Positions 1-64,000 are shown, numbered from the stretch's first letter. The stretch is 64,000 nt of DNA from Glycera tridactyla (GCA_965644265.1 OZ286460.1:64852001-64916000); one strand, 5' to 3'. Numbers and translations: made by a program. The notes: generated from the letters alone by a model not told the origin.

Positions 1-1130
1 GAGCTAACCTGAACCTCTTTCTCCTTCTCTAATTGTGAAGGAAGAATCTTCAACCTTTCTAACCGGACAGAAGGTACTTTTTCTGGAGAAACCTTAGTAG
101 CTGAAAACCTAAGAGCTGTCCTATGATAGGAGCTTGCTATCTCTGAACTTGTAGCTGCTACTAGTTCCTTCCTAGGCTTACTGTGTTTCAAAGATTTCCT
201 CTTTCTGACCGATCTGATGTGAGGTTTAAGAGACAAGGCCTCCCAGCTATCCTTTGAAGAAGCTATGGAAGCATTATCACCTTCCGAGCGCGGGAATTTA
301 ATTGGTGAACACATAGACTTTGGTTTGGGTTTGGGTTCAGAATGTGAAGATCTGGGTAAGCTCTTTATTGACTCATTAGAGGAACTCTCCCTTTGTACGT
401 GGCTCACCCCCACTACATCCACTCTATCCGGGTGTTTCTGGGCTTTCTTCTTTTTGGAACTGAAGGTCCTTCGTCCATAATGTTTAGCCCACTGTGCAGG
501 CGTCCACGACTCACAAACCCCACACACTCTTTCCCCATTCTCTTTAGGGTTCTCCGCTCTACCGCATTCCCGGCAGGACGGACAGCGCTCGTGGTCATCC
601 CACAACCCCATGAAGTGTCCACACCCCCCGCGCTTCTGAGACGACGACATAATTACGCCGCCCAAATTAGCTAACGGCCTCCCAGGCCGTTATCAAACGG
701 GAGTTACGCCAAGCGTAACGAACTGTTGACCTGCAAGATATGAAAGTCACAAGCGCTCTAATAGCACTATTTCAGTACATACAAATAGGTCACCATGCGG
801 CACACCGCATTCTTTGATACAAAATCACAAAAATATCGTTCGCAAATACTCCTAAAGGGTCCACACGCGCACGATTCGATAACGGAATAGCTTATCCACG
901 TGTAAACCAAATAAGAGCCGTAGGCGACGAAAAAGAGCCAAGATATATCAACTCTTTTCCGGAGCCCGGGTATCTCTCAACTTGTCATGTAATGGCGAAG
1001 TTGAAAAATACGACGATAATAGAGGCACAGGAAGCGACCTCCCAGAGGTAGCCACCTAGTGTGAATATCCGGCGGCGGACGGAGGTTTCAGTTCACGAAT
1101 ATTTATTCGTGTAGTTGTAATGTTCGCACG
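1..1130 (-). mobile_element. 5' portion of a DIRS-like (tyrosine recombinase) retrotransposon, continuing beyond the window start; right boundary approximate
   Basis: Minus-strand ORF from ATG at 650 with a Cys/His N-terminal motif that I recognise as typical of DIRS ORF1. It is followed by S/K/P-rich low-complexity sequence and preceded by ~480 nt of CpG-rich leader or LTR-like sequence. RT and YR domains are not in the window. Confidence 0.6.
3..650 (-). CDS. Gag-like ORF1 of DIRS-like element, 3' end off-window
   Basis: Hand translation gives 216 codons with no stop from 650 to 3: MSSSQKRGGCGHFMGLWDDHERCPSCRECGRAENPKENGERVCGVCESWTPAQWAKHYGRRTFSSKKKKAQKHPDR... It is absent from the ORF track, probably because it has no stop inside the window. 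Confidence 0.7.
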   Translation of the reverse strand, partial: MSSSQKRGGCGHFMGLWDDHERCPSCRECGRAENPKENGERVCGVCESWTPAQWAKHYGRRTFSSKKKKAQKHPDRVDVVGVSHVQRESSSNESIKSLPRSSHSEPKPKPKSMCSPIKFPRSEGDNASIASSKDSWEALSLKPHIRSVRKRKSLKHSKPRKELVAATSSEIASSYHRTALRFSATKVSPEKVPSVRLERLKILPSQLEKEKEVQVS

Positions 1131-2399
1131 TAGGCAATTCAGTCCGGGGAATGCAGAATTTGAGGGAGAAATGGTACAGTGATTGAACCGGTGTTTGTTT
1201 GTCCAAGGCTACTTGATCAGTCAGCTACCCCTAACTCCAATGGTCATAACCCAGCTATAATTGTTAGTTAGTCATCTGTAACTACCATGATGATGTGTTG
1301 TGTACTTGTGGACATCGCTTGCGATTGCTAGAAAGTGAAAATGAATCAAGTATGATGCTACACTCTCGAAGATAAGATTGGAGTTGAATATTCAAATATA
1401 GAAAAGCGTATAGTAAAGATCTTCTTGATGCAGACCGAAGTCTTTGTTTCTTCAAACACCTACCCAAATCCTATCCCTGTGTCAGCCTTCTACCCTTTAT
1501 TAATCCCTGAACCTATATATATATACATATACTCTGAAAATTACCATATTTGACCTAATACCATAGTCAGAACAATCAAGTGTGTTTCGAGGCTTCATGT
1601 GTTGTAAATATTAGTTGGGATTGATGAATCAGCTCGTGAGATTTAGATGAGTTGATGTATTATATACCCTTATATACATTATATACCATGAACAAATCTT
1701 CATATAGTATAGTATATAGTAATTGTTCTGGAAAGATGAGAGTGGGTAGCCACTTCCTCCAAGTGCATCAACCATCTTTGTTCACACCTATACGTTTATT
1801 GATCAAAACCAGGAAACCCGGGGTTGATAGATATGATCACCATCAGATCAGATGGTAATACACTTTTAAGGATGTGCAGTAAGGGTGAGTCCAGACATAT
1901 ATAATAGGTTCCCACTTTCAGCGAGCACAAGCCCTTGATCTTGAGATGTATAGAGGACTTGAAAAGAGGGGAAATAATTCAAGGTGCGCCATCATTTCCC
2001 TATTCATCGAATCTGGCGTTATACATAAAACATTTTATATTTGGAGCAAGGCTGTCCTACGTTTGAATAGACATCGATCATGATCCCATAAAATCCAACA
2101 TGGAGTCTGGGCAGGTATACAGCTGTGGTAATGGTCATTTTCTTTCTTGTAGTTTCTAGATGAGTGGTTATTTCTAACTTGCTAGACCAGCAATGTTTGA
2201 CTAATGAGTGGTCAGATCACAAATAGCTGTGCACATAGATACTGTTTGAACTTCTTCCGCTGGTGGCCTAGATAAGCAGAATTCGTAACCTTGTTCCACG
2301 TCGTTGACTTCTTCATTTTTTCGTTAGATCATAGACCGTCATGTTCGATATTCTCGATTATTTCTTGGTTTCAGCAGGTTTGGTCTTCAGAGACCTATT

Positions 2400-2700
2400 T
2401 TCCATGGTAGTGACTATTATATGTTTTCATCCCTACGCACTGAGGGAAAAAGACGTGCTTATCTTTTTACATAGCAGCACCAACTCTCTGGAATTCCCTA
2501 CCCATCTCAGTCCAACAGTGTAAAACCCTTGAATCTTTCAAGAAATGTCTGAAGACCTATCTCTTCAGAGAGGCATATGAATGAGCCGGGAGAAACTTTT
2601 TCAGTCATATGGCTGAGTGAGCGAGCACCTTTGAGCAGGGGCTACCCCTGATAAAACGACGCTATATAAATGCCACAAATTATCATCATTATTATTATTT
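2400..2700 (+). mobile_element. 3' end of an L2/CR1-group LINE (5'-truncated); left boundary approximate
   Basis: 2465-2584 reads FYIAAPTLWNSLPISVQQCKTLESFKKCLKTYLFREAYE*, matching the L2 ORF2 C-terminal motif (AAP.LWNSLP...FK..LKT.LF). A CAGGGG/CCCCTG stem-loop (2636-2650), 'cgctatataaatgcc' and an (ATT)n tail follow. Confidence 0.8.
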
Positions 2701-5099
2701 AATGCAATGAAGTTATCAAATGCTAGTCAGACTACAAAAACATTCGGTCACAATGCCTTGAGAGTCACGCTTATCGTGGCCATATGAAAGATAATTCCAG
2801 CAGTACCTTTGTATTGGAATGAGAAGTTGGTGTATGGCAATTTTTTCCATTCGTAATAGATGGTCAGATTCTTAAACGGGGACATTTCCTGGGATATCAC
2901 AACAACTTCATATATCATCTGTATATTTGTTGTAGTAATAATGCAGCCTCCCTCAGGGTTGTCGACCGAGAGAAATGCTCACTTTTTGTTCATTGTAGTA
3001 CGAGTTTTTATTTGACTATATCGAAGTCAATTCATTCTGGACAGATAAACAAGATAATAAATAATCACAGTTATCCAGGGGGAAATTCTCATATTAAAAT
3101 TGGGGTAGCGCGACGTTAGCATTTTTGTTCGAATAGTAAAACCCTGTTTCGCTGCGGAATTTGATAGAGTGTTCCATAGGTGGGCAGCGGAAGTTCATTA
3201 AGTACACGGTACCAAAGTGGTGCAAATGAACTATAGCTGGTCGGAGTCGTTGGGATAAACATGACCCTCTGCTAGGATGCAGCAGTCTATCAAAATGCCA
3301 ATCTAGTAGACTATCGAAAGGGACAGTAGTCTCTATCCCATTCACACCCACAGTCCCGGCCGCTTCCGAGGTATGTAATTATACCAATGAATCTTCCCGA
3401 TTATACCACTCATGATACGCAATGCATCAGATATCTGGTATGAAATATACCCCACGTATACCACACGTGGAAACAGGTAATGGATCACACGCTGTAGCAT
3501 AAAAACCACAGACGGGCTCATCTAGGAAAGCACCCATCGCCAGAGACATTCGGGGAATATCCGTAGCCCGTCGAAGGTTTGTTTACTGACTGTGGTGGAC
3601 ACCCTTATGCAGTGATCCCCTAAGAGACCCGTGTTAACTGAAGATATCTTCCCAACTCTGGTGCAAACCTCATTCACGTTTTATACAAATTGTATAGTTG
3701 TGTGTGCATCATGTGATAATTTCTTCACTCGAATCGACTGGGTAGTCATGATCTTTTTTCTCCCCGGTTTGGATAGTAGCATATGAACTGGGGAAAATGT
3801 GTGGGTGACCCAACGAATCATGAAAAATTTCATGGAAAGAGAATATGCAAAAGGACACAGATACGAGATTTTCACAGGCTGTACTTCTATTCAGAAAGGG
3901 AGATAGTATTCTCTCTCATCAACATACTCATACAATTGAGCTAGAAATTTAGCACATCGGGTCTATAGTTGGGACATGATACAGCTACGTTGTGCGCATT
4001 TTGGATCTTTAATGAGTGCAGAATGCGATGTATTTGAGTAATTTCAGCAAAACCTTCAGGTTATTGGCTGAATCATATGAAGATCCTGAATCCACCTCTC
4101 TCCCTTCAGATATCATAGCATATGAACACTTGTGATTATAACCCTTTGTGATGTGGCAAAAATCATGGTTTCAAATTGTCACTAGTCTATAAACATCCGT
4201 GTCGCCTTTTGCACATTTCTCTTACCATTTCCTACCAAATTACCAGTCATCTGCCAGACATCCTCTCCTTATCATTCATCGATTCGTAGAATAATGACAG
4301 GTGGTTCGTTTCTGTTGTGCTATCGTTCATAATTTCATTCATTTTATAATAAATTAGAGTACAATACCAACGGCACATGTCACGTGCTGTTATCAATAAG
4401 ATGATAATGATGCATGCCTAAGTGAGATATTTCATCACGTTTTCAAATGTTTTGACAGGCTGGTGATAAAGGGAATAATAATGATCCGGACCAGGTATTT
4501 GTATGAACGTTTGCATTTAGATTATCACTAGTTTCCTGCAATATCCCCGCTCGCAACTACTCCTTTGTCATCTTGAAAAGTATCTCACTACCATGAGACA
4601 CGTTTGCATCATTTCACCATGGGCAGACTCGGTTCATGCACTTCCACGTGGTATATGCATTTATCACGGATTGACGATCATTGTAGGAAACCATACCATT
4701 GGAAGATACAAGTTTCATTCCGCATGATGGGCTTGCGTAGTCAACTGCTGCGCGGACCCCATAAAATTGGACTTAACTTTTATCTTCGATGGGAATGTTT
4801 TTTACCTTTATTCCGCAGATATTCATTGACATACAAGGCATCTATGGTAGGGAATATGCCGCTTATACACGAAATTCATATATCCCACTGTAAATGACAT
4901 ATCTGTGGTATAACTATTTCTGCCTTTTTTCACAGTAACCAGATTCGCTGCTTGAGACGTTAAGCCCAAACACTCCTGATGGAGTTGACGTGTTTGAATT
5001 TTGTTTGACTTGACCCTTGCGTGTTCACTTGACCCTTGTGTGTTCCTGGTCACAACGTAGTCGAATAGTTTCCCTATCATCCAATAATCATCTTATATC

Positions 5100-5102
<3 letters not shown>

Positions 5103-5147
<45 letters not shown>
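5103..5147. repeat. (TA)n microsatellite
   Basis: Pure TA run. Confidence 0.95.
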
Positions 5148-5150
<3 letters not shown>

Positions 5151-8100
5151 GTCCTCCCCCTCTCTCTCCTCTAATTTCAGAGTGGATCATGATCATCATT
5201 CACATACTGGTATATGCATGAATGTTGAAACCAGTATAGGCATGGTGACTGATGCATTTTGATGATTTCGGAGACTCGTGTGAGAGGGTGTTAAGCCTCA
5301 TTGCATATGTCCATTGCAGGCACAAGAGACATTAACCAATGATCAGGCAAATGAATAACCAATCACTTGACTACTGAAATATACAAGTACAGCTTTCGGG
5401 TGACGTGGTTAACCTCCTGATTATTTCAAAACGATTCGTGGGAACCGTCCCACTGGCATATCCGACAGAATCGAATGACATATCGATGAATGTTCTGCAC
5501 GACTCGGTTGAAGTGAGAACGCATAGTGGACGTCGTTTGGGCTTGATTGATAGAAAATCACTTCAATGATCATGCATTATGACATGCCTCCATGTCTTTT
5601 GAACAGGTGACACGACCACTATGTATTGTCCCAGGATCTTCAATCGAAAGACCGCACGTTCTCAAATCAATATATAGCATGGGATTTGATTTGAAAGCAG
5701 GGTCGATCATTAATATCCTGGATTGTAGATTGCCAGGGCCGGTTCTATTTTCTCGACCTGGACATGATAGGTCAAAGACACTGCACTTTCTGAGCGACCT
5801 TTCGATTCTCCCTACAGGATGACCATGAAGATTGAAGCGTACTAAACATATGTATCAATGAGCATTCTTTTCTCCAAAGATTGTGTTGAAAAAAGCGTCA
5901 ACATTTTGACAAAATGAATAGATCATCCAAATGTATTCATACGAATTCGAGGAAGATCGTACTATTCGCTGTATCTTACTCTAAGTGGACCACAGGACCC
6001 GAAATTGGGCCATATGACCTAGTGCCGAACTGTGAGCACTGGTCTTATTGAATACCAACAATCTTAGTCATGAAATAGACTGAGAGGAGATCCGTATGTT
6101 TTACGCTTCGATAGTCCGAAAAGTTAAATCAGGAGTCATCATGATTTGTCAAGATCACGAAATTTCGCTCGTCATATATGATTTCTGATATATCACTGCA
6201 GTGGACAAACTTTCATCATATTCACTGTGTATTATTATGCCACATTCTTTACCCATTACAAAATATCTTCACCATTAACCCTTTCATCCTTTTCAGAATT
6301 GCTTCAAAATAGTATCCCATACATAGCTCTGAACCGCCTTAACCACAGAAGTGGTCAAATCGTTGTTTTGCTTACCTGAGACTATTGATTTATGGTATAC
6401 CCCATCTGTAAACTTACCTTCATTGTTGATTAAATATAACACAATTAAGGAATATATGAGAGGGTTAAAGTGATGATCTCTGATATATGCGGGATGACAA
6501 AGTATGTTCCATGCTCTGATTGCTCTTCAATGGGTGAATCATTTTGTGATAATACTTGATACAACACAGCCGAACATTATATCTATCTCAGGACATCTTC
6601 TTCTTGAAAGATTCTGTAGGGTGTTGGGCCATGTCCGTCGGAAATAATGCATTAGTCAATAAGACGATTTCTTGAATGTGAATGCTAGTCAGTATGGCAC
6701 TCAACACATTATTACTACCATAGAAGAAACATGTTTCGTCTCATGATAAACACAAGCATCCTCATTTGTGGAAGAAAGATATACCACCATGGTCCAATAA
6801 GTGTGGTTATGAAGCAAAGATACATCCTCTTCGAGTTTGAGAGGTATCTCGCGTAATGCATGGGCCCATTCAGTAACATTTAGGTGAACTAGAGAAGTAG
6901 AGAGCCCATCATATAGCCTTCCTGATTCTCGATAAATATTTGGTCATAAGTAAATGGATTTTGGTCGTAATGAACAATATGTGCACATCTCACACCGTAT
7001 CATGATACATATACGTCTCATACCTTTATGGAATCAATCCATTCTTGAATCTAATAGAAATTGGATCATCACTTTTCATCCCAACTATATTGTAGTTCTA
7101 TGAACCTGAGTTGGGCACTATACGGAACCAAAATATCACGTTTGATATGGACTTGCAAGATGTATGTTTACTAACTACTGGCATGCTCTAATCATACAGG
7201 CCAAGAATCCACTCTTGCCATTTACTAACATTCCTCATCTATAGAGTGTACATGTACTTTGCGAGTGGTGCCAGATTGGCGGCCATTCCATACAAATCCC
7301 TTTGAGAAAGAGAGGGGGAAGTTTCCTGAATAGGGCGAGTGTGACCTGGCCTACAATTTCCTTCCACGAGCAATGGGGACAGGCTTTATCACATGAGATC
7401 TTTAAAAACATTCTTCCAAGAGGTACACTACATGTTAGACTTTCCCATTCCGATTAAAATTGCAGACTTGTTTGTCCGACGAATTGTGACTGAACTCCAA
7501 CCTGTCTGTGCCGAACTGACGTCCTTCATAGTAGACGAGACTCAGACACTGTATCTCTCGTGTAATTGCTCACGGTGAAGACTGTCTCATGTGATAAACT
7601 CTTATCCATAACAAAGTACTCGTTTTCTGCATTCCTGAACCACATTTATATTTCAGATATTTGGATAGAACACAGATTAGATGACAGACGATTTTGGCGC
7701 ATATGTTACCAATTACTTTGCTCGAGAAAGAGAAACCATGTCCATGTGATTACAATTCCAGCGACTGTGAAATCCATCAATTCTGACATGACTGTTCTGT
7801 GGGAATTTAATGAGAATGAGTATTGGGAGGGACCCCTGTGCTCGCAGAACGCTTATCACCTCATCAGACTCATGTAGAAGACGGGGGTACAATGTAACGA
7901 ATCATGAATGGTGACGTTAGAGCAGAAAGTAGGCAATAGTGATTGCCTAGAATGAGTCGTGCTCACGAACACGACCCTTCATTGAGTAACGTGTCTCCAT
8001 TTTGGACCTGTTTTTGAGACGCAGGATTACCGTTCCAAAATAAATCTTCTACAAAGAATTCGTAAAGATATGGGCCTCAACTGCTTGAGCAGCATATCTT

Positions 8101-11100
8101 GTATTCGCACATTTATCATATTCGACATCAGCTGGTGCGAATGCAGTTGATGTGTATTTCAGTGCATGTTTCAATAATCACTAAGATAATGTTGCCCTAA
8201 GTTGTTCACTTATCAATTTATGCCATTTGTATTCAGCCTGTTCTCGATATTTTTGCGAGCCAAGTCTGATGGTACAATTGCCATATAAATTACAGCAAAT
8301 AACTGTATAGATAACGATCTAGATAATATGATTGATGTCAATGATCATATTATTTCTGATGCATCTCGCTTTGTAATTTATTTCTGCATATGTACATGGT
8401 GAAATGGAATTGTGATGAACTAAATATATCTATATGTGTATGATTTGAATGCGTTCGTTGATTCATATTTGTTTATCACCAACTATTTTCAGGTGTTATC
8501 ATTTCTTAGAAAAAAAACGCGCACTCCTGTTTATTATGATAATCACTGCATTTGTGTGTGTTTGTGTAGCAAGTGTCCATGATGTGTGTATCAAGGCATG
8601 TTTTGGAACATTAGTCTCTGATATGAATGTGTGTGAGTTCAATCATTTCAACATTATCGCGGTCTTGTGTCAAGTCCAATTTGTGCAACGTCCGCATGCT
8701 TCTGTCACTTGTGAAGACTAGGGTTTGGATGTGGTCGTTGTGAGTGGTTCATTCAAAATTGTCCAAAATGTCGATGGTTTGTTCCAGACTATCAGTTCAG
8801 GTTCGGATTTGCAAGAAATAGCGCTGCGACCAAAAAAAACCCATAATCAACAGCAACAACATCAGTAACAACAAAAGAGCAGAAATAACAATAACAGTAA
8901 CAACACCAGCCATACATTCCTCCGTGATGATCTATATATCTGGGTCTTCTTCTCCTTCTCGATTGCCATTCTCTCAGGAGTTTCAGCAGTCTTCCATGTC
9001 GGTATCTTTGTTTGGCTTATTTGAAACAGCCCCGATGAAATCAAGAACTACCACCATCGCTGCAGATGCAACAAATTACATGTGTTGGTGTCATGTGTAG
9101 TCCCAGGTGTAGACAAAGGATAACGTGTGTCAGCTGTGGTATGAGGCTGATTCTGCCCTCAAGTTCTTATTGTTCCATATAATCTGTAGCATGAACTAGT
9201 GATTGCTGAATGAAATGATCATCTTCCACTTGCTGAGGCACCGCATGGTTGCTCGAGCCAGAATATAAAGCCAGCCCGATGTTACATCATACAGAGTGGG
9301 ATATGATCATTTCATTTCATGAGCATCGTTCTTACTATTAAACCATGGATATATGATTCTGAATTTGAGTTGACATCATAGGTGGTGAAGCTTATTCTTT
9401 TGGTGGTGCAGAGCACATGTAATTGTGTAGTTCCTCGTTCAGAGTACCCCGGCGACTGAGGATACCCTTGACCATTGTATCCCCGGTGCTTTGTTTATTT
9501 ATTGATGTCTGGTGTACATACAATTCAGGGCGGATGCTGTCCCAACAGTTCTTCTGGCAAGGTATTTACCCCAATTTGGAAACCAGTTTTGCCTCTTTTC
9601 AGTAATTGATTGCTTCAGTCGCAGTAAGATATATATGCTTCATTACTGGAAAGGAGCAAAACCGGTTTTTGTCTTTGAATGTGTATGAGGTGTGGGCAAC
9701 GTTCTTGGTATGTTCATACGGAGATGGTTCAAGGAACAAGGCAATTCAGTCACCTGGTATACGGCATCCAGTGACTTGTCAAACAGAGGCGATGCGTAAG
9801 TCGCTACGGTCATGGTATTTATCATTGTCCGATTTGTTTTTCAACCTGTATATAGTGGGCAGATGCCAAGGTACATGACATATTTTTCTCATACGCCAGC
9901 CTGTGTGACATCCTAGCTTGAGTACATGACTGCATAAAATAATGTAGCTTGGTATCCTGCCTGCAGGACTCTCGCTGAAGATTCCACAAAGTGGGAATTG
10001 CAAAGAGATTTCATTCACGTGTAGTCTCCTTGGCGTTTCTACATGGAAGGCGTCGTCCGCGAGTCCCACAGCAGTGATCCCTTGTCTTCAACCCATAACT
10101 GTCTCATGTCCCATATTCAATGTATTTAAATATTTGCTGGCCGAATCGAACCTGTCCGTAATCATGATGGAAAGGGACCATTTTAATTGCCATGGCTCAA
10201 TTGCCACGATGGGGTATTTGCTTGATTTAGCCTCATGTGACAGGTTGCAACTCAGATTTGGTCCGTCTTTACAGACCTAATCATAATCCGATAGACTCAT
10301 ATCAGCACATTTTGGATGAGATTAGGTCACGATTTCGGTCACGATTTCGGTCACGGCCATATTTGAAAAGTAAAATAAAGTATTGGGACGTCATTTGGTG
10401 ATGTAAGGCCCTGATGAATCATTATTTTATCGCACGAACTGTCTTCTCGCTTTTATAGCACAGACCGTATAAGCCATAGTTAATGAAATCTTCTACAAAA
10501 AAGAGATGATTTGGCACATTATATTACCTAATATGCAGTTGGTTTGGCATTCGTCTGTGCTATAATGACTCTCCTATCCCACATCATAAGGTGTAACTGG
10601 AGCTATTCTCGATCCTTTTGCATGACTTCATCATCATCTTCTCCTCTACTTATCCCATGGTCTCTCCCCTCTGTCTCTGTGGTGTTGGTGCTATCCTCAC
10701 TTGCAGCTGTTGTTCATTTCATTACACCAAATGTGGCCCCTAATGAAAGCTGTCGAGTATTCCAATGACCAAAAAAAATATCTTGTGAAAGATGTCAAAG
10801 TTCAGAGCAGAGCACAGTTCACACACTTTCGAATTCAGTGTTAGCATGAGCTCGTTGTGACTTGCCACCCTCGAAGATTGATGCCGACAAGGGATTTAAA
10901 AATGGATATGGACCAATCAATTTAGGAGTGAACGTCGCTGGATTGTTCTACTTTTCAAGGACATCCAAAATTGTCATCAAAATCGCTCTGACTTTGAAAT
11001 TTATTATAACAAGTCTTCTAGTGATTTAGTAGGACAAGGTTATTGGGTTTGGCTTTATTGACCAAAGAACATGGGACGCGGTTGAGTCATATCACGTACG

Positions 11101-13436
11101 TATGCTGGCACAAAGCCAATTTCTTGACAAATTCAAAGTTTGAAAAAGTAGAGAACTCAACTTTTGCACAATGAGAGAAAGCACAGTCTATGTACAGTGA
11201 AACAAAGTGGCTGCATTGACTATGAACAAGTTCGACTCTTTTCAGGCATGATCGTTTTCTGATTAAGCATGAAGCATGAGGGCACCCGATGATTGGGCGG
11301 CCATGACATCGTCGGCGTGTGCATTGTGACACCTTGTGGTTGGGTGGCATGGTTTACGATAACCATCGTATTATAAATCGTCAATGTATAATGATGATCA
11401 GCCATTTGACATTTTTCTCACCCCACTATGGCACGAGTGTGAATAATTGACGTCAATTCAAATCCATTCAATCGGCCTAAAGACATTCAATGTGATACTA
11501 TTATTTCATCGTGCATCGATCTACGATAGGGGCGTCATTGTTCATCATATCCATCATCTAGTTCAGAATCATGGCAGTGTATTTGATTCATATTCATGAG
11601 GAGCAAATATCTACAGCCAAGTCTCAGCGTTGTCTGTGTGGTGGAATTTTTCGACTTTTGTCGGGCTTTGTCAGTACCCTTGAAAGACACCGAGCACTCC
11701 TTGCATGGACCTTCTCTCAAATGCTCTCGTCTCACCGCATCCAACGCTTTTGTGCTGTCCAGCGAACCATCCTCAACCGCTTCAGGATTGCAATGAGTGA
11801 TTGAGAAACCACTTCCAAGCTTCTTGCTTTTTCGTCGAGTGTTTAGTCAATGTTATGGATGTTGATTGTAATAAGTTTGTCTTTATGTGGGGGATTCAAG
11901 TATTAACAGCAGGTAATTCTGATACTTTTCCGACACCATTCAAGCGCCCGATTCAATCATACCCCTGCTGCTTAAGTTGCAATGACTCTCTAGGAAATCA
12001 TAGATATTCGGTGCAGCCACACCACAGGGCATCAGTACTTCGATGAACATTCTCTTAGAATGAAGATGCCTTGACTATCAGACTTTCCTTAAGGCAATAC
12101 GACTAGTTGTCGAATACTGTGGGTACATATTATCTGATGCCTAAACTGCAGATATAATGAGTGAAACCTTGAAAATCGAAGGATATATGCTTTGAAAATC
12201 TCCAGATTGACCATACCTTGAACGTGTGTTAGTTTGTAAACTGGAATCAGCATATTCTAACTGGATTAATTGCATATCCAATATTTTTGAACCAAGAAAA
12301 AGGCAGTCAGATTCAATCACACATGCGGAATATTTCTTGAATATTCAGGCATAATATGGAATGGCGACCGAAAGGGATTGATGTGATATTCGTGCTTCTG
12401 TCATCACTCTGTACTAGCTTTGTGTTTGTATGTGCGTGTGCGTGTTGGGAGGGGTGTCACTCGATACATATCCGAGGAAGTCATCGTAGCCGAATGGAGT
12501 TTTTTCATCCCCACCTTTTTAAAGATATGAAATAACTTCACGTCATACGTGACCTCTGACGTCACGTACCACCGTGAAATAATGTTGTCACGATGGACCA
12601 CTACTTGGCTGCCGAGCCGTACTCCCTATGGATACTTTCAAATGGCCATTGGCGCTTTCAACAAATACTTTTCAATATTGTCTATCCACCTCATTATCCT
12701 TATGGTGACAAATATCTGGATATCACGTGCATGCATGTGTGTAGAAATATAAGCAAGGTATAGATACCTAGAGTACACCTGGAAGCAGAATATGCACACT
12801 GCGACATGGGGAATCGAATCGAACCTGAAACCAATGGCCTGGCGTGGGTTCTTCAGCTCAAATGGCCTAAATCGGCTACATGTCTTGTGGTTATATTCAT
12901 GGGTATAGTGATTCTGATTCACCCTCACCAAGGAGGGGACTTCTCAGTTTTTGTTGTGCCGGATTGTAGATAACGTCACGAATGATAGTACAGGCTAGCG
13001 GTAAGGTCTTCGAGATTTAGACATGTCTGACGACATCTATCTATATCACTTCACCTATTCATCCATCGGCTTATATGTGTCATGAATATAAAGACTGGTT
13101 GATAACTAGGTCGAGCTATGCTTATTTGTTTCTAGAAGGGTGATGTTTAGCAATTTTTAGCGTTGTGTAAGTATATATCCATTGTGCTTGTCATGATAGG
13201 TATGGGAATTATGCCATGATTTTGCGTCCATGTAGCCGTTTAAGGAAGCGCATCTGCGAATTATATGTCACATTTATCAATGAAAGCGAATCAGAATTAG
13301 ACCCACCCATGCGATTTACCATATTTCCATACAGGTCCCTTGATACTGTTTGAAGCTGAAGAATGCCTGGTTGATTACGAATGGACGAACGGATATCACA
13401 TCAGATACTTGATGATTGTTGCTGTTGTTTTTTCAG

Positions 13437-13568
13437 GAGGAGGAGAAGCCGAAGGCTGATCCTGCTCTCGAGCAGGGAAAACGGCTGCCCCCTAAGCTTG
13501 GGGAGTTCCCCAACGAATTGTACGGCAAGCCCGTGGAGGACTTGGACGAGTACTACCACAACAAATAT
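13437..13568 (+). CDS. para: Nav1 exon A (N-terminal tail; [44 protein letters not shown])
   Basis: ttttcag| acceptor, |gtaagt donor, 132 nt, phase 0-0; Nav N-terminal motif LEQG..LP...FP.EL...P.EDLD.YY. Confidence 0.93.
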
Positions 13569-14066
13569 GTAAGTTGTGTTCTATCTTAACATCCACAAGT
13601 TAGTTGTGACGATAATCGAAACTTGACCAGATTATTTCCGCAGTTAGAGCTTATTCCTCTTGAGGTGCCACTGATATCTGGTTGATGACAGATATCCTGC
13701 AATTTTAGCCACACGTACATGGTCCTTTTACACAAACACGTCCATGCACACCTCATTGTGTGGTCTATTCTATAGTCGGATGCAATATCAGTTTTGTTTT
13801 CATATGATTGTTCTGTGGATACATTAGTAACCAAATTAATATGCGATATCGTATCATATATTTTGCAATTCAATGGAAATCAGTATTGTCAGTATTCTGC
13901 ATCAATATGTTATTCAGTAATCATATATAGTATCACTCATGATCTTAACGAGCGCTATTGAAATGTCAGCAAAAATGGTACAAGGGTGAAATGTGCAATG
14001 TTTGATCATTCGAAGTTCAGTCTTTAGTTAGTGTATCGATGATCTTAACTATGGCAACCCAGGTGC

Positions 14067-14115
<49 letters not shown>

Positions 14116-17100
14116 CCGTTTGTGATGGTGTGTTCATGAATGGGCTATTCGTCATGAGCTTTTCGTATGTAATCAGCATATGATTATTTCACTTCATCTT
14201 GGTTGAATGTTTGTTTACTTGCAGACGTTCCAGGTCGTGGGGCGTGACAAGAACCTGTTCCGGTTCAGCAGTGCCAAGGCTCTTTTCCTCCTCAGCCCAT
14301 TCAACCCCATCCGAAGATCTGCCATCTATATTCTCACTCATCCATATCCTTTTTACTGCAATACTAGAAAAGTATCGGTCCGAGAATGTTTGTGATGTGT
14401 GGTGCATCTCAAGGTTCTTTCATTGTCCTGTAGACTCGTATACACACAAACACGCGCGCGCATAGGGAAACATGTACACATACCTCCTTCTCCACCCTAT
14501 CTACCGAATTCCTACCGAACTGTCTTTCTGTCTGCCCGTTCAAATCTTCGCTCTAATTGGCAATCAGTACATATTTGAAAATCTCANNNNNNNNNNNNNN
14601 NNNNNNNNNNNNNNNNNNNNNNNNNNNNNNNNNNNNNNNNNNNNNNNNNNNNNNNNNNNNNNNNNNNNNNNNNNNNNNNNNNNNNNNNNNNNNNNNNNNN
14701 NNNNNNNNNNNNNNNNNAATGCAGCCGGACATAAAAGTGACAATTCTACTCACTAAAAATGTTTCCTATGGGATATATGCGTATGAGAAACAAAGGTGCG
14801 ATTCACAAAAACGCAGGTGGGTGAAAACGCTCTTTCTGTAAACCAACACTTTGGACGTGTCAAGTACAAATATAAATTTCGATATTCAAAATCATATTTC
14901 AAATTGGAGTACACCAAAACAAGGTAAGGTTTAATTGTGTGGGTAAAATATCCACATTGCCACATATGACTTTGGGCAAAATCATTTTTCATCTTTTGAA
15001 ACAGCATTGATATATTTTTAGCGGACATCGAACCTTTCACGACTGTTTTCAACAATGTTCAGTGATGCTATTTGGCCCACGAACTTTGTTAAATTCCAGT
15101 CAGCAAATCATCCCGTGAAATTTGATAATCTTAATTCATTCTATCTTGATTGACTCTATCCATCTGGTCTCTTCATCATTTGAGAGCAAGCTTTACGATC
15201 AAGGACAACGATTCTTTCATCTTTATTTTCTCTCGGAATCTATATTTCCACCATCATATTCGGTGTGAGCTTTCAATAGTTCCCCAATCTATATCCATCA
15301 GTTCTAGCATTTCTTTTCCCGAAGGGAGAGAGATATTCTCGATTATACCACAGATACGTATCTTCTCCGCATGCAGATTGAAGTCCTTGGCTGAGATTAT
15401 ATTTCCAAATTCATATCACCCTCCCACGAAATTGCGAAAATGAGTCAGTCGATATCTGTGGTATAAAAGCAAACCGTCATGCCATGGAAGATACAAGCTG
15501 ATTCTTGCGAGGATTGTGATTTGTACTTTTAACTGGTATGATCTCGAAGTGTGCTATCCACCCACTTTTTTCTTCCCCATTCTTCTCGCTTTTGGTTAGT
15601 GGGCAACTCTCATCTTGTTTGAAGTACGCATATCCCCCAATATGATTAATGCTCTATTTTCAGATCATTCGACATACCCTTTCTGTATTATCTAAGTTAT
15701 ACCATCGATAGGTACAAATATGTACTCGGTGCGCATTATTGAAAGAACTTTACATTGGTTGCAGATCTCATTTCAATTCATATATGAAACAAAACCCCAT
15801 TGGATATCCAAAGGAATTTTCATGGTAGGAACAACCAAATCGTATGCGTCGTAATTTTGGTGAATATCCATGGGTTTTTGCATTAGTAGATGAACTAGGA
15901 TCAGACCTGATGTGCTACGGAATTTATTGATAATTTGTCTACAGGCCTTTGATGAAATAGTACGGTTAAATTGGGACATACTAACTTTCAAAGACCTCAA
16001 CCAGCCAAGTCATCTACTTTCCCTTGCCTGTGTGTGCATTTCTGATCACATCGGTGATTGTCAATCCACCTCAATTTACCACTTTCACTTACTTTCACCT
16101 CTACCTACCCTCTATACCATCTACATGCATATACTTGCTTTGTTGTTGTCTCCATGCATTACTTTGATTTCGAAAAAAAAATCAGAATTAAGGATGGTAG
16201 GACAGGAAGATAAGTTATTCGGGTACCGTCGACCAAAATATGGCAGGAGTTCGGTGGAGAGTTGCTATGAATCTAAAAATGTAAATGAATTCGCTTATTG
16301 GGGAATTAGGGGTGAAATTTCAGAGAGTATCATCCAGGATGGGAGGCAATATGGATTTTCCTCATAGTTGTTCAAGAGTTATGAACATAGATAGTAATGA
16401 ATACATGAAGTTCTAGTGCGCTGCGGAATATGAAGTCTGTAGGTGATAACATGAAAAAGCCAAGTTGCTGTCTTGATCTGCAGAGCTTCCTATGAAGTTT
16501 CATCTATTGGAGCCTGCTGTGGATCTAAAGGTTCACGTAGGCAGCCAGCATCTCCTCAGATAGCATGCATCATTTTTAGGATTGAGATTTGAAATTGTTC
16601 CCACGAAGGATAATAAAGCCTCCTCTTTCTTTGTCTCCTTCCTGATCATAGCTCGAACTGCCTAGCACATAGGAGCACCATGGTTCGACATTTCGATGGA
16701 AGTCATCGTGTATTCTTCCGATGTACCATTTTGCACAAAGATCACGATCTGAACGAATGCAACGATTGTCTCCATCAAAGGGACGATAATCTCGGCACCG
16801 ACGTGTCAGAATAGCTTCAAGTTTGCAGTAATCCGTTCTTGTTAGCTCTAGATTATAACTGTTTCGGAAAGATACTTAGGAGAGCTCAAATCATGTAGGC
16901 CAATAGGATCGGAGACAGCATATGCAAGCATTACTCTGAATGGCACAAATACGAGTCACGTGCATTGCTCTCATCCATATTCGTGTAGGAACATCAGCCA
17001 ATAAGATCGATTATCTGTTAAAAAGTAGATGTTTGGGCGTAATTCGACATTGCTGATGCTACTACAATATTTCTCGTAGATTTCTCTTTCGGTCTAGTCA

Positions 17101-17358
17101 CTGTGATGATCCAGGGCCAAATATTGATTGCTTCCATCTTCTCTGGTGGAGACAACTTTTTCGGTTATCTTGTGCATGCTTTTTTCTCAAATGATCGCTT
17201 CCTTGACTTTTCTTACAGTCTTTAATTTGTTTATAATGCTGGTCATTATAATTAATTGTGTTTTTATGGCATCAAACGCGGAAATTCCCAACTCAGAGTG
17301 AGTAACAGCTACGTTACTACGTCGTTGTTGTTTGCAGCTGTTTTTAGAGTGCACTATC

Positions 17359-17427
<69 letters not shown>

Positions 17428-20400
17428 AGACAATTTTTCATGAAGTCGCACGTCATATGTAGCAGTGGGATAATTAGGCGAAATAACTGATAGAATATGC
17501 ATGCATGCAAGTGAATGAATACTGTTATGATAATGATGTAGAAGTGCATGAAACATCTATTGAAATCTAATAATTCCTCACTTGGAATTCAGAACATGTG
17601 ATCGATGATATTCTAGTTTTACTACCATGCCAAGTTATCAGTTATTTCCCTAATGTTCTGTCTGTTGGACAGAAAGTAAGTACATTCATGTCATTGTTTG
17701 AACTAATCCAGTTTATCTTCTACAAGAAGCTCGCGCGTGTGTTCATGTCCACCATCACAGGGTCACTCTTCTAATGTGTGGTCAAGGCCGGATGCTGAAA
17801 TATGACCTCATCCAGCCTTTGATCAGTATCAAAATGCTTACTGGATGAATCTTCAGAGCAGAATCAATTTGTCAATGATCAAGGTCTTCAAGGAATACAT
17901 ATCCGATCTATCACTACATTGGGATCGGTGCAATTGAATGTATTTCTTCTCGCCTGATCATCTTTCTTGAACTTCTATGTTAATTGTTTGCATTCTCTAT
18001 CAATCCAAAATGCATCAAAATGGAATCTCATTTAGATCTCACATTCTCGATTGATTCTCCCACAAAAATTTACGCGAAAAGTGATAGAAGCACAATACGC
18101 AAGAAGCCCGATCGCGTGGGATTGGTGCGTTCTATCCGTTTCTTGCGCCTTGACCAGGATGAAACTAGAGCACAAATATCTAGTCTCACATAATTTATGC
18201 CAGCCAGGTTTTGTTACACTATTGTCTAACTGTCTAATTGTCTAACGTTAGATTGCATCAGATATTTTCGCTGATCCGACTAGATCGCATCAGATATTCT
18301 TGACTGATCCGAAAAGCACAGTACCGAACACCAAATATTGTAATGAAGATTATGCTGATGAATCATCGTCGTCCTCGGCTTCATTGTGAGCGATGTCGTA
18401 TTTGTTCTCGATAAAGAACATTTTACTAGTCACGACCATCATGTGGGAAATTGTGATATGAGCCAAAGAGTGCTCTATTACGCCAGAATTTTTCTATACG
18501 GTCAAATTCCGATCGGTTTTTTTTTCGTGAAAGTCTGCCGACAATTATGCGAAAACCACATATCCAAAAGCGACGCGATGATTGAACTAGGGTCATGGAC
18601 CCACTCAAATCATTAGGTAAGTACTTTCACAAAACCAGCATTACATCTAGACTGATCGGAACNNNNNNNNNNNNNNNNNNNNNNNNNNNNNNNNNNNNNN
18701 NNNNNNNNNNNNNNNNNNNNNNNNNNNNNNNNNNNNNNNNNNNNNNNNNNNNNNNNNNNNNNNNNNNNNNNNNNNNNNNNNNNNNNNNNNNNNNNNNNNN
18801 NNNNNNNNNNNNNNNNNNNNNNNNNNNNNNNNNNNNNNNNNNNNNNNNNNNNNNNNNNNNNNNNNNNNNNNNNNNNNNNNNNNNNNNNNNNNNNNNNNNN
18901 NNNNNNNNNNNNNNNNNNNNNNNNNNNNNNNTCCATCCATCGAGTGTCTGAATTTCATGAATTTTTCACCTGCTGTTGGGAACCCAGAAGGAAGAGTTTT
19001 GATTGATCCCATCCATGCTACTTGCATGGGCGTCATCTATACATCCCTCTCTCTGAAACATACAAGCGAACAGATTTTTAGACACATGTCATAGACAATA
19101 CTCACATATATCATCCATCATGTATCAACCTAGCCACCCACACACCCTCTTTCTCATCGACCTATCCTCCAACCTACCAACCCATCGACCTACCTACCTA
19201 CCTGCCTATCACGAACATACACACACAATTCAGGCTGAATATCATGTAACCTAATGGTAGTAACTCTCGTCTCGTCTTTGATGCATGTGTGTGCTTGTTA
19301 TTTCGTCAGTAGTTATGCACGTCTCAGTTACAGATCCAGATTCAGGTGGTTTTTCTATTCGAGTACCACGTAGCAATGTGTACGTCCAACGATTGAAGTG
19401 AAAACGATACATGCAAAAATACCCCATATCGTTCCGTCGAGTACGAGGACAGTGCAAATTTGTACGAAAAGAAAAGGCCTCTGGTTGAATTGATAAAAGA
19501 TTGTATAGACGGCACACACCCACCCACCCACACACACCCACCCACACACACACACACCCAAGGAATCCATGCTTCAAAAGGTCAAACAAGAGGTCAACCA
19601 TTACCATCAGTCTTTCCTTAATTCTGCAAACAGCTTTTAGTCTGTTCATAATGCTAGTCATTATCGTAAACTGCATCTTCATGGCGATCAATAGAACCAT
19701 ACCATACACAGAGTGAGTATCATCATACGCCTGCCTATTCCGAGTTTGTTCTTGCTCGGGATATGATGCCATCATACTGCATTCTGTCGTGCATGCAGGC
19801 ATGCAGTTCCCATCCCTAGAACTAGTACCTATCTCAGGGATGCCAATGAAGGTGCCATGGCACGCGCCAGTTAAACATCCTGCCACAGCACCTTTTAGTG
19901 TCAATGACCCACAACACTGTTGAAGGCAGCTTCCGGATATGCAGGCAGGCCACTGCTGGGAGATCAGTTATGGGGGTATTTTTCAGTGTACGTTTGTTGC
20001 ACATTGCACTGGAGCATACGTCTCGTTTTGTGAAGATGTGAAGGCATGCCCGCTTTTGCACATGAGAGAGCACTTCGAATATGTGATGTTGAGTATCTGT
20101 ATGTTACCTGTTGTACATTTTAAGTAAGCCGGAATATTCTCGTACTTAAGTAGGAGGGTGATATTTACGTTGTCCTTTAGGATGTAAATTATGTATTGCT
20201 GCACGGAATACAGCCACACACTACTAACAATCTATCATTGTGTATGCTTATCAGTATTAGTTTGTACATGCAAAAACTTGAGGACCGGAAGGAAAAAGAT
20301 GGCAGGGACTTTCGTACTTCCTTGATCAAATGGGTGGTGCTTCACGTATCTTAAAGTCTGACTAAGATTATGTGAAACCAGTCATTCTTTACCTATGCTA

Positions 20401-20805
20401 TTAGGATAACACCGTTCTGAAGTAATAATAACAATATGAAAAATAATGATGATGATGATATTATTGTTATTATGAAATTTGAATTGATATCAAAATAGAG
20501 AACCTCACTCTGTTCCGTCATATATACAGTAACACATTTATTTGAAAACTGAGCATTTCCGGCTGGAGGAAAGAGAATTAGTGTCAGCGAGAAGTTCGGG
20601 GTATCAGGAGCATAGGTGAGGTGGCGGGGGGGGGGGGGCAAAGGATATCATCGTTTTATTGTATCATCATTATCATGACTATTATTGTGGTCATTATTGT
20701 TAATCATTATCAGCATCAGCATCGTTGTCATCATTATTTTCATAGATATTATCATGATGATTATTATCATCATTAGTATCATGTACCAGTCTTTCTTGTT
20801 GTCGG

Positions 20806-20837
<32 letters not shown>

Positions 20838-23800
20838 CTAATGATGATCATTATTATCATTGTTCAATTTCTCGGTCACCCTCCCCTGGAGCGGATGAAC
20901 GCAACGTATACAGCATTATTATCAATGTTATTATTTCTATTATTATTATTATTATCATTATTATTATTTCTATTATTATTAATATAATTACTACTTTCAT
21001 TATCATCATTATGATCATATGCTCACTATCTTCATTATGATTATTATCCTATTTCAAATCTTCACTGACTCTGTCTGCTGTTTTTTCAGAGCGATATTCA
21101 CGGCCATCTATACATGTGAGGGTCTGGTGAAGATCCTGGCTCGTGGATTCATCCTCGCCCCGTTTACCTACCTTAGAGATATGTGGAACTGGTTGGACTT
21201 CGTAGTAGTATCACTAGCGTACGTTGTATACATCTATCCATCGGCTCGTTTGCTATCGTTTGCTGTGGGCACAATGCAATAACGCTGTACTTAGACATGG
21301 CACACCCGTTACACACCAGTTGGTTCAAACGTCTCTATACAGAAATATATATATATAGAAATGAGAGAATCCGATGTCAGGAGCCCTATTACGAAAACCA
21401 CACCAAAGACCACTAGCGAATATGTAGAGATAGACATGCAGACACACACGAGGACTCACACCAAATAACAACACTCACTCATCAATATGAGCACACACAC
21501 TCTGTCACAAACCAAGCCCAACCCTAAAAGACTCCGTTAGAACGAAGACAGAGTACCTTATAGTACCCATTGAACGGTCACTTTTATGGGGTGGATCCGA
21601 CCATTTTAAATGAGTGTGCATATATTTCAATATAACGAACAGGGTCATCTCATTCGAATCGGGTAACCAACCAATACCTCATATCTAATCCAAGTATCCA
21701 CTGCACCCATACACAAGTGATAAATTCTCATGTGACTATATTCTATTTCACAGGTACATCACAATGGCAGTCAAATTAGGTAATCTCGCCGCCCTCCGTA
21801 CATTCAGAGTGCTTCGAGCACTTAAAACAGTTGCCGTAGTCCCAGGTAGGTGATTTGTTTGAGGTATACAACGTCTTGAGCTTTCCTCACTTGTAATGCT
21901 GCAGTCAAAATTCAAAGTTCGTACTTTTACATTTTATGGATTACCAAGATGACCTAATCCAGTCATGGCTTCGTTCTTTGTGTAGATTGATGTGCTCTAT
22001 GTCGAAAGCAGGAAGATGGCCCATTTATATTAATGGTTACCTGTTTGAGTACAGTTTGACGTTTTGTCGACTCATGCTGAATCATATGAAACTAGAGATG
22101 AGTGAGTTGCTGAAGTGCATAGTTCGATAAGTTACTTTCATTTATCAACATATGACGTTCGTTCCCGAAGATGTTTAAGTGAGAACAAGAAGACAAACAG
22201 GTATTCGATTACGCACAAAGACCACTATATATTATGATTGTACCTGTTGAGTTATTGCTCATTGAAATATTGTTCATTTGACCATCGACACGGTTGCCAG
22301 TGATCTCCGTTTTTTTTGCAGGCTTGAAAACTATCGTGGGTGCCTTAATGGAAGCAGTGAAAAGGTTGCGTGACGTCATGATTCTCAGTGTCTTTGTGCT
22401 GTCCATATTTGCGTTAATTGGCCTTCAAATATACCAGGGCGCGCTCAAACAGAAGTGTATTCTTAAATTACCAGAGGGTTACCAAAACAAGACCCCAGAG
22501 GAACAACAAGTGGAGTGGTGGGAGAATGAAAGTAAGTGACAGTGCTTCGTATCAATATCATCTATATTTTCTATTTCTATATCATCAACCAGTCATGATT
22601 TATATATCTGCTCCATNNNNNNNNNNNNNNNNNNNNNNNNNNNNNNNNNNNNNNNNNNNNNNNNNNNNNNNNNNNNNNNNNNNNNNNNNNNNNNNNNNNN
22701 NNNNNNNNNNNNNNNNNNNNNNNNNNNNNNNNNNNNNNNNNNNNNNNNNNNNNNNNNNNNNNNNNNNNNNNNNNNNNNNNNNNNNNNNNNNNNNNNNNNN
22801 NNNNNNNNNNNNNNNNNNNNNNNNNNNNNNNNNNNNNNNNNNNNNNNNNNNNNNNNNNNNNNNNNNNCACCAGCATGTACATAAATCCAATCACTGACCC
22901 TGAAGAGAATATTTTTCACCCGGGAAATCGCTTTCCCACCCTATAGGTGAAAATTTTAATGGACATCAATTGTGCACGATGCAGCTCAGCTGATCTCGAT
23001 ATCAGTCTATCAGTTGTGTCAGTAATTGAACCATCCTGCATTAAGGTTGGTCTGAGTGATATAGGCAGAAAAAACACTCCCCGACTCTCAATCAACTGGC
23101 CTATATACTACTATACTACAATATACTTAAGTTGTATTATATTATAATCTTTGACTAATACAGTGAATTTATATGTGTATTATATTGAAATGTATGTCCA
23201 ATTGTTGCTAAACTCTGAGAGTGTTTCATTTTTGAGTATAAATGATGAGAAGCATCCTTGCAACCTCGAATCGACCACTCGAATCTGGTGCGAATATTGT
23301 CATGCAAATGTCCTATCACATATCATCATGTTTGTATATCATTTGTAAATATACCCTATGCCAATGTTATTGCTACAGTTTTCATCAGGAGCCAGTGGAG
23401 AAATGAACAACATAGCTGGCAGAATTATGCTGGGAGAGCGAATGCAGGAGGGAGTTCCAGTGGATTTTACCACGCGATACAAAATCCTAATTTTTTCCAT
23501 GAAATGACAATTTTCTAATATAAATCTTGAAGTCACTGTCTCGAGATTTTAGTTGTAATATACTACAGTACGAGAGATACTTTCTGTACACTTCCTCCCA
23601 CCACCAGCCAAAAATGTAACACACAACGCGATATTCGAGTCGTGATTTGACGTTGACATAAGCAAACAACGATTTCTGCCCTACATTAAAAACTCATCAC
23701 AAGGAAAATGCAGTTTGCAAATTTACCATTAGTTTCTCCCACTATTGCAACTGTGTCCAGGTGTTTGACTGAGCAGCAAGCAGAAGAGATGTCATCGCTA

Positions 23801-26800
23801 ACAGGCATCCCTCGACGTTGTTCGTACGTGATGGCGAGGCATGGCCTCACCTTATGTCTCTGGCGAGTGCACGAAATGCACATTCACGACAAAACCGACT
23901 ACGCTTCTTCACATTTGTTCAACAGTGCCGACACAAGTTCACTTTACCGTTTATCTTTGATTTCTCAGTGCGTTCAGAACAATTGCAATACACGCGAATG
24001 CTGATTCCTGAAGAAGGAAGGAGGCCGTACCTCTTCAAGGTGCATGCCTTTGCCCATGCTTATCGCTATTCTTTCTTTACAGCTAATTGGTATATAATGG
24101 AGAACGGTGGCCCAAAATTATGTGGCTCGGCCGGTGATGCTGGGTAAGTACCAGATGGTTATACATACAAGAAAGTCATGAGTTCTCTTCTCTCCACAGA
24201 TAACTGGTTTAAAATGGATGACGGGAAATCTAAATTATGTGGCACGGCGGGTGACGCTGGGTGAGTCCAAGATACATTTGGGATACGCTGCATTTTGAGC
24301 GATGTTGACCCGAATGCTCCTTGGTTAAGTGCTGTGACTGCCTATCTGGCATTTTGTTCCCTGATTTCAAGTTTACTCGATCCTCCGCGGTTTCTTTATT
24401 TCCAATTTCACCGCTGCCAACCTCTTTCTCTGCCTATCCTCAATCTTCTCTCACTTCGCTCGATTGTCTCAACCAGGGAATCATTTCGACGAAGTGCGTG
24501 TGGGAGGACTCAAATTGGGTGTTTTCGGAGGCTATGGATTTCTCTGAAATCTATAGTGACCTAGGGCACCTACCACAATACTGAGTGCCCTCATTCTCGA
24601 GTGAAACGGTGCCCTGATCTACTACCTTCATGTTGTATCTCAGATCTAGAAATGTAGTCAAACTTCCTGTCGAATGAAAATGTGATTACAAAAATTATCT
24701 GACATGTCATGATCATCGAACCATCTCCACCGAGCCTAGGGGATACAAACCACTTATGCTGGCAATCAAAGATGAATACGCTATCCATGCTACAGAATCT
24801 TCTCCAGATGTATTGTTTATTGTTCACCCCGCTCCTGTAGATCATTGAATGAGTGGGATGAGTAATCATCATACATTTGCCTCAGTGGTAGCATACTGGG
24901 CCGGCGTGCAATGGGTCTGGGGTTCAATCCCCAGTCCTACCATGCAGGAAAGTTTCACCCTTCATCTTTGCTCCTCCTTGACAAGTGGTCTGATTTAGCC
25001 CACTCAAGTGCAGAAAGTGGACCTTAGATCTCAACATTTCCATTTCCTGTTAGATCATGTTCTGATAGCCGTAGTCTTGTGTGGTCCTTAATGTCTTAGT
25101 CACGAGCTCATTTGACGGGATTTCTCTCACTTTTCTTCCCTATTATCACTCTCGATTATCGCTTATATGTATAGTGATGTCATCCAAGTCCCTTGTAGCC
25201 GTTAAACAGTGCGCTTTGCTGTTGTCAAGTATATTGTGATCTAGAAAATCAATCTTTTTCCATGGAGTCCTCGCTTTTTAGCTGATGCTTATTCGAAAAT
25301 TCCCATTCACCGATGCTATATTCGTTCTATGTCGTAGATGTCCAATATGTGCTACGCAATCATTTCGAAGTATGCTTTGCTTTAAAAATAGTCCTTGTCC
25401 GAAATAATGTCCTGTTTGTAGCTGTTGCTTACAGTCAAATTACCAGGAGATCATCAATGTTTCCAATTCACCAGTCTATAGAATGTCGGAACTTGAGAAT
25501 AGATGTCATCGAATGATATATCCCCTACCTCACAGGAAATCAGTCTTACACAACATTGTTCAAACACTCAAATATAGCAGGTGTCATTAAATACTCGCAA
25601 AAATAGATCCAACCTTCAAGTGTATTCGAGAGATGTTATTCGAAGCTATTGCATTTACGCATGTCTCACACGCTTCATTAGTGCTTCTACCGATAGTACG
25701 ATGTAACCATCTGTCCTAGTCATAAAAACCAAGCATACGTCGGGGAAGATCTATTCTGATATAGTCTTCATCTGATAAGCTTCCCCACCTTAAGAAGGCA
25801 TCCGTATGTTATCCCACACTAGCGTATATGTGCGGCACAGCGATTGCTCCAGCAAATATATTCGATCCATGATTTTTTTTCTCAACTATGCTTAGCTTTC
25901 TAGATGCCCATGTCCATGTTGCCTTTCAACGATCTATCCTGACGAATCGGCAGTGGTTTCTGAATTTCCGTATTTATTGTGTACAGTGGACCACGAAATA
26001 GGAGGGTGATTGTCTGTCAGAGAGTTGTAGAGGACTTCCGATATATGAATACAAAAACACATTTGTAATTCGAGATACCGGAGTATCTCAAAATGCATAG
26101 TTAGCGTGGATGTTTCCAAGCTCAGCCTGTTTTGGACAAAGAAACAGGATTACCCACATAAATTTGGAAATGAACTTCTCATATCAAATAGCATCCGCCT
26201 TAGGCTATAATACTACTGATAATGATAATGATTAATGATAATAATAATATTCCATGTAAGTGAAGAGTGCACTCAACTATGAAGTGGATGAATAGTCTTC
26301 ATCAACGTGAAAAACCAACGAGTTTCATACATATGAATACTCAGTCTTATGATGCCATGTGTGTGCCCTGAAATCTAGTGTGTCTTGCGGTGGTTTGATT
26401 AGAGCTTGGTCAATGTCTGCTGTCTGTTAGTCAGTAAGAAGCTTGTAGACAAGTACAATGAAATATTCATGTGATAGGATGATTCCTGCTAAGGATGATA
26501 AGTGTAGGTGATGCATTCTGTTCCCAAACGTTTCGGTCCGCTTCTGGTAGAGCTATCAGCGTCAATAGCTGGAGGGAGAATAGCGATAATAATGATAATA
26601 ATGTCAATAATGATAATAAAGATAATAATTATAATTATAATGATGATAATGATGATAATANNNNNNNNNNNNNNNNNNNNNNNNNNNNNNNNNNNNNNNN
26701 NNNNNNNNNNNNNNNNNNNNNNNNNNNNNNNNNNNNNNNNNNNNNNNNNNNNNNNNNNNNNNNNNNNNNNNNNNNNNNNNNNNNNNNNNNNNNNNNNNNN

Positions 26801-41900: not shown

Positions 41901-44900
41901 GGGGGTACTTTGGCAAGTATGATCTGTTGTTGATAAGACATTGTCTATATATGTGTAGGAAATGTATGATATCACAGTTCCAGTTAGTAGAAACGACTGG
42001 ATTGAGTGGATCCAAAAAGAATACATTACACTTGATTTGTTCTCACTGTGGTATTACACTAAAACAGCATTATCGCATATGTGGGGATAGGTAGGACAAT
42101 AGATAATGTGAGTATACTGTATTTTAGATTGATCTTGAAGCCTATTTCATCAGAATGATCTCTTCTCACTTCCATGTTGAATGATGTATGTTATGATACA
42201 CACATGAAAGTCTGTTACTGACTGGGTGTTTCTTTTCTTCGTCGTTGCTAGCAGGAGTCTTCCAGTAGTGGTTCCGAGTGCGATACGGCTAAAGGCAAGC
42301 TGTTCTCCGACAACCCATTCATTTGCCGCACTCCTAGCGCCACCATGGTTGACATGAAAGGTAACCAAATTACTGTTCACCCTTTCATCTACTGGTTGAC
42401 CATTGCCTATTAGATTTAAGTCCCATTCATAACCGATACCATGCATTTTATAATTTGTATGTATGCTTTAACAGTCTGGATACAGCTAGGGTGATATATG
42501 CCTGGATTTAGCTTCTAACATGTATACATGATAGCATATATCCGTTGGTCAATTCATACCATATCCATTATGTACACTATGACCCTTATATGAGTGCCTG
42601 CTCGTATGAATATAGGTATGCCTGCTTTTATTCATACACAGACACATTCATATATACGTGTGTGTGCCTGTTACACACACAGACACAAAACCATGTTTCC
42701 TAAATGTAGAATGACATTATGAAAGTCATACAGTCTGCAGTGTGTATCACTCTACCTACCCTCAGCAGATTTTTCAGTATATTATTTCAACTATTTCGAA
42801 TCTATTGTCAGACCATTGAAAACAATTGTGTGCTACGATTGTGTTGCTATCAGAATATATCCATACATCATCCTAATTCACACTGATGGCTCGTGTCATA
42901 TCATACTCACACATTGTTTTCAGATGTTTAGTTGATAATTCCCACTTCAGCATTTGTGAGTTACAATGATTACAACATTTCAATTATATTGAAATAGGTG
43001 CAGTCTTGTGACTCAGGATGTGATACTGTTGTGATTCATCCTCTGTGACATTTCTAGTCTTATAAAAATCCATTTATACCAAAATCCATTTGTTTTTAGC
43101 TGTTCTACTTACTTTTTATATTTGAATCAACATATATACTAGCATTCGGCTCGACGCCGAATATAGTTACAACCCCATCCACCCTACCTGTATAAGTTAC
43201 CATGTTTTATTCATTCTTATTTCAGACGTCATGGTACTCAAGGACCTTATAGATCATGCATCCGGTAAACGTAGAAGTAAGTGGGGCACTCTGTGGCAAA
43301 TATATAGATCCTCAGAAGTATTGCTCATATCTATGATAAAGTCCAAATACCGAATAAGAGTGAGATTCTTCTGAATCTCATGGTTGAGATGGGTATCGGG
43401 CATAGTGGCCACAATATCACCCTTGTTCGATATCAGACTAAAGTTGAGTTCGTTCAAAAGTTGGACTGAGGTTTAACATTCGGTTCCGTTCGAAATCATC
43501 AAGAAGCATGGTTTCACCGGGGATTATCAGATTATCACATAAAACGAATATACATGAGAGACAGGTGGCTAACTTGTCCCATGGTGAAATAACAAGATGG
43601 GCCTTTTGATTCACTTCTGTTCTTCCTGTTTTCTCAACCATGAACTTGATATATCATATATTGTGGGTCTCTCCTTCGATGGACTTGGTGGTGCTCGTCG
43701 AGAACATGAGAGAAGAAACGGTTGATATGGTGGTAGCAGTGCAGAGTACATTCGTCCCAAACATGAGCAGGGTCTGAGATATAACGTGCCCATGTGATAC
43801 TAATTCACGAGTCATTAGCCTATATCAATACCGACATGACCAGCAGAGGTGATTTTGTTGTGAACAAATATGTGATTGTTCAATTTCAATTTGGACAATA
43901 TGGAACAATCTTTGCAATCTTTAGCCAGGGTTGCATCTACATTATCACATGATCGCCAATGAATTCAGACCTGTGATTAGGAGCAAAATGAATGCGTTCA
44001 TGTCCAGAATCCCTCATCTTGGTATTCGTATGATTGCCTTCCCCCTGATGAGAACGCATATGTTTCGAGAAGATGATGTTAATTCATGTCTGTGACCATT
44101 GATCTCACATCTCATGTCGTTACCAGCAACTGTGTTCATGCTCTTCTAAAAACGTTGCTCCAAAAATGGATACTCATGTATTAATTTGTATTTGTATCTA
44201 ATTGTACACAAATGGTACACAAACGTTTCCAAATAGAGTATATCACATATTACAGAGCGATCTCGTCCAGCCCGCTGGAAGTTCACTCTTTTCTAGATGA
44301 CAGGCATAATTGGCGTGGGCTGGTGTCCAATCATTGGGTTTCAATCCAAAGAAATGTATTTCGATACAAATATGCATCAGAGCATCAGTTTGCAATGTGG
44401 GTGGGTCATCGGAATAGTTTAGGCTTCTTTCATACAGTACTCCATCCTTCGATGATGGGTACTCAAATACTCGAACATCATATCCCTATTCGTTCGTACC
44501 ATTCACACAGAGCATGGGAACTAGATTTCATTTCGATGACCATCATAGTCATTTCTGGATAGTCGTTCGGTATCCATGGAATTTATATGATAAATTGAGA
44601 TGGTAAAATTGCAATCCCATCTTTGGATTGCATCATGATTTTGATAGGGATTGATGAGTGTATGAGTATCTTTCATGAGTTGGGACAGAGCTCACCTGAC
44701 CCATTTTGGCCTAATGCTTTACATCCCATTCCTGCTAATGGCGTACACCTCTTATATGCATTTCGTATAATATCAAACTATAAGTCCCTTTTATTAGTGT
44801 GTGGATACCTCATGGGTACTCATCGTAGTAGTGTTTCCTCAACCATGTGATGAGTACGTAAGTTTGTGGTGGCTTGAGGGTCATCCAATATACTTTATAC

Positions 44901-47900
44901 AATATCAGTTTAGTCATACTGGAGACATTAAAGCGAAGATATAGACTATGGAGTATCTGCCGAGAATGCATCATGAGGGGGCTAGTGTGATGATGTTTCG
45001 ATGTATTTGGTGAAAAACAACAGTTTCAGCCGTCACATCTCTAAGGTATAACCGGATGTTGCACCAACATCCCCTACTGTCACAGCCACTGACTACTATC
45101 AGTGGCATTTGAGGATCAGAAGATTTGTAACTGTTCATCAGAAGTCTAAAATTCATTCTGGAAGCATAATGTTTGATATGATTCGAATGATTAATTTTCA
45201 ACTTTTCAGAATAATTGCATACTCTCGCACAGCCTAACGTTTGGGTAATGCATTGATACACGACTACCTGTTTTTGTAGGTTTCCTTAGCGAGGAAGGCA
45301 TGTCAAAAAAGGATTACATCAAGGCGAGATGTATGCAGCTCTTGTTTGGATGGGAGTGTTCGCCCTGCTGGCACAAGTTTGCCCATTATGTAGAGCTATT
45401 CGTCATGGACGCATTCGTAGATCTTTTCATTACGCTTTGCATTGTGATAAATACAATTTTTATGGCTATAGATCATCACGGCATGAGTGATTCGCTATCA
45501 AATACACTCACCATGGGAAACTATGTAAGTAATCACCAACACAGAGTACCTACCCTACCAGGTTTTCGAAATAGATGCCTTAATGCTATCTGCCCATATG
45601 CATCAACTTTCCAAAATGCGCAAAGGCTAACTATCTCCTCCTTTTTCCATTTCGTCATCCCGTTTCTGTGAATGTGGTTCTAGCAATAATGATAATTGTG
45701 GAATGAGTACAAGAACTATTATTTGTGTGGTTTCTGTACAATAACCTGACATACAGGCTACATCAATTATTGTAGCATAGAGGAGGGGGATGTGATCACG
45801 TTCCAAGAGGTTTTAGTACAAGCTATCTACTATGTAACAGGCTTGGAGTTGACCTCGTATTCTCTCCTATATTCGTGAACTTGTGATAGTTGTATGGTAT
45901 TCTTTCATATTCCAAACATTCTTGGCTCTTTCATCTGTGTTGGGGTGATAACATTGTTGCTGATGATCGATTCAACCCTCTTTAAGAAGAGTATCTGGGG
46001 GTCGAAATATTCTGTTTTTACCACCAAATAGCCAACCACTGAATCCATGGGATAACCTCCTAAAGCACCTTTCTACTTTCCGAATATAGTTGATGGAGAC
46101 AATTCTCTAGATATATTGTTAATTCTGCTATGTATTTCCTGTTTTTGTACAGGTCTTTACTACTATCTTTACGCTCGAGGCATTGCTCAAAATAATTGCA
46201 ATGAATCTAATGAACTATCTTAAGGACAAATGGAACTGCTTCGACATCGTGATAGTTGTACTTAGTCTTGTCGAGCTTGGATTAGCTAGCGTCAAAGGAT
46301 TATCCATTTTGCGTTCTTTCCGTTTGGTGAGTACTAGATTGATATCAATTCTTGGCACTCCAATCTGAAGTCATTTTCCTATCATAGAACACCCATCTGA
46401 AATTCAAGTATTCAAGTGAAACGCTACCAGGTTCAAGATCATCTGGCCCCAGTGATCCCTGGAAGTGGAGTTCAGTTGACCTATTGCTTCCTGAAAATTC
46501 GATACATAATGAATAACGATATATCGCGTTCATACACTGTTGAGCGCTGGAGCAATATGTATGTTTATACTTTGGAAATAATCATATTTAGGCAACAGCA
46601 TATCACCCCAGTCAATATTATGTCTTATTGCAGAACTAATTTAGGCGCTGAATGTAGGACAAAGGTCCAACTCATGTGACCAAAACAGCAGATTTTAGTA
46701 TATCATTACCGAAACAACTATATATTCTCTATCACCTTGCCATACAAAATGTTCTGGTCCAAATATAGGTGTCAGTATCTGTGTCAATGCTTTATATGTC
46801 GATCAGCAGCATGCGGTCAGATTGAGATCTGATAGCTCAACTCTTATACAATGACTGGGTTGCGAAGGTCTTATTGCTGATGTTTGTATTTTGAAATCAA
46901 TAGGCGAGCAGCTGCCAAGTTTCTCACATTACCGAATTACTTTTCTATTCCTCTCACATTTACATATCATTATATCTCCTCATTTTATCAATAAAACTAC
47001 TCGCTATTTTTACGTTGCATGAAGGTTTTGAATCTCGACTTTGAATGAAGACTGCACATTGTTGAAGCTTGTTCGGCATTTGCTGAATGAAGAGAAACAG
47101 CCTGTTCCCATAACCAGTTCGAATGGACCAATTGTCATCGTATACTAGCTACAACCTTCCTAGATTTGTAAAACAATCTTTCTCACCGAGGTTCTTTAGG
47201 ACAGACCCCAGTCGCATATGTTTATTGGCAGATGTTGACCAAATTATCCAGTATGCACAGGATTACTCTCGATATCATATGATGAACATAATTCTTTTCC
47301 ACTGTTTAACTCATAATCCAAAGTTGACATTCAACTTGCAATGAAATCCCTTCGAATCGTTCAAAAGGAAAGCCATATGTTTCTGGTTATGGTAAGAAGC
47401 GATTTTGATTCAACACCAGTCAATCATATTATCAAATCATACATTCTAAGACGCGTATTCAGTAGACTACCACTCTCAGATGGAATCTATGATGCATAAT
47501 TCTTGAACAAGCTTCTATATGCAGAACCTTATGGTATCGAGTTTATGTTTGTATGATTTTTCTTTCACTCAGTAGCTGATTTCAATATCTAAAAATGTTC
47601 CTGCACATATATCTCTCTCATTATTATAAGTAATGCGTGATGGTGGTGTAACAGCTATATTTTCTGGATTCCCTTATTGTTTCATAGACATTGGTGTTAC
47701 CAGCTTATTTCATCTATCCACATCAAATCCCTACGACTCATAAATCATTTTTGTTGATAGCATACATTTAAACTTGCCATGACTTTACTAAACAAAATAA
47801 CAATCTGATTTTGACTGGCATTTTGGTGGTACTATCTCTGATGTCTGTTTTCCTCTATGGTTTCATCAAAATAATCTTTTACAATCTTCGGAGTTTCCCT

Positions 47901-50900
47901 TTATGCAACGTTTGAAGTGTTTTGTGATAGTTAGTGTCATATATTGCATGCTGCCATCGTATAATCGACAACGTATCATATGATAACAGCCTATTGATGT
48001 CAATAGGTCATCCATTTGGTTTAACCTTGGAATGCTGATTATGAACAGGGAGCCATCTTTCAATATCATATTACCATCATTTTTTGCACCCATGTACATG
48101 TACACACACAGACACACACACACATATATATAGTGTGTGGGGTGTGTTTGTGCTTATGTATGTAGCCCCACAAACATAAATACGTACATACATACGTATG
48201 CGTGCATTCATACTTATTGGAAGATGGCAGCTTGTATTTAATCTTAAAACATGAAGAATATTCTGATATTTACTCATACATATATGATTTTTTTTCGTAG
48301 TTTGCATGTTGAATGAATGATATACTCGATTACATTACTCTCTATCATAACTTTGATATCACCATTGAATAATGTTCTTGGCTACCTGGTTGAAAATTGT
48401 CAAGAGTTTGACACATGCTGGTTTTTTTTTGTGTTGCAGCTTCGAGTGTTTAAGTTGGCAAAATCGTGGCCAACACTCAACTTGCTCATTGGAATTATCG
48501 GTAGAACCCTGGGTGCGCTGGGAAACTTGACTTTTGTACTTGCAATTATTGTATTTATTTTTGCTGTGATGGGTATGCAATTGTTCGGACAGAACTATAA
48601 AGATCATGTTGATCGCTTTCCGGATGGCGACATGCCACGCTGGAACTTCACCGATTTTCTGCACTCATTCATGATTGTATTCCGAGTGTTGTGCGGAGAA
48701 TGGATCGAGTCTATGTGGAACTGTATGGTGGTCTCCGGCGCTGTATGCGTCCCTTTCTTTTTGCTCACTATGGTTATTGGCAATTTAGTGGTGAGTACAT
48801 GACTAGGGAGCCGACTCAATAGTTCAGTTTGCTTCGCAAATGAAATCCGCAGAAGACCGCAACGGTCAACCAGAGGTGTGCCCAGGTACAAGTTGTTGGA
48901 AGAAGCTGTTGAATCAGGCAATATTTGGTTATCAATGTGATCCACCACTATGAAACTATCCAGACCTTATATGAAAGAACCGCTTTTGCTTTTTGAAATG
49001 TATACTTTATCTGATACATCTTCATCAAATATCAATACCTAAAAAGCCGACGCAGCAGAGACCTACCCTAGATTACTGATGCAATGTTGCAAGGGGTCTT
49101 GTGTGCAATATCCCAACAGATGGCTTGTGCACAGTTTGATCACAGCTGCCGGTTTCTCTCGCTTCATTCACAGCGTCGACAATGTGACTTCTCCATGTCG
49201 AGAGATGGCACATTTGTCATTGATGGCAGATTCTATGCCCATGCATTTCCAACAACTTCAGGCTGAACACCTCAAATATCAGTTTGATGTACTGAGCACT
49301 CAACTCCAACAACTTGCTGAGTGATCTTTCCAGTCTTTGAGTGGCTTCTCAACTTCTGTGCGGTGGTGGTATTGAGATGTAGCTGGAAATCGGTTACCCA
49401 GTCCACCATTAATCTGATCTAGCCCCAGCCTTACCTGGCCTTCTCCTCTCACTCCCTCATTCTTCAATGAGACATAAGCATTTAAAGCTTTCACCACTTG
49501 CTTCCACCAATAGTAGCTAAAACCTAATTGGTGCTAACCTGGCCCGCTACTCAGATGGCCCGCTAAATTCACTTTGCCCACTGCCTGTAGTATATTACGC
49601 TTTTAGACCATCCATTGCCTAGTTGTTTTACTAACCTCCAATGTACTATATCATCATCAAACATATATTCATTTGTGGACCAACCACTGAACACTGAGAT
49701 GGCACCTTCTAAACTTAGTCTTCACGCGCTCACGTTGGTAGATATGTCATGGTAACATCCTTGCCACACCCTAGTTAGGTGGAATACAGTGAGACAGTGT
49801 GTGACATCCGTCACGTGACATGGAAACACTGGCATTTCATTTGATCAATCACGCTAAACTAACATACTCCAGGCATTCGATTATATCATATCAAAGCGAA
49901 TCTTGCACATTCACATGGTTGAGCACATCTAACCTGTATTCATAAGATGTATATATTGAGATTCCCTTTGGCTATTGGTATATAATATGAGACAATTTCT
50001 ATGATAAAGGCAGCTAATGATTACACGATCTGAGCTACCTTTCCACCAGTGTTTCCTTGCCATATGACCGAGTTAGACCATGACATTATATAGGATGTCG
50101 TTGTGTAAATGATCCTGACTTGAGAGACACGTTTCAACCACATCCCAATGTTTGCTTGATAAATTGGCAATAAGGTTCCTCGTTTGATAGTCAGGTGGAA
50201 TCAATTTTGATGTGGTACATGAATATAGTACTCCAGCTTTGACTGATGTCGAAGTGCACTGTGAGCTACTATGAAAATATCTTGATCCCACCTCTATGTC
50301 ACCAGGGGTCATTAAATGGAACTCATGAGATTACACAAGAAACTTTTTTGATGAAAGTAACCGTTTATAAAATCCTCGAACGGATATCGTTCTCTCATGA
50401 TAGTGACCATTGACAAATTGACGTTGTCCATGTCAGGATGATGTTACTGATCATCCATTATCCAAAGATTGGATGTTGAATTGGTGCGATTATGACATGA
50501 AAAAGGAGCAAAGATTGCTTGTGGTTCATTCGTTGTTTCTGAGGTTCGTTGTCTAGGTACCTCGCCGAATCAGTCATAGAACACAACACGTATGAGGTAG
50601 TTGTCAATGCTGCTCATCTGGTTTCGCGGATACTCTCCCAGTTGGTACGGGGGTGAGCCGAAAACCATGCAGACTTGGCAATCACCTCAAAGGTCCAATA
50701 ATTACTATGACAACTACAACATTACGATCACACCATAGACTCCATTATCACTCATCTGTACTGTGTTTCGGGCCTGGCCATATGCTGTAAAACACCCAAC
50801 TGCAGACTCCAATCTTTGCCATGAAATCGCTTCTCATCCCTCAAAGCCCACTGCAGCATTTCTGTCATTAATGTTTTAAGATCAATCAGAGTACACCTAA

Positions 50901-53900
50901 TCATGCATTCAAATGGCTATTCAGAGAGGTTGGGATTTTCTGTGTCAATTCATATTTGAGATGGTCAAATGTCTCGAATATGTCATAGACGAAGGTAATC
51001 CCAAATTCTGTACATATGGTCAGTCGGAATATCTGAACATCTAGAACTGGTCGGCGTTTTGATATGCCTGAATATACTTTATCGAAATATCTCAAATTCA
51101 GTGTTGAGAAAAGCACGCCTTTTCATCGCCGACATCGATTGGACATAATTTATATTAAATACCCTAATATGGTCATTGATTGAATGAAATTGAAGAAAAC
51201 TGCCATTTTGCTTAAATTGTTATTTATTCAACCATCGCACGTGGCTCGGTATTACCCGTAATCACTCACACAACATTATTATCATCTTTCATCATTTGTT
51301 TCTGTTTCATGGGTCCGAAATTTGAGGGGACCATATACCTGCGTGATTCAGTGTATGGAGAGGGATCTAAACGTTGTGGCATGACATTTGAGTGACCTTC
51401 ACATTATCTCTTCCACTCCGACCTTCTTCCTGTGTCTCTCTCTCTGTCTTTCTTTCCCTTGCTGACTACTCGAACTGTCCTACCTTTTCTACCCTGCCGA
51501 TATTTTTCATAACGTATCTCCAGCAATCAACCAATATCTTAGGTACCTCACACTACTTAGCGAGTTGATGAATCTTGCCGGATGATCATGTGATTCAATT
51601 GGATTGATTGGGCTGGTTTGCGAACAGCAGTCAATTGACCCAAATGAACCACTACAGTTATGTGCATAGTTTTCTCGATCCTCAATGACCACCCGCATTC
51701 ATGTTCCACGATATGTTATCTACATGTGATCATGGAGTTGGTCCGTTATCATCGTTATTATATCGACATGATGATATGTTGCCACTCACATCCCATTAGG
51801 GATGCTTATCATCAGTTTCATGCTCCTTAATTCGCACCATGGGGTATCAGTGAGCACCATTGTACTCGCGGGCATTAACAACTTGGTATTACAACTGTCT
51901 CAAGCATCCTTGAACATTCAAGATGCCTTTCAACAGTTAGAAGTGAAGCAATGAACCTACTTTTATTTCAGTGACAAAACCTTGATTCTATGACTCAAGG
52001 TGAACATAAGTATTCTAGTGGGAAACGGTGAATTCGGAACTATTCAGAAATAGAAAAATCCACTTCGAGTATTGTCTTATTATATGTCACTTCTCGGTCA
52101 ATATAGATGGGAGTACATAAAATCTGGAAAATATCTAGTAGGACACATTTGAGCTGGTTTTGCTCCAGCCAAACCCATTCGATTTCGACGATTCAAACGA
52201 ATTTCACAATACTTACCTTAAATGAAAAATCTTATCAAATATGATACCATATTTGGAGTGGAGGCAGATGTTTGCAGAAGCGGATTATGATATAGTGGGG
52301 TATTGAATATCACCCTAAACATGTCCATCCAACACTGACCATGACAACCAACATAACCCGCCCTTGGCTTGAAAGAAATGAGCCCTTAAATCATCTCACC
52401 ATTTTGGACCAAATGTACTTATCTACTGCTGTCATGAGCAACAAACACGAATAATTAGTCCATATTATGATATAAGACGAGGAATTCCGAGAATATCATT
52501 CCATCTCTCCATCGATATCTCATCAACTATTGTATTCTATTGCCATTAATGCTGATGGATAGTACATTTTGTTCATATATGGTCGACTAACCAGAATTTA
52601 CTGGACAGGACATATCTAATAGCAAAATATATAATATAGCGTGTTAGGTTTCAGTATATTCCAAGTGGTGCTTCACCGCGCCTTCAGCTAAACTAGGTTG
52701 GTAATCACCCACTTGACAGCTCCTCAGATGCTGATTTGAGGTGAAGGCTCAAGTGTCTGCATTATCAACTGCCGCTACAATTAGCTAGCCATTGCACTCT
52801 GATATTCATTCTAACCAAGTGAGAAAAGGTTTACTTAACTCATACAGACACACCATACCGGATAGTGGGAATAAGATACCACAAAGAAATATATTGTCCC
52901 TGAAGATATATCAGACACACCACTCGGTCGGATAGTATGGGGATTTCTCATAGCTGAAGCTAATTGGAACCCCTCTGTTATCCCAACCCTATGGTGAAAA
53001 ACTAATTTTTCAGGAAATATGAAACTGGTGTACCATATTTTACACCTTGAGAATTACGAACATAGACCAAAATTCATTGTCTCATCAAATTATGTATGTG
53101 GCTAAATTAGGCACATTGTGAATAATCAGTTGAAGGGATTTGGAGGGAACCGTCTGTCCATTGATGCAGAGACCATTGAAATGGCGTCTGTGATATGGAA
53201 TCTTTTTATGATGAGGCTACATTTTCGAGATACAACTTTTGTATCTCACAACGGGCTCCAGATACATGATATTGGGAAAGTAATAGAGATTGAAATAAAA
53301 AATAACGAAACTTTGTTCACGCAGAATCCTCAATATCGACAGATTCTGTGCAGGTGAAAAAAATTGATAGGTATATTACAATATGGTGCGGTGTGTTTGG
53401 GAGGTGGGGTGGGTTGATTATTCCACAATTGTACTCAATACCTTGGTTAGACACATGTATTTATGTGTATGTATGTATATGTTAATCTGCGTGTTAAACT
53501 GTAGGTATAATTAGTACATAAAAGCACCCTGATTAATGAGTACTGCCATACTCGATTCGTAACGCTGCTCCAGTAACCAGGGCCTGTCAGTCTGTCTGTC
53601 TGCCTTCAGTCAACAAGCGTCATAACATGCACGATATAAAGGTCTGTATTTCAGTCTTTATTAATTATATTTCAAGCATTTGTCCATGTTTCTCACCTGT
53701 CGCTCTCATGATCTAGCATTTTCCCTAAATTCAATAGTTCAAAATGCTGTTATTGCAAGCCCGTCTATCCCAACGCAACATTGGTTTTATTGAGGCAAAC
53801 ATCATATCCACTTGGAAGTTTACCATGAAATCCTATATCCTGCCATTGGTTACTTTATCTTACTCATCATCACACTAGTGGAAACTATATAAGTAGGAGC

Positions 53901-56900
53901 ATGGGCTGGCGGTGACTCTAACCCGTTTGAGCCCACATTGGGTGATGACACCCCAGCAAAGATATTCTTTGAGAGTGAGATATATATCGAATATGAAAAA
54001 AAGTGAGGACAGATTCACAGAATTGTTGAAGGGTCGGGTATCGGTAACTCACAACCCCTGAAAAATACTTAGTGTGGTGCATGACTAGGACCGATCACTG
54101 AGCTCTTGCACAAATGAAAATAGAAGTAATTGTATGGAAAGTCACATAAAGCTGGTGTATATACTTCAGTTTTAGAGGCACCTAGGCGTTAACGAGACAG
54201 ACAGGACCCGTCAGCTGCACATGCCTATGTACATGCCACCACTTGTCTGTTGGAAAATCAAATGATTGTCAGTCAAACTACTAATCCAGATATGAAGTCT
54301 GCAAGGCATCAGAGGAAATTAGTAGTTTTGTATGGCAGAAATCATTTGTATTTCGCCTGCTTCAATAAAGCGCTCACATCCTTGGCAAGGAATATTCCGT
54401 GTGATCTCCCATTATCCATCATGTTTTTGTACGTAGGGTTTGTGGTCGATAAGTCCATTGCTACCTATCTTTAAGATATATGAATCATTCCGCTGGACGT
54501 TCAGAACCATAACGACGACGGCAATGCTGGTGATGATGACAATGATATTTGCTAATGGTTTTTGCGGTGTCAGTAGCAGTGCTAATTACGAAGTGAAGTA
54601 GCAGCTAACGATGTTCATATTCATGTTCAACATGCTTGGTTGGGCCTGCATGCTTCATAATAGTACAGACCGTATCTGCCTACTTCATACAACCGGCAGC
54701 AAGTTTATCTTTTCTGGAAGCAAGCTTGAGTTCTATAACTGCGACACACTTCGTCAACATCTGAATTCGCCCGTACTCCTTGTCGGAACATATCTCGTAT
54801 GCTCATTTTGGGCCTCCCTATTCATGAAGTCAAATATTCCTTCCATTATCTTTATCATCCGATGTCGAGTCTAGTGTGTTGGAAAGCTGCTGCGTCCGGC
54901 CCGCGTCAGCGACCTGATTTACGTCATGGGAGATTAGCGCTACGCGAATCCGCCCCTGATTGGTCGCTTTGATCACGTGACTATTCGGGCTTTCAACAGT
55001 ACACGGCACTCGATGCATTCTTTATAAATCTAGGTCAATGCCGAAGTAGATTGTTTGTAAATAGTTTTATCATCACAAAAGACATGGACAAGTGGATTTG
55101 CGTCAACGGTACCGAAGAATGTGTCTATGGAATACATGTCAAGAGCAACAATGAGCTGACTGTTGCATTCAATAACGTATTATCAAGGTTTTTACATTGG
55201 AGCTATATTCAGCCTGGGATATCATAAGAATATGTTCTTGCCAGTGAATGTGCTGCACTAATCAGTCATGTGAATAATGTGGTCATACAATTGTTTTCAT
55301 TTATTCGTGAGAGGAAAATGGTTTGGTAACTCAGTCAAATTACTAGCTGACAATTTGGTGGTATTCAAATTTTCAGAATTGAAAGTGGTTTCTGGCTGTA
55401 CGGGACCAGTGCAGCTAGCGTGGTCATTCGAATAAAATTTAGGTCTCCACAAAGATAGGTTTAATCTCAGTGTCATCTCAACCTGATGATATTTTGAATG
55501 GAGACAGTTGAAAAGGTTATTGGAGCAGTGGCGGACTGGTGACGTATTTGCTTGTGTAGTCCTATATCATACATACACATACATACATGATAAGGATTAG
55601 TGTACTTGGCTAGCCGTTCCCATTATATTGGTCTCATTTGAATAGAAGTGAACGCAATAGCCTTGTGGCCTGAGCCATGTTTGCAAATTTATCCACCCAT
55701 TCCCTCTATGTACCCTTTCCTCTCTCTTGTCTGACCACATGATCCAAAACAGTGTATCCACAACCAACCCTATGCATACGGATTTATATACCAATATATA
55801 TATGAGGTGGAGTACTTACTTAAATTAAGTCGTACTAGTGTAACCCGAGCCGACAATTGCCAGCGCACCCAGGCGTGTCTAGTCCGATTTTCCATTAAAG
55901 TTCCTCCATTCTCAGCGCTGGAATTGCATCCAAATTAAAGGTTTAGCACAATGGTGATAGGACAGGTAAAACAAACAAACAAAATCAAGTAAGTTGTTTT
56001 TAAGCGATTCGTTCCAATTCTCATATTTGGCTGATAGGCCATTTTAGGTTGGCTTGTTTGTGAGTGAGCTGTTGGTATAGATGGTATTAATCATTCTACC
56101 CCCGAGATCGTTACTTCTGGCATGGTGGCACCTTCAATTACATTAATAGTTTATAATCATTCAGAACAGTCTTGAACCTCATATCCTGATTTCCCTTCTT
56201 GGTAAAAAAAACTTTTGTTGGGACGTAATTTCCTATATTTTCAATGGTTGTTGTTACCCAAGCGATAACAATGCCAAAACATATGCCCATGAACTTCAAT
56301 TGACCTGCATCAAAATGATGCCGCAGTGTCTCATTCTTTCATAGAATATGGGGAATATACGTGGCTATGGAATATTTACACCACTGGCGATGATATGACA
56401 CCGATTTGGCACCACATGCCGACTGGCATATACTACAGTGAAATGCAGATGTTCTGCGAATTCTGAATTCGAAATGGAAAGTGCAGAATAAAAGTAAAAG
56501 ACTGGGTCTGTTTGTCGTTGACTCGGTATTTTGGAAGCAATGCATCCATCTTGTCTCGTGACATATCTATTCCAATTCTGTCTCTATCATGTAAAGTACA
56601 AAGCGAGGCAAATAATTATAGTTATTATATTATATTATATTATATTGTGATTATTATATTGTATTATATCATAATATTATATTATATTGGTCTGTTGAGA
56701 GCCATGTCAGTTGGACCCATTCCACCACATAGTGGTGCTGTGATGAAGAGAATCAAAGCCACCCACCCCTTGGTCAGCTATCATAACCTTTGAGAAACAT
56801 CACCATGAAATCCAGATATTGAGTATGTCAATGGAAAGTCCTTAAAAGAAATGGGTTTCCTGCATAAAGAAATATCAGGCGTATCAGTGCATGGAAGACG

Positions 56901-59277
56901 AAAGGCTATCCAGTATGCCAAGCCTTATAAACGTGGAATATAAGCTGATCAGATGGTTCTTGTAAGACTGGGGATTGGTTTGAAATTTCTGATCAGGGGA
57001 AGAGTGATGTTTGATATATCTTGATATGCCGTCTAAGACAGCGTCACCACAGGCATGCTCAACCAGGCTGGACCTGAATCTTTAGCCTTGGTATCAGGCT
57101 TTAAAAGGTCCCTTTTCTCCTCTTTAGCTGTAGTTCTACAGTCGGCAGGCTATTCTGATCGATCCGATAGCAGAAGAGCCTGTCGCTCTGTATTTTCGAC
57201 AGTCCGCACAATACATTCTCTTACATATCTGCCCAATGTTGGTATCACTCAAGCTTGCATTCCGGGGGCCTATCAGATCTGAAGTTTGTATCAGCTCTGA
57301 ACAATGGTCTGAGGAATGCAATTCGTCGAGAAATAAGACGATGAATGATCGTTCCAAACTCTAAGAACACCGTTTTGTCCTCATTGAAGTGGAAATTGAA
57401 ATCGAGACAGAGCTATACCATACGTCGAACTTTCGACACTGCCGTACACTACTCTATCGAGGGTGGGACGATGATGTGGGAATTCCAGGTCACCAGATGG
57501 TGGGTCGACACTATTTTGCAGAACGCCAGAATAGGGCAGATGTTAGAATGGGATTTCCGTGAGTTTGGGGTCTTGATGAAGTTCTCTGAAACAACTAAAC
57601 AGGCAGAGAGAAATAATGGCATTCTGACTGCGATCTCACTTGTTTCTGCGTACTTCATCGTGTATCCACTCCAACATATCTCGACCAGTTATATTTCACG
57701 GAGAACAGAGCTGTAGTGCGGGCAGATTGGGAGTTGAGTATATTGAATACATGACTTTATCAGTGAAACAAACGATTTCAAGGAAGGACGGTCCCTTAAT
57801 GCTTCAGTTTTGTGACATTCCTTCCCACAAATCATTTGTCACAACTCATGTACTTAACTCCACTTATGTTTATCTACTCACCACACTTGCTCTGTTTTTC
57901 GATGAAATATTGTATGCTGTACATTCCATTCTCTATCTACTGTACCATTCCATTGTTCTGTGGAATTTATAGATCAGATGGTGGCTAGAATTTGTGATTC
58001 CACTGCATGGTCAGCCTACCTAGTCCGTGTTGTATGACGGTGCCAAAAAATCTACTAGCTATACTCTGAGCCCTAAACTCAACGAGAATTACCTGTTATA
58101 TGATGTATATTGTGGGCTTCTTCCCAATTATACCATTTCTTCTCTTCCATTTTCCTTCTCATACATTCACATTTTATGGACGAGAAATATTTTGAAGACA
58201 CCTCAACATTTACATACATGCACGCATACACCTATACATATATAGTTCCATACAGAATGCAATATGTTTGCACACATTCATCAGGCTTTCATATTCGACC
58301 ACTACATCATTTATTTTTTAAATTTGTCAAATCTCAATAGGATATCAATAAATATATCCAAACATCGAATGCAGAAACCCCATATAGTGCTCTGCCAAAA
58401 TAGGGGAGTGTTCGAACTTAAGTCGAATTGTCAACTCCTTCTTTATCCAAAATTTCAAAAAGCTTGTATGGTCTGTACCAACAGGAATTGGTGCTCATTT
58501 CTGATTGATGTGTGGGTTGGTAAAGTGTGAGTTCCTTCGATAGTCTGGAAAGTAAGATGACGCCAAAAGCACGATCTATCTGCATTCGGTTGGCCATATT
58601 GGTGTAATGAAGTTAAAAGACATCGGTTAAGTATTAAATGAAGAAAGAATGGTGCAGGCATCCTGCTTTTGTATGGTTTCCCTTGATATTGTCGTGCGAC
58701 CTGGATAGATATTCATCATATCTTGCACCACGTGAGTGACTTCCGAGGAGTAATAATGATTCAATGTCCATTTGCATTGATTCTGGAAATAATTTTGGGA
58801 TAACTCAACAATTGGAACTTTTCTGACGTCCAGTACAATGAAAAAATCTAGTAGTGCAAGATAATAAGAAAAAGTCCAGTAGTGCAAGATAATAAGAAAT
58901 TTGGTAAGGCATTCTGATAATTGACGCTTTCGAGATGCTTTTCCCCTAGGTGCTGAATCTTTTCCTTGCTCTGCTGCTGTCCTCGTTCGGAGCTGAGAGC
59001 TTACAGCAAAGTCAGGATGACTCCGAGCCGAATAAGCTACAAGAGGCTATAGATCGAATCAACCGCTTTGTCGTCTTTGTCAAGTCACATATTATGTACT
59101 GTGTCAAAGTTAGAATGCGACGCAAGTCGATCCTTGACGACTTTGATCCAAGCATCACCAAGACGGATCTGAGTAGCAAAGACATTGTAGCGGACGGTGC
59201 CGGCCCCATGCGTAATGGCCGAATATGTGAGCATGATTCACCAGATGGCGATGATGACAGCATGCATGACGGCAAAG
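13437..59277 (+). CDS. para: Voltage-gated sodium channel alpha subunit, Nav1/para type; multi-exon and partial (no start codon, no DIII-DIV)
   Basis: Exons join in frame through canonical splice sites. Motifs seen: DI S4 [15 protein letters not shown]-loop [12 protein letters not shown]6 [21 protein letters not shown]4 [23 protein letters not shown]-loop [14 protein letters not shown]6 [21 protein letters not shown] and EWIES fit Nav1 rather than Nav2/DSC1. Confidence 0.97.
14068..14113. repeat. (TA)n microsatellite
   Basis: Pure TA run. Confidence 0.95.
14225..14343 (+). CDS. para: Nav1 exon B ([40 protein letters not shown])
   Basis: ttgcag| acceptor; ends CC|ATATCCTTTT (U12 donor); 119 nt, phase 0-2. 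Confidence 0.93.
14587..14717. other. Assembly gap (N)
   Basis: N run; other gaps at 18663-18931, 22617-22867, 26661-26822, 29642-29888, 31924-32052. Confidence 1.
17359..17427. repeat. (TA)n microsatellite with TACA interruptions at the edges
   Basis: Direct reading. Confidence 0.95.
19632..19712 (+). CDS. para: Nav1 exon C (DI S1: [27 protein letters not shown])
   Basis: AC| acceptor, |gtgagt donor, 81 nt, phase 2-2. Confidence 0.9.
20420..21050. repeat. Compound (GAT/ATC/ATT)n low-complexity tract interrupted by unique sequence including a G-run at ~20624-20638
   Basis: Direct reading; gives spurious poly-I/M ORFs. Confidence 0.85.
21090..21218 (+). CDS. para: Nav1 exon D (DI S2-S3: [43 protein letters not shown])
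   Basis: ttttcag| acceptor, |gtacgt donor, 129 nt, phase 2-2. Confidence 0.95.
21754..21845 (+). CDS. para: Nav1 exon E (DI S3-S4: [31 protein letters not shown])
   Basis: tcacag| acceptor, |gtaggt donor, 92 nt, phase 2-1; S4 R/K periodicity. Confidence 0.95.
22322..22531 (+). CDS. para: Nav1 exon F (DI S4-S5, S5 and turret: [45 protein letters not shown]...WWENE)
   Basis: ttttgcag| acceptor, |gtaagt donor, 210 nt, phase 1-1. Confidence 0.96.
24083..24143 (+). CDS. para: Nav1 alternative exon G1 ((T)[20 protein letters not shown])
   Basis: tttacag| acceptor, |gtaagt donor, 61 nt, phase 1-2. Confidence 0.9.
24200..24260 (+). CDS. para: Nav1 alternative exon G2 ((N)[20 protein letters not shown])
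   Basis: ctccacag| acceptor, |gtgagt donor, 61 nt, phase 1-2; paralogous to G1. Confidence 0.9.
24870..25047 (+). mobile_element. tRNA-derived SINE; boundaries approximate
   Basis: A-box-like TGCCTCAGTGG (~24878-24888), B-box GGTTCAATCC (24921-24930), non-tRNA body and a (CATTTC)-like tail; no intact cloverleaf. Confidence 0.6.
26580..27000. repeat. (ATA/GAT/ATC)n compound microsatellite spanning a gap
   Basis: Direct reading. Confidence 0.9.
27329..27470 (+). CDS. para: Nav1 exon H (DI P-loop: [47 protein letters not shown])
   Basis: tttacag| acceptor, |gtgagt donor, 142 nt, phase 2-0; selectivity-filter D at 27444-27446. Confidence 0.97.
28561..28737 (+). CDS. para: Nav1 exon I (DI S6: [59 protein letters not shown])
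   Basis: gtacag| acceptor, |gtaagc donor, 177 nt, phase 0-0. Confidence 0.96.
29895..29990. repeat. (GTA)n microsatellite
   Basis: Direct reading. Confidence 0.95.
30119..30199 (+). CDS. para: Candidate Nav1 I-II linker exon ([27 protein letters not shown]), possibly a cassette
   Basis: tttctttgtgattggaacag| acceptor, |gtaagt donor, 81 nt, phase 0-0, open in the channel frame; no homology I can recognise. Confidence 0.6.
34033..34260 (+). CDS. para: Nav1 exon J (I-II linker: [35 protein letters not shown]...[15 protein letters not shown])
   Basis: atttag| acceptor, |gtaagg donor, 228 nt, phase 0-0; para-like KSPSDFSC motif. Confidence 0.88.
34993..35196 (+). CDS. para: Nav1 exon K ([18 protein letters not shown]...[35 protein letters not shown])
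   Basis: tttcag| acceptor, |gtatgt donor, 204 nt; para motifs SLSLPG.P..RRGS and [12 protein letters not shown]. Confidence 0.93.
38108..38410 (+). CDS. para: Nav1 exon L ([28 protein letters not shown]...[20 protein letters not shown]...[15 protein letters not shown])
   Basis: cttgcag| acceptor, |gtaaat donor, 303 nt, phase 0-0; motifs SHGD and [11 protein letters not shown]. Confidence 0.88.
39067..39133. repeat. (GCTGT)n pentanucleotide repeat, degenerate distally
   Basis: Direct reading. Confidence 0.9.
42255..42360 (+). CDS. para: Nav1 exon M ([35 protein letters not shown])
   Basis: tagcag| acceptor, |gtaacc donor, 106 nt, phase 0-1; para-like DNPFI...VDMK. Supplies the phase change needed between exons L and N. 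Confidence 0.88.
43226..43276 (+). CDS. para: Nav1 exon N ((D)[16 protein letters not shown](S))
   Basis: tttcag| acceptor, |gtaagt donor, 51 nt, phase 1-1; matches para DVMVLNDIIEQAAGR. Confidence 0.9.
45280..45524 (+). CDS. para: Nav1 exon O (end of linker and DII S1: [12 protein letters not shown]...[10 protein letters not shown]...[27 protein letters not shown]...MGNY)
   Basis: tttgtag| acceptor, |gtaagt donor, 245 nt, phase 1-0. Confidence 0.94.
46153..46326 (+). CDS. para: Nav1 exon P (DII S2-S4: [17 protein letters not shown]...[32 protein letters not shown])
   Basis: gtacag| acceptor, |gtgagt donor, 174 nt, phase 0-0. Confidence 0.96.
48440..48790 (+). CDS. para: Nav1 exon Q (DII S4-S6: [13 protein letters not shown]...[15 protein letters not shown]...MVIGNLV)
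   Basis: ttgcag| acceptor, |gtgagt donor, 351 nt, phase 0-0; selectivity-filter E at 48698-48700. Confidence 0.97.
54890..55030. promoter_or_regulatory. CpG-rich intronic cluster of promoter-type motifs; function unknown
   Basis: CRE-like TTTACGTCA 54918-54926, GC box CCGCCCC 54950-54956, inverted CCAAT (CTGATTGG) 54956-54963, E-box TCACGTGAC 54973-54981, TTTATAAAT 55021-55029. Confidence 0.3.
56610..56688. repeat. (ATATT)n AT-rich simple repeat
   Basis: Direct reading. Confidence 0.85.
58950..59277 (+). CDS. para: Nav1 exon R (DII S6 end and II-III linker: [40 protein letters not shown]...DDSMHDGK)
   Basis: ttcccctag| acceptor, |gtattt donor (donor less certain), 328 nt, phase 0-1. Confidence 0.92.
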
Positions 59278-60540
59278 GTATTTATTCACTACGCACATCT
59301 TCCCCCACCCCCTACCCCAGCACGCACTGCCCGAATACATACTGTTTCACCGCCAGCTCGTCTTTAAATTTTGTTTGGAACATCCATGAAAAGCTTCTTC
59401 GATCATGTATTCCCATTACCACCTCCCTAGTTGTGATCCTGCGGAAGTTTGCATTGGTCGGTGCTGCTGGCCATGAACTGAAGAGCTTCAAATTTTCAAA
59501 CGAGAGAGCAAATTTGATACTTATAAAAGAGTGCTAATTCACGATATCTTAAATGCCCCATCTGGCATTATTTCATCAAATTTCCAGATTACACTAAGAA
59601 TGGTCGAGGAGATACACATGTTACTTCTTAGACGCTCATATCATGGAAAGGGTACCTACTGAATTTAGATTTGCCTCATTTTGAAACGGTATAGTATCCA
59701 TATCTTACATTCAACCTCCTTGATGTGAAGCCTTAATATTCGATTTTCAGTGTCGTGTGGGTTACCAAGCATAACAATTTGATGTAATAGTGTTTCAAAT
59801 ATGGTCTCAGATAAAGTTCTGACCTGCCGCCAATGGAGAAGAACATCGACATCTAGAGATTCCCATTTTATTTTCTGTAGTCTGCCTTATTCGAGACATT
59901 CGTTATACAAGATCTCATCCACTATTATGAAGTTATGCATATTTGTTCATATCCGTATGCAAACTCTCAATAACCGAGTTTGCAATAAAGTTGAAGTGTG
60001 CGTCCCATCCTATGCCAATCACTGGGTTGAGATTCACAAAATATATCAAGCAGTCCTATCATTGACAACTCCGTTTCCGGATAGAAGATGATAATATTCA
60101 TCTTCATATATGCAGAAAAAAGGCCATCAAATGTCAAAAGATCTCAAAGTTCTGCGAATCCAAAACATTTTTACTCGCGGCTGTTGCCTGCCTATAGCAC
60201 GAGTGACCCTTCCTCGACATGCGTCATGACTATGTATAACTGTGCTGTGTGAATGATAAAAGTCCTATGCGAGATTGAAGACCCCAAACTATGCCGTTTT
60301 TAACACTCATCTTGTGGTTGAATGCCTCCATCGTATGCATCCTTCATTCTAGACAAGTGCATGCTGAAGCTTTTCGATCACTTCTGGCATATATTCATCG
60401 AAATCATTTTTTCATTCTTTGCCCAAAATGATTGATTGCATATAATTCCAATGAATGAGATGCCAAAAAACCAACTTGTAATTACAGAAGCATAATGAAT
60501 CATAGAGAATATGGCGTGTTGAGATGATTGAGAAAAAGAT

Positions 60541-60828
60541 TGACAAATTGTAAGATTTAAGATCACTAAGCAGACCCCATTCAATATTTAACAAATTGTA
60601 AGATTTAAGATCACTAAGCAGACCCCATTCAATATTTGACAAATTGTAAGATTTAGAATCACTAAGCAGACCCCATTCAATATTTGACAAATTGTAAGAT
60701 TTAAGATCACTGAGCAGACCCCATTCAATATTTGACAAATTGTAAGATTCAAAATCACTAAGCAGACCCCATTCAATATTTGACAAATTGTAAGATTTAA
60801 GATCACTAAGCAGACCCCATTCAAAATT
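60541..60828. repeat. Minisatellite, 6 copies of a 48-bp unit (TGACAAATTGTAAGATTTAAGATCACTAAGCAGACCCCATTCAATATT)
   Basis: Units start at 60541, 60589, 60637, 60685, 60733 and 60781; no spacers. Confidence 0.95.
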
Positions 60829-63800
60829 TGTATGATAACTATTTCCAAATACCCTCTCTGCCGAACAATGATCTTGATGATCTCTCTGAGACGGCTGCAC
60901 TTTACCATGGATGGCTCAAATTTTTTTTTTTTCCTGGATTTCCCAAACTTGTGGTAGCTAGCAGCCACTCCCTGATAACATCAGTCATTTTCGGAATAGT
61001 CTATCGAATGAGTATAATACATATCAAAGTTGACGACAGAGAGGAAAAAACGTTAGGCGAGGGAGCTTCCCTCATGCACGACAGTATCTACAGCGAACTA
61101 CGATAAATACATGGGAAATCTTACATAGCCTGATGATTGTGGTGATAATAAGTGCATTCACCCGAACTTCAATCACTAATTTTGGCGAATAGCCGTGATA
61201 TTTAGCATCTTGTTCTCTTCAATAATACCGTGAGACAATTTAAAGCGAAGTTTAAAAGTACATTCATATCACTGACATATAGCCATAATGTGTCATCGAA
61301 TGAAGATTATAACATTATTGAGCCTTCTACGCCTCTTATTATCACGAGTATTACAATTACATTGTGCAAGCACCCAATTAAATCAAGGGAATACTCGGAA
61401 AAGACTCAAGGGGTGACAGTGAACAGAAGGCTCAGTAGCGACGGTCAGAGTTTCACCCGATGTTGGAATGATAGAACAATTTCTTAAGCTATAATGCTCC
61501 CTCCAATCTGAGTATGGAAGGTTTATTTTTGGATGTTTTGTTATATGTACCGTAATTTCAGCCCCATCATCTTTCTGGATTTATCCTGGTGCTTAAGTGG
61601 CTGCCTATTCCCTTCCCTCCTCACTGCTATTCCTGTTGCATTGCATGCACGCTTTGCAAGTATCTTCCCGTGATTCTCAAATATTTAGAATTCACCAAAT
61701 TATCGCCCAATGCCTTGCACAGGATATATTTGAGCCTCCATGCTCATTCCGCAAATGAATAGGTCAACGTTGAATGAAGCAGTGTTGAGTGTTAGGAAAT
61801 AGATTCTATAAAAGAACTATAATTGTCTAAGTAATTTCTGTAAAATCATTCAGGGGTTTATACCTCCTTGGATCCCTCTGGAAAATTTTACCAAAACTTC
61901 TGAAAATATCTCGCTGACAAGTGACCGATTCTAGAATAAGGTAGGTGTTTTTAGAAGCACAAGCCCAGTTCGGATTCAACTCAATCCAAAGTGAAACTAT
62001 TTCCATGACATCTCACCGAACAAACTTCTCCAATAATCCGTAATGTGCATTCCATCTCACTGACTGCATTGAAATTGTCTTAATTGTTTCTGATTGACAA
62101 CCATCCTGCTCATAACGATGTTTTCAACCATGCTTCTCCAGCGTGATGAATGTGACTGTGATTTTGTCTCTGCCGAATAGTGCATTTTTCACTTGCGTTT
62201 CCGATCATCTGTTGTGCTGTAGGTTCCGCCTAAGCTGACACTACACAGGTTTGAATGTTCATCACTCAATCGAACAATAGAAACATCCTCGTCGGACCAT
62301 TTGAAATAATTTCATGATTCATGATCATTGGACGTTCAGGATTTCAGATGCAACATGAATGATCAAATTGTCCATTAGCATTAATCTTCACATAAAACCA
62401 TTGTCAGAGTATACTTTGCTATCCGAATATGACACAAAGCAAGGTATTGTATCTTCGGGTCAGTGTTTTTGGTCTTGTCTCAGAGAACGTAAGCAGCTGC
62501 GCTGAAAGTTGAAGACTGCTAACTCTGTTGCTCGAAGAGTTGTGAGCATTCATACGTAAACCAATACTAATGAGTTTTATCTTTAAGACAATACCTGTCC
62601 TGTTCCCCGGACATGTAAAATTAGAATATATGATGACTCTCCTCATGGATATCATAATATGATTGGAGTAATCTCCGCAATGTCTCGTTTGACATGAATT
62701 TGGTTTGGGAAAAGTCGTGAGGCTGTACCATATGTCTTATGAAATATCGTAAAAAATTGTAGATACTAGCATTTGTAAATGTACAGTCTGGACAATAGGA
62801 CAGGTATTAGTTGAAGTCGGGGATACAGTGTACATCAATGTGAATTCAGAGGAGTGGATGAAACAATCGCATCTTCTCTGGAAAGTTCTACGATATGTTC
62901 CCTTGGAATATTTCACAAGAACAGGAACATTTGCAGGTCACCCTTGCTGAACAATGCAGAGGGCTTTCTGTGGGGCTCTTGTATTGATGGTAGGCAACTG
63001 TCCTGCGTCATCACAATTATTTGTTCATTTCTACTAAGATTAAGGTGCAATTGATGTCGCAGTATGCGATTATTCTGCAACAATGAAACAGCAGAAGAGT
63101 GTCTTATTCATTGTGATAGAGAACACAAATAAGAAGTGGCAAGAGTCAAAGAAGTAAATCAGCATAAATGAGTCCGAGAGGGGCCCAACTGATGATATGT
63201 ATTTTCTCGGATACTACTTCAACACTATTTCGGTATCAACACTGTCTTAAGCTGTACCGGCATGTGCAGCAAGTCCACCAACTAGTGGAAAGTATTCCAA
63301 TCTAAAGTGCATTTAGACTTTTGTGCCATGTTCCCCAAAAAACACCTCTGTCTTACATAGGAGACAATTGCTCTCGGAAGGGACAATGATACATCAGTGT
63401 ACTTGATGTTAAGATGATGTCATACGTGTATGTACATTGTATCTTCTTTTGAAATATACAAGGGCACTCAACGTGTCAACACTTTGTAGTTTATGTTGGG
63501 GTGTGTGCTGTTTGTATGTGCTTCCATCTGACCTTGTGTCACACTAGGCAGATGGATCAGTTTAGTTCGAAACTGATGTTGATGTAACAGGTAAGAGCGA
63601 CTGTGATCACATGATCGCAGCCCATGACACAGCCAGTGTTACAATCGAGCCTCCCCGGTTCCAGGAACGACAACTAGGTGGTGTATTTTGAATGTCTGCC
63701 TCCATTGATCTACCAACCCATTAAGGCTCATATCTGTCTACTGTTTTCTGAAGATTTTTAAAATTTTTATCTTCAGTTACCTCGCTTGACATTAAACCAT

Positions 63801-64000
63801 ATACCACACAATTGGTCCCATCGGTTTAGACAAATAGCGGAGTTGAGGACCACTTGAGCACCCTGTGAAATCCTGTCAAAATGCTCTCATCCGCAGTCGT
63901 TGTTGGTTATTCTCCCAGATGTCATAGCAGCTAGTTGCAACACCAAGCACTCCCATCAAATGGGAATTATTTTAACACGCTGTAGATTGACGTACAAGAA

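What the first reader, a model, noticed from the sequence alone, without database searches (positions are those of the whole stretch)
24083..24260. Tandem, apparently mutually exclusive exons in the domain I extracellular turret of Nav1
Seen: two paralogous 61-nt exons, [20 protein letters not shown] and [20 protein letters not shown]. Each has a strong acceptor and donor and identical phases (1-2), and they are separated by only 56 nt. Including both or neither shifts the frame, and so short a spacer should sterically hinder joining them. Both keep the turret Cys and appear intact. Known: described Nav mutually exclusive exons lie in DI S3-S4 and DIII S3-S4 (vertebrates) and DII S4-S5 and DIII S3-S4 (insects). 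I do not recall one in the DI S5-P loop, which lines the outer vestibule where peptide toxins and auxiliary subunits can contact the channel. Inference: a splice switch that remodels turret charge (G1 has E,K,D; G2 has K,D,D,K,K,D) and possibly toxin sensitivity or trafficking by tissue or stage.
Basis: partly seen in the sequence, partly recalled or inferred. Interest (0 to 1): 0.85.

Follow-up and report, generated by a model that had tools for sequence, protein, structure and literature searches.

The report
Twin swappable sodium-channel turret exons
A probable annelid worm's nerve sodium-channel gene holds two slightly different copies of a tiny exon for the outer mouth of the pore, and public RNA contigs show each message carrying one or the other, which gives two channel versions that differ in charge and in a sugar-attachment site.

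Summary
Two 61-nt exons (24083-24143 and 24200-24260) are 46/61 nt identical. Both have AG/GT sites, both run phase 1 to phase 2, and they lie 56 nt apart in the domain I S5-P loop of a Nav1-type gene.

Exon-only, RNA-like contigs from public runs join the upstream exon to G1 and G1 to the downstream exon. In one of the same runs they also join the upstream exon to G2 and G2 to the downstream exon. No G1-G2 or skip-both junction was seen. The pair is therefore used, one exon at a time.

Including both or neither shifts the frame into early stops.

Seven related annelid-like loci have only one copy, so the duplication is lineage-specific.

G1 keeps a widely conserved N-x-S/T sequon at the exon junction (NET). 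G2 destroys it (NEN) and adds charged residues. Both copies keep the core turret cysteine.

I found no paper describing a Nav1 alternative exon at this position. Functional effects are untested. This is a new variant of a familiar kind, in a genome that earlier scan notes report as rich in such exon arrays.

The parts
22322..22531 (+). Constitutive exon F: DI S4-S5 linker, S5 and the start of the extracellular turret (...[26 protein letters not shown] plus 1 base)
   Evidence: Acceptor AG at 22320-21 and donor A|GTAAGT at 22532. Best PDB matches are Nav1 alpha subunits, E=4.6e-23. An RNA-like contig covers 22319-22531.
22532..24082 (+). Intron F-G1 (1551 nt; contains an N run at 22617-22867, left untouched)
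   Evidence: GT..AG joint 22531>24083 in contigs of runs X1 and X2.
24083..24143 (+). Exon G1 (61 nt, phase 1 to 2): (T)[19 protein letters not shown](G). It completes the sequon N-E-T.
   Evidence: Joints 22531>24083 and 24143>27329 in X1 (word depth 9.2) and X2 (4.7).
24144..24199 (+). 56-nt spacer intron between G1 and G2. It has a GTAAGT donor, a pyrimidine tract, a CAG acceptor and no clear CTRAY branch site.
   Evidence: No G1>G2 joint in the contigs. No unusual local RNA structure, z=-0.16.
24200..24260 (+). Exon G2 (61 nt, phase 1 to 2): (N)[19 protein letters not shown](G). The junction reads N-E-N, so the sequon is lost.
   Evidence: Joints 22531>24200 and 24260>27329 in X1 (word depth 2.8).
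24261..27328 (+). Intron G2-H (3068 nt; contains an N run at 26661-26822 and a very high-copy repeat at about 24881-25045)
   Evidence: GT..AG joints to 27329.
27329..27474 (+). Constitutive exon H: end of the turret, P1 helix, selectivity-filter Asp and P2 ([47 protein letters not shown])
   Evidence: Acceptor CAG at 27326-28 and donor GTGAGT at 27475. Contigs cover 27328-27474.

Best explanation
G1 and G2 are a real pair of homologous, mutually exclusive exons. They arose by a 117-nt tandem duplication (exon plus 56 nt) of the small ancient exon that encodes the C-terminal part of the DI S5-P1 extracellular loop of a Nav1 sodium channel.

Each mRNA takes one copy. This gives two channels that are identical except for 8 of 21 residues in the turret. 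G1 is the more abundant form in the runs seen. It keeps the widely conserved N-x-S/T glycosylation sequon at the F/G junction (NET) and has net charge -1. G2 abolishes that sequon (NEN) and carries six charged residues (net 0), two of them extra lysines. Both keep the second of the four core DI turret cysteines and the KLCG.AGDAG tail.

Shown: anatomy, reading-frame logic, use of both exons in RNA, and a single copy in relatives.

Inferred:
- Productive exclusivity is guaranteed by the frame-shift, since 61 = 3n+1, and by decay of double or null forms.
- The short spacer, with its weak branch site, may also disfavour G1-G2 splicing. I put this at about 40% as a real contributor.
- The biological point of the switch is to change surface glycan and charge of the outer vestibule, and so folding or trafficking, or access of cations, toxins or partner proteins.
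For: - Sequence anatomy and frame.
- coverage by contigs of runs X1-X3 is confined to exons F, G1, G2 and H, apart from repeats. GT..AG joints are 22531>24083 and 24143>27329 (X1 9.2, X2 4.7), and 22531>24200 and 24260>27329 (X1 2.8). The sides of about 26-30 nt fit my reading of two alternative paths in a k=31 assembly graph.
- No joint 24143>24200 or 22531>27329.
- Unique locus in the genome. No third copy.
- The gene is Nav1-type. The G exon aligns to human Nav1.6 residues about 310-331 in the DI loop.
- The junction sequon is present in about two thirds of 87 distinct Nav1 turret strings, including Helobdella, Hirudo, insects and vertebrates, and in the single-copy orthologues of Capitella and of L011 and L012.
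- G1 and G2 share AGDAG against SQDAG, SSDAG or SSDTG in relatives. That fits a duplication after those lineages split.
- Turret cysteines are essential in this channel family (PMC6259924).
Against: - The RNA evidence is thin: one contig per junction, word depths 2.8-9.2, three runs of one 2018 study, and a library type that is not on record. I call it RNA only because coverage is exon-only with exact splice joints.
- Contigs drop rare forms, so the absence of G1-G2 or skip forms is weak.
- The F-exon contig differs from the window at 4 bases, so the runs come from another individual, population or very close species.
- Seven related loci have one copy only. There is therefore no cross-species evidence of selection on either copy.
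- 20 codons are too few for dN/dS. The copies differ at 8 non-synonymous and 4 synonymous codons.
- No functional data exist.
Confidence: 0.8

Rival explanations
1. G2 is a tolerated, low-use duplicate. It is spliced in at a minority level because it inherited good splice sites, but the G2 channel has no distinct role, and may be a poorly folding, under-glycosylated product.
For: - G2 junctions appear in one run only and at about a third of the G1 depth.
- G2 loses a widely conserved glycosylation sequon.
- The pair is absent from all seven related loci examined.
Against: - At 25% nucleotide divergence the copy is not recent. It still keeps an open frame, both splice sites, the Trp, the core Cys and an almost identical C-terminal half.
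- Its differences are concentrated in the N-terminal half rather than spread at random.
- Earlier scan notes report another twin-exon pair in the same gene and many such arrays in this genome. That suggests the mechanism is in regular use here.
Confidence: 0.15
2. G1 and G2 are two diverged alleles or haplotypes of one exon that the assembler wrongly placed in tandem. The two RNA forms would then be allelic transcripts and not splice isoforms.
For: - No DNA run could be laid on the region, so the tandem arrangement rests on the assembly alone.
- The RNA contigs show allelic or strain differences in exon F.
Against: - Alleles 25% apart within a 61-nt exon, while exons F and H are 98-99% identical to the contigs, are implausible.
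- The spacer carries its own donor, pyrimidine tract and acceptor, and the flanks show the 117-nt duplication register.
- An earlier scan note reports another short-spacer twin pair in the same gene.
Confidence: 0.02
3. Mutual exclusivity is enforced mainly by steric hindrance. On this view the 56-nt spacer is too short for a spliceosome to assemble between the G1 donor and the G2 branch point.
For: - The other introns of this gene that I measured in the window are 450 nt or longer.
- The spacer has no good CTRAY branch site. Any branch point 20-38 nt upstream of the acceptor lies only about 18-36 nt from the donor.
- Human studies use less than 50 nt from donor to branch point as the criterion (PMC5740500).
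- No G1-G2 joint was seen.
Against: - The Capitella orthologue has introns of 50 and 52 nt flanking the same exon.
- In C. elegans only introns under 40 nt are counted as too short (PMC4165533).
- Double-inclusion mRNA would in any case be frame-shifted and probably degraded, so its absence from contigs says little.
Confidence: 0.4

Closest known systems
Vertebrate SCN exon 5N/5A (6N/6A) and SCN8A 18N/18A mutually exclusive exons
   Same: Tandem-duplicated homologous exons of a Nav1 alpha subunit, used one at a time. They change a few extracellular residues, including charge (PMC13011093; PMC12772994).
   Different: Those exons encode the S3-S4 parts of voltage sensors I and III. This pair encodes the S5-P1 pore turret of domain I. 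The vertebrate pairs are ancient and shared across genes and species, whereas this one is lineage-specific: a single copy in seven related loci.
Insect para / Vssc mutually exclusive exons (c/d and k/l from my memory; four IIIS3-S4 exons in Liposcelis, PMC3805903)
   Same: A single-copy invertebrate Nav1 gene diversified by several clusters of alternative homologous exons.
   Different: Different positions. None of the insect clusters lies in the DI pore loop.
Invertebrate Cav3 T-type exon 12a/12b (IIS5-P1 turret)
   Same: Mutually exclusive exons encoding an S5-P1 extracellular turret of a four-domain channel. There, a single turret lysine switches ion preference (PMC9694082; PMC6259924). G2 likewise adds lysines to a turret.
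   Different: That pair lies in domain II of a calcium-channel family, and its exons differ in length and in cysteine number. G1 and G2 have equal length and the same single cysteine. No selectivity data exist here.
C. elegans homologous ME exon clusters with 3n+1 or 3n+2 exons policed by NMD (PMC4165533)
   Same: Exons whose length is not a multiple of three, so double inclusion or skipping is removed by decay. Some of those clusters have very short intervening introns.
   Different: The steric class there has introns under 40 nt and 3n exons. The spacer here is 56 nt and the exons are 3n+1.

Membership tests
Homologous mutually exclusive exon pair (tandem exon duplication) | Two adjacent exons that are homologous and of equal length | tested here: met
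   61 nt each, 46/61 nt identical and 13/21 codons encoding the same residue.
Homologous mutually exclusive exon pair (tandem exon duplication) | Same intron phases and competent splice sites on both copies | tested here: met
   AG...GTAAGT and AG...GTGAGT; both run phase 1 to 2 and fit exon F (phase 1) and exon H (phase 2).
Homologous mutually exclusive exon pair (tandem exon duplication) | Each copy is found in RNA joined to both constitutive neighbours | tested here: met
   Joints F>G1 and G1>H (X1, X2) and F>G2 and G2>H (X1) in exon-only contigs. The support is thin: one contig each.
Homologous mutually exclusive exon pair (tandem exon duplication) | No productive RNA with both copies or neither | tested here: inconclusive
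   No G1>G2 or F>H joint, but depth is low and contigs drop rare forms. Both forms would be frame-shifted with early stops.
Homologous mutually exclusive exon pair (tandem exon duplication) | Both copies maintained in related species (a supporting feature, not a defining one) | tested here: not met
   Capitella L002, Helobdella L003, L004/L005, L008, L011, L012 and L013 each have one G exon of 46-61 nt, 3n+1. No closer relative was available.
Sterically enforced mutually exclusive exons | Distance from the donor to the branch point of the intervening intron is below the organism's minimum for splicing | tested here: inconclusive
   The spacer is 56 nt. The Capitella orthologue splices introns of 50 and 52 nt. 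Published thresholds are under 40 nt in C. elegans and under 50 nt donor to branch point in humans.
Nav1 voltage-gated sodium channel alpha subunit | Closest similarity to Nav1 rather than to Cav, Nav2 or NALCN | tested here: met
   The top PDB hits are all Nav1.x or NavPaS, with Cav hits far weaker. The closest annotated proteins are lophotrochozoan and insect Nav1/para.
Nav1 voltage-gated sodium channel alpha subunit | DI pore signature ([10 protein letters not shown], with the Asp of DEKA) and four core DI turret cysteines | tested here: met
   The spliced translation has KC...LCG...QCP...YTC and [15 protein letters not shown].
Nav1 voltage-gated sodium channel alpha subunit | Lys in DIII and Ala in DIV of the selectivity filter; IFM inactivation motif | not tested
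These lie beyond the window.
Selectivity-switching turret exons (Cav3 12a/12b type) | The alternative S5-P1 turrets differ in length and cysteine number and change ion preference | tested here: not met
   G1 and G2 have the same length and the same single cysteine. Ion selectivity cannot be tested with these tools.

The most novel reading that the evidence does not exclude
The G1/G2 choice is a regulated switch that removes a deeply conserved N-glycan and adds lysines at the rim of the outer vestibule, changing channel trafficking, gating or block by guanidinium or peptide toxins. With the candidate U12/U2-incompatible DI S1 pair and the DIII S1-S2 pair (note s1-302867), one annelid Nav1 gene would encode up to eight combinatorial channels. 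That would be an independent route to the diversity that vertebrates reach with ten genes and insects with para splicing.
Probability: 0.25. Interest if true: 0.7.

Novelty: new variant of a known kind. Interest (0 to 1): 0.5.

Why it matters
Invertebrates usually have a single Nav1 gene, so alternative exons are their main way of making different sodium channels. All described Nav1 exon switches sit in voltage sensors or cytoplasmic linkers. This one alters the pore's extracellular turret instead.

That region carries glycans and disulfides, shapes the charged vestibule, and in vertebrates contacts auxiliary subunits and toxins (from my memory of the Nav1.4-beta1 structure; not checked here).

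A natural pair of turrets differing in 8 residues and one glycan site is a ready-made experiment on what this loop does. It also adds another independently evolved alternative-exon pair in a voltage-gated channel gene.

Tried and rejected
- A first RNA-run search with 7.8 kb of the gene listed nothing. The second, with 2 kb and kind 'any', found three small runs that turned out to be exon-only.
- Local RNA structure around the pair is no stronger than in shuffles, z=-0.16. I found no sign of a docking or selector mechanism, though only 226 nt were folded.
- A search for a third or degenerate copy in the introns and elsewhere in the genome found none.
- Closer relatives could not be found. The nearest F-exon ORFs in the 5.8-billion protein set are only 73-75% identical. 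The Owenia and Lineus genes were not on record as loci. Loci L006, L007, L009 and L010 were too short.
It is annelid-like by best matches and by earlier notes.
- dN/dS was not attempted, because 20 codons without orthologous pairs would be meaningless.
- No structure prediction of the two isoforms was made. A spliced protein has no reference, and I did not type long sequences.
- A weak G-like hit upstream of exon F in L013 (3450-3506, score 42) and another at 14147 (score 34) were taken as chance.
- The N runs were left untouched.

Full report
**Observation**

G1 runs from 24083 to 24143 and G2 from 24200 to 24260. Each is 61 nt, preceded by a pyrimidine tract and CAG, and followed by GTAAGT (G1) or GTGAGT (G2). 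The spacer, 24144-24199, is 56 nt.

The two exons are 46/61 nt identical. The chance of that many matches at p=0.3 is about 3e-13. Similarity continues a little into the flanks, in the register of a 117-nt tandem duplication.

A scan of the two flanking introns on both strands found no third copy. The whole 2.04-Gb assembly holds this stretch only once.

**The gene**

Open stretches on the + strand give a run of sodium-channel exons. The exon just upstream (F, 22322-22531) encodes the DI S4-S5 linker, S5 and the start of the extracellular loop. Its best matches among solved structures are all Nav1 alpha subunits (E=4.6e-23 for Nav1.4), with calcium channels far weaker.

F ends A|GTAAGT, phase 1. 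The next constitutive exon (H, 27329-27474) begins after CAG in phase 2. It encodes QCPTNYTC...[15 protein letters not shown], that is, the end of the loop, the P helices and the DI selectivity-filter aspartate.

Splicing F to G1 to H, or F to G2 to H, gives an open frame with the four core DI turret cysteines (KC, LCG, QCP, YTC). F-G1-G2-H and F-H both run into stops at once.

By alignment of a chiton orthologue to the human Nav1.6 structure, the G exon corresponds to about residues 310-331...NKT|[21 protein letters not shown]|QCPEG.... It is therefore the small ancient exon of the DI loop that all Nav1 genes share. From memory, that exon is 64 nt in vertebrates.

**RNA evidence**

A first search for RNA runs listed none. 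A second found three small 2018 runs of one study whose library type is not on record.

Laid on 22200-27600, their contigs cover only exons F, G1, G2 and H, plus a high-copy repeat and one short intronic piece. They carry four joints with GT..AG ends at exactly the predicted borders:
- 22531>24083 and 24143>27329, in X1 (word depth 9.2) and X2 (4.7).
- 22531>24200 and 24260>27329, in X1 (2.8).

The short sides of 26-30 nt are, in my reading, what two alternative paths in a k=31 assembly graph would give. No joint 24143>24200 and no joint 22531>27329 was reported.

I read this as spliced RNA in which each copy is used singly, both within one sample, with G1 about three times G2. The support is thin: one contig per junction, low depth and one study. 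Contigs also cannot show rare forms.

The F contig differs from the window at four bases, which change three turret residues (E>D, P>L, E>D). The runs therefore come from another individual, population or very close species.

**How exclusivity is enforced**

What the sequence shows is the frame rule. Since 61 = 3n+1, only single inclusion is productive, as in most C. elegans clusters with non-3n exons, which rely on nonsense-mediated decay (PMC4165533).

- For it: the other introns I measured in this gene are 450 nt or more. The spacer lacks a good branch consensus. Any branch point in it would lie roughly 18-36 nt from the donor, below the 50-nt criterion used for human genes (PMC5740500).
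- Against it: in Capitella the orthologous exon (52 nt) is flanked by introns of only 50 and 52 nt. The C. elegans study counts only introns under 40 nt as too short.

Local RNA folding is unremarkable (z=-0.16).

**Relatives**

The closest annotated proteins are lophotrochozoan Nav1 channels: Lineus, Capitella, Helobdella, Owenia, and chiton and other molluscs. Earlier notes of the scan also call this genome a probable annelid.

I fetched genomic loci for Capitella and Helobdella. I also fetched five unannotated annelid-like contigs found through exon-F ORFs, which are 72-77% identical to exon F over its full length (L013: 85% over its first 60 residues). In every one, exons F and H could be placed, and exactly one G exon lies between them. 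Its length is 46-61 nt and always 3n+1. In L012 it is fused to H.

The duplication is therefore specific to the lineage of this genome, as far as the available data reach. Nothing closer than about 75% identity in exon F was in the protein collection.

G1 and G2 share AGDAG where relatives have SQDAG, SSDAG or SSDTG, which fits a duplication after those lineages split. With 15 nucleotide differences, in 4 synonymous and 8 non-synonymous codons, the copies are not recent. Twenty codons without orthologous pairs cannot give a meaningful dN/dS.

**What differs between the isoforms**

All eight amino-acid differences lie in the first 16 of 21 codons. The KLCG.AGDAG half is nearly fixed.

The junction codon is ACT (Thr) with G1 and AAT (Asn) with G2. 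The turret therefore reads WENETNW with G1, which is an N-x-T sequon, and WENENNW with G2, which has none. The single-copy orthologues read NES at this spot (Capitella; Helobdella; L011 and L012). An N-x-S/T directly before the N[WFY][WFY] start of this exon occurs in roughly two thirds of 87 distinct Nav1 turret strings, from annelids, insects and vertebrates (the regex count includes a few false hits).

G2 thus removes a widely conserved potential glycan site. It also raises the number of charged residues from three to six and shifts net charge from -1 to 0, with two extra lysines.

The eight conserved turret cysteines are reported to be required for channel expression (PMC6259924). A single turret lysine in the alternative IIS5-P1 exon of snail Cav3 switches ion preference (PMC9694082). 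A functional effect is therefore conceivable, but none is shown here.

**Comparison with what is known**

Described Nav1 exon switches lie in DI S3-S4 and DIII S3-S4 of vertebrates (2026 review PMC13011093; PMC12772994). They also lie in the voltage-sensor or linker regions of insects (PMC3805903) and in cytoplasmic linkers of an oyster (PMC5295241).

The two broad reviews of Nav and Cav turrets, PMC4436565 and PMC6259924, describe turret splicing only for Cav3 domain II and NALCN.

Six full-text searches found no paper on an alternative exon in the DI S5-P loop of any Nav1. Subscription-only literature was not searched.

The mechanism, homologous mutually exclusive exons from tandem duplication, is thoroughly familiar. 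The position and the glycan toggle are new.

Earlier notes report many such arrays in this same genome (SERCA, ceramide synthase, flotillin, SERINC, TRPC, glycine-receptor-like genes) and a second pair in this very gene. The pair is thus one instance of a genome-wide habit.

**Verdict**

This is a real and used mutually exclusive exon pair (confidence 0.8). It is a new variant of a known kind, of moderate interest. Regulation and function remain open.

Noticed in passing
window 14344; 17199-17296; 19613-19711: The DI S1 exon is present twice, both 80 nt (3n+2): copy a at 17217-17296 (...[26 protein letters not shown]) and copy b at 19632-19711 (...[26 protein letters not shown]). The upstream exon ends with a U12 donor, ATATCCTTT, at 14344. 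Both copies have their own U12 branch site (TTCCTTGAC; TTCCTTAAT) about 10 nt before an AC acceptor, and both end with a U2 donor, GTGAGT. This is a candidate mutually exclusive pair enforced by U12/U2 incompatibility.
   Followed up: partly
window 24881-25045: An intronic element is covered by many contigs at summed word depths of hundreds to thousands in all three runs, with loose ends on both sides. It is a high-copy, transcribed repeat of unknown family.
   Followed up: no
window 22476, 22495, 22496, 22500: All four differences between the RNA contigs and the window in exon F are non-synonymous (E>D, P>L, E>D) and fall within 9 codons of the extracellular turret. G1 and G2 show no listed differences and H shows one. 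The N-terminal part of the turret may be evolving fast or be polymorphic.
   Followed up: partly
L002 2760-2925 (Capitella teleta KB309218.1): The public Capitella gene model (CAPTEDRAFT_210954) appears to read through the 52-nt intron after the G exon, giving ...VCGLTLKSPCFSSCPP. The splice-consistent reading is NWFRPEGAKEPLVCGSG|...CPPNF, with introns of 50 and 52 nt.
   Followed up: partly
L012 1092-1295: In this related Logan contig the G and H exons are one continuous open frame (NWRKTEDNKTILCGMSSDAGQCPDDSEC...). The intron between them has been lost in that lineage.
   Followed up: no
window 26182-26362: A short intronic piece is covered by contigs of all three runs at depth 3-6, with a 1-nt deletion at 26232 and a loose end at 26246. 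It may be a repeat or an unannotated transcribed element.
   Followed up: no
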